NCBI GenBank assembly: GCA_965242695.1
Contig: CBDESU010000001.1
Span: 352,001-416,000 of the forward strand
From: Cenarchaeum sp.
GTDB taxonomy: Archaea > Thermoproteota > Nitrososphaeria > Nitrososphaerales > Nitrosopumilaceae
Direction of reading: 5' to 3'
Length of the DNA stretch: 64,000 nucleotides
The position numbers and the translations under genes are program-made. The notes below the pieces were generated by a model. The model did no database searches and had not been told where the DNA came from. It saw only the letters and a program-made list of their open reading frames with translations. The number at the start of each line of letters is the position of its first letter. The first letter of the stretch is position 1. Positions 1-64,000 of this stretch are shown piece after piece.

Positions 1-390
1 CCGTATCATATTCTCGTAGTGGCGCACCAGGTGGTTCATGGGGTTGTCCATGCTGCGCGTCATCTTGTTCTCCAGCGAGAACCCCTTGCACGGCGGCCCG
101 CCTGCGACCAGGTCGACGCCGCGTCCCCCCGTCCTGCGGTCCACGGCGGACATGATCTTCCGCTTCGTGCCCTCCTCCTCGATGCTCCCGGGCACGAACT
201 CGGTGCGCGGGTGGTTGGCCCTGTACGTCTCGCCGACCGCTGGGTTGAAGTCGTTGGCCACCACCACGTCGAACCGCAGGCCCCGGTTGCGCGCGTCCTT
301 GATCCCCTGCGACATGCCGCCCGGGCCAGAGAAGAGGTCCAGGACGGCCAGGGTGCGGGAGTCCGCGCCGTCCGGTTTGCCGTGGATCAC
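1..390 (-). CDS. DNA (cytosine-5)-methyltransferase, 5' part (runs off the window edge; absent from the ORF track)
   Basis: Translation from GTG at 390 gives MIHGKPDGADSRTLAVLDLFSGPGGMSQG...VVANDFN...VDLVAGGPPCKGFS, containing C5-MTase motif I (DLFxGxGG) and motif IV (GGPPC). A TATA-like TTAATA lies about 25 nt upstream. Confidence 0.93.
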   Translation of the reverse strand, partial: MIHGKPDGADSRTLAVLDLFSGPGGMSQGIKDARNRGLRFDVVVANDFNPAVGETYRANHPRTEFVPGSIEEEGTKRKIMSAVDRRTGGRGVDLVAGGPPCKGFSLENKMTRSMDNPMNHLVRHYENMIR

Positions 391-523
391 GCAGCCGCCC
401 GCACGGGCCCACCTATTAACCGTTTGGGTACCAAAATGTACCCTTGACGACGACGGCTGCGCGCCCCGCAACACGCCTGCGCAGGCCGCGCACTCTTATA
501 TCTGCATAGCGCTACCCGCTACC

Positions 524-2170
524 GTGTCGGATGCCCTCTGGTGGACCACCAGGCCCACGCGCGACCTGCGCGATCTTCCCGACTCGCTCAGGGCCTTTGC
601 GGGCATCGCCGAGGGCGCGAGGTGGGCCGGCAACAGGGAGCTGCACCGGAGGTTCGAGGTCGAGAACCCCGCCAAGACGAGCCACTCTGGGACGCACGGC
701 AGCGAGGGGGGCGGCGGGAGGACGTGGGCCGCGTGGCTGCGGCTCTGGGGCATGTGGTACGACAGCGGGCGCGTCACGCTGACGGATGCCGCCAAGCTTA
801 TCCTGGGGGCAAAGAGGCCGGAGGATGTGCACAAGCAGATTGTGCACATGATCATGACGTTCCAGATCACCAGCCCGTACCACGAGGACCTGCCGCGTGC
901 CGACTACTCGGGGTTCAGCGTCTTTCCGTTCAGGCTCATCCTCGAGATGCTCCTCGACGAGAGGGTCGGGCACCTGCAAGTCGACGAGATCGCGCTGTTC
1001 CTGCTGCCCATAAGGGACCGCTCGGAGTACGAGCGGGCCGTCTCGGAGATCGCGGCATGGAGGGAGGAGACGCGGGGGGCGGACGCGGGCGACAGGAAAG
1101 AAATGCTGATGCAGAGGGCCAAGGCGCACATGAAGAGGCACTACAAGGGGCGGTCGGACTCGCCCGGCACCGTGGGCGGGCACTGGAGGTCGTCCAAGGA
1201 CGTAGCCAACACGTTCGCCGTCAACATGAGCTACATAACAGAGATCAAGTACGACAGGAGGAGGGGGCGAATCTACGTGCCCGACGCCGACGCGCCAGCC
1301 GCGCGCGCCCTGCTTGAAAAGTATGCCGGCTTCCAGTTTTCGGGCCTGCACAAGTTTTCCGAGGCTACGTTCGCCAGGAGGTACGGCATGAGGTTCGACC
1401 GGCGCAAGGCGTCCGGCAAGCACACAAGGCCGCGCACGCAGGCGCGGAAGCGGCTTGCGCGCATATCCGATGCGATCGAGGATGCGCGCAGGGGCTCGGA
1501 CGGCCTGGCAGGCGACGCGCTGCTCGAGGCCGTCAGGTCTAGGACCGGCTACAGGACGGAGGAGATAACAGAGGCGCTGGGATCGGATCCCGCCGCGGCC
1601 GGGCGCGCCGCGGAGGGCGAGGAGGGGCAGATGGAGTCGCACTACATCCGCTGCGCGGGAAGCGGGGCGGAGCATGCAGAGTTCGAGGGGCTGACAAGGA
1701 GGCTGTTCGAGCTGATGGGGTTCAAGGTGCAAAAGACCAGGACGGAGCGGAGCGGGGGCGGATCCGCCGAGGTCGACGGGCTGATCCTCAGCGAAGAGGC
1801 GGGCATGTCGGGGATACTCGAGTGCAAGGGGGGCGGCAAGTACGCGTTCCCCGTGGGGGACTGCGAGAAGATGAAGCACGTGTACATAGACCGGTTCAAG
1901 TCGAGGATGGCGGGAGGCAAGAGATACGACCTGGACTTTTTCACCTACGTCGTCGGCACATCCGCCGGGGGAATGGCAAACTTCGAGGGGATTTGCAGGG
2001 AGACGGGGGTCGGCGGCTCGGTCATATACGCGCGCGACCTGTTCCGCCTCTACACGGCAGTCAAGGAGGGGCGGCTCAGCCCAATGGCCGCCTGGCGCAT
2101 GCTCAAGTGCAACCGGCGCGTCACGCAGCAGGACATCGAGGGGGAGGCGGCGGCGGCATCATCTCCGTGA
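524..2170 (+). CDS. Type IIS-like restriction endonuclease with FokI-like C-terminal cleavage domain
   Basis: Within ORF 38..2170, likely start GTG 524 with CTTATA at 495-500. The C-terminus EFEGLTRRLFELMGF...EVDGLI...GILECKG...YAFPVGDCEKMKHVY...GVGGSVIYARDL...VKEGRLS parallels the FokI PD-(D/E)XK domain. Divergent from the MTase. Confidence 0.75.
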   Translation: MSDALWWTTRPTRDLRDLPDSLRAFAGIAEGARWAGNRELHRRFEVENPAKTSHSGTHGSEGGGGRTWAAWLRLWGMWYDSGRVTLTDAAKLILGAKRPEDVHKQIVHMIMTFQITSPYHEDLPRADYSGFSVFPFRLILEMLLDERVGHLQVDEIALFLLPIRDRSEYERAVSEIAAWREETRGADAGDRKEMLMQRAKAHMKRHYKGRSDSPGTVGGHWRSSKDVANTFAVNMSYITEIKYDRRRGRIYVPDADAPAARALLEKYAGFQFSGLHKFSEATFARRYGMRFDRRKASGKHTRPRTQARKRLARISDAIEDARRGSDGLAGDALLEAVRSRTGYRTEEITEALGSDPAAAGRAAEGEEGQMESHYIRCAGSGAEHAEFEGLTRRLFELMGFKVQKTRTERSGGGSAEVDGLILSEEAGMSGILECKGGGKYAFPVGDCEKMKHVYIDRFKSRMAGGKRYDLDFFTYVVGTSAGGMANFEGICRETGVGGSVIYARDLFRLYTAVKEGRLSPMAAWRMLKCNRRVTQQDIEGEAAAASSP

Positions 2171-2302
2171 GGCAGGGTGCGAAGGGGCGGCGCGGCGTTG
2201 CCGAACATGGCGCGACAGGGCCGGATGGATCCGACCTGCGGCCGTTGTCTGTCGCGCGGGGCCGGAAAGGGCGCCTGTTTGCCTTGCGGGGCAAAAGGCA
2301 GT

Positions 2303-3321
2303 CTACTCGCCGGCCGGCGGCGAGGGCCTGCCGCGGCCATTCGGCCCGCCTGTGCGCCGCCCCGATCTCGGCCTGGACTCTGCCGCATCCGGCGAGGCCT
2401 GCACGGACTCTGCCGCATCCGGCGCCGGATCCCCTTTTCGTGCGACGAACATGTGGAGCGGGACGGCCGTGCCGCGCGTCGCCGTCCATCTGCGGCCGCA
2501 CTTTCTGCACCATGACCTGGGGCAGTGGGTCTCGATGACCGCGGAGGCCGGCCGCGGCTTTCTTTCCACCACGATCCTGCTCTCGTACCCGGTGATATCC
2601 CGCTCGCCGTCGCACTCTTCGTCCTTGCATGCGCGATCGTCGCCCTCGTCGATGACCGCCCGGCGGGTCGGCTTGTACTCGCGCCTGTGCGCCGTGTGGC
2701 CCGGCTGGGCGCCGGGCCTGCGCTTTTTTGTCCCCGCCCTTGCGGCTGCGGCGGCCTCCCTCTTCCTGGCCTCGCAGTCCCTCTTCCTGTCGGCCCTGCT
2801 CTTCGCCCCCGGGCGCGGAGGGGCCCTCGTGGTAGCGCAGCCTCCTCTTCATCTTCGCGTTCTCCGACCTCAGGTCCTTGATGGTCTTCGCATCCCGCTC
2901 GATCTTCCTGTCCTTGTTCCGCCCCGCGGATTTTTCCACCCTGAGTTCTTTCTCGAGCCCCTTGATCCTCTCGTTGAGCCCCCTGTTCTCCTCCTTGAGC
3001 CTGTTGACAACGGCCTGCCCGGCCTTTGTTATCCTCATTGCGGGCAGCGCCTCCTGTCGATCCCGGCGGCCGCCATGGCGTTCGGCCTGCATGAGGGTGT
3101 GCCGAAGCCGCTGCGGTGTCCGGCCCGTCCTCCGGGGGACCGTACTATAACTGCTGTCACCCCGGGCCCACATATCGACAGAATATAACCATTTGCGCCC
3201 GCGCCCGCCCCCGCGCCCCTGCAGCTCAAAAACTCAAAATTGCCGGCCGCCTGCAGCCCGCCCGGACTCCCTCCACGAGTGAATGCGGTCGCTGAAGCGG
3301 CTCAGGCCCGTGAACAGTTAC
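2303..3321 (-). mobile_element. IS66-family remnant with truncated, frameshifted transposase
   Basis: End sequence GTAACTGTTCAC on the minus strand (3321-3310). ORF from ATG 3038 encodes a coiled coil, then shifts frame near 2810 into KRRPGAQPGH...CKDEEC...WCRKCG (IS66 zinc-finger region). No DDE domain or second end is seen. Confidence 0.65.
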
Positions 3322-3357
3322 AGACGCCGAGATGTGCGATTGACAACCTCGGCGCTA

Positions 3358-5065
3358 TACTCGCTAGTTTAATCGTCTTCCTTTCTACCCCTGATGCCCA
3401 GAAACGTTGATTGCCAGAGAACTCTGCATCTGCCTTTGGATCGCGTGCGCCGGCCTTTGGATGGATCCTGCAAACCGCCGCCCCACAAGATGCGCCGCAG
3501 GTTCCGCGCCAGCGCCGGCCGATGGTAGAAGAGGCGGAGGAGGGGCGTCGGAGGGACGGGTGGGCGGGTGGTTGGTTGGACGGATGGTGTTCGCCCGCGT
3601 CGCACCCCTCGCGCCCGGCCGGGCGGTGCGTTAGGCTTTTGCGGCCGCCGGCACGTTCTTTTTCGGATTCCTGTACAGGAAGCTGTACAGGCCAAGCCTT
3701 ACCCTCATTGCCCTTGCATGGTCCATGACGGCCCAGCGAAGGGCCGCTAACGTCTTGTACCGATAGCGCTTTGTCACCGCGTCCTTGAGCAGGTTCCAGA
3801 ACGCCTCTATGACGCTCAGGTACGGCGACCCGACGGGCAGCAGGAACAGGCGCACGTCCCTGTCGGGGTGGCGCCTGCGAAGCTCGCGCAGGGCCCTCTT
3901 GGTCTCCGCTGAGCTGTTGATCGACGACTGGTCCACGTACAGGGCCATCTTGGGCCTCCTTGCCGAGGCCTCTTCCAAGAAGTCGATCAGGGTGAGGGAG
4001 TCGGCGTGGGCGTACTCGCGGACAGTGTGGGTGTCGTCGTCAAAGTATGCCCCGTGCACCGCGACGGTCTGGCGCGACCTGCCGCCCGGGAGCGCTGCCT
4101 TGCAGCCCCTCCTTATCCACATTCGGCCCGTCGCCCCGTCCATTCCGAGGAATGTCACGTCGAACACGCCCACGGCGTAGCCCTTTTCCCGGTACGGCTG
4201 CAGGCGCTCTTCCTGGCGCCACTGCCACGACCGCACGGCCGGCGGCCCGGCGTGGTTTTCCTGGGACTTTGAGAGCTTGTGGTACGTCACGCCGGCCTCG
4301 TTTATGAGCTTGTACACGTGGTGCAGGTGGTACGTCTTGCCGTGCTTGGCAGCTATGCGATCGCGCACGGTGGTCGCACGCGTCGCCCCGGTCGGCTCGA
4401 TCCTGCGGCGCGCGCAGCCGGGCGCGTGGCGCGGTCCCTTTGGGGGCGGCTTTAGGGGCCGGCAGCACTTGCACCTGCAGACCTTTCCCGCCCTGCATTC
4501 GCACTTGCGCGGCTTCACGCACTTGCCCTTGCACTTGCACGCCCTTGGCGGGGATCTGCGCCCTGTGCGCCGGTCCCCTCCCCCGGCGTCCTCGTCCAGG
4601 CAGGGGCCGCACGAGATGCCGTCCCCTCCCCCGCTGTCCACATCGGCGATTTCCGCCGTGTTCGACTCGAGGCACTCGTCAATCGCACTGGCAACGTCCT
4701 CCCTAGACACGTCCCTCTTTCGCCCCTGGCCGCCGCGGGCCCGCAGGCCCTCGGCCCCCTCGGCCAGGTAGCGCACGACCCAGTACCGAAGTATGCGGGT
4801 AGAGACGCCGTACAGGGCCGCCAGCCGCTTTTGCTTGATCTCTCTCTTGGGCTTTGCGGACTCTTCAAGCTCGGCCAGGACGGCGAGCAGGCGGACATGG
4901 TACGGTACGTACCTTACCTTGTCGAGCTCCGCGCGGATGTCGGCGTACTCGTCCTCCTCTTCGGGCTGGCTCATGCCACGTATGGCCGGACGCAGGGGTA
5001 ATGTCCGTTGTCAACAACATTTGACCAGGTGTCAAAAAAAAGGAAGTCGATTTTGCGCTTGAGTA
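3358..5065 (-). mobile_element. IS630-family insertion sequence
   Basis: Imperfect terminal inverted repeats TACTC-N8-AATCG(T/A)CTTCCTTT at both ends, flanked by duplicated TA (3356-57, 5066-67). The empty site reads CTAG. Confidence 0.8.
3631..4974 (-). CDS. IS630-family transposase with Cys-rich insertion
   Basis: N-terminal HTH (LAALYGVSTRILRYWVVRY...GAEGL). C-terminal DDE_3-like motifs VFDVT, YVDQSSIN, LLPVGSPYLSVIEAFWNLLK. Confidence 0.85.
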   Translation of the reverse strand: MSQPEEEDEYADIRAELDKVRYVPYHVRLLAVLAELEESAKPKREIKQKRLAALYGVSTRILRYWVVRYLAEGAEGLRARGGQGRKRDVSREDVASAIDECLESNTAEIADVDSGGGDGISCGPCLDEDAGGGDRRTGRRSPPRACKCKGKCVKPRKCECRAGKVCRCKCCRPLKPPPKGPRHAPGCARRRIEPTGATRATTVRDRIAAKHGKTYHLHHVYKLINEAGVTYHKLSKSQENHAGPPAVRSWQWRQEERLQPYREKGYAVGVFDVTFLGMDGATGRMWIRRGCKAALPGGRSRQTVAVHGAYFDDDTHTVREYAHADSLTLIDFLEEASARRPKMALYVDQSSINSSAETKRALRELRRRHPDRDVRLFLLPVGSPYLSVIEAFWNLLKDAVTKRYRYKTLAALRWAVMDHARAMRVRLGLYSFLYRNPKKNVPAAAKA

Positions 5066-5167
5066 TAGAGCCATCTTTTTCCACACCTGTTGCTTGGTGG
5101 ATCAGGATCGCCCTTGCAAGGTACAACTGCGGTAGGAGTGGATTGTCCATGATACGCGATGAACTGC

Positions 5168-5722
5168 CTAGCATGCAAACATATGCCCGAATGCGTTCAT
5201 GTCAGATGCGATGTGGATACGCTTATTGGCACTAGGAGCTAGAGCAGACTCTGCATCCTCTCGGAATTTTCGATCAGCTGTAACGAGCAAAATTTGCCTG
5301 TCCTTCCACCTCTTGCTTTCGGCTACATAGATCAAAACATCTAGAAATCTTCTATCGTGGGAATCGCGAATGTGGCTTGACAGCGTGGACACCTTTGGTT
5401 TTACCTTTTCTAGCATAAGACGCACTCTTCCAGAATCTCCCGTGTTGATGGCATCAGAAAACGATTTATTAAATATAATCCTAAACGTTTTAGCTACCGC
5501 AGGATAATGGCAGTGGTATAGGCCTGCTTTGTAGTCGTCAGTCATGTCACACGACGCAACTATTGTGACGATCTTGCCCTCGGGCGAGGGACTAATTTCG
5601 TCGCACAGAGTCTTGATCCAATTAGAAAAGATCTTGTCTATCCTAGACGACTCTTGACCGTCGATGATCTTTGGTAGAATGTTGGTATCTAAGATCAGTA
5701 CCAAGTCGTTGGTTTGTATCAA
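5168..5722 (-). CDS. PIN-domain ribonuclease (toxin-like)
   Basis: PIN motifs LILDTNIL, RDSHDRRFLD and LLVTADRKF. Starts immediately after the ATPase stop codon, in a lower-GC segment. Confidence 0.7.
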   Translation of the reverse strand: MIQTNDLVLILDTNILPKIIDGQESSRIDKIFSNWIKTLCDEISPSPEGKIVTIVASCDMTDDYKAGLYHCHYPAVAKTFRIIFNKSFSDAINTGDSGRVRLMLEKVKPKVSTLSSHIRDSHDRRFLDVLIYVAESKRWKDRQILLVTADRKFREDAESALAPSANKRIHIASDMNAFGHMFAC

Positions 5723-5723
5723 T

Positions 5724-6972
5724 TTAAATCGAGAACTCCTCTACCAGCGAGTCGAGCGCCTTTCGAAATATCTCTTGATCTGCGGCGCCAATTGGATCTA
5801 CTGGTATCCTCTCAATCCGCGTGTAGGGTTGTCCATCCCTGTGAAAATAGTACATCCCTATGTCGGAGGCACGGATTTTCTTGTTCGCCACAAGCGCCAA
5901 TATTTTTTTGACGACATAGTCACTATGTGTGGTCAAAAGAAGCTGAATGTTTTTTGATAACGATGTGGACACTATCTCGTCTATTAGAGCGAGCTGCGTC
6001 GACGGCTCTACGTGGGCCTCGGGTTCTTCGATAATGAGAGTGCCTCCATCTTTGACATAGTGGAGGCCAGCTAGGAGGGGCGCAGATGCCAAGAGCCCTG
6101 ACCCTGCAGAACTAATGGCGACTTTGTGACCATGCGGATCTTTATACACTGCATGACTTCGCTTGAGTTTGCCGGTGTTCGACTTGGCGATGATACCTCC
6201 AAATATCTTAGAGAATGACAAGGTTGTGGAACTGTTAAACTCCCTGCTAGGTCTGCCCAGGATAGTTTGAGCAACAAGGTTGTGGCTAACTGCTCTATAT
6301 GGGGAGGGAGACTTCCTAGAGGAGGCATAACGTCTTCTCTTTTTGGTACGCGCGCTCTCCGCCGTCCTGCGATATCTCTCTTGATACTCTGTATGGTAGT
6401 CTGGAGGGCGAATTCCACAAAGCCAAGCTTTAGGTAGATGATATCTGTGAATGACTGTACCGTCCCTGTCCGTCCTGCGGGTATGTACACGCTAGTATTC
6501 TTCGCCTTGCTTGTCTCTTGCCCAACCGCAAGCTGGACCACTACGAGATTGTGAGAAACGAGTGGATACAGTTTATCTACGTATGCAGAATACTCCGCTG
6601 GAGGGGGATTAAAATCCAAGTCGAGGTCGGGCCCTCTGTGGTTCATAGACACAGTCAGACGGCAAGACTTTTGACCATGTGTGACTACCTCATCTCGCTC
6701 CAGTGCGGCGTGCAGTAAGACGGCCAGTCGCCGTACAGCCGGGTCATACCATCCTTGGTGATTTTTTTCTTGTTGTGTCCTAGGAGCCGCAATAGTGACG
6801 GTGGTGACTCGAGCCGTTGTAGCGCGTGTATGAGCCGCGACACAATCGATTTGCCAGTGTTGTTGGGACCAAAGAAGACCATGACCTTCTTCAGGTCGAC
6901 TTCGCCTTCTGTCACCGGCCCTATGTTCATAATGTGTATCCGCTTGCACTTCATGCGCATGGCGCTCGGCAC
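5724..6972 (-). pseudogene. AAA_15/AAA_21-type (ABC-like) ATPase split over three frames
   Basis: Walker A FFGPNNTGKS in 6685..6972, YIPAGRTG in 6071..6949, and signature SSAGSG, Walker B LIIEEPEAH and H-loop LLTTHS in 5724..6221. This implies two frameshifts (near 6725 and 6250). Confidence 0.8.
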
Positions 6973-7316
6973 GCCGGAGTATATTTAACAGTTACCGACG
7001 TGGTTGATGGATGACGGGGGCGCGGGGCGCGGGGCGCGGGGCGCGATGCACGATGCACGTCTCGCATGTTTTAAGGCTTTTGTAGTGGAGGGCAGAAAAA
7101 CTAGCACTTCATACGTTCATCGGTCGGGACAAGCTACTTGTGCCAAGTCTTTGATGTGCTGCACAGGACGAATACTTGTGCGCCGTGCGGCCCTGCTACC
7201 CTTCTCCCCTCCTCGTGCCGGTCTTTTGCATGGGTGGTGACCATGCCGTCGTCCTATCCTTGCCAGCGTGTCCGCAGATGGCAACTATTTAATAGGCTAC
7301 TATTTGGCTGTCTTTT

Positions 7317-8597
7317 GTGACGTTCCAGCTGACGCCCGTGACGGGCAGCCGCCTGGTCGGGCGCCGCGCCGAGCTTGGCCGCCTGGTCGGCGACCTGTCC
7401 GACAGAAGGTCGAGAGTCGGCGTGCCGCTGGCTGGCGTAAGAAGGGTCGGCAAGACTAGCCTGCTCCTGGAGGCCAAGCGCAGGCTGGAGGCTAGGGGAG
7501 TCGTCGTAGTCTACGTGTCGGCGTGGCGGCCGGCGATCGACAGGCTTGACGCGTTTACAGAGTATAGTCCCGAGCGTAAGTTTCTGACCCTTTTGCGTGC
7601 ATCGATTAGGCGTCGATGTAGCAAAAAGGGGGTCAAGAACATGCGCTCGTGACTATACCTGCTCGGCGAGACGCTCGAGTCGTTCAGGGGCGGGATTGGC
7701 CTGCGGGCTAGGGCGTCAAACCTCTTGGCAATGCGCGGCGGCGCGCTTGCCGGCTTTCTCAAGGACGCCAAGGTGACGGCAGAGGCGGCGGAGGGCATCG
7801 CACGCGCGCTGTCCTTTGTGCGCGGCGAGTCGTCAAACGCCTCCGAGGCCGTCTCGGACGCGTTCATGCTGCCTGACCAGCTTGCCGCGCAGTGCGGGCG
7901 AAGGTGCGTCCTGATCATAGACGAGTTTCCGTCCCTTGCGGAGCTGAAGGCCGGCGGCAAGAGGGCGGTCGGCGGATCGATCGTGCGGACCGTCGGGACG
8001 TTCAACGAGGAGTACAGGCGGACCGCACTGGCGATCTCCGCATCCGAGCCCGGCGCCGTCGGGGGCGCCGCAGCGTCGCGCCAGGCGCCGCTGTACGGGC
8101 AGCTGTCGACCGTGCAGATCGAGCCGTTCGGAAGCGGCGGGGTGCGCAAGTTCGCCTCGAGGTACCTGCCGGACATGGATGCATCCGGAGACGGAATTGA
8201 AGGACTGCTCGGCGCGTCGGGTGGCCTGCCGCACAACCTGCAGGCGATCGGGAGGGAGATTGGGAGGATCGGGCAGGGGAAGCTCGACGCGGGCCTGGTC
8301 AAGAGGGCCGTTGCGGGCGTCATTGCCAGGGAAGGCAGGATCCACTTTGATGCGTACCTTGCCGCGATGCGGCCGTCCGAGGTGCGGGCGGCCCGCATCA
8401 TGGCCCTTCGCGGGGCGGGAGAGGCATGCCGGCCGTGCGACATGGCTCCGGCAGTGGCCGGAAGCGGGGGACTTCCCATGAACAAGGCGACCGCGCTGCT
8501 CTCGGGCATGCTCGCCAAGGGGATCGTCCTGAGGGAGGGTGCCGGGCGGTACCGCCTGGCCGACCCCCTGTTCGGGGCGTGGCTTGCCGCGGAATAG
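7317..8597 (+). pseudogene. Archaeal ATPase (ATPase_2-like) with C-terminal winged helix, interrupted by a MITE
   Basis: LVGRRAEL and Walker A GVRRVGKTSLL in 7317..7652. Walker B LIIDEF, SGGLPHNL and YRLADPLFGAWL in 7725..8597, same frame. Removing the insert gives continuous ...AFTEYLLGETLESF... Confidence 0.85.
7565..7655. mobile_element. 91-bp IS630-type MITE
   Basis: Left end TAGTCCCGAGCGTAAGTTTCTGACCC matches the reverse complement of the right end, TAGTCACGAGCGCATGTTCTTGACCC. TA is duplicated at 7563-64 and 7656-57, and the interior is largely palindromic. Confidence 0.85.
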
Positions 8598-8908
8598 CGC
8601 GGCGGGGCTCCCGCCCGGAGCGGCACTATACCGGGCCGCCTTCCTGTGGATGCGGACGGGAGGGAGGTATCGCGGACGCGATCGCACCGCGGCGCCTTGG
8701 CCTGCCCCTGACCGCCTTGCGATCGGACGCGCAGTGGCCGTCCGCCCGCAGCGCGCAGAGCCCTGCCCGCATGCACCGGGCTGCTGGCGCCTGCCGAGTT
8801 GTCCGGCACGGCATGCGATCGACGCCGCCCTCATGCCCCCGGGATGCAGGCCACGGCCCGCGCCTAGGATTCCTTTAAAAGGCCCTCGTCGGGCGCGCGC
8901 ATGAACCG

Positions 8909-11794
8909 ATGAGGTCAGTGTACTTTTTCGACGAGGGCGACGGCAACGACAGGCGACTCTTGGGCGGCAAGGGCGCCGGACTGTGCGAGATGACCTCGCT
9001 GGGCCTGCCCGTCCCGCCGGGCTTTGTCATAACGACCGACGTGTGCAGGGCGTACTATGCGGGCGGGCGGCGCCTGCCGTCCGGCGCCCTGGACCAGGTG
9101 CGCCGCGCCATAACCAGGCTGGAGCGCGAGACCGGCAAGGGTTGGAACTCGCCCGACAACCCCCTTTTGGTCTCGGTAAGGTCGGGCGCAGCGGTCTCGA
9201 TGCCGGGAATGATGGACACCATACTCAACCTGGGCCTCAACGACCGGACGGTCGAGGGCCTTGCGAGGGCGAGCTCGGACGATCGCTTCGCGTGGGACTC
9301 TTACCGCAGGTTTGTCCAGCTGTTCGGCAAGGTCGTCTTTGGGGTCGACGATTCAAAGTTCGAGGCCGTGCTCGACGCGGCAAAGAGGCGCACCGGCGCC
9401 AAGGGCGACGGCGACCTGGACGCCAAGACGCTCCGCGGCATCGTCTCAAAGTTCAAGGACATCTGCAAGAGGCACACGGGGAGGGCGTTCCCTGCCAGCC
9501 CGGATGCGCAGCTGAGGATGGCCGTGCAGGCCGTGTTTGGCAGCTGGATGGGCGAGCGCGCCGTCGTGTACAGGGCAAACGAGGGGATCACGCCGGACAT
9601 TGCGGACGGGACGGCCGTCAACGTCGTCGCCATGGTGTTTGGCAACATGGGGGGCACGAGCGCGACCGGCGTCGTATTCACGCGCGACCCCGGCGACGGC
9701 GCAAGGCGGCTGTTCGGCGAGTACCTGGTCAACGCGCAGGGCGAGGATGTCGTGGCCGGCACGCGCACGCCAAAGCAGATCGACCTCTTGCGCGCCGAGA
9801 TGCCGCGCACCGACGCCGAGCTGAGGCGCGTGTGCGCCAGGCTCGAAAAGCACTACCGCGAGCCGCAGGACATCGAGTTTACCGTAGAGCGCGGGCGGTT
9901 CTACCTGCTGCAGACGCGGGCTGCAAAGACGAACGCGGTCGCGATGGTAAAGTTCTCGGCAGACATGGTCCGCGAGGGGCTGATCACACGGGAGCAGGGC
10001 CTGCGCCGCCTAAAGCTCGACAAGCTAGAGCAGCTCCTGCATCCCACGCTGGACCCAAAGGCGGCGTCTGGGGCCGAGCCGGCCGTGAAGGGGATCGCCG
10101 CATCGCCGGGGGCCGCCTCTGGAATCGCCGTGTTCGACACGGGCAGGGCCGCAAAGGCGGGCGGCGAGGGCAAGCCGGTCATACTCGTGCGGGACGAGAC
10201 AAAGCCCGAGGATGTGCCGGCGTTCTACAAGTCGGTCGGCATACTGACGAGCAGGGGCGGCAAGTCCTCGCACGCGGCCGTCGTGGCCCGCGGCATGGGC
10301 AAGCCGTGCATCGTGGGCACGTCAGGCATGCGCATAGACTATGCAAAGGCGCAATGCTCGATGCCCGGCGGCGCCGTCATACGCGAGGGCGAGACGATAA
10401 CGATCGACGGCAGCGACGGGTCGGTGTACAGGGGGGCCCTGCCGACGGTCAAGCCGAGGATCATACCAGAGTTCAAGACCGTACTTGGGTGGGCACACGC
10501 GGCCAAGCGGCTCGGCGTGCGGGCCAACGCCGACACGCCGGCCGCGGCACGGCAGGCGCGCGAGTACGGCGCGCGCGGCATCGGGCTGTGCAGGACCGAG
10601 CGCATGTTCAACGAAGAGGGGCGCATCGGACCGTTCCAGGACATGATCATGGCATCGTCGGACGCCGAGAGGCGCCGGCACCTCAAGAGGCTTGCCGCCA
10701 TGCAGCGCCGCGACTTTGAAAAGATACTAGAGGCCATGAAAGGACACCCGGTCACCATACGCTTGTTCGACCCCCCATTGCATGAGTTTCTGCCAAAGCC
10801 GGAGGAGCTAGAGGCCGAGTTGCGCGATATGAGCGAACGGCGTGCAGCTGGGGCGAAGGGGTGCGCCGTGCGGGCCCGCCTGGACAGGGCGCGCGAGCTG
10901 TCCGAGGAGAACCCGATGATGGGCCACCGCGGCGTGCGCGTCGGCGTCACGTATCCTGAAATATACGAGATGCAGATCGGGGCTGTCTTTGACGCGGCCG
11001 CCGCCCTGAGGCGGCGCGGCATTGATGCACGCCCGCAGATAATGGTTCCGCAGGTCGGCAGCGCGTCGGAACTGGCCTACGTCAAGCGCATATTCGACTC
11101 GGTCGCGGCACGAAAGAGGTCGGGCGGGGCGAGGGTGCGCGTCGCGTTCGGCACGATGATCGAGGTGGTAAGGGCCGCCCTGACTGCGGGCGAACTCGTC
11201 GCCGCCGACGCGTCCTTTTTCAGCTTTGGCACGAACGACCTTACGCAGGCTACGTACAGCTTTAGCCGCGAAGATGCAGAGGGCAAGTTCCTGCCGCAGT
11301 ACCTAGACGAGGGCTTGCTGGATGGAAACCCGTTCGAGTCGCTAGACAGGTATGGAGTGGGCCAGCTCATCAAGATTGCCGTCGAGGATGGGCGCCGTGC
11401 CGATGCGGGACTGGAGATCGGCATATGCGGCGAGCACGGCGGCGATCCGGCGTCGATAAAGTTCTGCCACGGCGCCGGGGTGAGCTATGTGAGCGCGTCT
11501 GCGCTCAGGGTGCCGATCGCAATAGTGGCAGCGGCGCAGGCGGCGCTGGAGGATGGCGGACGCGGTAGCGGCGCGCCGGCCAAGGCCAAGAGGGGAGCCG
11601 CCGCCCCCGCCAAGAGACAGGCGACCCCTGCCAAGGCCAAGAGGCGTGCAGCTGCCCCTGCCAAGAGAAAGGCCGCCCCTGCCAAGGCCAAGAGGCGTGC
11701 AGCTGCCCCTGCCAAGAGAAAGGCCGCCCCTGCCAAGGCCAAGAGGAGGGCCGCGCCGACCGCTTCTGCCCGCCGCCGCCGCCGTTCGCGCTAG
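8909..11794 (+). CDS. ppdK: Pyruvate phosphate dikinase with basic repetitive C-terminal tail
   Basis: LLGGKGAGL, PVPPGF, LLVSVRSGA..SMPGMMDT, GGKSSHAAVVARG, GIGLCRTE, FSFGTNDLTQ, GICGEHGG. TTTAAAA at 8874-8880. Confidence 0.97.
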   Translation: MRSVYFFDEGDGNDRRLLGGKGAGLCEMTSLGLPVPPGFVITTDVCRAYYAGGRRLPSGALDQVRRAITRLERETGKGWNSPDNPLLVSVRSGAAVSMPGMMDTILNLGLNDRTVEGLARASSDDRFAWDSYRRFVQLFGKVVFGVDDSKFEAVLDAAKRRTGAKGDGDLDAKTLRGIVSKFKDICKRHTGRAFPASPDAQLRMAVQAVFGSWMGERAVVYRANEGITPDIADGTAVNVVAMVFGNMGGTSATGVVFTRDPGDGARRLFGEYLVNAQGEDVVAGTRTPKQIDLLRAEMPRTDAELRRVCARLEKHYREPQDIEFTVERGRFYLLQTRAAKTNAVAMVKFSADMVREGLITREQGLRRLKLDKLEQLLHPTLDPKAASGAEPAVKGIAASPGAASGIAVFDTGRAAKAGGEGKPVILVRDETKPEDVPAFYKSVGILTSRGGKSSHAAVVARGMGKPCIVGTSGMRIDYAKAQCSMPGGAVIREGETITIDGSDGSVYRGALPTVKPRIIPEFKTVLGWAHAAKRLGVRANADTPAAARQAREYGARGIGLCRTERMFNEEGRIGPFQDMIMASSDAERRRHLKRLAAMQRRDFEKILEAMKGHPVTIRLFDPPLHEFLPKPEELEAELRDMSERRAAGAKGCAVRARLDRARELSEENPMMGHRGVRVGVTYPEIYEMQIGAVFDAAAALRRRGIDARPQIMVPQVGSASELAYVKRIFDSVAARKRSGGARVRVAFGTMIEVVRAALTAGELVAADASFFSFGTNDLTQATYSFSREDAEGKFLPQYLDEGLLDGNPFESLDRYGVGQLIKIAVEDGRRADAGLEIGICGEHGGDPASIKFCHGAGVSYVSASALRVPIAIVAAAQAALEDGGRGSGAPAKAKRGAAAPAKRQATPAKAKRRAAAPAKRKAAPAKAKRRAAAPAKRKAAPAKAKRRAAPTASARRRRRSR
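11576..11760 (+). repeat. 51-bp coding tandem repeat (PAKAKRRAAAPAKRKAA, about 3.5 copies)
   Basis: Repeated gccaaggccaagagg...gccaagaga units at 51-bp spacing. Confidence 0.9.
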
Positions 11795-11863
11795 CCGCGC
11801 CGCCCCGCAAGTTCGATGCATGCCCCCACTAGTCTTATTTGCCGCCGCTGTCCCCGCCGCGCC

Positions 11864-12349
11864 ATGGCGTTGAACCGGCAGGTCCTCGACTTGGGGTACG
11901 TCCTGCGCCACTTCCCAGACCTAGAGTTCGGGGTGGGGGACACTGGGCACCGCCTGCGCGTGCAAAGGTTTGTTTACCTGCTGCAATCGTTCGACATCTA
12001 CCTCGGCTACGACTACACGTGGTACATGCACGGGCCGTACTGCACGACGCTCGCCGCCATGGCCAGGGCGCTCAGCGGCATATACGACAAGATTCCGTAC
12101 GACCAGGGCATGGCCTTTGTCGACCCCGGCGTGCAGAGGCGCTTTGAGAGGTTCAAGAGGTTCATCGGCGGGCGCGAGAACGACGGCGCCTTTCTCGAGA
12201 TTGCCGCGTCCCTGCACGTGCTCCACAGGACGAGCGGCCTGTCGTGCCCCGACATAATCAAGAGGGTCGCCGCCGAGAGCAAGCGGTTTAAGGAGACCGA
12301 GTGCGGCCGCGTATGGGTGGAGATGGAAGAATGGGGGCTGATGAAGTAG
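11864..12349 (+). CDS. YwgA/SocA(Panacea)-like protein
   Basis: RLRVQRFVYLLQ...GYDYTWYMHGPYCTTL and FLEIAASLH resemble the LQKxxYLLQ...YGPYS motif of this fold. Confidence 0.55.
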   Translation: MALNRQVLDLGYVLRHFPDLEFGVGDTGHRLRVQRFVYLLQSFDIYLGYDYTWYMHGPYCTTLAAMARALSGIYDKIPYDQGMAFVDPGVQRRFERFKRFIGGRENDGAFLEIAASLHVLHRTSGLSCPDIIKRVAAESKRFKETECGRVWVEMEEWGLMK

Positions 12350-12621
12350 GCCCGGCGCCGGAGGACGGGGGTGCGGATGCGGGATCCGTCGACCGGATCA
12401 CCTTCGTCGACCTAGACAGCCCGCACCCCGACATGGAGCGCAGGATGCGCGAGACGGGGTTCTGCCACCTCCTCATGGATGCGAAGGAGAGCGGCGGGGA
12501 GATTTCCCTGATCGGGAGGGACATCTTCAGGAAGGAAGAGCTGCGCCCGTTTGTCGACGAGTTACACATGACCGACGGGGCCATTCCCGTGGAACTGGTG
12601 CGGGAAGAGCTGGATGGCTAG
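12331..12621 (+). CDS. Small acidic hypothetical protein
   Basis: Overlaps the upstream stop codon and has genome-typical codon usage. Confidence 0.45.
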   Translation: MGADEVGPAPEDGGADAGSVDRITFVDLDSPHPDMERRMRETGFCHLLMDAKESGGEISLIGRDIFRKEELRPFVDELHMTDGAIPVELVREELDG

Positions 12622-12824
12622 CGCCGCCTCCGCCCACCCCCCGCCGGACGGGGCATGCCGGCACCACCCCGCGCAGTCCGAACCTGGGCCGCCGCCGGCC
12701 CGTCTAGGGCAATGACTTCGCCGGCAAGGGGCGGGAGCGACAGGGGCCCAAGCCGCACGTTAATAGAGTGCTGCACGCATCGCGTGGCATGGGATGGCGT
12801 TCGAGCCGGGGGCGGGAGCACGGA

Positions 12825-14420
12825 ATGCGGCGCAGGGCGCAGCTCTCTTCCCTCGCCTTGGCCGCGGTGCTGGCGCTGGCCGCCGCAGCCGCGGCGCAGC
12901 AGGCCCATGCTGATGCGCACGACTCGGCGGCGCGCCCTGGCGGCGCGCCCGGTCTGCCCGTCCTGGAAATAGGGGCGCTCGTGACGCTCGGCGACGGGCC
13001 GTTCAACGACGTCATGCGGCTCGAGGCGATCCGACTTGCCGTCGACGACTACAACAGCAACGCCACGAAATCGTTCTCGATCAGCCTGTCCGTCCACGAG
13101 TTTGACCGCTCGGCGCCGGTCGAGTCGTACCGTGATGCGTTCAACGGCGGCGCGGGCCCCCTGCTGTTCATCGGGCCCACCACGAGCGCGCCGGTCGCGG
13201 CCATTGCGGGTCCCGCGACGGCCGACGGCGCAGTAGTCGTCAGCCCAGCCTCGTCGGCCATGTCGCTTGCGGTCGCCGGCGACGCCGTGTTCCGGCTCTC
13301 TCCGGACGGATACCTGCAGGCGAGCGCCATCGCGGCCATGGTCGACGATGCCGGCGCCGGCGCCGCGTTTCTGGCCGCGCAGGACGACACGTACGGCCGC
13401 GACCTTGCCGCATCGCTCGGCGGGGTCCTGCCGCTGCGCGGCATATCCGTCGAGGGCGAGGTATTCTTCGAGAGGGGGGAGGAGGAATGGGGCGGCCCCG
13501 CCGCCGAACTCGACGAGGCCGTGTCCTCGGCAGAGGAAGAGCCGGCGGTCGTGTTCATCGGCGTCGACGAGGACTTTGCGGGGCTGGCAGCCGAGGCGCG
13601 CGCCGGCGCCTATCCGGCGCTTGCCGCCGCGCGCTGGTTCGACTCGGGCGCCGTAGAGAACAGCCCCCTTGTCGCGGCCGATCCGGACGCCGCGGCGTTT
13701 GCCGAGTCGGTCGGGTTTGCGACCCCCGTCCCATCTCCGCCGCCGACCGGCCTGAGCGGGAGGATCGACCGCATGGTCGGCGCGGCCACGGGCGGCTCGC
13801 CCCACATGTTCGAGTACGGGGCGTACGATGCCGTGTTCCTGCTGGCGGCCGCGGCAGAGTCTGCCGGGTTTCCGGACATGCCCGTCGACGGGCCGGCCGT
13901 CCGCGAGGCACTGCCTGCCGTGGCGGGGCAGTACGTCGGCGCGCTAGGCGACGTGCGGCTCGACGATGCGGGCGATCTGGTCCGGCCGGACGACCATGCG
14001 GTATGGTCGCTGCGCGGGGGCGAGTGGGTGCGCACGGGGACGGTGCATGCGGCGCGCGAGGCCGATGCGAACAGGGCGCTTGCCGCAGAGGCTGCCGCCG
14101 CGGCGGCAGCGGCGGCCGGGGGCGTTCCGGCTGCACCCGCCGCCGGGGGCGGAGGCTGCCTCGTGGCCGCTGCAGCGTACGGTACCGAGCTTGCCCCGCA
14201 GGTGCAGCACCTGCGAGAGATGCGCGATCGCACCATCGAGCGGTCCGCGGCCGAATCGTACGCGGTGCATATGCTCTCGGCCGCCTACTATTCCCTCTCG
14301 CCGGCCGCCGCCGATGCGCTGCGGGGCCACCCTGTACTGTCTGCCGCCGCCGATGCGCTGCTGATCGAGCCCATTGTGACGGCCCTGTCCATGGGTGGCC
14401 GTGCCGATCCGCCCCTGTAG
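12825..14420 (+). CDS. Branched-chain amino-acid-type ABC substrate-binding protein with CFI-box-CTERM domain
   Basis: Signal peptide, FIGPTTS, VVSPASSAMSLA...VFRLSPD, DDTYGRDL, YDAVFLLA, and GGGCLVAAAAYGTELAPQVQHLRE. Confidence 0.8.
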   Translation: MRRRAQLSSLALAAVLALAAAAAAQQAHADAHDSAARPGGAPGLPVLEIGALVTLGDGPFNDVMRLEAIRLAVDDYNSNATKSFSISLSVHEFDRSAPVESYRDAFNGGAGPLLFIGPTTSAPVAAIAGPATADGAVVVSPASSAMSLAVAGDAVFRLSPDGYLQASAIAAMVDDAGAGAAFLAAQDDTYGRDLAASLGGVLPLRGISVEGEVFFERGEEEWGGPAAELDEAVSSAEEEPAVVFIGVDEDFAGLAAEARAGAYPALAAARWFDSGAVENSPLVAADPDAAAFAESVGFATPVPSPPPTGLSGRIDRMVGAATGGSPHMFEYGAYDAVFLLAAAAESAGFPDMPVDGPAVREALPAVAGQYVGALGDVRLDDAGDLVRPDDHAVWSLRGGEWVRTGTVHAAREADANRALAAEAAAAAAAAAGGVPAAPAAGGGGCLVAAAAYGTELAPQVQHLREMRDRTIERSAAESYAVHMLSAAYYSLSPAAADALRGHPVLSAAADALLIEPIVTALSMGGRADPPL

Positions 14421-14646
14421 GCGCCGGCCGTAATGTACGGCCAGGCGGCGGCCGTGCGTGCTGCACGCGCGGCGCCTGCGCCCATGCCGCCCCCGTACTA
14501 GCGTGCGCCATGCGGGGGCTGGCCATGGCCGGCTGCGGTTTGGCGCCTGGCAGGGCGCCCGCAGCCGCTGTGACGGCCCAACGATGCTCTTATATGCACC
14601 CCCTTGACCACGCCGCCCGTTGCAGTTTCCTAGGGGAGGGCCTAGA

Positions 14647-17600
14647 ATGCCGCGCCGCGATCGCCCGATCGTGAGGGCAGGGCCCATTGCAGCAGGGCTG
14701 CTGGCCGTGGCACTGGTCGCGGCTGCGGCCGCATGGGCGCCGGGCGATGCGTACGCGCAGGAGTGCCGCGCGGACCAGGGAGACGACTGCGTGTACCACG
14801 TCACGCGCACGATAGACGTCGGCGACATCATCCCCATCATAGTCAAGGTGGACGGCGAGGGCAACGTCTATGTCGCCAACAGGCCCCATCTGGGCACGGA
14901 AGACCAGAACCATTCCCACCTGCGCATATACGACGGGAGTACGGGCGACAAGCTCGGGGATGATGTTGTCCTCGGTGGGGGGATGAACTCGCGCATATTG
15001 GACATTGAGGTAGCAGGTAGCACGATATACGTCGCGCACATGTGGGGCATCGGGGACAGCTCCTTGGGCTGGGACAACAAGACTTGGAACGGGGACGGGC
15101 TGATGAACCTGACGGCGATCGCGGCTGGCACGGGCGAGATGCTCGGCACGATCGCCCTGATGCACGGGGACGGCGCAGGGCAGGACGTCACAAGGGGCAC
15201 CATATCGGACTTGGCCGTCGACCCGGACAGGAAGAGGGCGTACATCTCGACCGGGAGCATGGGTCCCGTGCTTGCAGTCGACATATCTGACCCCGCTGCG
15301 ATGAGACTAATGTACACGACAGCCGGAGGTGCCAGTGCCGGCGAATGGAGCCCCTACGATGTAGCCGCCCCCGTATCGGCGCTTGCCGTCGACAACGGCA
15401 CGGGCCTGGTGTACGCTGCAGCCCGCGTAGGCGACAGGGACGACAGTATGGGACACTCGTGGGGGATCGCGACCCTGAACTTTACGGATGCCGGCGGTGC
15501 CTTTACGCCAAACTACACACGTGCAGACTTCCTGAACATGTCGTCAAACCCAGCACCGGACCCGATGGGTGAATGCAGGAGCGACTACAACCGGAACCCG
15601 TGCAGGGGAGATGTCTTGGTCGACTCGCTGCAGCTATACGGGGACGGCGACAAACTGTTCGCCCTGTACCGAAACCACACGGTGTGGGCATTCGAACTTG
15701 ACGACATGACGAACTATCCAGATACAGCTCCGACCGAGGTGAATGTGACGCTAGATGATCCGCAGGCGGGCAGCTACGAGGACGGCTACATGCTGGGCAG
15801 CTATGCCCACAAGCAGATCAGCGACATACTGCTGGACGGCCAGCGTGGACTTCTCTACGCATCGCTGTACGACTTTGCAAACCCGCGCGTCGTCGTGATC
15901 AACGCCGACACGCACGTCAGGGTCGGCGATGCCTCGGCGAGCAGCCAGATCGACAACATGGGGCTGGATGCGCGGAATGGGGCCGTGTACGCCCTGCCGC
16001 AGTGGACGCCGAACGCGTACGTGATAGAGGCGACCAATAAACACCTACTGCAAAAGATGATCGACAACGCCTCGGATGGCGATGTGCTGAAAATACCGGC
16101 TGACACGTACGACGATGCGATCCTTAGCGTGAACAAGTCCCTGACGCTCACGGCGAACGTGTCGGGCACCGTGATCTTTAACGGAAGCTCGCGCATCGAG
16201 ATCGAGTCTCACGATGTCGCCATAAGCGGCCTGATCTTCCGGGACACGAAATGCCTGCCCGGCCTGGCAGCCTCGCTCATCGAGATCCGGACGCACGGCA
16301 ACGACTTTACGCGTACCAACGTCATCGTGAAGGACAGCATGTTCAGCAACACATGCCACGCGGCCATCCAGCAGGAGGGAGTCGGCCGCCTAACCGGCGT
16401 CATGATACAGAACAACACGTTCGTAAACATAGGCCTAAACATGCGAGACGGCAAGACTGAGCCGATCGACACGGGCGGCGAGAACGAGTTCCAACTCATG
16501 CACGGGGCGATCGGACTGGCGCACCACCCGTCCCAGATGCCAGTAAGCGGCACCATTGCAGGCAACACCATAGAAAACACTAGCGCGGCCGGCATACGCG
16601 TGTTCAACGCAGACGGCATGACCATAATGAACAACAACATCACGGGCACCCCCGCAAGCGGCATCGGGCTGGCGCACGGGCCGAGCAACACGGTCGTCAA
16701 GTACAACATACTCAATAACACAAACAACAAGCCGGACCTAGACTATCTGGACGGCATCACGGGCAGCGGCGAGCCTGGCTACTACAAGTACATCGACTTT
16801 ACGTACCCCAACCCGTACGCCTACCTGGGCATGCAGAAGCTCGTGGATCGCGAGCCCTATCCCATGCCGGCGCCCGATGCGGCCATCAATGTATGGGCCA
16901 ACGCGAAGAACGTCACCGTCGCCAACAACACAATACGGGACAGCGACGGTGCATTCACGGTCTGTACGGGCGTGTGCGCGTTCGAGAGCGACGGGCCGGT
17001 TCGAAACAACGAGCGCAACGTGCCGGCCAACGGCATGCCGATCACAAACGAGGTACACTTCATCAACAACACGATCTACCCATACAACAGCTCGGACAAC
17101 AACGGCTTACTCGTGGTCAGCCATGCGCTCGGTCATCTTGATGCCAGAAACAACACCTTCCTTGACGCCCGGAACAACACCTTCCATGACAGTGAAAATG
17201 ACACCCAAGTGGTGTCAGGGCGGGTAAAGACCGACCACCATGATGACCCGCTCAATGCGACGTTCACTGCAGCGGCATTCGTCTCGCCCAACAGGATTCT
17301 CATAATATATGACGCCCCGCTGGGCCCGATGAAGGGCCACGAGGATGATGCCGTGTACGGCCGCATTATGGGGTCCGGCCTAGACGAGATGCCAATGCAG
17401 GTGTCGGGCCTCGGCACTGCAATGCACACGATCGAGTTTGGCGGGGACGGCGTGGGCGAGCGGCAGAACGGCACGATCGAGCTCAACGTCGATATCGAGA
17501 GCATCGACTCGGATGGCAACCACCATCTCTTTTCCAACGACTCGATTCCACTGAGGGCCTACGGACCGAACGTGGATCTGGTCTCTGCCATGTTCATGTC

Positions 17601-20055
17601 GCCGGGCACGGCGCGCATTCTGTACGACGAGCCCCTTGACGTGCCCGCGTCAGACTATACCAACCTGCGCGTGGGGGAGTCTAACGCGACGGCCACCTAC
17701 ATCACGGGAGTGGACGGCTCGGGCACGGTGGCACATGTACTGCGGTTCGATACGGGGTACGATGTCGTCGTCGCAACGGCCGGCTACGTTGACATCGCGC
17801 CGCAGGTGTTGCCGGACGGGCGCCTGTTTGCCGGAGCCGACGACCTAGAAATCATCAACGGGACCGCGGCGCCGGCCGAAGCGCCGCCGGGATCGCCCCC
17901 GATCGTGATCGAGTCTGACACCTTTGTGACCTCTATCCGCGGCACGGACGGCGCGGCGATCCGCGTGCCTGGCGGCATGATACCGGCCGCGATCCCCGCC
18001 GTAGGATTTACCGTGAACACGGGTGCGGCCACGGTTACGTTTGCGCCTGGTACGAGCATCACCGACAGGGGCACCGACACGACGTACGGCGGGGTGGTCA
18101 ACGTCACGGTGGCGGCGGCGGATCGGCAGACCGCGGCAATGAATGGGACTAGTGCCGCCGGCGCAAACGCAAGCCGCATCGGCACGGTAGTCGAGGTGGG
18201 AGACCCGGCTAGTGATCTCGCATTGAGTAGCCCCGCGCGCATAGTGCTCAAGGCGCAGGCGGCGCCGGCCGACGTGTACCACATGAACAGCACGGGTGGC
18301 GTCACGAAGATCGGCGAGTGCGACAATGCCGCAAACCCGACGGGGTGGCTGGCGGACAACCGCGGCATGCAGTTCTGCTACACGGTGCAGGGCGACGGAG
18401 ATACTGGGGACTATACGATCTACACATACCGCCTGAGCGCATTCTTCGTGGTCGGCGTAGATCGGGTCGACCCGAACATGGCCCCCGCAGTCTTGAACGT
18501 CACTTCGACTACTGCCGATGACACGTACACGCCGGGCGCAATGATCAACATTGCCGTCATGTTTACCGAGGACGTCACCGTCACGGGCTCGCCCCTGCTG
18601 GAGCTGGATGTAGGCGAGCGGAATCGGAACGCCACGTACGTTCCGACAGCCGCTTCGCCGACCGTAATGTTCAGGTACCTGGTCCAGCCGGGCGATGCTT
18701 CGCCGGACTTGAACTATACCGGCACGGATGCGTTGTCGCTAAATGGCTCGACGATAGTAGACGCAGACGGCAACAACGCCAACCTGACGCTGCCTATACC
18801 GGGAGATGCCGGCTCGCTCTCTGCCTCTAGCAACATCGTGATCGACACGCCCGCCCACCCAATGCAGAAAATGACGGTTACCATAGTCGCGCCTGAGACG
18901 CCTACTCCGCCACCACCTGCACCGCCGGTCGTCGTCTCGACTCCAGGGCCGTCTACAGGGTTCGCGCCGTTCTTCGGCGGCGGAGGTGGCGGCGGCGGAG
19001 GTGGCGGCGGCGGAGGTGGCGGCGGCGGAGGCATCCTGCAGAGCGGCGGCAGTCAGGTGATCCTGTACGCCGCTACATGGGATTGTGACGAGGGGACGAT
19101 CCGGATAACGACAAACGCTGGGGTCAGTCCTGACGTTACCATCCTGTCGTCCGACGGCACGATTAGGGCGCAAATGGCAGAAGGGCCGCATCCGACGGGA
19201 CGCACCGTCTACGAGGCGCCGCTGCCGGAGGACTCAATACTGTCGATCAGGGCCACGATCATAGAGGGTAGGGCAACATCGACTGCATCAGAGATGGTGC
19301 GGACGGAAGGGCAGTGCACCGGCGAGGCCGTATTCAGGGCGTACGGAGCGGAGCCTGCCGCCGCGCCGCCTGTTGCGGAGACGGAGCGGCCCGCGCCGTC
19401 CGCCTCTGCTGACGAGCCTCCCGCGGCCGAGCAGCCGGCAGAGGAGGCGCCTTCGACCGCCGTAGGCGACGAGCCGCCCGCGGCCGAGCAGCCTGACGAC
19501 ATGCCTGCGGATCAGCAGCAGGTTGACGTGCCTCCGCCGCCGCCCGAGCCGGATGTGGAGCAGCCAGATGCGCCAGCCGACGAGCAGCCTGCGACCACGA
19601 CGCCTGCGACCCCCGCCGATACGGATGCCGTCCCCGTCGAGGATGACGACGACGGCGGCTGCCTAATTGCGACGGCCGCGTACGGGACAGAGATCGCCCC
19701 GCAGGTGCAGCACCTCCGCGAGGTTCGCGACGGCACGCTCCTGACGACAGAGTCTGGCAGGGCGTTCATGTCCGCGTTCGGCACCGCATACTATGCATTC
19801 TCGCCGCAAGTGGCGGACCTAGAGCGCGCCCATCCGGCGCTCCGGCAGGCGGTAGCGGCCCTAGTAGCGCCGATGCTACTTGCCCTGCAGGTCGTCGATG
19901 CGGCCGAGCCGGGCTCCGAGCAGAGCGTCATTGCATACGGAGCGCTGGCCATTGCGCTCGTTGCGGGCATGTACGTGGCGGCGCCGGCAGCCGGCGCGTG
20001 GTACGCCGTCCGCCTTGGCCGCGGCCGGGCAAGCGGCAAGAGTCGCGGCGACTGA
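14647..20055 (+). CDS. Large (~1800 aa) surface protein: beta-propeller-like, right-handed beta-helix, Ig-like domains, poly-Gly and Pro/Glu linkers, CFI-box-CTERM anchor
   Basis: Signal peptide, YVAN/LAVDPD-type repeats, repeated IxNNTI beta-helix motifs, GGCLIATAAYGTEIAPQVQHLREVRD, then a terminal TM helix and basic tail. Confidence 0.8.
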   Translation: MPRRDRPIVRAGPIAAGLLAVALVAAAAAWAPGDAYAQECRADQGDDCVYHVTRTIDVGDIIPIIVKVDGEGNVYVANRPHLGTEDQNHSHLRIYDGSTGDKLGDDVVLGGGMNSRILDIEVAGSTIYVAHMWGIGDSSLGWDNKTWNGDGLMNLTAIAAGTGEMLGTIALMHGDGAGQDVTRGTISDLAVDPDRKRAYISTGSMGPVLAVDISDPAAMRLMYTTAGGASAGEWSPYDVAAPVSALAVDNGTGLVYAAARVGDRDDSMGHSWGIATLNFTDAGGAFTPNYTRADFLNMSSNPAPDPMGECRSDYNRNPCRGDVLVDSLQLYGDGDKLFALYRNHTVWAFELDDMTNYPDTAPTEVNVTLDDPQAGSYEDGYMLGSYAHKQISDILLDGQRGLLYASLYDFANPRVVVINADTHVRVGDASASSQIDNMGLDARNGAVYALPQWTPNAYVIEATNKHLLQKMIDNASDGDVLKIPADTYDDAILSVNKSLTLTANVSGTVIFNGSSRIEIESHDVAISGLIFRDTKCLPGLAASLIEIRTHGNDFTRTNVIVKDSMFSNTCHAAIQQEGVGRLTGVMIQNNTFVNIGLNMRDGKTEPIDTGGENEFQLMHGAIGLAHHPSQMPVSGTIAGNTIENTSAAGIRVFNADGMTIMNNNITGTPASGIGLAHGPSNTVVKYNILNNTNNKPDLDYLDGITGSGEPGYYKYIDFTYPNPYAYLGMQKLVDREPYPMPAPDAAINVWANAKNVTVANNTIRDSDGAFTVCTGVCAFESDGPVRNNERNVPANGMPITNEVHFINNTIYPYNSSDNNGLLVVSHALGHLDARNNTFLDARNNTFHDSENDTQVVSGRVKTDHHDDPLNATFTAAAFVSPNRILIIYDAPLGPMKGHEDDAVYGRIMGSGLDEMPMQVSGLGTAMHTIEFGGDGVGERQNGTIELNVDIESIDSDGNHHLFSNDSIPLRAYGPNVDLVSAMFMSPGTARILYDEPLDVPASDYTNLRVGESNATATYITGVDGSGTVAHVLRFDTGYDVVVATAGYVDIAPQVLPDGRLFAGADDLEIINGTAAPAEAPPGSPPIVIESDTFVTSIRGTDGAAIRVPGGMIPAAIPAVGFTVNTGAATVTFAPGTSITDRGTDTTYGGVVNVTVAAADRQTAAMNGTSAAGANASRIGTVVEVGDPASDLALSSPARIVLKAQAAPADVYHMNSTGGVTKIGECDNAANPTGWLADNRGMQFCYTVQGDGDTGDYTIYTYRLSAFFVVGVDRVDPNMAPAVLNVTSTTADDTYTPGAMINIAVMFTEDVTVTGSPLLELDVGERNRNATYVPTAASPTVMFRYLVQPGDASPDLNYTGTDALSLNGSTIVDADGNNANLTLPIPGDAGSLSASSNIVIDTPAHPMQKMTVTIVAPETPTPPPPAPPVVVSTPGPSTGFAPFFGGGGGGGGGGGGGGGGGGGILQSGGSQVILYAATWDCDEGTIRITTNAGVSPDVTILSSDGTIRAQMAEGPHPTGRTVYEAPLPEDSILSIRATIIEGRATSTASEMVRTEGQCTGEAVFRAYGAEPAAAPPVAETERPAPSASADEPPAAEQPAEEAPSTAVGDEPPAAEQPDDMPADQQQVDVPPPPPEPDVEQPDAPADEQPATTTPATPADTDAVPVEDDDDGGCLIATAAYGTEIAPQVQHLREVRDGTLLTTESGRAFMSAFGTAYYAFSPQVADLERAHPALRQAVAALVAPMLLALQVVDAAEPGSEQSVIAYGALAIALVAGMYVAAPAAGAWYAVRLGRGRASGKSRGD

Positions 20056-21294
20056 TCGCTAGCCCAGTATTGCACAGCCTCTGCATCAATACACCCTCCT
20101 TTTCACCTGCGTCACGAATGTCGCGCCACGGCGCACATTCGAATCTCTTGGTGTCGCTCGCCGCCTCGAGTCGTTACGCCGCCGTGCCGAGGCGGGCAGG
20201 GGCGGCCGTGGGTGCCGTTGCCGTTGCCGTTGCCACTGGTAGCGGCCCTCGGCAGCCCCGGGGGTGAAAGGAGGATAGCCGCGGCCAGCCGGGCGGCAGT
20301 TATTCACGGCAGCGGCATGCGCGCGACGGTTGGGCGACGGGCGAGAAGAGGAGAGTCTGGCCGCCGCAGCCGGATGCGCGGCCGCCGCCCCGAGGGTACC
20401 GTGTCGGTGCCACCTGCGGCCAGGGCCGGTCGGCATGTAGCGCCGCACCTACCTGGCCCTGCCGTCTGGCGGTGGCATGCCGCCGGCGTAGCCGATCAGC
20501 ATCCGCATCATGTCTCCTGTATGACGATGCATTGGCGACTGGCAAGCTGACAGCATGCTCAGGGCATTGTGGCGCCGGAAGCAACCCCTCGCAGGCACGG
20601 GCCATGGCAGCTCAGGCGCGGAGCGCACTAGAGATCTAAATATGCACCGCGCCTAGGGTGGGCTCTGGACCGTAGCGCGGTGGCGACGCCGGCCCTGCGC
20701 GTCCGCTGTTTCCGTCCCTGCACTGGCCATATGACCGCTCGGGGCAAACTGCCCCGCCGCCCGCCGAGCCCGCCGAGCCACGCCGCTGTTTCATTGGACA
20801 GCGGGTGCGGATCCGTCCCTATCTCTGCCGTGTCGCCGCGTAGCCAGACTCCTATCTCCGAGATGGTGTGATTTGATGTCTTGCCAAGGTGGACCGCAGC
20901 TTTTGCGATCAGCATTACCTGCCGTTTTCTGGATGCCGCTCGGATGACTTCGTGTTGAATCGACTCCCACCGAGCATGACCTCATACCGAATGGCATCCC
21001 AAGGACTGCGCACTATTGAAGCACGAGCTCTGCTGGTGTACGCAGGACATGCCCGCCTTCGACTGATCGACTAATCACTACCTCGCACATACTTCCCGAT
21101 GAGATGTTCATGTCCGACACCTCGCGCGCAGTGGCGAGCCTCATTTCTCGCACCGGGTCCATGTACACGCAGTCGCGCAGATATGTTTAGCCCGGCGCAC
21201 AGAACACGACGAACGTGACATGGGGTTCGTCCTACGACCCACCATGACTCTTCTGGCATGCATGACTTGCACCATGAGAGACTGCGCCCGCAGA

Positions 21295-22017
21295 CTAACT
21301 ACCTTGCCTGTTTCGACGAGGAAACTCGGATCGTAGTATTCTCAATATCTCGTTGAGAGATTTCAATATGGCCGCATTTTGCCTGGCGACCAAGTCCAGG
21401 TTCATGTGAGAATCCTGGGCGTTACTGAATAGCAACGAGTCGTACCAGTACTTTTGATGTACAAGTAAACTGTTGGACAGAGATTCAAATTTAACCGCGG
21501 ACAATTTGTCTGAATATTTATTTCGGATGCCGTCTTTTGTTATGTCACCCCTGGCAAGCGCGTTCAGGGTCGTGCGGCTGAAGTCAACGATGCACTGTAC
21601 TTGTTCTTTGGTTATGTTGAATTTTTCTGCGATTTCATCCTCGCTCATCCCTTCGACCCATACGGACTTTATGATCTCTGATATGGACTTTGAAAACACA
21701 TCGTCGGGTATCTTAGATATTTGGTGTATCTGATATGCCTCGGTCGGAGCATGTTTCTTTATGTTTGACACAAACAGCCGCGCAAACGTGTCGTCGAGCC
21801 CAAGTTCTACGAGGCGACTACCAATTGCAATGTCATCGTGTTTGGATATGGCACGTTGTACTTCTGAAAGAAGAGGGGCTAGGCGATTATGATATTGCTT
21901 GAGCTTGAAAGTCACCGGGTTGAGGTCTGAGACGATCGTCACCTTCTCTTGCTCGCTGAGTATATTGAAGAACTCTATAGATCGCCTGATGATGTCTTCG
22001 TCGTCAAACACCTTCAT
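21295..22017 (-). CDS. Hypothetical protein (low GC) with HTH-like segment
   Basis: 240-aa ORF in an AT-richer segment. GMSEDEIAEKFNITKEQV is HTH-like. Confidence 0.65.
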   Translation of the reverse strand: MKVFDDEDIIRRSIEFFNILSEQEKVTIVSDLNPVTFKLKQYHNRLAPLLSEVQRAISKHDDIAIGSRLVELGLDDTFARLFVSNIKKHAPTEAYQIHQISKIPDDVFSKSISEIIKSVWVEGMSEDEIAEKFNITKEQVQCIVDFSRTTLNALARGDITKDGIRNKYSDKLSAVKFESLSNSLLVHQKYWYDSLLFSNAQDSHMNLDLVARQNAAILKSLNEILRILRSEFPRRNRQGS

Positions 22018-22219
22018 ACTTGCTCACCTCTTCGAGTTCTATCATAAGTGCGCCGAGCCTGTCCCGTATCTCGTTTCGCTCAGGCATGGGTGGATTTTTC
22101 CGGTTATGGCTCAACTCGTGCGGGCCTGACAGGCTGTACGTGGCATTGATGCGGTTCCTAGCATCGACGGCGTCCATCCGCAGCGAGTGCTCGATTGTGC
22201 GACGGTTGCGTATGTCCAT
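22004..22219 (-). CDS. Small hypothetical protein overlapping the downstream gene
   Basis: TTATAAG about 30 nt upstream, and its stop overlaps the start of the 240-aa ORF. Confidence 0.35.
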   Translation of the reverse strand: MDIRNRRTIEHSLRMDAVDARNRINATYSLSGPHELSHNRKNPPMPERNEIRDRLGALMIELEEVSKYEGV

Positions 22220-22903
22220 GCCACTTCGACCGAAACACATATGAATTGCTTATAACCCTTTGCCATCCCCTCATCGGGCGTGCGCGCATGATCTCAAGTC
22301 CCTCCCTGCACCTCGCCATCCGGTCGTACTGGGCGCCCAATTGACGCCTGACGGGGGTGGACAGGCACAGACGATGCTACGGGGCAGCTGCCCTGGCCCG
22401 CCCCTGCCGCCTGCCGACGGGGCGGCCGTCACCGCCGCAGCCGGGCGATCGGCCGCCGTAGAGCATGCCTCCACCGCCGCCGCACCCTGCCTGATGATGT
22501 CATCCCGGGACGGCAGCATCGGCCGTTGTCTATATTTTCAACGTTGTCGGCAAAAAGCATTGATAGCGCTCGCCATAAGCGGGCCGCGGCGAGGGAGGGC
22601 CGCGTCGTGAAGGCGGCCTCGTCGGCGCGGCGGCGGCGGCGGTGCCGGCCAGGCAGGAGCATGTCCACGCTGACAGAGACGATCCCTTCGCCCGCCTCGT
22701 CAGGACCGAACCGCGTGCAGCAGGCCCTCGAGTGCGGATATTGCCATGCTGCTTGGCGAGGCCGGGGCCTCTGCGAGCGAACCGCAGCCGGCGCATCCCC
22801 TCGCGGCCGGCCTGCGCCGGGGTCCCCGGGCGGGGGAGGCAGGTCCGGGGCAACCTGTGCGCATCCTTGAACCTTTAATGAGGGGCCGCCGCGCCCGGCG
22901 CGC

Positions 22904-23470
22904 ATGCTGCCGCGCCTGGACTCTATACGCGAGACGCGCACGCGTATCGGCGCCACGCAAAAGCGACTCGCCGAAATGGCCGGCGTGAGCACCTCTATGA
23001 TAAACCAGATAGAGTCGGGCCGCACAAAGCCCGGCTACGAGACGGCCCGCCGCATATTCGACAGCCTGGTCAGGCTCGAGGGCAGCTCGTCGTCGCACAC
23101 GGCCGGCGACTTTTGCTGCACCGACATCGTCCGCCTCGCCCCGTCCGACACGCTGCGCGACGCAGTCGCGCGCATGCAGGCGTTCTCGATAAGCCAGGTG
23201 CCCGTGTTCGACGGCGAGTCGCCCGTCGGCATCGTCACCGAGGACGGGATAATGAGGCACCTTGCCGACGGCGAGAGGTCGGGGACGGCCACGGATGCGG
23301 TCTCGATCGCAAGCTCCATGGACCCCGCGCCGCCCATCGTAGACTACGAGACGCCGGCCAACGTCCTCGTCCCGCTGCTGCGATTCACAAAGTGCATTCT
23401 GGTGTCGCGCAAGGCCCGAATAGTCGGGATCATCACCGCCTCGGACGCGCTCCGAATGATGGAGAGGTAG
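22904..23470 (+). CDS. XRE-HTH plus CBS-pair transcriptional regulator
   Basis: TQKRLAEMAGVSTSMINQIESGRTKP, then CBS motifs ISQVPVFD...VGIVTE and IVGIITASD. Confidence 0.92.
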   Translation: MLPRLDSIRETRTRIGATQKRLAEMAGVSTSMINQIESGRTKPGYETARRIFDSLVRLEGSSSSHTAGDFCCTDIVRLAPSDTLRDAVARMQAFSISQVPVFDGESPVGIVTEDGIMRHLADGERSGTATDAVSIASSMDPAPPIVDYETPANVLVPLLRFTKCILVSRKARIVGIITASDALRMMER

Positions 23471-23480
23471 CGCGGCCCCT

Positions 23481-23891
23481 TCAGGCCGACTCGTCCTTGC
23501 CCGGCGCAGTGCACAGCTCGGCGAGCACCCCGTGCAGCGACTTTGGGTGGACGAACGCGACGCGCGTGCCCTCGGACCCCGGCCGGATCTCTCCGAGCAT
23601 GCGCAGGCCGCACCCCTCGATCCTGGCCACGTCGCCGTCGATGTCGTCCGTGCCGAGCGCGACGTGGTGCAGCCCCTCGCCCCTCTTTTCAAGGAACCCG
23701 TGGATGGGGCTAGACTCGCTTGTCGGCTCCATCAGCTCTACCCGCCCGTTTGCCAGGCGCAGTATGGCAAGCCGCACCCCCTCGGACTCGACCGTCTCGA
23801 ACTCTACGTCGTCCGTTCCGAGGGCCCTCTTGTACGTCTCGGCCGCCGCCCTGACGTCCCTGACGGCGATCGCGACGTGGTCGATCCGCAC
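23481..23891 (-). CDS. mce: Methylmalonyl-CoA epimerase
   Basis: IDHVAIAV, VELMEP, GEGLHHVAL, FVHPKSLHGVLAEL. Confidence 0.95.
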   Translation of the reverse strand: MRIDHVAIAVRDVRAAAETYKRALGTDDVEFETVESEGVRLAILRLANGRVELMEPTSESSPIHGFLEKRGEGLHHVALGTDDIDGDVARIEGCGLRMLGEIRPGSEGTRVAFVHPKSLHGVLAELCTAPGKDESA

Positions 23892-25580
23892 TCAAAACAC
23901 CTCCCTTGGCCTGTACTCGCCGAACACGGACCTGAGGGTGCCGCTGATCTCGCCCGTGGTGGCATGCGCTAGGGCCGCGTCTAGTATGAACGGCATGAGG
24001 TTCTTGTCCGTGTCTGCCGCGCCGGCGAGCTTGGACAGGGCCGCATCCGCCCTTGCCTTGTCGCGCCCGCGCCGTGTGCGGCGCACGGCCGCCCTCTGCC
24101 TCTTCTCGACGGCGCCCCCCACGCGCAGCAGGTCCTGGCCGCCCTCGGACTCGTCGGCGTACTTGTTGACGCCGACGATTATCCGCCCGCCGCCGTCGAT
24201 CTCCTTCTTTAGCCTGTACGCGTTGCGGCGTATCTCGGACTGGAAGAACCCGCGCTCGATGGCCCTGATGGATCCCTTCATCGAGTCGATCTTGCCGAGG
24301 TACTCCCACACGCCGGCCTCCATCTGCTCGCACAGGCTCTCGACGTAGTGCGACCCCGCCAGCGGGTCGACCGTCTTTGTAATCCCGCTCTCGTGGGCCA
24401 CGATCTGCTGCGTGCGCAGGGCTATCTTTGCAGACTCTTCGGTCGGCAGGGCGAGCGCCTCGTCGCGCGAGTTCGTATGCAGCGACTGCGTCCCGCCGAG
24501 GACAGACGCCATCGTCTGCACCGCTACGCGCACGATGTTGTTGTCCGGCTGCTGCGCGGTGAGCGACTCGCCGCTAGTCTGCGTGTGGAACTTTAGCTGC
24601 ATCGACCTTGGGTTCTTCGCGCCGAACCTGTCCCTTAGTATCTTTGCGTACACGCGCCGGGCGACGCGAAACTTTGCGACCTCTTCGAAGAACTCTATCG
24701 TGCAGCAGAAAAAGAACGACAGGCGCGGCGCAAAGTCGTCTATCTTTAGGCCCTGCGCAAGGCACGTCTCTATGTACGCGATCGCGTTGGCCATCGTGAA
24801 CGCGACCTCTTGCGTCGCGGTCGCGCCGGCCTCCCTCATGTGGTACCCCGATATGGACACGGGGTACCACCTCGGGACGTTCTCGGCGCAGTACCCGACC
24901 ATGTCGCCTATTATGCGCATCGACGGCTCGGGCGGGTAGATGTACGTGTTGCGCGCAATGTACTCCTTTAGTATGTCGTTCTGCGTCGTCCCGCGCAGCT
25001 GCGACCCGTCGAATCCCTGCGAGCGGCCTACCGCAATGTAGTACGCGAGCAGCGTCGATGCCGTCGAGTTTATCGTCATCGACGTGCTCACGCTGCCGAG
25101 CGGTATGCCGCCAAAGGCGTCCATCATGTCGCGCACGGACGATATGGACACGCCGACCTTGCCGACCTCGCCCTCGGCCTGCGGCGAGTCCGGATCGTAC
25201 CCGATCTGGGTCGGCAGGTCGAACGCCATGCTAAGGCCCGTCTGGCCCTTTTCTAGCATGAACTTGAAGCGCTTGTTCGTCTGCAGCGCATCGCCGAACC
25301 CCGAGTACTGCCTCATCGTCCAAAGGCGGTCGCGGTACATGCCGGCGTGTATGCCGCGCGTAAACGGGTACTCGCCGGGCTGCTCGCGCGCTACTGCATC
25401 CCTGGCCTTCGACTTGGGGCGCGGGCCGTACGCCCTCTCGACCTCGAAGTTCGAGTCGGTCGCAAACCTCTTCTCGGCCGCCTGCCCGCCGTTCCGGGGC
25501 GCCTTTGATGCGCCCTTGTTACCGCCTCCACCCTTCCGGCCGGCCGTCCGCGCGGCCGCGCGCTGCGCCGAGGCCGTCAT
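23892..25580 (-). CDS. Methylmalonyl-CoA mutase large (substrate-binding) subunit
   Basis: PGEYPFTRG, WTMRQYSGFG, GTTQNDILKEY, SISGYHMREAG, QSLHTNSRDEALALP. Confidence 0.96.
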   Translation of the reverse strand: MTASAQRAAARTAGRKGGGGNKGASKAPRNGGQAAEKRFATDSNFEVERAYGPRPKSKARDAVAREQPGEYPFTRGIHAGMYRDRLWTMRQYSGFGDALQTNKRFKFMLEKGQTGLSMAFDLPTQIGYDPDSPQAEGEVGKVGVSISSVRDMMDAFGGIPLGSVSTSMTINSTASTLLAYYIAVGRSQGFDGSQLRGTTQNDILKEYIARNTYIYPPEPSMRIIGDMVGYCAENVPRWYPVSISGYHMREAGATATQEVAFTMANAIAYIETCLAQGLKIDDFAPRLSFFFCCTIEFFEEVAKFRVARRVYAKILRDRFGAKNPRSMQLKFHTQTSGESLTAQQPDNNIVRVAVQTMASVLGGTQSLHTNSRDEALALPTEESAKIALRTQQIVAHESGITKTVDPLAGSHYVESLCEQMEAGVWEYLGKIDSMKGSIRAIERGFFQSEIRRNAYRLKKEIDGGGRIIVGVNKYADESEGGQDLLRVGGAVEKRQRAAVRRTRRGRDKARADAALSKLAGAADTDKNLMPFILDAALAHATTGEISGTLRSVFGEYRPREVF

Positions 25581-26608
25581 TTCCGTCCCCCCTGCGCTGC
25601 GCCTCTGCCCATCCGGGCCGAAAGGCGCCGCGCCGCCTCGTGCGGGTCGATCTCCCTTGCGCGCACCCTGCGCAGGTACGCCGCGTACGACCTGTTCGTC
25701 GACGGGTCTAGCATGCGCTCTAGCCTTTCCCTCTGCATATTTAAGACAATGTCCCTGACCTCTGCCTCTAGGCGCCTGCCCTCGGCCTCCTCCCTGTCGT
25801 CGCCTCCGAGCCCGCGCATCATCCCGAGCAGCGTCTTTGCCAGGCCCGCCGTCCCCCTGCCCCTCTTGGCCGAGACCATGACGACGGCCGGATCGCCGCC
25901 CCTGCCCTTGCCGTCCCCCGCCTCTACGCCGCCGCCGGCCCCCCTGCCGCGCGCGCTGTGGCCGCCTCCAGGCGACGATGCGACGTGGTCGAGCAGCGCA
26001 TCGTAGAGCTGCGCGGCCCCGTCGATGTCGCCCTTGTTGACCACGTACAGGTCGCCTATCTCGGTGAGGCCGGCCTTTACGGCCTGTATGCTGTCGCCCG
26101 TCTGCGGGCTGAACACGACGACGGTAATGTCGGCCACTGCCGATATGCCGACCTCGGTCTGGCCGGCGCCGACGCTCTCCACTATGATGGGGTCGAACCC
26201 CGCGTACTCTAGCACCCTGGCTATGCCGCGGACCGACCGCGACACGGCCCCGGCTGCCCCCCTCGAGGCGACGCTGCGGATGTAGGTGCCAGAGTCGGTC
26301 GACTCGGTCATGCGGACGCGGTCGCCGAGTATGGCCCCGCCGGTGACGTGGCTCGTCGGGTCGACCGCAAGCACGGCGGGGTTTGCGCCGAGCCGGCGCA
26401 TCTCCACGGATGCGCGGTCGATGAGCGTGCTCTTTCCGGCCCCCGCCGGCCCCGTAATACCGATCACGGTGGCCCTGCCGGTGCGGGCGAATATCTCGGC
26501 TACCATGCCGCGGGCCCCGCCGGGATCGTTCTCTACGATCGAGATGGCCCTTGCAATGTCGCCGCGCCTTCCCCTCTTGAGGCCGGCAAGAAGCGGCGCG
26601 CCTGCCAT
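25577..26608 (-). CDS. meaB: MeaB/ArgK GTPase, mutase chaperone
   Basis: IGITGPAGAGKST, LAVDPTS..GGAILGDRVRM, VESVGAGQTE, VVNKGD. ATG 26608 has TTTTAT about 25 nt upstream. Confidence 0.93.
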   Translation of the reverse strand: MAGAPLLAGLKRGRRGDIARAISIVENDPGGARGMVAEIFARTGRATVIGITGPAGAGKSTLIDRASVEMRRLGANPAVLAVDPTSHVTGGAILGDRVRMTESTDSGTYIRSVASRGAAGAVSRSVRGIARVLEYAGFDPIIVESVGAGQTEVGISAVADITVVVFSPQTGDSIQAVKAGLTEIGDLYVVNKGDIDGAAQLYDALLDHVASSPGGGHSARGRGAGGGVEAGDGKGRGGDPAVVMVSAKRGRGTAGLAKTLLGMMRGLGGDDREEAEGRRLEAEVRDIVLNMQRERLERMLDPSTNRSYAAYLRRVRAREIDPHEAARRLSARMGRGAAQGGRK

Positions 26609-26658
26609 GCGCCCCGCACGGGGCGCCGCAATAAAACCCATGCGGGCCGCGCGCGCAG

Positions 26659-27084
26659 CTACCTTACGCCGTAGATGATGCGCGCGGCCGGCTCGCCGTC
26701 CGGCCTGAACTCGGTCTTGGCGTCGACCGTCCCGTACTCTGCATGGTCGATGACGAGGACGATCGGGTGGACCGGCCAGCCGTACTTTGGCGTCGATCGG
26801 AACGGGACCTCCTCCGTAAACGAGCTCGACTCGTACGTGCGGTGGAACGTCTCGTCCATGCCGAGCACCTCTAGCGCGACCGAGCGCGTCCCGCCGGACA
26901 CGTCCTCGTACGAGACGACGGCGACTCCCCTGTCCTCGTAGTACACGCCGCCGACGAGGATCGTGCGCGACAGCTCGGCCTCGGTCTCGCTGTCGACGGC
27001 GGGTATGGAAAACACCCACGCGGCCGCCGCGGCCAGGGCCACGGCCGCTGCCGCCGCGGCCACCCTCGACGGCCTCGGCCTCAT
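26659..27084 (-). CDS. Hypothetical membrane-anchored protein
   Basis: N-terminal hydrophobic helix. The start overlaps the aminopeptidase stop. Confidence 0.7.
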   Translation of the reverse strand: MRPRPSRVAAAAAAVALAAAAAWVFSIPAVDSETEAELSRTILVGGVYYEDRGVAVVSYEDVSGGTRSVALEVLGMDETFHRTYESSSFTEEVPFRSTPKYGWPVHPIVLVIDHAEYGTVDAKTEFRPDGEPAARIIYGVR

Positions 27085-29822
27085 CTCGCATGCAGCCCCG
27101 CGGCCCAGCCCATCTCGGAGCGGGCCCTCTCGAGGAACGCCGATGCGATCCTCATCCTCTCGAGGGTCTGCTCGACGGCCCGCTCCGTGCCGGGCACGCC
27201 GTTCCTGGCAAGGAATGCCTCGACCTCGCCATAGTGGTCGCGGCGGCCCCTGGATCCCCCCGGCGCCGCCCCTGGCTGCGAGAGGCACGAGACGATCCTG
27301 GAGAGCAGGGGGTTTCCGCGGCCGACCTTTTCGGCCACGGCCCCCCAGTTGGACCTCACCCACGGCCAGACGACGCCGGCGCCGCGCGGGCTGGCCGCCG
27401 CCCTGACTACGACGACATGGACGTTCTGCGAGCGCACCTTGCCGCCTAGCGCAAAGTCCAGGCCGCGCCGCAGCAGTGCGGCGTCCCCGAGCGATGCGAG
27501 CCCGCCGCCGAGTATCCTGACCGACTCTTCCTGCGACTGCGATGCGCCGTACAGCGAGACGAGCCTGGAAAACGTCTGCCGCGTCGGGCTGCCCTGGGCC
27601 ACTGCCGAGTATACGGCATCCCTGAGGTCGGCGGCGAGCGGCTCGGACCCGTCGTAGTGGGCGTCAAACCTGGACTCGGCCTCTGCGATCGTCGAGACGT
27701 CGCCGAGCGCACCGAGGGCCGATATGGCGCCGCCGCGCAGCAGCGCATCCGTGTGCCTCTCGCCCCTGCGCGCGTCCCACCCGAGCCTGTCGAGCAGCCT
27801 GGAAAAGTGGCGCCGCGCGTACCCTGCGATTATCCCCGAGTAGGGCTCGCCGTACGTCCTTGCCCACAGCGACCGCAGCGATGCCGAAATGTCGGCGCAC
27901 ACCATGTAGTCCTCGTCGCCAGAGTAGGCGTCGACCATGTCCAGGTACTCGCCGAGCGCGGCCCTGCCTGCCATGCACATCGCGTACAGGTCGTTGTGCA
28001 CGCCCCACCTGTCGATCGCCTGGATCGACCCCTGCGTTATGGCATGCCGCACGTCGATCATCATGCCCTGGTCGTACCTGACGCGGTAAAAGCCGCGCCT
28101 GCCCAGGTTGACGACGGCGACCGTGTGCCGCGCGGCCGCGCGCCCGCGGCCCTTGGCGCCACCCTTCCTGCCGCCGGATGCGGCGGCCCTCTTCGCCGCC
28201 GGCGCCTCTATCGATCCCGTCCGCCTAGAGAACAGCTCCGGCCTGGCGCCTCTGGCCCCTGCCGCCTCCCCGCGGACGGCCGCCCTGCCTGTTCCGGCCG
28301 CGGCGGACGATGCCAGGCCGACCGAGACGGGTATGGGCCAGGCCGCCGGCTCCGACCCTGCGCCGCGCCGGCCGCTCCTGACGCGGCGCGGCTCGTACGT
28401 AAACCTCTCCTGCCTGAGGCGCAGCCTGCGGCCCCTGCCCCTGCCGCCTCCCATCGATGCCTCGACCACGGGAAACCCCTCGCGCCCGATCCACGCCTGC
28501 ACGAGCCGCCTGACGGGGAGGCCGGACGCCTCGCCTATCGCATCCCACAGGTCGGCGCCGGACGCGTTGCCGTACGCGTGGTCCTTGAGGTATTTTCTCA
28601 GCCCCCTGCGGAACGCGGCCTCGCCGACATAGTCCTCTAGCATGAGCAGTATGCTGCCGCCCTTGTCGTACGATATGGCGTCGAATATCTCCCTGATCTC
28701 GGACGGGCTGGCCACGTCGACGTCTATGGGGTGCGTGGAGTGGAGGGCATCGAGGGACATTGCGGTGGCGACGGCGTCGCCGGCGAACTGCTCCCACATG
28801 TCCCACTCGGGGTGGATCATGTCTACGAACTTTGTGGCCATGAACGTCGCAAAGCTCTCGTTGAGCCACAGGTCGTTCCACCATTCCATGGTCACCAGGT
28901 TGCCGAACCACTGGTGGGCGATCTCGTGCGAGACGACCTCGGCGATGAACTGCTTTGTGCGCGTAGACGACGTCTTTTGGTCGTACAGCAGGACTGCCTC
29001 CCTGAACGTAATGGCACCCCAGTTCTCCATGGCCCCCGCGGCAAAGTCGGGAACGGCGATGAGGTCTAGCTTTGGCAGCGGGTACGGCGACCCAAAGTAC
29101 CTGCCGTACAGGCCGAGCAGCTTTTTTGCCAGGCCCAGGGCGTAGCGGCCCTCTCGGGAGCGGCCCCTTGTGGTGACGACCCTGACGGCGACCCCGTCGC
29201 CGGTCCTGCCGCCGATCGACTCGAAGTCGCCGACGCCCAGGTACACGAGGTACGTCGACATTACCGGCGTCGTCTCGAACGTGTAGCGCGTGCGAGCGGC
29301 GCTTCCCTTGCCGCCCCGTACGGACTTTTTCGAGGCAACCGGCATGTTCGAGATTGCGGTGTCGCCTCCATGTGCAATGATCGATATGTCGAACGTAGCC
29401 TTGGCGGCCGGCTCGTCAAAGCACGGGAATGCCCGCCTCGCGTCGGCAGCCTCGAACTGCGTCGTGGCAAGGCGCCTTGCCTTGCCCTTGTACTCGTACT
29501 CGCTCAGGTAGAAGCCGAGGAGTCGTTTGTTGAGCGTACCCGCGTACTCTACCTCGACGGTCAGCCTGCCGCGCACCCTGCGGCCGAGCGACAGGACGAG
29601 CGCCTCGCGGCCCTCGTCGAGCTTGGCCCTCGCGGGCACGTCCTCGCCCTTGGCGTCCTCGGCGCGGACCGACGAGACCTGTAGCTCGGCGGCATCCAGG
29701 ACGACCTCGGAGACGGGCTTGAAGCACTCAATCTCAATGGAGGCACTCCCGGCAAACCTGGCCTTGGCGAGGTCGGGCTCAAGCTCGAGTCTGTACGACA
29801 CCGGTCTGACGCCCTCTTGCAC
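27081..29822 (-). CDS. M1-family zinc aminopeptidase
   Basis: TQFEAADARRAFPCFDEP, GAMENWG, HEIAHQWFGNLVT..WWNDLWLNE, YDKGG. Confidence 0.96.
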   Translation of the reverse strand: MQEGVRPVSYRLELEPDLAKARFAGSASIEIECFKPVSEVVLDAAELQVSSVRAEDAKGEDVPARAKLDEGREALVLSLGRRVRGRLTVEVEYAGTLNKRLLGFYLSEYEYKGKARRLATTQFEAADARRAFPCFDEPAAKATFDISIIAHGGDTAISNMPVASKKSVRGGKGSAARTRYTFETTPVMSTYLVYLGVGDFESIGGRTGDGVAVRVVTTRGRSREGRYALGLAKKLLGLYGRYFGSPYPLPKLDLIAVPDFAAGAMENWGAITFREAVLLYDQKTSSTRTKQFIAEVVSHEIAHQWFGNLVTMEWWNDLWLNESFATFMATKFVDMIHPEWDMWEQFAGDAVATAMSLDALHSTHPIDVDVASPSEIREIFDAISYDKGGSILLMLEDYVGEAAFRRGLRKYLKDHAYGNASGADLWDAIGEASGLPVRRLVQAWIGREGFPVVEASMGGGRGRGRRLRLRQERFTYEPRRVRSGRRGAGSEPAAWPIPVSVGLASSAAAGTGRAAVRGEAAGARGARPELFSRRTGSIEAPAAKRAAASGGRKGGAKGRGRAAARHTVAVVNLGRRGFYRVRYDQGMMIDVRHAITQGSIQAIDRWGVHNDLYAMCMAGRAALGEYLDMVDAYSGDEDYMVCADISASLRSLWARTYGEPYSGIIAGYARRHFSRLLDRLGWDARRGERHTDALLRGGAISALGALGDVSTIAEAESRFDAHYDGSEPLAADLRDAVYSAVAQGSPTRQTFSRLVSLYGASQSQEESVRILGGGLASLGDAALLRRGLDFALGGKVRSQNVHVVVVRAAASPRGAGVVWPWVRSNWGAVAEKVGRGNPLLSRIVSCLSQPGAAPGGSRGRRDHYGEVEAFLARNGVPGTERAVEQTLERMRIASAFLERARSEMGWAAGLHAR

Positions 29823-30226
29823 GCCGCCGCCGACGGCGCGCCCCCTATTTAGATTGGGACATATTGCGCAAGGCGGACCGTGGGTGGGCGGTCATATGTG
29901 TGGGCAGGCGGCCTGTGTGCGGGTTCATGCCAGACGGACCTTCGAGTCGCGCTACGGCGCAAGCAGTAACAATGGAACGGCTAGCGCCGGCATGGCTCCT
30001 AGCAGACGGCATAGCAACGCCCTTGACTGCGACCGCCCCATTCTATTCATACCGTGCGTGGACACCGCGGCCGCGGCGCTGGCGCACATGCCGGTGGAAG
30101 CTACTGCGCTGGGCCCTTGAGCCTGCGGCCGGATGGCGCCCGAGCGCCTGCCCCCGCCCAATTCAGGTCCGGCACGTAGCGGGACGGGACGGAGTGATTA
30201 AATAGCAGTCGCCGCGGGCGCGCGGC

Positions 30227-31138
30227 ATGCACGAACGACGCACGGCGGCATGTGCCACGATCGTGACATTGGTGGCGATCGCGGTGCCGGCTGGCGCCAC
30301 GCATGCTCAAGCGGGAGGTGAGATCATACCGGCATGGATCGATCAAATTTTCATCTATTATGCAAGCGACCAGATAAGTGCAAGTGAACTCATTATGGCT
30401 CTTGAATACACAGACAACAACATCCTGCAGATCGACCACTATAGCACACAAGCTACAAACTACGGCATCGACACAGTCGACGACGCTAACGATGCAGTCG
30501 ACAACGCCATTGAAGCCAGCGACATTGTCACTGACCCGCAATTCATAATATCAACACTTGATGCCGACCTAGATGCCAACAGTGCCATCACGAACGCCAT
30601 CAACGTTGCCATTGACATTGCACATGACGATGCGGCAAGCGTTGATGTACAGGCCGCGGCACTGGCTGCTTTTACCGACACTGCTTGGAATCTGAGATAT
30701 ACCAATGATCATGCGGCTAACAACAATGTTACCTCTACCAAGGCCGCTGAAAAAAAAGCCAACCGACATGCAGAGAATGCCTACAATGACCACATGAATG
30801 ACAGTGATGGGCTAGCATCATCACTCCTCAAATCACTTGCATCAGACGTAGCATGGAGCCACTCTTCTGCTGCCTACATGAATGCACTAGCCGTCGTCGA
30901 GTCATCCAAAGCAGATGCATACATATCAATAAAGCATGCCGCCATTAAACATGCTGACGCTCTCAATGCAGTATCTGCCGATGCGTGGGCTATTGACGCC
31001 TTTAATCTTGCAGCTGCAATCGCATCCGACGCCGCCGATGAGTACACAAACAAAGCTGATGCATACAAGAACGCTGCTGATGCATGGGATGCGGCCGCCG
31101 CAGCCAACGTGGCCGCCGCCATCGCAAGAGCTATCTAG
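30227..31138 (+). CDS. Secreted Ala/Asp-rich protein with thaumarchaeal IPAWI-type surface domain
   Basis: Signal peptide, then IPAWIDQIFIYYASDQISASELIMALEY, then a helical Ala-rich region of lower GC. Confidence 0.7.
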   Translation: MHERRTAACATIVTLVAIAVPAGATHAQAGGEIIPAWIDQIFIYYASDQISASELIMALEYTDNNILQIDHYSTQATNYGIDTVDDANDAVDNAIEASDIVTDPQFIISTLDADLDANSAITNAINVAIDIAHDDAASVDVQAAALAAFTDTAWNLRYTNDHAANNNVTSTKAAEKKANRHAENAYNDHMNDSDGLASSLLKSLASDVAWSHSSAAYMNALAVVESSKADAYISIKHAAIKHADALNAVSADAWAIDAFNLAAAIASDAADEYTNKADAYKNAADAWDAAAAANVAAAIARAI

Positions 31139-31254
31139 CCGCAATGTGCACGGTCGGGCGCAAAATTGTAAACCCTGTGAGCCCCGCCAATGCGTTGAAC
31201 CTCAAGATGGACGGTGCGTGGGCGGCGCGGCCGGCAGGCGTCGGTGCATGCGAG

Positions 31255-31660
31255 GGTGGCCGCCGCGTTGGGTCTTCGGGCTAGATTGGCCGTTCGTCGT
31301 ATACATGCATGACAATCGAGCATGCAGACTGCGCCGATGGGCGACCACCACGAACGTGCGGCCCGCCTCTCTCCCACCTGTCTAGGCTTGGCATGGAGCC
31401 GCGTGCGGACAGGCAGCGCGAGTCGCACGCGCAGGCGACCGCCGCGTTGGCACCTCAAACCGGGACAGTTCGAACGGGTGGCCGCCGCCCGAGCCCTTGC
31501 TGAAAGAGCATGCATGTGAGGTACGGCGACCGCCGCGTTGGGGCCTCAAGCCTGCGGGCGGACAGCCGCCGCCACCACTGCTTTGGATTCTTGAGTCGGC
31601 GGTGCCTTAGCGTCCATCCCGAAGGGGTATGCGGACGGCGACCGCCGCGTTGGGTTCTCG
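31255..31660 (+). repeat. Dispersed degenerate direct repeats, GGCGACCGCCGCGTTGG core
   Basis: Copies at about 31255, 31340 (degenerate), 31434, 31525 and 31637. Confidence 0.7.
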
Positions 31661-31860
31661 TTCCGAGAGGTGCAGGAAGGGCGGCATGTCCGGCGGCGCT
31701 CCAACTTCAGCCTCCTATCGGAGCCGCCATCGATGCGATCGCAGGAACAACCCGTTCGCACCTTGTTTACTCCTACCAGCGATCGCCTGGCGGTCCACCT
31801 GTCTTCCCATGCGCCCCCGCCGCCAGGCCGTATGACAGGCGCCAGAGTCCCTCCACCGCG

Positions 31861-32028
31861 CTAGTCCCTGCGGCTAGGACGATCCCAGCCCGCTGCATGA
31901 AGTGGAAGGGGGCGAGGCATCCTTACTGCACTAGTCCCTGCGGCTAGGACGGGCCTCAACCCACCCAGCCGGGCCCTCTCGCTCGACCCCGAGACAGAGT
32001 ACCTGGCGCGGTGGCTAGGACGGGCCTC
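31861..32028 (+). repeat. Direct repeats CTAGTCCCTGCGGCTAGGACG at ~70-bp period
   Basis: Exact copies at 31861 and 31931, and a partial third copy (GGCTAGGACGGGCCTC) near 32013. Confidence 0.75.
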
Positions 32029-32112
32029 GGCCCCCGCCCCCGCCCCGGCCGTGCCCCGCCCACCGCGATCCGGCTAATGTTGGTTTAAATTATCGCCCGC
32101 ATTCGGCGCGCC

Positions 32113-34260
32113 GTGCACGGGCGCGCCGCACGGTTCAAGCTGCGATCGGAGTTCAAGCCGACCGGAGACCAGCCGCAGGCGATCGGCGCCCTGGCCAGGG
32201 GCGTCGAGCGGGGCCAGACGCAGACGCTCCTCGGCGTGACGGGCTCTGGCAAGACGTTCACGGTAGCCAACGTGATCGCCCGCACCGGCAAGAACACGCT
32301 GATCATATCGCACAACAAGACGCTCGCCGCCCAGCTGTACAACGAGCTCAAGCAGTTCTTCCCCGACAACAACGTCGGGTACTTTGTCTCGTACTACGAC
32401 TACTACCAGCCGGAGAGCTACATGGTCAGCACCGACACGTACATCGAAAAGGACACGCAGATCAACGACCGGATAGAGAAGATGCGCCTAGAGGCGACCG
32501 CGATGCTCCTCTCGGGCGAGCCGACCATCATAGTGGCGACCGTCTCGTGCATCTACTCGCTCGGCAACCCGGCCGACTGGGAAAAGATGGCCATTACGGT
32601 GCGCGAGGGGGACCAGACCACGCGCAGCGCGCTCATAAAGTCGCTCGTGGCGGCGCGCTACGAGCGCAACGACGTCGGGGTGGGCCCCGGGATGTTTAGG
32701 GTGCGGGGCGAGGCGATCGACGTGACGCCGGCCTACTCTGAGGACATGGTGCGCGTGTCCCTGGTCGGCGACAGGATCGACCGCGTCTCGTTCGTCGACC
32801 CGGTTACGATGTCCGTCAAGAGGCGCGTGCCAGAGTTCCGCATATTCCCGGCCAAGCACTACCTCATATCGGGCGACGTGCAGGACAGGGCGATCGGCTC
32901 CATAATGGCCGAGCTCGACGATCGCATGCCCGAGCTGCGCGAGCTGGAGCGGCAGAGGCTCGAGACGCGCACGCAGCACGACGTAGAGATGATCACCGAG
33001 CTCGGATACTGCTCGGGAATTGAGAACTACTCTAGGCACTTTGACGGGCGCAGGCCCGGCGAGCCGGCGTTCTGCCTGCTGGACTTCTTCGGCGACGACT
33101 TTCTGCTCGTGATCGACGAGTCGCACGTCACGCTGCCGCAGCTGCACGCAATGTACAAGGGCGACCACTCGCGCAAGAGGGAGCTCATAACGTACGGGTT
33201 CCGCCTGCCGAGCGCCTACGACAACCGCCCGCTAAAGTTCGAAGAGTTCGAGGGGTACATCGGCACGACGATATTCGCATCGGCGACGCCGGCCGCGTAC
33301 GAGCGCGAAAAGTCGGAGCGGGTCGTAGAGCAGCTCGTCCGGCCGACGGGCCTCGTCGACCCCGGCGTCGAGGTGCGCCCGACCGAGGGGCAGATGGACG
33401 ACCTGATGGGCGAGATCGACAAGCGCGTGGCACGATCAGAGCGCGTCTTCGTCACGACCCTCACAAAGCGCATGGCCGAGGACCTCGCAGAGTACCTCTC
33501 AAAGAACGGCAAGAAGGTGCGCTACCTGCACGCCGACATAGAGGGCCTAAAGAGGACCGAGCTCCTCAGGCAGCTGCGCCTCGGCGAGTTCGACATACTA
33601 GTCGGGATCAACCTGCTGCGCGAGGGCCTCGACCTGCCAGAGGTCTCGCTCGTGGCCATACTCGACGCCGACAAGGAGGGATTCCTGCGAAACTATACGA
33701 GCCTCGTCCAGACGTTCGGCAGGGCCGCGCGCAACGTCAACGGCCGCGTCATAATGTACGCCGACAGGGTGACCGACTCTATGAAGGCGGCCGTTCGCGA
33801 GACCGACAGGAGGCGCCGCACGCAGGAGGCGTACAACCGAAGGCACGGCATAACGCCGCGCACGATCTCAAAGCCCATACCGGAAGAGCCGGTGGCCATG
33901 CTCGACGACACGTCGCTGAGGACAAAGGCCGACCTGGAGGAAGAGCTGGAGCGCCTCGGCGGGCTCATGCGCGACTATTCAGAGGTCATGGACTTTGAGA
34001 ACGCGGCCGCCTGCCGCGACCAGATAAAGCGGATACGCTCAAAGATCAAGGGCAAGCGGCGCGGCGCCGCCGCCGGGCGCCGCGGGGGCCGCGGCCGCGC
34101 CGGCCCGGCCGCCGCGGGGGCAGCTGCCGCGCCTGCCCTTGCCGAGGAGCCGCCGAAAAAGGCCCCGCCAAAGCCGCGCCGGCAGCCGGCGCCGGTCATT
34201 GTGGCGGGCTCGGGCGGCAGCCGGCGCCGCGGTTCGGGCGGCGGGGGCAGGAGGAGGTAG
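32113..34260 (+). CDS. uvrB: Excinuclease ABC subunit B
   Basis: [50 protein letters not shown]. Confidence 0.98.
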
Positions 34261-34266
34261 GGCGCA

Positions 34267-37200
34267 ATGGCAAGGGACGTACTGCGCATACGCGGCGCGA
34301 GGCACCACAACCTAAAGAACATCGACATCGACATGCCCAAGAACAAGCTGATCGTCGTCAGCGGGCTGTCTGGCTCGGGCAAGTCGACGCTCGCGTTCGA
34401 CACGATCTACGCCGAGGGGCAGCGCCGCTACGTCGAGTCGCTCTCTACGTACGCCCGGCAGTTTCTCGAGATGATGGACAAGCCCGACGTCGACTCGATA
34501 GAGGGCCTCAGCCCGTCGATCTCCATACAGCAGAAGACGACGAGCCGCAACCCGCGCTCGACGGTCGGGACCACGACGGAGATATACGACTACCTGCGCC
34601 TCTTGTACGCCCGCGTCGGCACGCCGTACTGCACGGGGTGCGGCCGCAAGGTCTCGAGCCAGTCGGCCGAGACCATTACGGACACGGCCCTGCGCGAGTT
34701 CGACGGCAAGCGCGTCCTGGTCCTCGCGCCGGTCGCCCGCCACAAGAAGGGCACGCACGAAAAGACGCTCGACAAGGCGCGGCGCGACGGCCACGAGCGC
34801 GCCCGCATCGACGGCCACATGTGGCGCCTCGACGAGGAGATCGGAGGGCTCGACAAGAACAAGTGGCACGACGTAGAGATCGTCATGGACAGGCTGACGG
34901 CGCAAAAGGAGGAGCGCTCGCGCCTGTACGAGGCCGTCGAGGCGGCGCTAAAGTCGGCGGCCGGCCGCGTCGTGGTCCTAGAGGGCGACGAGGACGGCGA
35001 GGCCGTCGAGGGGGGCGAGGAGCGCCTGTTCTCGCAGAACAACGCGTGCCCCCACTGCGGGATCACGATAGGCGAGCTCGAGCCGCGCACGTTCTCGTTC
35101 AACTCGCCGTTTGGCATGTGCGAGGACTGCCACGGGATCGGGCTGTCGATGGTCTTCGACCCCGCCCTGATCATACCGGACAGGACGAAGACGCTGCGGG
35201 GCGATGCGATCGCGCCGTGGGCGAGCACCCGCAGCAAGGCGACGCGCACCCGCCTGATGCACGTGCGCCGGCGGATGGGCATAGACCTTGACGTGCCCGT
35301 CTCGCAGCTGAGCGATCGCGAGATGCACCTGCTCATGTTCGGATCCCTCGACGGGTTCGAGCCGAGGGGCGGCAAGGGCAAGGCGGCCGCGGGCGGCCGC
35401 GGCCGCGGCAGGGGCAGGGGCGCCGCCGCGAGCGGGGACGACGAGTACGGCGACGACGACGACGACCTGGAGATCGACATCGGCGGCGGCGGGGGGCGCC
35501 GGAAGCGCGGCCGGCCGGCAAAGCGGGCTGCGGCCGACAACGACGACGACGACTACGACGAGGAAGAGTACGAGGAGAGCGTCCGGATGGCGCTGGAGAT
35601 GAACATGCCGTGGATGCTCCCGCCGATGTACAAGGGGCTGATCGGCGAGCTCGAAAAGGACTATGCAAAGGCGACGACCGACAAGCGCAAGGACCACTTT
35701 AGGCAGTACATGCGCGACCTGCCGTGCCGCACGTGCGACGCCGGGCGCCTCAAGAAGGAGGCGCTCGCCGTGAGGGTCGGCGGCAAGAACATCGGCGAGG
35801 TGTGCATAATGTCGATCCACGACTGCCACGACTTCTTTTCAAACCTAAAGCTGACCGACACCGAGATGTACATCGCAAAGGACGTCCTCAAGGAGGTGCG
35901 GTCCAGGCTAGAGTTCCTGCTCAACGTCGGGCTGGAGTACCTCAGCCTCAACCGCGCGAGCGCCACGCTGTCCGGCGGCGAGTCGCAGCGCATACGGCTG
36001 GCCACCCAGATCGGCTCGAACCTGTCCGGCGTCCTGTACGTGCTCGACGAGCCGACGATCGGGCTGCACCAGCGCGACAACGCCCGGCTGATCAAGACGC
36101 TCGGCAAGCTGCGCGACCTGGGCAACACCGTCATAGTCGTAGAGCACGACGAAGAGGTCATCCGCAGCGCAGACTGGATGCTCGACATGGGGCCGGGCGC
36201 GGGCATACACGGCGGCAGCGCCGTGTTCGCGGGCACGCTCTCGCAGATTCTGAAGGGCAGCGAGTCGATAACCGGCAAGTACCTAAAGGACCATTCCCTG
36301 ATCAGCCTCGCCGGGCGCAAGCGCGTCGCCAAGGACGAGCGGCTCGTCGTGCGGGCCGCGCGCGCAAACAATTTGAAGTCGATAGACGTAGAGGTGCCCC
36401 TCGGCAAGCTCGTCGTCATTACCGGCGTGTCGGGCTCGGGCAAGTCTACGCTCGTCAACGACGTGCTGCTCGCCGCGCTAGAGTCGCACTTTTACGCGAC
36501 GACGTCGCGGCCGGGCGACCACGACCGGATCGAAGGGATCGAGCACATCGACCGCGTCATATCGATCAACCAGTCGCCGATCGGCCGCACGCCGCGCTCG
36601 AACCCCGCTACCTACATCGGCGCGTTCACCCCCGTGCGCGACCTGTACGCCAGCACGGCCTCGTCAAAGGAGCACGGCTACGCGGCAGGCCAGTTCTCGT
36701 TCAACGTCGAGAGCGGAAGGTGCTTTGCATGCGAGGGCGACGGCGTAAAGAAGATCGAGATGCAGTTCCTCTCGGACGTGTACGTAAAGTGCGACGAGTG
36801 CCACGGCCGCCGCTACAACTCGGAGACGCTCGCCGTCAGGTACAAGGGCAAGAACATCGCCGACGTGCTCGAGATGACGGCCCACGAGGCCCTCGACTTC
36901 TTCAAGAACGTCTCGCCCATACGCCGCAAGATGCAGACGCTCAACGACGTAGGGCTCGGCTACATAAAGCTCGGCCAGTCGTCGACTACGCTCTCCGGCG
37001 GCGAGGCGCAGCGCATAAAGCTCGCCGCCGAGCTCTCAAAGCGCAGCACCGGCAAGACGCTGTACGTGCTAGACGAGCCGACGACGGGCCTCCACTTTGC
37101 CGACGTGCAAAAGCTCCTAGAGGTGCTCGACCGCCTCGTGAGCGGCGGGAACACGGTCGTCATCATAGAGCACAACATGGACGTCATCAAGAACGGCGAC

Positions 37201-37332
37201 TGGATCATCGACCTGGGCCCCGAGGGCGGCGACGAGGGCGGCAGGGTCGTCGTGGCGGGCACGGCCGAGGATGTCGCCAAGGCGCCGGGAAGCTACACGG
37301 GCAAGTACCTGCGCAGGCTCGGCAAGAGGTAG
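34267..37332 (+). CDS. uvrA: Excinuclease ABC subunit A
   Basis: [28 protein letters not shown], two LSGGE signatures, GVSGSGKST, zinc fingers. Confidence 0.98.
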
Positions 37333-37340
37333 CGGGAGGC

Positions 37341-39281
37341 ATGGCGCCCGGGCGGCGCGCAGCGGGCAGGGGCGCGGGCGGCCACGCCCCCGCCGGATCG
37401 GCAAAGGGCAGGAGAGCTAGCTCTGCTCCCGCCCCCGCCGGATCGGCAAAGGGCAAGCCGGCCCCCGCCCCCGCCGGATCGGCAAAGGGCAAGCCGGCCC
37501 CCGCCCCCGCCGGATCGGCAAAGGGCAAGCCGGCCCCCGCCCCCGCCGGATCGGCAAAGGGCAAGCCGGCCCCGGGATCGCCCGCCGCGTTCGACCACAC
37601 GGCCGTGCGCATGCCAGCGCAGCCCGGCGTGTACCTCATGAAGGACTCGGACGGGACGATCATCTACATCGGCAAGGCCAAGAACCTGCGCAACCGCGTC
37701 CGCTCGTACTTTGGGCGGAACCAGGGGTACAAGACGGCCAGGCTCGTCTCGAGGATAGCCGACATCGAGTTCGTCGTGACCGACAGCGAGAGCGAGGCGT
37801 TCCTGCTAGAGTCGAACCTGATCAAGAGGTACAGGCCGCAGTACAACATAGAGCTAAAGGACCAGCAGCGGTACACGTACCTCCGCGTGACGGACGAAAA
37901 GTACCCGCGCCTGCTCGTGGCGCGCCGCACGCGCGACGGCCGCTTTCTGGGGGGAGGCCGCGTGTACGGCCCGTTCACGCACGGCAGCTCAAAGCTGCTC
38001 ACGGTCGGGACGCTGCGCAAGTCGTTCCAGATACGCATATGCAAGACGCTGCCAAAAAAGGAGTGCCTCGAGTACCACATCGGCAACTGCGAGGCGCCGT
38101 GCGTGTTTGCCGCGGCGCAGGAGAGGTACGCCTCGCACGTGGCCGACCTGGAGGCCGTCCTCAAGGGAGGAAAGGACAAGGACCGGTACCTAGAGGGGCT
38201 GCGCGAGGAGATGGCGCGGGCGGCCGAGTCGCTAGAGTTCGAGCGCGCCGGCGAGCTGCGCGACACGCTTGTGCGCCTCGACAGCCTCGGCGACGAGCAA
38301 AAGATGGACAGGCCCGGCGGCGCGCCCGACGAGGACTATATCGGGATACGGATGGAGGATGCAGGAGCCAGAACGCCGGGTGCGGGCGGAAAGGGCGGCG
38401 GCAGGCGCGGGCGCGGAAAGAGCGGGACTCCACCCGCCGAGCCGGTGGCCCATGTCATGACCCTGAGGCAGTCCAACGGCGTCATACGGGACAGGGACAG
38501 GTTCTCGTTCGACGCCATAGCAGACAACACGTTCTCGGCGTTCCTGTACCAGTACTACAGCACAAGGTCGGTCCCCGAGCGCATCTCGGTCAACGTTATG
38601 CCCGACGGCGCCGATGCGCTCACGTCTGCCCTCTCGAGGAGGGCCGGCCGCCCGGTGCGGATAGGCGTGCCGTCGCGCGGGCGCTCGCGCGACATGATCG
38701 ACCTTGTAATGCGCAACATCGACATGGCGCGCGCCGCCGGCGCAGAGCCGGCCCTGGCCGAGCTCGCATCTGCCCTGGGACTGAGGGCCCCGCCGCGGGC
38801 GATAGAGTGCTTTGATATATCTAACCATGGCGCCGACTACGCGGTCGGATCGATGTCGCGCCTCGTGGACGGGCTGCCGGACAAGGACGGCTACCGCAAG
38901 TTCCGCATAAAGACGGTGCGCGGCCGCGACGACTATGCGATGATCGCCGAGGTCGTAAGGCGCCGCTACCGCCGCCTGCTCGACGACGGGGCGGCCCTGC
39001 CCGACCTCATCGTCATCGACGGGGGGAGGGGGCAGCTGGCAGCCGCGCATGCCTCCCTGCATGCCCTGTCGGCGGCCGTGCCGTGCGTGTCGATTGCAAA
39101 GCGCGAGGAAGAGATATTCGGGCCCGGCGCGGACGCCGGGCCGCTCGCGCTGCCGGCCGACGGCGGCGCGCTGCGGATCGTCCGGCTCGCGCGCGACGAG
39201 GCGCATCGGTTCGGCGTCGCGTACAACCGCAGCCTGCGCAGGATCGGCAGGGGCGGCCGGCGCAAGGCCGACGGCGGGTAG
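37341..39281 (+). CDS. uvrC: Excinuclease ABC subunit C with repetitive N-terminal extension
   Basis: GIY-YIG PGVYLM...IYIGKAKNLRNRVRSYF, IECFDISN, PDLIVIDGGRGQL, RDEAHRF. Start ATG 37341, just after the uvrA stop. Confidence 0.96.
   Translation: MAPGRRAAGRGAGGHAPAGSAKGRRASSAPAPAGSAKGKPAPAPAGSAKGKPAPAPAGSAKGKPAPAPAGSAKGKPAPGSPAAFDHTAVRMPAQPGVYLMKDSDGTIIYIGKAKNLRNRVRSYFGRNQGYKTARLVSRIADIEFVVTDSESEAFLLESNLIKRYRPQYNIELKDQQRYTYLRVTDEKYPRLLVARRTRDGRFLGGGRVYGPFTHGSSKLLTVGTLRKSFQIRICKTLPKKECLEYHIGNCEAPCVFAAAQERYASHVADLEAVLKGGKDKDRYLEGLREEMARAAESLEFERAGELRDTLVRLDSLGDEQKMDRPGGAPDEDYIGIRMEDAGARTPGAGGKGGGRRGRGKSGTPPAEPVAHVMTLRQSNGVIRDRDRFSFDAIADNTFSAFLYQYYSTRSVPERISVNVMPDGADALTSALSRRAGRPVRIGVPSRGRSRDMIDLVMRNIDMARAAGAEPALAELASALGLRAPPRAIECFDISNHGADYAVGSMSRLVDGLPDKDGYRKFRIKTVRGRDDYAMIAEVVRRRYRRLLDDGAALPDLIVIDGGRGQLAAAHASLHALSAAVPCVSIAKREEEIFGPGADAGPLALPADGGALRIVRLARDEAHRFGVAYNRSLRRIGRGGRRKADGG
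37386..37580 (+). repeat. 36-bp coding tandem repeat (PAPAGSAKGKPA)
   Basis: cccgcccccgccggatcggcaaagggcaagccggcc repeated about four times, plus an earlier partial copy. Confidence 0.9.
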
Positions 39282-39318
39282 GCCCGCACTCTCGATGCGG
39301 GCGGCAAACCAGCGGCGG

Positions 39319-42300
39319 CTATCCGGACATGCCTGCAAGCTCGCGCCATACGCTCTTGTAATCCTTCCCCGTGAGTGCCCCCGACTCGGGCCCCCACTTG
39401 CTCTCGGAGAGATCGTCAAGCCACTTTAGGACCTCGCCGCTGCCGCTGGCCGAGTACATGTCACGCTTCCCCAAGTAGTCCGCATACGCGCTCCCGATCC
39501 GCTGTGCGGCGCCCCTCGGAACGCCGTTCATTCGCATGAGCACGGCCTCGTTCGTGCCGACCCCGTGGTACACCATGGCGGGAAGGTTGAGGGCCTGCCT
39601 TGCGCCGGGGCCCGCCGAGCCGCGTCCGTTGCCGTGTATCCTCTGCAGGCCCGCCAGCCCCCAGGATGCGGAGTGGATGATCCTGCCGTAGATTGCCCTG
39701 ACGCAGGCCGTCACGCTGGCCGGATCGCTGCCGCCAAAGTGGGACCGCGATATGTCCACAATCCCCCTTCCGCCCACCCAGTCTGCCACCACGCTGGCTA
39801 TGGCCGGATCGCGCCGCTCCTTGCCGGGCAGCGCCTTGGACAGGTCATCCACCTCGGGGATGCCGTCAAGCATGGCCGTCATGAGGCCGGCGAGCCTCGG
39901 GGATGCCCCCCCCCAAACAGCCCCTCCCTGCTCCACTCTGCTGGCGACATGCCGATGTTCTTGATGGCCGCCGCCGCGCGCTCGACCGACTCGGGCGAAA
40001 ACCCCGTCAGGTCCGACAGCCTCGATGCGGCCGGCTTCCTGTCTAGCTCACCCGCATACTCCCTGATTGCGTCCAAGAGGGCCCGCTGGCCGCGGGGCCC
40101 AAGCTTGCTGTACCCGAACGTCTCCCGCAGCATGACCTCTGACTCGGACACAAACCTGCCAAGGCTGCCGGACTGGTTCTTCATATGCGCTATGTACTGG
40201 ACAAAGCTAGACCATCCCGGCTCGCCTGCCAGCTGCGCAAGGTCTATCTTGGAGTGTGCCGCGAGCACGTCGCCGACCATTTCAACGAGCCTGGATGCGA
40301 GCTCTTCCGTCGACTCTTTGACGTACATTGCCACCTTGTCCATCTTCCCGCCGCGTGCCTTGTCGACTGCGATTCCGACCATGCCCAGGGACGGCTGGTC
40401 CATGCGCCCCGCCCGGCCTAGCAGATTCCAAAAGTCCATATGCCGCATGTTTCCATACCCCTGCGCGTACGACGAGACGAGTATCCCCGAGACGGGAAAG
40501 TTGAGGCCCTGGGCGATGGTGGTGGTGCCTACGAGCACCTGCATCTGCCCCGACTCCATGAGGCGCTCCATAAGGAGCCTGACCTCGTCGGGGAGCCCGG
40601 CATGGTGCACGCCGATCCCCCTGTCCAGGTACTTGACAAGCGGGAATCTTGCGCCCAGCTCACTGGCGACAAACTTTTTGGTCAGTTCCGCCAGGCCGCC
40701 AAGGTCGGGGCCGCCGTCAATGTTTTCGTATATGAGGTCTGCGATCTTCCAGACGCCGTTTATGGTGTCGGACAGGACGAGCAGGCCGTCCGATCTGTCG
40801 ATCTGGGTTGCCAGAAGGGACGTGAGCATGTAGGATGTTTTTCTTACTTGGCTCGCAGTTTTTGAAAAGCCGTCCGTCCGGCCGACTATTATGGGCCCGT
40901 CGATTGTTATCGTGTCGGCGCTGGTGACCAGCGGCTCAAAGTAGGTCGTCATGCTCCTGCCGCGGCCCTCGGCGTAGTATGCTCCGACCATGCGGTCGTT
41001 TGGCTTCCAGTTGATCCCGACCGTGACGGGTCTTGGGCTCTGCGGATCGATCCACCGGGCCACCTCGTCGCTGTTTGGCATGAATGGCGTGAGCAGGAGC
41101 AGGCCTGATCCGGGGCAGTCGCGCTTTATGGTGGAGATCAGCATCTCTAGACTCATCCCCCTTTTCTCGTCCCCTAGGTTGTGGGCTTCGTCTATGATGC
41201 ACAGGGACAGGGACCTGGCAAGCCCGTATTCTGGGTTTCGGATGAGGAGTAGCAGCTTTTCGGGCGTCGTCACCAAGACATCGAACGACCTGACCGAGAG
41301 CATGCCGTCTTCGAACCCGTCTATCTCGACAGCCCCGCTCATCTTTTCGACGCGCAGTCCAACGGGTTCTAGGTCGCGCCGCAGCTTGGCGGCGATCTGG
41401 TTGACTAGAGCCCTGGTGGGGGCGGTGTAGGCCACTATGGAGCCGCCGCCGGGCGGGCCCATGGCCTGAATTATCTTGAACTCTGCCAGCAGCGTCTTTC
41501 CGCCCGATGTGGGTAGGTTGATAACCATGGCGTTACGGGCCTGATCGAGCAGGCCGCCCGCAAGGATTGTCTCTCTCTGGGGATACAGGAGCTCGAATAT
41601 GGGCCGTTTTGATCTCGTGAGGGATCCTACAAACTCTGCCAGCCCGCCGCCTGCCCTCCTTGCAAGCATCCAGACCGAGTTGCGGGCCATCTTCTTGAAC
41701 GCCGGCTTTGCGATCCTCAGCAACACGTCAAGCTCGGCGGATCCGCCGATGCCGCTAGCCTCGATCGACCTGTCGAAGTGGAAGTCGAGCCTGGCCTCTA
41801 TGTCGCTAGGCTCACCACTTAGCATGAACCCCGCTAGCATCTCGATAGACCTTGCAAGATGGTACATGGCGGCAAGGCGGCATGCGGCGGCCGCGCGGGA
41901 TCCCTCATCCAGCCCTTTTAGGTATGGCGCCTCGAGCTCCTCTTGGCTCCTGCGTAGGCCGTCCACCGTCTCTGCGCATCTGAGCAGATCCTCGGGCGCG
42001 TCCTTTTTGACCAGGAGCAGAAACGCGTCGTACACGCCGGACATTACAGTGAATTCCCACCCGTCGTCTTCGGCGGCCGCTTCGTGGGATCCTTCGACGA
42101 CTCCGCCCTGCAGCCTCAGTCCGTCTCCGTGCTCCCTGACGTAACGCCTCATGGCCTCCCAGCGGTCGCCCATGTACGCGTATGCGAAGAGGCGCAGGAC
42201 GTGGCTGAACCTGGCCGCGGGATGCCCCGGTACGGGGCATGCCTCGAGAAAGCCAAAGCACCACCTGCACAGATCCTCGAGCGACGATTCGCCCTGGCCT

Positions 42301-42563
42301 GGCCTGGCACCGGGCGGGGCGGCGTCGCCTGCCTCGCCCCACTGGCGGACGGCGGCCATTTCACAGACCTCTGCGACGTGCTCTAGGTTGCCGACATCAT
42401 ACTGGCCTCCTTGGACGCGGGACGGGAATATCAGGCGCCCTGCCTTGAGGCCGTATGCGACGTTGTGCGCATCGGCTATCCTGCGATCTCCCAGCGCTTC
42501 GAACAGGAAGTGATCCGTCCCTGACGGGCGGCCGCCCCGGCCGGGATGCTCACCGCTTGCCAA
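39319..42563 (-). pseudogene. Ski2-like DEAD/DEAH helicase (HamB-like), frameshifted at a G9 tract
   Basis: LPTSGGKT, APTRALVNQ, VTTPEKL, IIDEAH, HHAGLP, TTTIAQGLNFP, GRAGR. The C-terminus continues in ORF 39319..39936 after the tract at 39906-39914. Probable TTG start at 42563. Confidence 0.8.
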
Positions 42564-43067
42564 ACTACGCCCCCCGCCCTGCAGGCCGCTCGAGGCCGCT
42601 GATTGGAACCGGCACGTACAGTCCGACAAGGCGAAGCGATCCTGTGCCGGGACCACATCCCCTCTCTAGCCTGACGAACGCCGCCTCTAGGTCTACCTTG
42701 TCGGGCTCCTGATCGCTGATCAGAATTCCTGCCGTCGCCCACTTGCACATGGCATACGACCTGAGGGCCTCGTCGTTGCGCCTCCTGTCCGGTTCGCCAG
42801 ATCCGGATCTCGCCTTTTTTACGAGTTGCTGAATCAGGTGCGATACGACCTTTCCAGACCGGAGCCGTTCAAGCTGGACGCGAAGATCCCATACCACGCT
42901 CGGCGGCCTCGTTGTTTCACCCGTGGTCTTTACTTCGCCGAACAGGAACATGATGTTTCTACCACTCGATGCGTAGCCGACCAGGTCGGGGCCGGCTGAG
43001 TATGCGTACAGATTTCGCTCGTCGCGCAAGCGCGGGTACGGAAATGATGCACTCTCAAAGTCCTCTA

Positions 43068-44630
43068 TAGGGGCTCTACTAAAGTTGACAAGAATTGACC
43101 AGGTGTCAAGATCCCTTCACCACTGTGGTGGTATAGCAGGGACGACAGGGTAGGGCATGGGGCGAAAGGGATCGATTCCAGAGGGCAAGGGCTTCATGCC
43201 TGGCACGAGCGCCCACAAGCTCAAGCGCCTTGCCAACAAGGAGATGGACGCGCTGACGGCCAAGAGGTACATGGCCGCGTACCACCGCAAGAAGGGCAGG
43301 TCGTTCAACGAGATAGCCGGGATGGTCCTTGCATCGTACGACGCGGTCAGGGACTGGCTGGTGAAGATGCACAAGGGGGGCCTGAAGGCGGCCCCGCGGG
43401 GCAAGAGCCCCGGCAGGCGCCGATCAATTCCACTCGAGATCCGCTGGGAGTTGATCATGGATGTCTTCATGGGGCCACAGGCGGCCGGCTACAAGGCCAA
43501 CGTGTGGACGTTCAAACTCCTGCACGACCATCTTGAGAAAAAGTACAAGGTGAAGATAGCATACTCGACGGCCGCAAAGAACTTCAAGGAGATGGGCATA
43601 CGGCTCAAGGTGCCCCGCCCCGCACACCCAAAGGCGGCGAGCCTCGAGGAGCGGCTCGCCTTCCAGGCGGAGGCGCGCGCTAAGATCAAGGAGGCCGCCG
43701 CGGCCGGCTACCATACGGTCTTCATCGACGAGGGCCATGCGCAGGGCTACAAGAACGGGCGCGAGACGGCGGGGCTGAGAGGGGTCGAGATCGTGCGCAC
43801 GTCGAGCGTCGGGCGCGCACGCCTGAGCTTCTTCGTAGCCGTCGGCTACGGGTGGGTCTTCGTCATGGAGTGCCCCGGCCGGGCCAACAGCGAGGCGTAC
43901 ATGAGGTTCCTTGACAGGGTCAGCGCCCTAGTCGGCAAGATTCAGACCATAGACGACAACGCCGGGTACCACACCTCGGACAGGTCCAGCGACCACATCC
44001 GGGACAACGCGGACCGCCTGAGGCGCATACCCACGCTTCCGTACACGCCCAACGACAACGTCGCCGAGCCGCAGATCCGCGGCATAAAGACCGCCATGTC
44101 CAACGTAGGGCTCGACAGCGTCGGGGCCATAAGCGGCGAGCTCGGGTGGTGCTTTGAGAGCGACCTAGTCGTCCCGGTCGAGTTCTACGACTATGCGACT
44201 GCGGTCGACGCGCCGCAGATCAGCCCCCGCAAGGCGGCGGGGATCAAGAAAAGGCTCAGGCCGGGAGAGCACTTTGCGTACGTGCAGAGGAGAATGCCGG
44301 AAGAGGAGATCCCCCTGCCGACCATCGAAGAGATTCAAGCGAAGGAGGACAAGATACTCCCTCCGGAAAAGCGCGCAAAGTTGCCCCCTGTGCTGGCCAA
44401 CTCGAACATTCCCGCCAACTTTCTTGCGAGGCTTCCCCAGATATTGCTTGAGGAATAAAGTGGCATGCCCCGCCTGCGATAAATGTTGCACTTGTGCCGC
44501 GCTGCGGAATAACAATTCACGATACAATTGTTTTGTGTAACTATTTTGTGTAACTGTTTTCTGTGACTTTTTTCGCCCGTAATTGCATGCAATCTTCAAT
44601 ACGTTTTCGTGAACTCAAATAGAACCCCTA
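43068..44630 (+). mobile_element. IS630-family insertion sequence
   Basis: Terminal inverted repeats TAGGGGCTCTACTAAAGTTGAC and TAGGGGTTCTATTTGAGTTCAC. TA is duplicated (43066-67, 44631-32), and the empty site reads CTAG. Confidence 0.9.
43157..44458 (+). CDS. IS630-family transposase
   Basis: HTH, winged helix (WTFKLL...KYKVK), VFIDEGH, IDDNAGYH, LPYTPNDNVAE. Confidence 0.9.
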   Translation: MGRKGSIPEGKGFMPGTSAHKLKRLANKEMDALTAKRYMAAYHRKKGRSFNEIAGMVLASYDAVRDWLVKMHKGGLKAAPRGKSPGRRRSIPLEIRWELIMDVFMGPQAAGYKANVWTFKLLHDHLEKKYKVKIAYSTAAKNFKEMGIRLKVPRPAHPKAASLEERLAFQAEARAKIKEAAAAGYHTVFIDEGHAQGYKNGRETAGLRGVEIVRTSSVGRARLSFFVAVGYGWVFVMECPGRANSEAYMRFLDRVSALVGKIQTIDDNAGYHTSDRSSDHIRDNADRLRRIPTLPYTPNDNVAEPQIRGIKTAMSNVGLDSVGAISGELGWCFESDLVVPVEFYDYATAVDAPQISPRKAAGIKKRLRPGEHFAYVQRRMPEEEIPLPTIEEIQAKEDKILPPEKRAKLPPVLANSNIPANFLARLPQILLEE

Positions 44631-45568
44631 TAGATAGCACTCTGCAAGGGCCTCGCTAGTCCTCCATGGCTTTTCTGGAGGGCGTGAGGGGGATCGCAGG
44701 CGCTCCAGCGCCGGCGCCTTAAAGCCTGATGACTCTACTTCTGCAAGGGCCTGTTCCACCATCTGCATGCCTTCGGCGTCTGTGCGGCGCGGCTCGACTC
44801 TTTCCGACACATAGTTGTCGAATCCCTCCACGCCTATCTCAATCCCGTCGCAGGTGCACTCTCCGTCTCCCATGGAGTACACGGCCCTGAGCTTTAGGGG
44901 CGGCTCAGGTGACGAGTCTGCCGCCGCAGTCCACCTGTTGGACGTACCGTCTGAAGTGCTAGGGGACCCATCGCCCGTCCCTGTCGAGCCGGCGTTCTCC
45001 CCGTTTCTGCCTGGGGTGACCCCGACGCCCCCGTTTGCACCCTGGGGACTGTTCGCCGCCGCACTGGACCCTGCACACGCTTCGGTTCGTGCCGTTTGAT
45101 GCGGATCGCACCCGCCCTTGTCGGGGCCCCGTACCATGCCTGCGCCCGACTTACAAGGCACGGCGAGACTTGCTGGCGGATCGCCCTGATGTGCGCGGCC
45201 GGCGAGCATGCGGCGGGATATTGTCCCCGCCGCCGCATCCCTGCGGCACGGCATGGCGGGAGCGATCGGGACGGGACGGCGTGCCTGGCGCACCGCGTAT
45301 GGGGCAGACCTGCAGAAGGCGAACACTGCGTACCACCGCAGGAGAGTCGGTATTTAGTTTTACGTGCAGAGGGCGGCGCCTCCCGGGGCGCCGCGCGCGT
45401 TGCAGGGGGGGACGTGAATGCGCGAATCGCGCCGCGCGGCGGGTGCAGCCTAGTGCCGCCGCCCCTGACCTGCCGCGCCCCCCGCATCCGCCGGACTGAA
45501 TGTGCGTGGATGTGCAGGAGTGGGGCGTGCCGCGCCGACCTGGCATCCCCGCGGTTGCCAACAACGCA

Positions 45569-46632
45569 CTATCTGCGACTCCTCTCGGGATCGTCCGCGT
45601 CGCCTGCCTCCGCCGCTGCGGCCGCCACCGCGCCTGCGAACCACTCTGTCGGCCGGGATTCGCGCGACGAGTAGTGGATCCTGTACGTGTTCGCGCTCAC
45701 CCTTTCAGCCAAGCCGATCCTCACAAACTCCTCCATCGCGTCTTTTATCCACGCCTTCTTGACGCACCCTGGGTTTGACGAGTGTGCAAGCTGGGAGGCC
45801 AGCCGATGCATCCTGTCGACTTCGACATCGACATAGACCACTTTGTTTCCGAGGAGTCTTTTGAGCTTTTTGCCGTGCATCAGGTTGGGAAACACCTGGA
45901 CCCACAGCACGAACATGATGTACGGCAGGGGCGGCCTTGAGTCGTAGAACTTTGTGCTTCGGAGGTCGTTCGATAAGGCCTGTGAGTCGATCGACCAGCC
46001 CCTTCCAAGTGCCTCGTGTGCTTTTTTGTGGGAGATTACCCCCGACGATCTCTTAAGAATATACTCTTCTCCATCGCCGTTGTTTTTACCAGACGCCATC
46101 CCAATGATCGAAAGTGGACTTTTGATTTCTATTCTCCCCTCCCTGAGGGCGGCGGGGAGTCCGGCGGCAAAGTCGTGCGCGTGACCGGCTCTGACCACGA
46201 CTACGATGTCGTGATCGTTGCGCTGACTGCCGCCTCCGTCGTGCGGCGCCTCGTCCTCCCACCCGCCAAGCTCGCCGTCGTAGCGATGCACCTGCTTGGC
46301 CATTTGTTCGATGGCCGCCGTGTGCTGCGGGTACGACGACTTGACCTCGACCACCGCGCGGTATCCTGCACCGCCGGGCCTCCCCCTCGTCTCAAGGGTC
46401 ATGTCGGGGGTGACGGTCGTGCCACCAGCCGTGCGCATCCTCGGCCTAATCGGGCCGCCGGCGCCGGCGCCCAAGCCGGGGTGACGGTCGTGCCACCAGC
46501 CGTGCGCATCCTCGGGCCCTGGCGGAGCCTCGCACCTGCGAGGTCCTTGAAGGCCCTCCCGGCGCAGACTATCGCCTCGACTGTAAACTTGTACGCGCCC
46601 ATTTCGGCGCCCATCGCATCGATGCAGTCCAC
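45569..46632 (-). pseudogene. Putative PD-(D/E)XK nuclease, frameshifted by a 71-bp duplication/insertion
   Basis: ORF 46399..46632 (...GPRMRTAGGTTVTP) continues in 45569..46666 (PRMRTAGGTTVTPDMTLE...AVVEVKSS). Confidence 0.6.
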
Positions 46633-47710
46633 TACGACCCACCGTCGTACCTTTCGATCGTGGCATCGCCGAATTTCTCCATTACGTGGTTGACCAGCCT
46701 CGACATCGATGCGTCGGTTGCAGAGAACGTGGGTATAATTGTAAGCTTGTCGTTGGCCAGTGCCATGATGTCGTACGTCGAGCAGTCGCCGTAGTCTACC
46801 AGCGAGATGTGCATGAACATGTCGCTAAGGTAGTCGAAGAATGCGGTGTGGGGCATGGATCCGATAGCATCGATGCGGGCGCTGTTCTTGTCGGGGTCGG
46901 CGAACCAGCGTTCCTTGAACCCCACGATCAGCGAGTCGGCGATCCGCCGGTTGGCCGTCCTGGCGATTGTCCGCAGCTTTTCCGCCCTGCCGGCCGCTAG
47001 GTCTGCGGCCCGGGGGAGCACGGCGCCGAACAGGACGCCCGTCCCGCGGCTTGCAGAAAAGCGGCAGTCCCTGGTCACGGTCAGCATGCAGGTGGTGTCG
47101 GTCCCGTTGCCTTGGGCCTGGCCGGCGGGACTGCAGGACATCTCCACGGCCCTGATCTCGCAACGCTCTTCGTCGCCCTCGCCGGCGAACTCGCCGGCAG
47201 GCCTGTCGATACGATCCGTGCGCGAGTCGTACTTTTCAGGATCGGAGCGCCGTGTCCGGGTCGACACGCGCCTGACCCGAGCATCGCAGATCTCTGCGGC
47301 GGCCCCTACGATGCCGCGCATTTCCTCGTTAGAGAGGTGCACCCTAGTGATCGTCGGGATGCGCTGTCGAGCAGCGACACGAACCGCGCCTCAAAGTCTG
47401 CGGAGGCACAGTCGCTCAGAGCATAGTAGACGTTCGGCTGCCCGCCGCTCCTCACAATCGCGATGCGGATGGGCTCTAGGCCCCGCCCGTTGAGCGTCAG
47501 CACCGACTTGCCGTTCCTGCGTGACACGTCGGGGCGCCCGTCGTCGGGGGCCCACTCGGTGATCTCCGTAGCGGGATGCTTGCGCGAGTGGAGCACCGTC
47601 ACATTGATCGTCGCGCCGCCCCTAGAGGCGGCCGCGTCGGCGGCCCTGGCAAGGCTAGGCAGCCTCCCACTCCTCTCGTACAGCAGCTCTGCGTACTCTT
47701 GGCCCGCCAT
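46632..47710 (-). pseudogene. Hypothetical protein, probably one gene with a frameshift near 47365
   Basis: ORFs 47306..47710 and 46632..47342 overlap and read through as ...FVSLLD/RIPTITRVHLSNEEM... CTTATAG lies upstream, and the stop overlaps the next start. Confidence 0.55.
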
Positions 47711-48146
47711 GCTCTCCCCAATGCGGGCAACGGCGCTGATACTATAAGCCGTTCGCGAGTCGGCTGGTCGTCGTCGCCGTGCAGCGGCGGCGCCAACTTG
47801 CCGCCGCCTCTGGCCCGCTAGCCCTCTGCATTCGCCGGGCAGGACGTGCGTGGATGCGTGGGGGAGAGTGCAGGGCCGCTAGGGCACCTGCGTCCAATGG
47901 AGGCGCAGTTGTTCACTAGATGCGATCCCTGTCCGCCCCTTCACAGTGCGCCGCCGCGCCCGCATGCGCGCCGTCTGCGCCCCTGTGCGGCCTCGCGCAG
48001 GCCGTTCACACTGCCCGCATCCGGCCGGCGATGCCGTGATCCGCACCTGCCTGCGCCCCAGCGCGACGGCGCAGCAGCGGCGCGGATCCCGATCGCACCC
48101 CTCGCCCGCCACGAATAAATACACGCCCCGCCGCCGCCGCGCATGG

Positions 48147-49610
48147 GTGGACGCCTTTGGGGACGGGCCATGCATCGTGCCGCTCGGCCTGCCGGGCGGC
48201 CCGTTTGAGGCGTACGAGTCGATCTCGCGCGCCCACACGCACTGCTTTCTGCTAGAGTCGCTGACGGGGCCGGGCGAGCTTGCCGAGACGTCCGTGATGG
48301 GGTTTGCCCCGCGCACGATAGTCAGGGGGTACCGCGACAGGGTAGAGTTCTGCGAGAGGCGCTGCGGCGGAGGCGGCGGTGGCGCCGCCAGTAGCGGCGA
48401 AGCGGACGGAGCCGCGGCGCCGTCGTACTCCTACGCCGAGCCGTCCGCCGTGCGCACGGACGATCCGATGGCCGAGCTGCGCCGCGCCGCGGCCCCGCGC
48501 ACCTCCTACTCGCGGCACAGGTACGCCGGCGGCGCAGTCGGGGTCGTAGACTACGATGCGGTCCGCCTGTTCGAGCGCGTGCCGGAGGAGGCGGGCCCCG
48601 CACAAGGCCCCCTCTTCGAGTTCGGGCTGTACGACGACGGCGTGCTGTACGACAATGCCGAGCGCCGGCTGTACTACTTTGCGTACGCCGGCCAGGAAGA
48701 GGCGGAGGGGGCAGCGGCGCGGCTGCGCGCGCAGGCCGGGTCCGCCGGGCCGCCCGGCCCGGGCGCCTTCCGGGCGGGCCCCGTGGAGGCGAGCATGGGC
48801 GAGGACGAGTTTGCGGATGCGGTCCGCAGCGCAAAGCGGCACGTGCACGCCGGCGACGCGTTCCAGGTCGTCCTGTCGCGCCGGTACGAGTTCGAGGCGC
48901 GCGGCGGCGACGACCTCGCAGTGTACGCCGCATTGCGCCGGCTCAACCCGTCGCCGTACATGTTCCACGTAAGGCAGGGGGACCGCCTTGCGGTCGGCGC
49001 CTCGCCAGAGATGCTCGTGCGCGTGACGGGGAGGGACGTGGAGACGTTTCCGATCGCGGGGACGCGGCCAGTGACGGGAGACGCGGCCGCCGACGACTCG
49101 CTCGCGCGCGAGCTGCTCGCCGACGAAAAGGAGCTCGCCGAGCACACGATGCTCGTCGACCTCGGGCGCAACGACATAGGGCGCGTGTGCGAGCACGGCT
49201 CGGTCGGGGTCGACGAGCTCATGCAGATCAGGCGGTTCAGCCACGTGCAGCACATCGTATCGCACGTGTCCGGCCGGCTGCGCGCCGGCGCCGACATGTT
49301 CGACGCGTTCGCCGCCGTGTTTCCGGCCGGGACAGTCTCGGGCGCCCCAAAGGTGCGGGCCATGGAGATAATCGACGGGCTAGAGCCGTGCGCGCGCGGG
49401 CCGTACGCCGGCGCGGTCGGGTACTTTTCGGCCAACGGCTGCTGCGACTTTGCCATCGCCATACGGGCCGTGTTCGTCGACGGGCCGCGCGGGTTCGTGC
49501 AGGCCGGCGCCGGGATCGTCTCCGACTCGGACCCGCATGCCGAGTTTGCCGAGACCGAGCACAAGGCCGGCGCGGCCCTGCAGGCCGTCAGGGAGGCGTC
49601 CGTCCAATGA
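48147..49610 (+). CDS. trpE: Anthranilate synthase component I
   Basis: FLLESL, GDAFQVVLS, NPSPYMF, GASPEML, PIAGTR, EHTMLVDLGRND, PAGTVSGAPKVRAM. GTG 48147 follows AATAAATA. Confidence 0.95.
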   Translation: MDAFGDGPCIVPLGLPGGPFEAYESISRAHTHCFLLESLTGPGELAETSVMGFAPRTIVRGYRDRVEFCERRCGGGGGGAASSGEADGAAAPSYSYAEPSAVRTDDPMAELRRAAAPRTSYSRHRYAGGAVGVVDYDAVRLFERVPEEAGPAQGPLFEFGLYDDGVLYDNAERRLYYFAYAGQEEAEGAAARLRAQAGSAGPPGPGAFRAGPVEASMGEDEFADAVRSAKRHVHAGDAFQVVLSRRYEFEARGGDDLAVYAALRRLNPSPYMFHVRQGDRLAVGASPEMLVRVTGRDVETFPIAGTRPVTGDAAADDSLARELLADEKELAEHTMLVDLGRNDIGRVCEHGSVGVDELMQIRRFSHVQHIVSHVSGRLRAGADMFDAFAAVFPAGTVSGAPKVRAMEIIDGLEPCARGPYAGAVGYFSANGCCDFAIAIRAVFVDGPRGFVQAGAGIVSDSDPHAEFAETEHKAGAALQAVREASVQ

Positions 49611-50266
49611 GGTTCCTCGTCATAGACAACTACGACTCGTTCGTGTACAACATCGCGCAGTACCTCGGCGGCCTCGGCGTCGCATGCGACGTCGTCCGAA
49701 ACGACGCCGTTACGGCGGGCGAGGCCCTGTCCGGCCGGTACGACGCGGTCGTCGTCTCGCCCGGGCCGGGATCGCCCGGCGATGCGCGCAGCTTTGGCGT
49801 GTGCGGCGACGTCATACGGGGGGCCGCATCGCGCGGCCGCCCCCCGGTGCTAGGCGTGTGCCTCGGCCACCAGGGGATCGTCGAGGCGTTCGGCGGGCGC
49901 GTCGTCAACGCCGCGCGCGTGAGGCACGGCAAGACGAGCCCCGTCCGGCACACGGGCGCGCCGCTGTTTGACGGGGTGCGCAACCCGTTCAGGGCCACCC
50001 GGTACCACTCGCTCGTCGGCGACCGCACGGTGATCCCGGGCTCGCTAGAGGTGACGGCCGTGGCCGAGGACGACTCGGAGGTAATGGCCGTGCGGCACCG
50101 CGAGCACCCGATACAGGGGGTGCAGTTCCACCCAGAGTCGATAATGACCGAGGACGGCATGCGCATACTGGCCAACTTTGTGAGGGGCGTGGGAGGCGGG
50201 GGCGGGGCGGCGCCGGGTGCGGCCGTCGTCGCCGCCGCCGATGCGGAAAGGGCGGTGGAGCGCTGA
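49607..50266 (+). CDS. trpG: Anthranilate synthase component II
   Basis: IDNYDSFVYN, SPGPG, GVCLGHQ, RYHSL, GVQFHPES. Confidence 0.96.
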   Translation: MRFLVIDNYDSFVYNIAQYLGGLGVACDVVRNDAVTAGEALSGRYDAVVVSPGPGSPGDARSFGVCGDVIRGAASRGRPPVLGVCLGHQGIVEAFGGRVVNAARVRHGKTSPVRHTGAPLFDGVRNPFRATRYHSLVGDRTVIPGSLEVTAVAEDDSEVMAVRHREHPIQGVQFHPESIMTEDGMRILANFVRGVGGGGGAAPGAAVVAAADAERAVER

Positions 50267-51411
50267 TGGCCGCCGCGACGGCCGATGCGCTCGCAAGGCT
50301 GCGAGCCGGCGGGCCGCCGCTGTCAAGGGCAGAGGCGGCCGCCGTCGCCGGCGAGATGCTCGAGGGCAGGTGCGGCGCCGGCGACTCTGGCGACCGCCTC
50401 GCCGCCGACCTCCTGCTTGAGATGGCCGGCCGCGGCGAGGCCGAGGATGAGCTGCTCGGCTTTCTCGACGCCGTCTCCTCGCGCGTGCTTGCGATCGATC
50501 TTCCAGAGCCGCCGCCGGGGTTTGGCGGCGCCGGCGCGATCGACGTGTGCGGCACGGGCGGCGACGGCATGCGGACCGTCAACGTCTCGACGGCCGCCGC
50601 GTTCGTGGCCGCCGCCGCCGGCGTGCCGGTCGCAAAGTACGGCAACCGCTCGAGCTCGGGCGGGACGGGAAGCGCCGACATCATAGAGGCGCTCGGGTTC
50701 GATCTCGGGATGGCGCCGGCCGGCGTGCCTGCCGTGTTCGCGCGCATCGGTATATGCTTCATGTTCGCGCCGGCGCACAATCCAGGCATGAGAAACGTGG
50801 CCGCGGCGCGCCGGATCGCGGCAGGCCGCACGGCGTTCAACGTCGTCGGCCCGCTGACAAACCCCGCGCGGGTGCGCCGCCAGCTCGTCGGCGTCTCCTC
50901 GCCGGGCCTACTCGAGACGGTTCCGCACCTGCTTGCCGCCCGCGGGGCCGAGCTTGCCGTGGCGGTGCGCTCGTCCGACGGAATGGACGAGCTGTCGGCG
51001 GCGGTTCCGAGCGACGTGTGCGAGGCGCGCGCCGCCCCTGGCGGCGGCGAGGGGAAGGATAGGCGGGGGGATGCGGCCGTGCGCAGGTACACAGTAGACC
51101 CGTCGTCGCTTGACCTTCGGGGGAGGGACGACGGCCGTGGCCGCGGCGCATCGGACCTGCGGACGTCCTCGGCCGCCGAGTCGCTGAAAAAGTTTGTCGC
51201 CGCGGTCGACGGGACGGCCGGAAGCACGGTGCAGGATACGGTCGAGATCAACGCTGCGGCGGCCCTGTATGCGGGCGGCGCGGCAGCCGGAATATCTGAC
51301 GGGCTTGCGTCCGCCCGCGAGGCCGTAGAGTCGGGCAGGGCATCGCGGCTGCTCGGCGAGTTCGTCTCGCTGTGCGGGATGCCCGAGCGCCTAGAGGAGG
51401 CGAGGGGATAG
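50266..51411 (+). CDS. trpD: Anthranilate phosphoribosyltransferase
   Basis: DVCGTGGDG..TVNVST, KYGNRSSS..GSADIIEALG, GPLTNP, DGMDEL. Confidence 0.95.
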   Translation: MAAATADALARLRAGGPPLSRAEAAAVAGEMLEGRCGAGDSGDRLAADLLLEMAGRGEAEDELLGFLDAVSSRVLAIDLPEPPPGFGGAGAIDVCGTGGDGMRTVNVSTAAAFVAAAAGVPVAKYGNRSSSGGTGSADIIEALGFDLGMAPAGVPAVFARIGICFMFAPAHNPGMRNVAAARRIAAGRTAFNVVGPLTNPARVRRQLVGVSSPGLLETVPHLLAARGAELAVAVRSSDGMDELSAAVPSDVCEARAAPGGGEGKDRRGDAAVRRYTVDPSSLDLRGRDDGRGRGASDLRTSSAAESLKKFVAAVDGTAGSTVQDTVEINAAAALYAGGAAAGISDGLASAREAVESGRASRLLGEFVSLCGMPERLEEARG

Positions 51412-52258
51412 TGGCCGCCGGCGGGACGGGGGACGGCAAGGCGGACGCCCGGGGCGGCGGCATGCTAGCGCGCCTCGTCGAGAACTCGCGCGCGGCCCTC
51501 AGCGAGGGCGTGTACGACGATCCGCCGCCCGGCCGGCCGTGCGGCCCGCGCGGCGCCCTGTCCGGGGCCGTCCGGCGCGCGGCCGCGTCCGGAATGGCGC
51601 CCGTGATTGCAGAGGTAAAGTTCGCATCCCCGTCGATGGGGACCATACGCGAGGGCGGCGATCCGGCGGCGATCGCCGGCGCCATGGCGGCGGGCGGCGC
51701 GTGCGCCCTGTCCGTCCTCACGCAGCCGCGCCTGTTCGGCGGCTCGCCGGGCTCGCTCGCCGCCGTGCGCGCGGCCCTGCCGGCGATGCCGATCCTCATG
51801 AAGGACATCGTAGTAGACTACAGGCAGATCGACGCGGCGCGCGCGCTCGGCGCCGACTGCGTCCTGCTCATGCAGTCGCTGTTCGACGGCGGCCACCTGT
51901 CGGGGATGGACGGCATGGTGGGCCGCGCGCACGATCTCGGCCTAGAGGTCCTGGCCGAGGCGCACACCCCGGAAGAGTTCCGGCACGCGGCCGCCTCGGG
52001 AGCCGACCTGCTCGGCATCAACAACCGCGACCTGGACACGCTAGGCGTCGACCTGGGCGCGACCGGGGCGGTCCTGGCCGGCGGGCGCGGCGCCGCTGCG
52101 GCGGGGCGCCCCGTCGTCTCCGAGAGCGGAATCTCGTCGCCGCGCGACGTTGCAAGGCTGCGCGCGGCGGGCGCTGACGCGTTCCTCGTCGGCACGGGGA
52201 TAATGTCTGCAGAGGGCGGCAACGTTGAAAAGGCCGTCGCGGGGCTGGTCGGCGCCGC

Positions 52259-52262
<4 letters not shown>
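51411..52262 (+). CDS. trpC: Indole-3-glycerol-phosphate synthase (start uncertain)
   Basis: [34 protein letters not shown]. Confidence 0.93.
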
Positions 52263-53565
<1,303 letters not shown>

Positions 53566-53569
<4 letters not shown>

Positions 53570-54408
53570 CGCGCATCTCTGACGTTTTTTCGCGCCTGCG
53601 CGGCCGCGGCGAGGCGGCCCTTGTCGCGTACATGATGGCGGGGCACCCGTCCTGGCGGGCGTCGGACGCGGTGCTGCGCGGCATGGCGTCCGGCGGCGCA
53701 GACATTGTAGAGCTGGGATTTCCGTTCTCCGACCCGCTCGCCGACGGGCCCGTGATACAGGACGCCGCGGCCCGCTCGCTGCGCGGCGGCGCGACGTTCG
53801 GCCGCTTCCTGTCGTTCGCAAGGAGGGCCCGCAGGATGACCGACGCGCCGCTCGTCCTCATGACGTACGCAAACGTGCTGCACAGGCGGGGGTTCGCCGC
53901 GGCCGTCTCCGAGGCCGCATCGGCCGGGATAGACGGCTTTGTCGTGCCCGACCTGCCCGTCGACGAGTCGGCAGAGTACCGCGATGCGGCCGCCGCCGCC
54001 GGGGCGGACACGATATTCCTGGCGTCCCCGAACACGTCGGACGAGAGGCTCGCCAGCATAGCGGACGCCTCGTCCGGCTTTCTCTACCTGGTCGCCGTGT
54101 ACGGGACGACCGGGGCAAGGCGGTCGGCGGCGCGGTACAGCCTGCAGGCGGTTCGGAGGGCGAGGAGGATCGCCGGCGCGTCGGTTCCCGTCGGGGTCGG
54201 GTTTGGCGTGTCCACGCCGGCCGACGTGTCGGCGTACGTCTCGGCCGGCGCCGACGCCGTGGTCGTCGGCAGCGCGCTCGTCGGGCTCGCGGGCAGCGCG
54301 CCGGGCGGGCGGCTGGAGCGGGACGTCTCGGCGCTGACGGCCCGGCTAAAGGGGGCGACGGCGCGCCGGCGCGGCGGCAGACAGGGGAAGCATCTGCCTG
54401 CGCGGTAG
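53566..54408 (+). CDS. trpA: Tryptophan synthase alpha chain
   Basis: [45 protein letters not shown]. Confidence 0.97.
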
Positions 54409-54457
54409 ATGCGCGCGATGCGGGCCGCCTGGCGCCCTTGCCGCCTGCCTTTCCTGC

Positions 54458-54820
54458 CTATGGGCCGCCTGGCGCCCTTGCCGCATCGTAGGCGTCCTCG
54501 AGCGCGGCCCCGACCATGTCGACTGCGTTGTTGCGGCCAAACGGCCTGCCACTCCTCTCGCATGCGCGCCTGTACATGTTGACCGCGGTAAACCGCGGGT
54601 GCATTGCCTCGTACGCGCCGCCGGGCATCTCGATGAACGCGCCGGCGGCGACAAGCGACTCGGCCACTGCCTCGGCACCGCCGCAGGGAATGCCGGCCGC
54701 CTCTGCGATCTGCGCTGCCGTCATCCGGCCGCCGGACGTCACGGCAACAAAGGCCGCGGTCTGCTCGCCGGTGAGCCCGATCTCCTCGATCAGAACGCGG
54801 CGCACTGCATCGCTGTCCAT
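54458..54820 (-). CDS. Small winged-helix (TrmB-like) hypothetical protein
   Basis: GLT...MTAAQIAEAAGI...LVAAGAFIE pattern. ATAAG lies about 25 nt upstream. Confidence 0.7.
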   Translation of the reverse strand: MDSDAVRRVLIEEIGLTGEQTAAFVAVTSGGRMTAAQIAEAAGIPCGGAEAVAESLVAAGAFIEMPGGAYEAMHPRFTAVNMYRRACERSGRPFGRNNAVDMVGAALEDAYDAARAPGGP

Positions 54821-54954
54821 GCGGAGGAGGGCGGGGCGGCCCCTTATCTTTTGTCGCCCCTCCCCCTGCGGCGCGACGGCCGCGACACCTCGCTACATGC
54901 GGCCCGGACTACCGCGCTTCGCAGGCCCTGCGGGCATTCCGATCGCCCGCGGCC

Positions 54955-55204
54955 CTGCGGCGGCAAAGGTCGAGGCCGCAGGATGCCCGTGCCCGCAAGC
55001 GCCGGCGTGGCCTATAGCGACGGACTTTGCTGTGTTCATGTTGCGCTTTCTCTAGGCATACGAGTGACAGCGTTTGTGGGGGGCGCGTGAGGGCCGCGCG
55101 TGCCTCTTGACGATCAAAGTCAACCAGAGCTCGCCCGGACTAACTGAAGCCACCTAGAGCCGCCGCTATAGGCACGCCGCCTGCCGGCTGCCCGTTGCCG
55201 CGCC
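54955..55204 (-). pseudogene. Degenerate third copy of the tRNA-like gene, interrupted at its TAG anticodon
   Basis: Gap-free alignment of gcggcggcaaaggtcgaggccgcagg...caagcgccggcgtggcc-TA to the intact copies, resuming after the insert as ggcacgccgcctgccggctgccc. Confidence 0.7.
55015..55168. mobile_element. 154-bp IS630-type MITE-like insertion
   Basis: Ends TAGCGACGG and TAGCGGCGG (inverted). TA is duplicated at 55013-14 and 55169-70, and the empty site reads CCTAGG. Confidence 0.65.
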
Positions 55205-55284
55205 GCTTTTTTTGGGACTGCCAAATGGATGGCGCGATCGCGCTCCCTTCGCAGCCTTTATCACCCCTCGCAGGGGGGTCGATT

Positions 55285-55377
55285 CGGCGACGGCGGGAGT
55301 CGAACCCGCAAGGCGCTTGGTGTCTCAAGCGCCGGCGTGGTCTGAGCACGCTGGGCTACCGATTGCCCATCGTCGCC
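55285..55377 (-). tRNA. Non-canonical tRNA-like gene, anticodon CAG (Leu codon CUG), long variable arm, G73
   Basis: GGCGACG AT GGGC-AATCGGTA-GCCC A GCGTG-CTCAGAC-CACGC C GGCGCTTG-AGACAC-CAAGCGCC TT GCGGG-TTCGACT-CCCGC CGTCGCC G. Confidence 0.85.
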
Positions 55378-55461
55378 ATTTTTATCCGAGGCTCGCATCC
55401 GCCGCGCTACGCGATCGCACCCCCTTCGCATACTTTATAACAGCCCGATTCGGGCTCGATT

Positions 55462-55554
55462 CGGCGACGGCGGGAGTCGAACCCGCAAGGCGCTTGTGGT
55501 GGCAAGCGCCGGCGTGGTCTAAGCACGCTGGGCTACCGATTGCCCATCGTCGCC
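55462..55554 (-). tRNA. Non-canonical tRNA-like gene, anticodon TAG (Leu codon CUA), long variable arm, G73
   Basis: Identical to the CAG copy except at anticodon position 34 and in the variable loop (CCACCA). Confidence 0.85.
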
Positions 55555-55574
55555 ATTTTTACTAAAAATCAATG

Positions 55575-55590
55575 CTTAATATACCTTTTA
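55575..55590 (-). promoter_or_regulatory. Candidate BRE/TATA promoter for the tRNA-like array
   Basis: The minus strand reads TAAAAGG-TATATTAAG, ending 20 nt upstream of the first tRNA base. Confidence 0.6.
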
Positions 55591-56090
55591 CCATAGCACT
55601 ATACGGTATAACTAGCATGCACGCTTTCCTGCGGGTGGCAGGCCGTCCCGCTCCATGCGCGTAGGACGCCGCGCGCGGACCGAACCTGCATAAGACGGGA
55701 GGCGACAGGGGGCGTTTTGCAGAACAGGACCTGGGCCGGCCCCTCCGGCGGCCGGGTCGCACCGGGCGCGTCGGCTTTTGGACGAAAAGCGTGCCTGCGG
55801 GCACTGCCCGGCGCGGCCGGGGGCCGCAGGGCGCCCGCCGCCTGGCGCATTTTCAGCCGCGGGGGCGCATTGGGCACCGCCGCGGCGCAACTGCCCCGGC
55901 CGCGTGGCGCGCCAGGCGCATTGTGCGCTGGCATGCCCGTCCCCGCTTCGGCGCGGCCGAGACGTGGCCGGCCGGCGCCGATGCCGCCCGAGCGTACCGG
56001 GTATCGTACCTGCGACTACGGGCGGCCGGCATGCCGCCGCCTTGGCGCCGCATGCCCTACGATTTTAAGGGCCGCCGGCGGGGGCCGCGC

Positions 56091-58100
56091 GTGCGGATAC
56101 TGCTGCTCCACTGCGACCATGCCGAGTACAGGCCGGTCAAGAAGGAGATCAACCTCGCCGAGGATGTAGAGCCGAAGGCTGACTCGATCGACGACGGGGC
56201 AGTCGCATTCGTGACCGTAGAGGCCGGCGACGACGGCGGAACGGCCGCGGCCGAGGCCGCCGCAGAGGTTGAAAAGTCGCTCGGCCGCATAGGCTGCCGC
56301 CGGCTGCTCCTGTACCCCTACGCCCACCTCGGCACGAACCTTGCGGCCCCTGCCGCCGCCCTTGCCGTCCTGCGGGACCTGGAGGAGCGCGTGCGCGCGG
56401 CCCTGTCGGCGCCGGAGAAAGGGGCCGCCGGCGGCCCGCCGGACGTGCGCCGCGCGCCGTTCGGGTGGACAAAGTCGTACAGCCTCAGCGTAAAGGCGCA
56501 CCCGCTCGCCGAGCACTCGATCTCGGTCGGAGGCGGCGGCGGGGACGGCGGCAGGGGCGCGGACGGACGATCTTCAGCCGCCGCCGGCGGCCGCCCGGGC
56601 GGGGATGCGGGGGAAAAGGCCGCCTCCGTTGCAGATGCCGCCGACAGCGTAGCGCTCCGCTCCGAGGCGCGCCTCGAGTCCGCCTGGCGCATAATGACGC
56701 CCGACGGGAGGATGCACGACGCCGAAACGTTCGACTTTTCGGGCCACGCAAACCTAGAGGTGCTCGCCAAGTACGAGGCGGCCAAGAGGCGCGCGTCCGA
56801 CGAGCCGCCGCCCCACGTGGGGCTCATGAAGCGCCTGGCAATTGCCGACTACGAGCCGGCGTCGGACCCGGGCAACATGCGCTTCTACCCGAACGGCCGC
56901 CTGATAAAGTCGCTCATCGAGCGGTACGTGACGAAGAGCGTGCGCCAGTACGGGGGCTACGAGGTCGAGACGCCCGTAATGTACGACGCGCGGCACCCGG
57001 GCATGGCTAGCTACTTTGACCGGTTCCCTGCGCGGCAGTACAACATCGGCTCGGACGACGAAGACGGCGGAGGCGGCGGCCGGCGCCTGTTCCTGAGGTT
57101 TGCCGCCTGCTTTGGGCAGTTTATGATGGCCCACGACTTTCAGATGTCGTACCGCAACCTGCCCTACCGCCTGTACGAACTGACGCGGTACAGCTTTAGG
57201 CGCGAGCAGTCGGGCGAGCTCGTCGGCCTGCGCCGCCTGCGGGCGTTCACCATGCCCGACTGCCACGCGTTCTGCCGCGACATGCCGCAGGCCATACGCG
57301 AGATGTCCAAGCGCTTCGACCTCTCGCGCGAGGTCGTGTCAGGCCTGGGCATACCCGGCGGGGCTTACGAGATGGCCGTGCGCATGACCGAGGAGTTCTA
57401 CGCCGAGCACGGCGAGGCGGTGCGCGCAATGGTCGCCAGGCACGGCCGGCCCGTCCTCGTCGAGATGTGGCGCGAGAGGTTCTTTTACTTTGTGCTAAAG
57501 TGGGAGTTCAACTACATCGACGCGGCCGGCAAGGCGTCGGCCCTGTCGACCGACCAGATCGATGTCGAGAACGGCGAGCGGTACGGCATCGAGTTCGTCG
57601 ACGAGGGCAACGAGCGCCTGCACCCGATCATCCTGCACAACTCGCCGAGCGGCGCCGTCGAGCGCGTCATGTACGCGCTGCTAGAGGAGGCAGCGGCCGC
57701 GGCCCGGCGCGGGTCAAAGCCCGAGCTGCCGCTCTGGCTCTCGCCGACGCAGGTGCGCGTCATACCCGTAAGCTCCGAGTTCGAGCAGAACGCGGTGGCG
57801 CTTGCCGGGCGCATCGGCCACCGGAAGGTGCGAGTCGACGTCGACGACCGGACCGAGACGCTCGGCAAGCGCATACGCGACGCCGAGCGCGAGTGGATAC
57901 GGTTCATACTAGTCGTCGGCAAGCGCGAGGCCGCCATGGACGGCGGCATGGTCAGCGTCAGGGACAGGCGGACGGGGCGCACGGAGGACATGCAGCTAGA
58001 CGACCTGATCGGCGCGATCGAGGGCGAGGCCGACGGCAAGCCGTTCGCCGGCCTCAACGTGCCGTTCTACCTGTCGAGGCGCCCGCAGATAATGGTGTAG
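56091..58100 (+). CDS. thrS: Threonyl-tRNA synthetase, archaeal type with N-terminal editing domain
   Basis: RILLLHCD, YPYAHL, RAPFGWTK, HPLAEHS, LRFAACFGQF, FRREQSGE, RLRAFTMPDCH, ILHNSPSGAVER. TTTTAAG upstream. Confidence 0.96.
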   Translation: MRILLLHCDHAEYRPVKKEINLAEDVEPKADSIDDGAVAFVTVEAGDDGGTAAAEAAAEVEKSLGRIGCRRLLLYPYAHLGTNLAAPAAALAVLRDLEERVRAALSAPEKGAAGGPPDVRRAPFGWTKSYSLSVKAHPLAEHSISVGGGGGDGGRGADGRSSAAAGGRPGGDAGEKAASVADAADSVALRSEARLESAWRIMTPDGRMHDAETFDFSGHANLEVLAKYEAAKRRASDEPPPHVGLMKRLAIADYEPASDPGNMRFYPNGRLIKSLIERYVTKSVRQYGGYEVETPVMYDARHPGMASYFDRFPARQYNIGSDDEDGGGGGRRLFLRFAACFGQFMMAHDFQMSYRNLPYRLYELTRYSFRREQSGELVGLRRLRAFTMPDCHAFCRDMPQAIREMSKRFDLSREVVSGLGIPGGAYEMAVRMTEEFYAEHGEAVRAMVARHGRPVLVEMWRERFFYFVLKWEFNYIDAAGKASALSTDQIDVENGERYGIEFVDEGNERLHPIILHNSPSGAVERVMYALLEEAAAAARRGSKPELPLWLSPTQVRVIPVSSEFEQNAVALAGRIGHRKVRVDVDDRTETLGKRIRDAEREWIRFILVVGKREAAMDGGMVSVRDRRTGRTEDMQLDDLIGAIEGEADGKPFAGLNVPFYLSRRPQIMV

Positions 58101-58920
58101 GACTTGGGAACCGCGCCGCGGGAACGGCTCCGAATGCGGCGCTGAGCGCCGGGGCATCCATAACGGCCGGCGCGATTGGACCGGCGCCCTGGCTGTGCCT
58201 GCAGGGCGGCCGCTGCGGCAGCGCCCGCCATGCCGGTTCCGCTTCATGCTTGGCTTGGCGAGCTGGACAACTACCGACGCGGGAGACGGCGCAGAGATGG
58301 CGACATGCAGGACAGGATGTCGACGTCAGTGGGGCGCGGGCGCGTCCAACTTTTCCTTGGACAGGGTGGCTGTGGCTGTGGCCTCATACGGCGCAAGCGC
58401 CCTGTGGGACTGGGTGCCGCCTGTCCGGTACTCGCAGTACCTGCGCAATCTGATACCATGTGCGAGCATCTTGGTCACGAAAAGGACGGATACCATGCAG
58501 GCAAAGGCGAGGCTCACATCTGTGCCAGCTGTGTGATTCCTCCAAGGGGATGTGCTATAATATACGTCCCGCCCCGTCGCAGGCACGGGAGGCAAGATGT
58601 CGTTGAGCGGTATGGGGTCACTGCGGCAGCCGAATGGCGATCGCCGGCGTAGCATACGCACCGATCCGCCTCTGTCAACCCCGTCATCCCAGCCGCCATG
58701 GGATCGTCAACGGTGATCGACGACGCGGTCGAATACTTGGCGCGGCTGGTCGGCTATGACGCCGAAGAGTGCATACAAAAGGCGATAGAAGACGGCTTGA
58801 TCGAGGTGGACAGCGAGGGCGGATGGGAGCGGGGCGACGGCGTCTTGATGTGGCCCCCCCAGATTGAGAACGATTTTGAGGTCATTTTTGGGGGGGTCTG
58901 GCGCCCGATCGCTGCCATCG

Positions 58921-59805
58921 TCATGCCGGCCCCTCCCCCTCCTTATTGTCTCTTTCCCAGAGCCTGAAGAACTCGTCGGGCGGCAGCCACCCGATCGACG
59001 AGTGGACCCTGTTGGCGTTGTAGTCCTTGAAGGCGTAGGCCAGGTACTTCTCGGCCTCCTGGAAGCTCTCAAAGTCGTGCGGGCGGACGTAGTCGCGCTT
59101 GAGCGTGTTGTGGAACGACTCGATGTGGCCGTTCTGCTGGGGGGTGCTGACCCAGATGTACTCGACGACGAGGCCGAGGACCTTCATCGCCGCCCTGAAC
59201 TCGCCGCTCCTGTACTGCGAGCCGTTGTCGCAGCGCACGCGGATCCCCTTGACCCGCTCGGGCCGCAGCTCCGCCACGACCTCGGTCACCGACTGGACGG
59301 CCGACGACGCCTGGGCAGACGTCGAGAACACGTATCCAAGCCAGCGGCGCGTGAACACGTCGAACACGTTGAAGCAGTAGCACCACCCGTCGACGCCGCA
59401 GTCTATATACGTAATGTCCGTCTCGAGCAGCTGGTACGGCGCCGTGGGGAAGAACTGCGGTTTCCGCGCCTTTGCAGCCCGAATCGCCTGTTTTTTCGTC
59501 ATTTTTGGCCCTTTTATCTCCAAGATGTCGCATATTCGCACCACCTTCTTGCGGTTGACCCGGCGCCGCATCTCGTACGATGCGGTGTGCGCGATCATCC
59601 TCGTCCCGTAGGTGGGCCTCTCCGAGGATATGCGGGTCACGGCCTTTGCGACGGCCATGTCGATGTCCCTCTTGACGGGCCTCTTCTTGTAGTAGTACGC
59701 CTGGCGCGAGACGCCGCAGTACTTTAGCGCCCGGGTCAGGCTCACCTTGCCCTCCGCTATCCTCTTGACCGCGCTCACCCTCTCCTCAACTCCCAGCTTT
59801 TTTTT
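58921..59805 (-). CDS. IS3 OrfB DDE transposase (expressed by -1 frameshift)
   Basis: TYGTRMI, ETDITYI, CDNGSQYRS, PQQNGHIESFHNTLK, YNANRVHSSIG. Confidence 0.92.
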   Translation of the reverse strand, partial: KKKLGVEERVSAVKRIAEGKVSLTRALKYCGVSRQAYYYKKRPVKRDIDMAVAKAVTRISSERPTYGTRMIAHTASYEMRRRVNRKKVVRICDILEIKGPKMTKKQAIRAAKARKPQFFPTAPYQLLETDITYIDCGVDGWCYCFNVFDVFTRRWLGYVFSTSAQASSAVQSVTEVVAELRPERVKGIRVRCDNGSQYRSGEFRAAMKVLGLVVEYIWVSTPQQNGHIESFHNTLKRDYVRPHDFESFQEAEKYLAYAFKDYNANRVHSSIGWLPPDEFFRLWERDNKEGEGPA

Positions 59806-60074
59806 AACTCGGCATTGACCAAGGTCAGCTCGCCGACGACGATCTTGAGCGACTCGTTCTCCTTGGCCAGCGCCTTTGCAGGATCGCTCCTGCCGTTGCC
59901 TCCTATGCCGGCGAGCTCCCTCTTGCCCGCGTCCATGAACCTCTTGCGCCAGTTGTCGAACGTGGTTGGCGAGAGGCCGTACTTGCGGCATATCCCGGCC
60001 ACGCCGATGTTCGTCGAGAGGTACTCGACCACTATGTCCACCCGCTCCTTGGCGGTCCACCGCTTGTGCGTCAT
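59775..60074 (-). CDS. IS3 OrfA (HTH plus leucine zipper)
   Basis: KRWTAKER...ICRKYGLSPTTFDNWRK...ENESLKIVVGELTL, ending in an A8G slippery tract. Confidence 0.9.
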   Translation of the reverse strand: MTHKRWTAKERVDIVVEYLSTNIGVAGICRKYGLSPTTFDNWRKRFMDAGKRELAGIGGNGRSDPAKALAKENESLKIVVGELTLVNAELKKSWELRRG

Positions 60075-60560
60075 TTTTTCGCCTCCCCGGCGCCCCCGGG
60101 GCTCTTAACCCCTCCCATTCCGATCGTTCTCACTCTACGGGGGCCCTCGCCAGTCTACCGCTTTACCGCCAAGGGGCGCAAGGCGTCGGACGAGTACGCA
60201 AGGGGTGTGTTCGAGAGGTCGGCAGAGCGGGCAAGAAAGGAGCGCGAGGAAGATCTCGGGGAGGCTCGGATCCCGACCACTACTGGCGCCGCTGTGGGGG
60301 GAAGGCCGCCGCCGACGCACACGGATGAATTGGCTTCAGATGTGCCTGCAATTTGAGGGCTACGGAGACGGCAGACCCTGCCCCAACCATGCGCTCGCAC
60401 GCCACGGCATGCCGCTCTGACCTGCCGGCGCGCACCGGGTGGGGGGGGGGGGGACGCGCCTACGCCCGTGCGCATTGGGACCGCCGCCGCGGGGCAAAAA
60501 CGGCCGCGCCGCGCCGCAGCCCATCATGAATTAATAAAGCCCTTGGCGGCGCCGCCTCTG

Positions 60561-60959
60561 ATGGGTGAGAGCGGCAACGCGCCTACAGATGCGCGCATTG
60601 CAAGCCTAGAGACAGAGCTGGGGGCGGTAAAGGATCAGGTCCGGTCTCTTGCGGAACAAGTGCCGGGCATCATTGCGGCTCTCTGCCTGCCCCTCCCGCG
60701 TGCCAGTCGCCTTGAAATGACGTTCCGGTATATGGAAAAATTGCCAAATGACGCCTTGGGTGCAATCGTCCGGCGCTACATCTCTGAAAGCCGGATGGCC
60801 GGCCTGAGCTTTGACGACATGCTGATCCCCGTGGTCAACGTCCTTGGCTTCGAGAGGGCATGGGAGATCATAGAGGCAAACCACTTGAGGGAGACGTACG
60901 GAGGCCATGCCGCATTGCGTTGGGAAGGGATGGGCGGGAGCCATTTGCGTAAGGGATAG
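60561..60959 (+). CDS. Hypothetical protein
   Basis: ATG 60561 follows TTAATAAAG, with a coiled-coil N-terminus. Confidence 0.55.
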   Translation: MGESGNAPTDARIASLETELGAVKDQVRSLAEQVPGIIAALCLPLPRASRLEMTFRYMEKLPNDALGAIVRRYISESRMAGLSFDDMLIPVVNVLGFERAWEIIEANHLRETYGGHAALRWEGMGGSHLRKG

Positions 60960-61330
60960 ATGCAGACACTGACAGATGTGCTCGCGGCCATTTCCACCTG
61001 TCAAGTGCGGGCGCACCATGCGGGCGCCAAGATGTGGCCAGATGGCGGCACTTCTGCGCAGGGGTCAGGGTCATTGCCCTGAACGCTTCAGATCGAGTTT
61101 CTTGGGGGGCATTTCGAATTTAAAATGAACTGCGATCCGGGCACCGGCGCTGCTAGAAGGCCCGATGTCACGGGGGATCCGCCCTGCATCGGCCCGGCTT
61201 GAGCGCCGCCGCTCCTGTCCGGCCGTGTCGCGGCAGCCTCCCGGCAACGCTGCGCTCGATGCCGTGCGCCTCAGCGGCGCGGCGACGCGCAGGCGGCGGA
61301 GTTTAATACACCCGCGCTCTCGGCCGCGCC

Positions 61331-62212
61331 GTGAGCTACGCCGACCTGTACATGAGCGGCAGCCCGATGATCGTCGGGTCGCCCCCTAGCGGCGAAGGAG
61401 GAGACATAGCGGCGACCGTGTTCGGCGTCCCATTCGACTCTACGCACTCGTACAAGCCGGGCACGCGCTTCGGGCCCGACGCCATCCGCGATGCGTTCAA
61501 CAACATAGAGGTGTTCCACCCAGACCTCGGCGTCGACCTCGAGTCGGCCGCCATACGCGACCTGGGAAACACAAAGCACACCGTCTCGACCGGCGAGATG
61601 ATCCGCATGGTCCGCGCCGTCTCTGGCGAGCTGGCCGGCGCCGGCGGCCGCCTGGCCGTCATGCTCGGCGGCGAACACCTCGTGACGTACGCCGCGTACA
61701 CGGCGATGCCGGCCGGAGTCGGACATGTAGTATTCGACGCCCACTACGACCTGCGCGACGGGTTCGCCGATGCGCCGATGAGCCACGCGTCGTACCTGCG
61801 GCGCGTCGTAGAGGAGCGCGGAACCGGCGACGGCATAGTGCACGTCGGCGCGCGCGCATACGCGGCCGAAGAGCTCGCATTCCTGCGCGAGCACGACATT
61901 GCGACCGTCTCGGACCGGGCCGTACGCGAGGGCAGGGGGCCGGCGCTGCTGCGCGACGCCGTCTCGACCATGGATGCGGCGTACGTAAGCTACGACCTCG
62001 ACGTGGTCGACCCGGGGTTCGCCCCGGGCGTCGGAAACCCAGAGGCCGCAGGGATAACGCCGCGCGAGCTGCTCGACATGATCGACTCGCTGCGCGAGCT
62101 GCGGGTGCCGGCCACCGACATAGTCGAGCTCTGCCCGCCGTACGACACCGGGGCGACAGCGGCCCTGGCGGCCCGGATAATGTCGACGATGATCGCGGCC
62201 GGGCTGGCCTGA
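61331..62212 (+). CDS. speB: Agmatinase
   Basis: GVPFDST...PGTRFGPDAIR, LGGEHLVT, FDAHYDL, DLDVVDPGFAPGVGNPE, DIVEL. Confidence 0.94.
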   Translation: MSYADLYMSGSPMIVGSPPSGEGGDIAATVFGVPFDSTHSYKPGTRFGPDAIRDAFNNIEVFHPDLGVDLESAAIRDLGNTKHTVSTGEMIRMVRAVSGELAGAGGRLAVMLGGEHLVTYAAYTAMPAGVGHVVFDAHYDLRDGFADAPMSHASYLRRVVEERGTGDGIVHVGARAYAAEELAFLREHDIATVSDRAVREGRGPALLRDAVSTMDAAYVSYDLDVVDPGFAPGVGNPEAAGITPRELLDMIDSLRELRVPATDIVELCPPYDTGATAALAARIMSTMIAAGLA

Positions 62213-62255
62213 CCCGTTCGGGCCCGCCGCCTGCGCGTGCGGGGACCTGCGCGCG

Positions 62256-62948
62256 TCATCTGCGCCCCTCTGTACGCTCGAACCCCCACACGGGGCATGC
62301 CGCATCGCACGCGCCCCCGCCGCCGCATGTAGCGACGGCGGCCAGCTCGCCTCCCAGCGCCCCGGCTTCCCTGCCGCCGGCGACGCACCGCGCCAGCCGC
62401 GCCTTGTCAAGCCTGCCGGCGCCCTGCGCGCCCCTTGCCTCGGCCATGCGGAGCAGGCACTTTTTCGGCAGGGCCGCCGCAGCGGCCGCCGCCCCGGCGC
62501 CCCCTTCGCGGCCCCTCCATCCTGCAGATCGCGGGGCGGCCCTTACCACGTCGACCCTGCCGCCGCGCCCGACGACGATCAGGCCGGCGCTGCGCACGGC
62601 GAACCTCCTCGGGGTATAGTCGGTCGCCACGTAGGCGCGGTCGGCGTAGTCGAGCAGGCGCCCGACCTGGGCGGCGGCCCTGCGCAGGTCGTCGCGCGAG
62701 GACTTTACCTCGACGGCGAGTATCTCCTGCCGCCCGCCACAACTCGGCGCCCCGGCCGCCGCGCCGGGCCGCCCGATCAGCAAAAGGTCGATGTCGGACA
62801 GTATGCTTCCCCACGCAATGTTGAACCTGGCGTGCGGGACGGCGTCGTATCCGGCCGCCTCGAAGAACGGGACGAGGCGCCGGATTATGCGCGCCTCGTG
62901 CACGCCCTCGCGCTTTGCCGACCTGGGGACTGCAGAGGCCCTGATCAT
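62256..62948 (-). CDS. Putative PD-(D/E)XK endonuclease-fold protein
   Basis: SDIDLLLI...ILAVEVKSSRDDL...QV..LLDYADRAYV, with a Cys-containing C-terminus. Confidence 0.6.
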   Translation of the reverse strand: MIRASAVPRSAKREGVHEARIIRRLVPFFEAAGYDAVPHARFNIAWGSILSDIDLLLIGRPGAAAGAPSCGGRQEILAVEVKSSRDDLRRAAAQVGRLLDYADRAYVATDYTPRRFAVRSAGLIVVGRGGRVDVVRAAPRSAGWRGREGGAGAAAAAAALPKKCLLRMAEARGAQGAGRLDKARLARCVAGGREAGALGGELAAVATCGGGGACDAACPVWGFERTEGRR

Positions 62949-63067
62949 GCATATGCCGCGCGGCGCGGCGCAAAGGCCTGCCCGGGCAGTATATTTTGAC
63001 CCGCGGGTCAGCTGCCGCGCCCCCCGCCGCGCGCGCCTTTATAACGGCCGCCGCGCCCGCATGCGCG

Positions 63068-63646
63068 TTGCTAAACCGACTGCGCGGCGCGCTCGCGCCC
63101 GGCCTGCGGGCGCTCGGAGCCGCGTTCGCATCGACCGGCCTGCCGCCGACGTTCTGGACGTGCGTCGGCCTGGCGCTTGCACTGGCCGCCGCCGTATCGT
63201 ACGGGCTCGGCGGGGCCTGGCAGTACGCGGCCGTTGCCGGCGGCGCGCTCATACTGACGTCGGGCTTTTTCGACATGGTCGACGGCCAGGTCGCCCGCGC
63301 GACAGGGAAGACCTCGAGGCGCGGGGCGTTCCTCGACTCCGTATTCGACAAGATCGCCGAGGTGGCCATATTCGGCGGCATACTCGCCGGCGGCCTGGCC
63401 GACGCCCGGCTGGTGTTCCTGGCCGCCGCCCTGTCGCTGCTGGTGAGCTACTCGCGATCGAGGGCCGACTCGCTCGGCGTCGACCTGGGTGGGACGGGGA
63501 TCGGCGAGCGCGCCGAGCGGCTGCTCGTCCTGGCCGTCGTCGGCATGGCGGGGCTCGTAGAGGTGGCCGTCGCCGCCGTCGCGGCCCTCGCCGCCGTCAC
63601 GCTGGTCCACCGCATTGCGGCCACGTACAGGCGTATCGGGGCGTGA
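63068..63646 (+). CDS. CDP-alcohol phosphatidyltransferase (archaetidylinositol-phosphate synthase-like)
   Basis: DMVDGQVAR...GAFLDSVFDK motif, VSYSRSRA, GERAERL. CTTTATAA upstream. Confidence 0.92.
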   Translation: MLNRLRGALAPGLRALGAAFASTGLPPTFWTCVGLALALAAAVSYGLGGAWQYAAVAGGALILTSGFFDMVDGQVARATGKTSRRGAFLDSVFDKIAEVAIFGGILAGGLADARLVFLAAALSLLVSYSRSRADSLGVDLGGTGIGERAERLLVLAVVGMAGLVEVAVAAVAALAAVTLVHRIAATYRRIGA

Positions 63647-63744
63647 GCCGCATCCGCTCTGCCGCCTGTGATGCCCCGCGCCCCCGCGGGCGAGTTCGTA
63701 AGGCGCATCGGGGCGTGAGCCGCGGCCGCGGGGGGCCGCCCTGC

Positions 63745-64000
63745 CTACCTGAGCCGGCCGCGCTGCCTGCGCGACGACTCTGACCTGATCTTTAGTATGC
63801 CAAAGTGTATCGCGCACGATATGCAGTACCACTTTAGGACCTTTGGGGACGCGATGTAGGCGCCCTGCGCGCGCAGCTCCTTGGCGAGGGTGCGCTCGAC
63901 GAGGCTCAGGCGTGACGTGACCTTCTTGGCCTTGTCGCGCGGGACGGTCTGCCCGCAGTTGGTGCACTGGACGACGCCCGACGACCCCTTGCCCCCCTTC
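63745..64000 (-). CDS. rps26e: 30S ribosomal protein S26e (5' end outside the window; absent from the ORF track)
   Basis: KGGKGSSGVVQCTNCGQTVPRDKAKK...KWYCISCAIHFGILKIRSESSRR. Confidence 0.93.
   Translation of the reverse strand, partial: KGGKGSSGVVQCTNCGQTVPRDKAKKVTSRLSLVERTLAKELRAQGAYIASPKVLKWYCISCAIHFGILKIRSESSRRQRGRLR

Follow-up and report, generated by a model that had tools for sequence, protein, structure and literature searches.

Tandem class-II tRNA genes combining a serine-like body with leucine anticodons in a Cenarchaeum genome

Two tandem tRNA genes have been found on the minus strand of the analysed window, a 64-kb stretch of genomic DNA. By their sequence features they are chimeras, in which a serine-like body (G73 and a long variable arm) bears leucine anticodons, and they are not the leucine tRNAs of this genome. 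The best explanation we can offer, held tentatively, is that they are serine-accepting missense tRNAs, which would obtain their serine from the one housekeeping seryl-tRNA synthetase (SerRS). It is supported by the tRNA architecture, the serine marks, a separate set of canonical tRNA-Leu, selection on the stems and G73, the single SerRS, and the existence of bacterial and phage kin, as well as, by analogy, by the bacterial allo-tRNAs that insert serine at leucine codons.

Only two tRNA genes are predicted by ARAGORN in the whole window; both are minus-strand genes, located at 55284–55378 (CAG) and 55461–55555 (UAG). We delimit them as 93-nt genes: the upstream copy, with anticodon UAG, G73, A8, A37, an 8-bp variable stem and no encoded CCA, occupies 55462–55554, and the downstream copy, with anticodon CAG, 55285–55377. 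With the Rfam tRNA model (RF00005) the CAG copy scores 46.3 bits and the UAG copy 47.8 bits, compared to the gathering score of 29, and 71 of 71 model positions are aligned. Folded as cloverleaves, the two 93-mers reach –52.6 and –52.2 kcal/mol, compared to an average of –34.9 (s.d. 3.5) for shuffled sequences, which corresponds to z of approximately –5 (–5.03 for the CAG copy, –4.93 for the UAG copy); none of 200 shuffles folds as well. In both tRNAs the stems are of 7/4/5/8/5 bp, that is, a class-II structure with the 7/5 acceptor/T arrangement, the 4-bp D stem closes an 8-nt loop with G18 and G19, and the variable stem is bordered by one unpaired base on the 5′ side and two on the 3′ side. 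Direct reading of the sequence gives the T loop UUCGACU, U33, A37, A8–U9 (with A8 replacing U8) and G73, and, according to the fold and the Rfam alignment, all elbow and loop nucleotides are present (G18, G19, U54–U55–C56, A58, U33, and the 7-nt anticodon loop). The two cloverleaves with a 177-bp period described in the sequence-only reading, including their stems, loops, G73 and A37, are thus confirmed by ARAGORN, Rfam and folding, and the strand is added. The copies are 95% identical, differing at position 34 (C or U) and four variable-loop positions and nowhere else in the 93 nt, as that reading had stated as well; the tandem repeat unit is 152 nt long, with 88% identity and 177-bp spacing.

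Other secondary structures were considered and rejected. The 8-bp acceptor stem offered by ARAGORN as an alternative, with U-1 paired to G73, was discarded because CCA is encoded directly after G73 in seven bacterial homologues and the base following G73 varies (A, G or C). The 8/4 and 9/3 acceptor/T readings require impossible pairs, the eighth pair being A8–C65 (U8–U65 or U8–C65 in relatives), and a 6-bp D stem requires an A–A mismatch. The tRNA-Sec identity would imply a 9/4 (archaeal) or 8/5 arrangement, a D stem of 6–7 bp and the UCA anticodon, compared to 7/5, 4 bp and CAG/UAG in the window genes, whose best family in the Rfam clan is tRNA, not tRNA-Sec. Between positions 54800 and 56100, the only other Rfam matches are sub-threshold Tymo_tRNA-like ones overlapping the tRNAs (18–19 bits, compared to 40).

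The assignment to serine or leucine rests on the discriminator base, the variable-arm topology and family-model scores. Canonical tRNA-Leu genes, whose presence the initial reading had proposed to check, are found elsewhere in the genome; they are 85 nt long, have CAG, UAG, GAG and CAA anticodons, and all four contain A73, as do all canonical tRNA-Leu examined in this genome and its relatives. G73 is present in all 11 canonical tRNA-Ser compared (this genome and relatives). The base of the variable arm, with one unpaired nucleotide 5′ and two 3′, is the same in the odd tRNAs and in 10 of the 11 folded canonical tRNA-Ser, whereas canonical tRNA-Leu have a 3–4 bp variable stem and three unpaired 3′ bases (five of five folded). 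Hence both characteristics of archaeal tRNA-Leu, A73 and a short variable stem with three unpaired 3′ bases, are absent from the window tRNAs, and the serine-isoacceptor marks, G73 and a long variable arm set as in tRNA-Ser, are present, in agreement with the originally proposed serine-like body with leucine anticodons. The variable stem itself is longer in the odd tRNAs (8–9 bp) than in canonical tRNA-Ser (4–5 bp). The genome encodes one SerRS, with a Seryl_tRNA_N arm-binding domain (60.9 bits), and no extra or dedicated synthetase paralogue was found in it; SerRS maps to about 79.8–81.0 kb of C1 and LeuRS to about 1,295.6–1,299.5 kb of C2. SerRS is anticodon-blind, and the change of A73 to G73 alone can convert tRNA-Leu into a serine acceptor; work on Haloferax reportedly identifies A73 as the main LeuRS determinant in archaea.

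The combination of serine marks and leucine anticodons in a fast-changing family suggests that the cell may misread leucine codons as serine. The family would consist of mobile or fast-turning-over class-II tRNAs of serine identity whose anticodons match codons with a central U (Leu, Ile, Phe). Every unit would carry its own archaeal-type promoter; RNase P and RNase Z would trim the transcript, to which the non-encoded CCA would be added. The sole SerRS would then charge it with serine via the long variable arm and G73, ignoring the anticodon, and the charged tRNA would compete with canonical tRNA-Leu(CAG/UAG), yielding low-level or condition-dependent substitution of serine for leucine where CUG or CUA is read. 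Likewise, the paralogues would act on codons for Ile and Phe.

As had been noted initially, there is no outright reassignment of the code, since CTG and CTA still encode invariant leucine positions in host genes. For example, CUG is used at 26 leucine positions of threonyl-tRNA synthetase (ThrRS), 15 of them invariant in five relatives. CUG being a common leucine codon, efficient insertion of serine would be costly, and yet the genome has two odd CAG copies vs. one canonical tRNA-Leu(CAG), which counts against serine acceptance. So does the anticodon-loop context: canonical CUN-reading tRNAs have G37 and the odd tRNAs A37, position 37 is not matched to the anticodon among the copies, and A37 for G37 together with A8 for U8 may weaken decoding or folding.

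The window pair belongs to a multi-copy family. The same body is present in four copies in this genome (G000), with anticodons including GAU, and in seven copies in a sister species (G004), with GAG, GAU, UAG and AAG. A diverged version from another genus (G104 type; seven copies with GAU, CAG and GAA) differs in the acceptor, anticodon and variable stems, with many compensatory changes, and has the same fold; hence the covarying homologues that were to be sought in relatives do exist. The family is present in several genera of ammonia-oxidising archaea, a globally important group. Three candidate chimeric class-II tRNAs (L021, L105, L136) are contained in the complete genome G032. The host of both window genes is a sponge-associated ammonia-oxidising archaeon. 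A class-level search of 150 sampled genomes (E up to 1e-6) yielded no new strong match beyond G000 and G069. The distribution is patchy and non-syntenic, the genomes with the most copies are the largest ones, which are rich in repeats, and damage is seen in some copies (a T-stem deletion in L005, an A–C mismatch and U73 in L011), all of which also weighs against the serine-acceptor reading.

Pairing is preserved in 98.4% of the pair cells of the 11 copies from G000 and G004, compared to 35–55% in slid controls, and two pairs have changes on both sides. All but one of the 30 archaeal chimeric copies have G73, on acceptor stems that are unrelated to one another, and A35 is likewise present in 29 of the 30; U33 and R37 are kept as well. 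Judging from these comparisons, the stems, G73 and the format of the anticodon loop are under purifying selection. A8, earlier listed as an atypical feature, is indeed seen in the window copies, but it is a quirk of the genus, as U8 is found in the sister-species copy L007, in the other genus and in bacterial relatives. The anticodons are confined to NAN and correspond to Leu (the majority), Ile and Phe codons, and position 34 may be any of the four bases among paralogues, including A34, which is not normally used by archaea. As position 34 is so variable and other copies have Ile and Phe anticodons, the suggested selection for reading both CUG and CUA is not supported: on the family alignment, the CAG/UAG pair is best seen as one draw from a family with many copies and shifting anticodons, and not as a tuned CUG/CUA pair.

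The body of these tRNAs is closer, by score and tree, to bacterial and phage class-II tRNAs with G73 than to host tRNA-Ser or tRNA-Leu. With the archaeal family model, bacterial relatives, including acidobacterial tRNAs with UAU, score 55–64 bits, host tRNA-Ser 27–38 bits, and two host tRNA-Leu 25–33 bits, while host tRNA-Leu with GAG and CAA give no match at E up to 0.01; in the tree built on 65 core columns, the archaeal family groups with the bacterial relatives with SH-like support of 0.91, the bacterial sequences in both analyses having been retrieved by a pattern scan. The family appears to have its relatives among bacterial and phage tRNAs. The bacterial relatives, too, have the 7/5 arrangement, a 4-bp D stem and an 8-nt loop, and the same body type bears true serine anticodons (GGA, CGA, UGA, GCU) in tRNA arrays of phages and on contigs from metagenomes.

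The closest described precedent, one of the two named initially, is that of the bacterial allo-tRNAs, above all the UAU group of Acidobacteria. These tRNAs carry G73 together with a long variable arm, and allo-tRNAs are reported to place serine at leucine codons in E. coli (Mukai et al., 2017, Nucleic Acids Res., PMC5389517; reviewed in PMC7609411). The window tRNAs share with them the long variable arm, G73 (G73 or U73 in allo-tRNAs) and non-serine anticodons, and in both cases the anticodons are highly variable within one body type, the genes are multi-copy, and some copies are damaged. On the other hand, allo-tRNAs are defined by an 8/4 or 9/3 acceptor/T arrangement and a tRNA-Sec-like long D stem with a tetraloop, and the window tRNAs and their bacterial matches, with 7/5, a 4-bp D stem and an 8-nt loop, have neither. 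Allo-tRNAs were reported from bacteria only, and the authors who described bacterial UAU tRNAs found them inactive as suppressors in E. coli and suspected them to be transposon- or toxin–antitoxin-linked RNAs. Among the 27 bacterial loci that we compared (several near-identical), eight adjoin IS1595 transposases and ten, HigA-like antidote/DUF3467 genes, which fits that description. The archaeal copies further differ from allo-tRNAs in having predicted promoters of the archaeal type and anticodons confined to NAN, and in lacking transposase or toxin–antitoxin neighbours. The inactivity reported for the UAU tRNAs, the most similar of the bacterial relatives, is a further argument against serine acceptance.

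It also fits another explanation, somewhat unlikely in our view, that these are tRNA-shaped RNAs acting outside translation, either belonging to a mobile or selfish cassette, as its RNA component or a passenger, or serving as regulatory or decoy RNAs (e.g., against tRNA-cutting toxins), with the fold kept for processing and stability. The neighbourhoods of the bacterial relatives and the free choice of base 34, A34 included, point in the same direction, and so does the genomic organization. The archaeal unit is compact (approximately 195 bp), comprising the upstream block, tRNA, 3′ hairpin and TATA-like box, and the flanks beyond are unrelated. In the window array, all on the minus strand, a conserved promoter-like block occupies 55555–55616, with the near-palindrome TATACCGTATA at 55600–55610 and an A-rich TATA-like box at about 55575–55589, AAAAAT standing directly before +1. 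Approximately 60 nt of this block are conserved before most single copies in G000 and G004, and it is unlike the GC-rich leaders of canonical tRNA genes. The 3′ trailer of the UAG copy (55433–55461) consists of a short hairpin (55443–55455) and the TTATAAAG box (55433–55440), and that of the CAG copy (55256–55284), of a hairpin (55264–55278) and an ATAAAG box (55256–55261). Every G000 and G004 copy has a 3′ hairpin at the same position, differing in sequence, followed by (T)TATAAA, and a comparable TATAAAA box is found 3′ of the G104-type copies. Elsewhere in the genome, the flanking motifs occur only at odd tRNAs, apart from one near-match inside 23S rRNA.

The loci are not syntenic between the sister species, and the window array is a 1.2-kb insertion: a stretch of about that length (54830–56040), lying between a TrmB-like gene (54458–54820, minus strand) and the promoter that precedes the gene for threonyl-tRNA synthetase, is missing from the same intergenic spot in G004, as seen from BLASTN of the window against L080 and junction comparison. 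In addition to the tandem copies, the array contains the 3′ part of a decayed third tRNA copy (54957–55012, minus strand; found in the repeat search as family D2 and read with the insert removed), 67–72% identical to the intact ones over 58 nt and itself carrying a MITE-like element. On the other hand, repeat search and junction comparison revealed no terminal repeats or target duplications at the array, and all-against-all comparison of flanking ORFs, supplemented by Pfam analysis of 20 neighbouring ORFs and nine more, revealed no gene common to the archaeal loci, be it a transposase, integrase or toxin–antitoxin gene. G73 has no structural role, yet it has been kept while acceptor stems changed, and the anticodon loop retains the decoding format with A35, both of which count against this explanation.

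Quite improbable, too, is that these are extra leucine acceptors, with LeuRS tolerating G73, the CAG/UAG copies being harmless isoacceptors, and the GAU and GAA paralogues placing leucine at Ile and Phe codons. Leucine anticodons do predominate in the family, and to replace isoleucine or phenylalanine by leucine is a mild change, so that numerous copies could be tolerated. However, A73, the main archaeal LeuRS determinant, and the 3-bp variable stem with three unpaired 3′ bases, both seen in canonical tRNA-Leu, are missing from the odd tRNAs, and the same body bears serine anticodons in phages and bacteria. A natural parallel is provided by nematode nev-tRNAs, which combine a class-II structure with anticodons for class-I amino acids, Ile (UAU) among them, and are multi-copy, lowly expressed and of uncertain physiological role; such V-arm tRNAs with UAU are charged with leucine (Hamashima et al., 2012, PMC3333845; PMC4033280). 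Nev-tRNAs are, however, eukaryotic and have leucine identity, and the archaeal tRNAs bear serine marks. Two of three G000 loci adjoin thrS or alaS-leuS, one copy being approximately 750 nt upstream of the alaS-leuS operon, but this synthetase neighbourhood is not kept in G004, and so we treat it as unexplained or due to chance.

That the genes are mere relics, recently acquired or duplicated, silent or decaying, and intact-looking because young, is very unlikely: the near-identity of the window copies, the decayed and damaged ones and the patchy distribution would agree with it, but the fold has survived numerous compensatory changes from one genus to another, species with no more than 70–86% identity in ThrRS still share G73, A35 and the flanking blocks, and decay is fast and visible once constraint is lost, as in the third copy of the window array.

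Returning to serine acceptance, natural tRNAs that mix the identity of one amino acid with the anticodon of another, the raw material for code change and deliberate mistranslation, are known from yeasts, nematodes, Streptomyces and Acidobacteria. In Candida and the CTG clade, reassignment was a eukaryotic single-lineage event, fixed or stochastic, with CUG use adapted proteome-wide; tRNA-ProX of Streptomyces comes with a dedicated synthetase paralogue. In Candida, the CTG clade and Ascoidea, a class-II tRNA-Ser(CAG) with serine identity coexists or competes with leucine decoding of CUG (PMC6041473), and Streptomyces tRNA-ProX/ProRSx are described as natural missense tRNAs beside a full canonical set (PMC10404621). 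The archaeal case differs from the yeasts in that CUG still occupies invariant leucine positions and the family also has Ile and Phe anticodons, and from Streptomyces in that no dedicated synthetase paralogue was found. The literature searched contains no archaeal report of such chimeric tRNAs (the table of a 2014 review lists no archaeal case, and a text search in a 2022 review of unconventional archaeal codes gave no match), consistent with the earlier statement that none is described in Nitrososphaerota.

If charged and used, these tRNAs would represent encoded sense-codon ambiguity, for the first time in archaea, as well as an instance of tRNA genes passing between domains, and the 7/5 class-II scaffold would be of interest for code engineering. 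A bolder proposal, which we consider doubtful, is a regulated mistranslation device in some Nitrosopumilaceae: cross-domain-mobile serine tRNAs, with anticodons hopping among CUN, AUY and UUY, would be transcribed from their own promoters, charged by SerRS, and insert serine at Leu, Ile or Phe positions under particular conditions, e.g., in the sponge host, which would give a statistical proteome, the family having been exchanged with Acidobacteriota and their phages. Were such exchange true, allo-like missense tRNAs would be a pan-prokaryotic accessory trait rather than a bacterial oddity. If, on the contrary, the RNAs act outside translation, they would represent a new kind of archaeal tRNA-derived repeat, and their annotation as tRNA-Leu or tRNA-Ile should stop.

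Two minor observations concern the surroundings of the genes. A TATAC..GTATA palindrome, considered as a shared operator, precedes only 3 of 28 chimeric tRNAs (0 of 16 canonical ones), and so is not general and was dropped. The MITE-like repeat inside the decayed third copy is 159 bp long (55013–55171) and has imperfect terminal inverted repeats (inverted repeat I1); BLAST gives seven matches in the genome, this copy included, four of them at ≥98% identity, and in contigs from two of four runs (one labelled as a sponge metagenome, one unlabelled) the repeat is missing, 55013 being joined to 55171.

Exactly two tRNA genes are predicted by ARAGORN in the 64-kb window, both on the minus strand: one with the anticodon CAG at 55285–55377 and one with UAG at 55462–55554, scoring 46.3 and 47.8 bits, respectively, with the Rfam tRNA model (threshold 29). 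The cloverleaf folds of these 93-mers have energies of –52.6 and –52.2 kcal/mol (z about –5, with 0 of 200 shuffles as stable). The stems measure 7 bp (acceptor, followed by A8-U9), 4 bp (D), 5 bp (anticodon), 8 bp (variable), and 5 bp (T). G18 and G19 are in the D loop of 8 nt, the anticodon loop reads C32-U33-NAG-A37-C38, and the T loop reads UUCGACU; the variable stem, closed by a loop of 6 nt, has one unpaired base before it and two after it; position 73 is G, and CCA is not encoded. Position 34 and four variable-loop bases are the only differences between the copies, the repeat unit being 152 nt and the spacing 177 bp. ARAGORN, Rfam, folding and alignment thus agree with the sequence-only reading, which described both cloverleaves correctly and did not mention the strand. 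ARAGORN also forms an eighth acceptor pair of U-1 with G73, taking the next base as the discriminator; this register was rejected, because the base after G73 varies (A, A, G, and A in the genome of the window, G000; C in that of the sister species, G004), seven bacterial family members have CCA encoded right after the G, and the Rfam alignment puts the G at the discriminator position. The 8/4 or 9/3 arrangement (acceptor/T-stem bp) is ruled out, as it needs the non-pairing A8-C65; the window tRNAs have the 7/5 arrangement.

Canonical tRNA-Ser of G000 and its relatives have G73 and a variable stem flanked by one unpaired base at the 5′ side and two at the 3′ side (10 of 11 folded), while canonical tRNA-Leu have A73 and three unpaired bases 3′ of the variable stem (5 of 5). 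The variable arm of the odd tRNAs, that is, class-II tRNAs with serine-type marks and non-serine anticodons, follows the serine pattern, with a stem approximately twice as long, and, together with G73, it bears out the serine-like body under leucine anticodons noticed initially. In G000 (3.89 Mb, two contigs, 68% G+C) we find ordinary tRNA-Leu of 85–99 nt with anticodons CAG, UAG, GAG, and CAA, all with A73, tRNA-Ser with CGA, UGA, and GCU, all with G73, as well as canonical tRNA-Ile(GAU) and tRNA-Phe(GAA). Hence canonical tRNA-Leu for both window anticodons, whose existence elsewhere had been posed as a check, are present, and the window pair are not the leucine tRNAs of the cell. With the intron search, ARAGORN gives 108 tRNA calls in G000, many of them with kilobase introns and clearly spurious; without introns, a few GC-rich false positives remain. 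In the adjacent ThrRS gene CTG encodes 26 leucines, 15 of them invariant across five relatives, and CTA encodes six, four of them invariant; therefore the genetic code is not reassigned, in agreement with the sequence-only reading. The single SerRS of G000 is of the common type, in which an N-terminal arm holds the variable arm; ThrRS, AlaRS, and LeuRS are likewise present in single copy, and no spare synthetase was found.

Four copies of the window body are present in G000, the two beyond the window carrying GAU and CAG, and seven in G004 (GAG, GAU, UAG, AAG, AAG, UAG, and GAG), the only one of 60 relatives to have this body by BLAST. A covariance model built on these 11 copies and run against 150 relatives has its sole further strong matches (42–71 bits) in seven copies from a genome of another genus, G104, with anticodons GAU, CAG, and GAA, whose acceptor and anticodon stems are different, as is the variable stem of 9 bp, while the fold and G73 are the same; no additional strong match was observed in a class-wide sample of 150 genomes. 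Among the 11 close copies 98.4% of pair cells hold a base pair, compared to 35–55% with slid partners, and two pairs have changed on both sides, so the covarying homologues that the sequence-only reading proposed to look for in relatives do exist. Typing of weaker model matches by ARAGORN brought out, in five additional genomes, further class-II G73 tRNAs that have different bodies and non-serine anticodons. Chimeric tRNAs with other bodies are L013 (GAU) in G069; L014 (GAU) and L103 (CAA) in G084; L021 (GAA), L105 (GAU), and L136 (GAA) in G032; L029 (GAG) in G021; L025 (CCU) in G118; and L089 and L092 (UAU) in G151, which also holds L047. G73 is found in 29 of all 30 archaeal chimeric copies, and A35 also in 29 of 30; as the searches were tuned to one body, the archaeal copy counts are lower bounds.

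The window array is localized between a small TrmB-like gene (54458–54820, minus strand; Pfam 23.3 bits, below the cut-off) and the ThrRS gene, with trpDCBA upstream. In G004 the TrmB-like and ThrRS genes are approximately 90 bp apart, and therefore the 1.2-kb tRNA-bearing stretch is an insertion in G000 or a deletion in G004. The longest ThrRS ORF (55791–58100) is over-extended at the 5′ end: as the similarity to G004 starts near 56043 and takes in a TATA-like box conserved near 56064, the true start is downstream of about 56090. Downstream of the pair lies a third, decayed odd-tRNA copy (54957–55012 and about 55172–55215, minus strand; 67–72% identity over 58 nt), into which a 159-bp MITE-like repeat, its terminal inverted repeats imperfect, is inserted (55013–55171), and the array was formerly at least three units long. 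The repeat has seven BLAST matches in G000, four of them at ≥98% identity, and is missing from this position in contigs from two of the four sequencing runs compared. The roughly 60 nt upstream that all G000 and G004 copies share include an element resembling TATACCGTATA, a TATA-like box rich in A, and AAAAAT ahead of +1; about 40 nt downstream are shared as well, with a covarying hairpin and then a TTATAAA box, and beyond these blocks the flanks are unrelated. Copies of the G104 type have conserved flanks of their own, in which a TATAAAA box likewise lies some 20 nt downstream, and canonical tRNA genes in G000 have GC-rich leaders and a simple TATA-like box. The conserved 3′ element, a hairpin and a TATA-like box some 20 nt past the tRNA end, follows each member of the family, at 55256–55284 and 55433–55461 for the window pair and in the corresponding place in loci L003–L011 and L040–L048; it might act as a processing signal, as an additional promoter, or in terminating antisense transcripts. 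No neighbour gene common to the archaeal odd-tRNA loci was found.

An IUPAC pattern representing the D arm and the T loop was scanned over public collections. Among 185,579 species genomes it occurs at four places, in two MAGs of Nitrosopumilaceae and two of Acidobacteriota, and it also occurs in two viral contigs and 21 metagenome contigs. The acidobacterial and most metagenome matches are 85–89-nt class-II tRNAs with G73 and the anticodon UAU (UAC in one), and true serine anticodons (GGA, CGA, UGA, GCU) are carried by the same body in viral tRNA-array contigs and some metagenome contigs. These bacterial and viral kin score 55–64 bits on the archaeal model, compared to 27–38 bits for G000 tRNA-Ser; two G000 tRNA-Leu score 25–33 bits, and for the other two nothing matched within an E limit of 0.01. 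At 37 core positions outside the pattern, identity to the window tRNA is 49–68% for the kin versus 27–46% for host Ser and Leu tRNAs. In a FastTree tree of 65 core columns, a short alignment in 28 columns of which similarity had been used to pick the bacterial sequences, the G000, G004, and G104 bodies group with bacterial and phage tRNAs (SH-like support 0.91), with no canonical archaeal Ser or Leu tRNA inside. Chimeras L025, L029, L103, L089, and L092 are placed among canonical archaeal tRNA-Ser, and therefore such chimeras may have more than one origin in the family.

A comparison of 27 loci of the bacterial UAU genes, several of them nearly identical to one another, shows IS1595-family transposases in the flanks of eight and a HigA-like antidote with DUF3467 in those of ten. 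This agrees with the neighbourhood described by Mukai et al. (2017; PMC5389517) for allo-tRNA(UAU), their most abundant group, which is acidobacterial, found near transposon-related and toxin–antitoxin genes, and inactive as suppressors in E. coli. In L050, L053, L058, L062, and other metagenome loci (L053–L073) the UAU tRNA lies between the transposase and the HigA-like antidote with DUF3467, an arrangement that may represent a transposon with a tRNA-like gene as cargo.

Our tentative preference, at slightly less than even confidence, is that the odd tRNAs are serine-accepting missense tRNAs. Transcription from their own promoter would be followed by processing and CCA addition, and the housekeeping SerRS would charge them with serine via G73 and the variable arm; the window tRNAs would then decode CUG and CUA in competition with canonical tRNAs, probably weakly or conditionally, and their paralogues AUY, CUY, and UUY, also against canonical tRNAs. 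We favour this because G73 has been kept while acceptor stems turned over, the decoding format of the anticodon loop has been kept, the variable-arm topology is of the serine type, and same-body relatives bear serine anticodons. Against it, CUG is a common codon and serine there would be costly, A37 and A8 deviate from the canonical pattern, the odd-tRNA genes act like repeats, and the closest bacterial relatives are reported to be inactive (PMC5389517). The last two points would suit the main rival, a tRNA-shaped, non-translating RNA, either linked to a mobile cassette or serving as a regulator or decoy, which we consider rather unlikely, the kept G73 and decoding format speaking for missense tRNAs instead. 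Acceptance of leucine, suggested by the prevalence of leucine anticodons in the family, is improbable for tRNAs with these serine-type marks, and there is little likelihood that the odd tRNAs are young relics, the decayed third copy notwithstanding.

In their proposed way of working, the serine-accepting odd tRNAs would resemble allo-tRNAs (the bacterial serine-identity class with non-serine anticodons), CTG-clade tRNA-Ser(CAG), and nev-tRNAs. Unlike allo-tRNAs, a class delimited by the 8/4 or 9/3 arrangement, they have neither and stand outside it by structure, and are best regarded as a new 7/5 form, from Archaea, of the known serine-identity class-II tRNA with a foreign anticodon. The window tRNAs are a real feature, and their annotation as tRNA-Leu is anticodon-based. 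In the open-access literature searched, main texts only, tRNAs of this type were not found described for Archaea, in line with the initial statement that no description was known from Nitrososphaerota. The odd tRNAs would surprise a tRNA specialist, and the system is open to direct testing.

Synthetase genes adjoin two of the three odd-tRNA loci in G000 (ThrRS; AlaRS/LeuRS) and not those in G004, and this adjacency may be due to chance; in L140 (G000:C2:1294500–1304500) a CAG copy is approximately 750 nt upstream of overlapping AlaRS and LeuRS genes, on the same strand. A large helicase-like ORF (L141:5487–7991, contig C2 of G000; ResIII/DEAD, Helicase_C, and HNH-repeat), which may be a defence or mobile gene, is located about 1.3 kb from the GAU copy, and an IS3-family transposase gene (58921–60060, minus strand; rve and HTH_21), about 3.4 kb from the tRNA pair. 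DNA runs containing the window stretch include ones labelled as sponge metagenome, and one gave contigs identical to the window.
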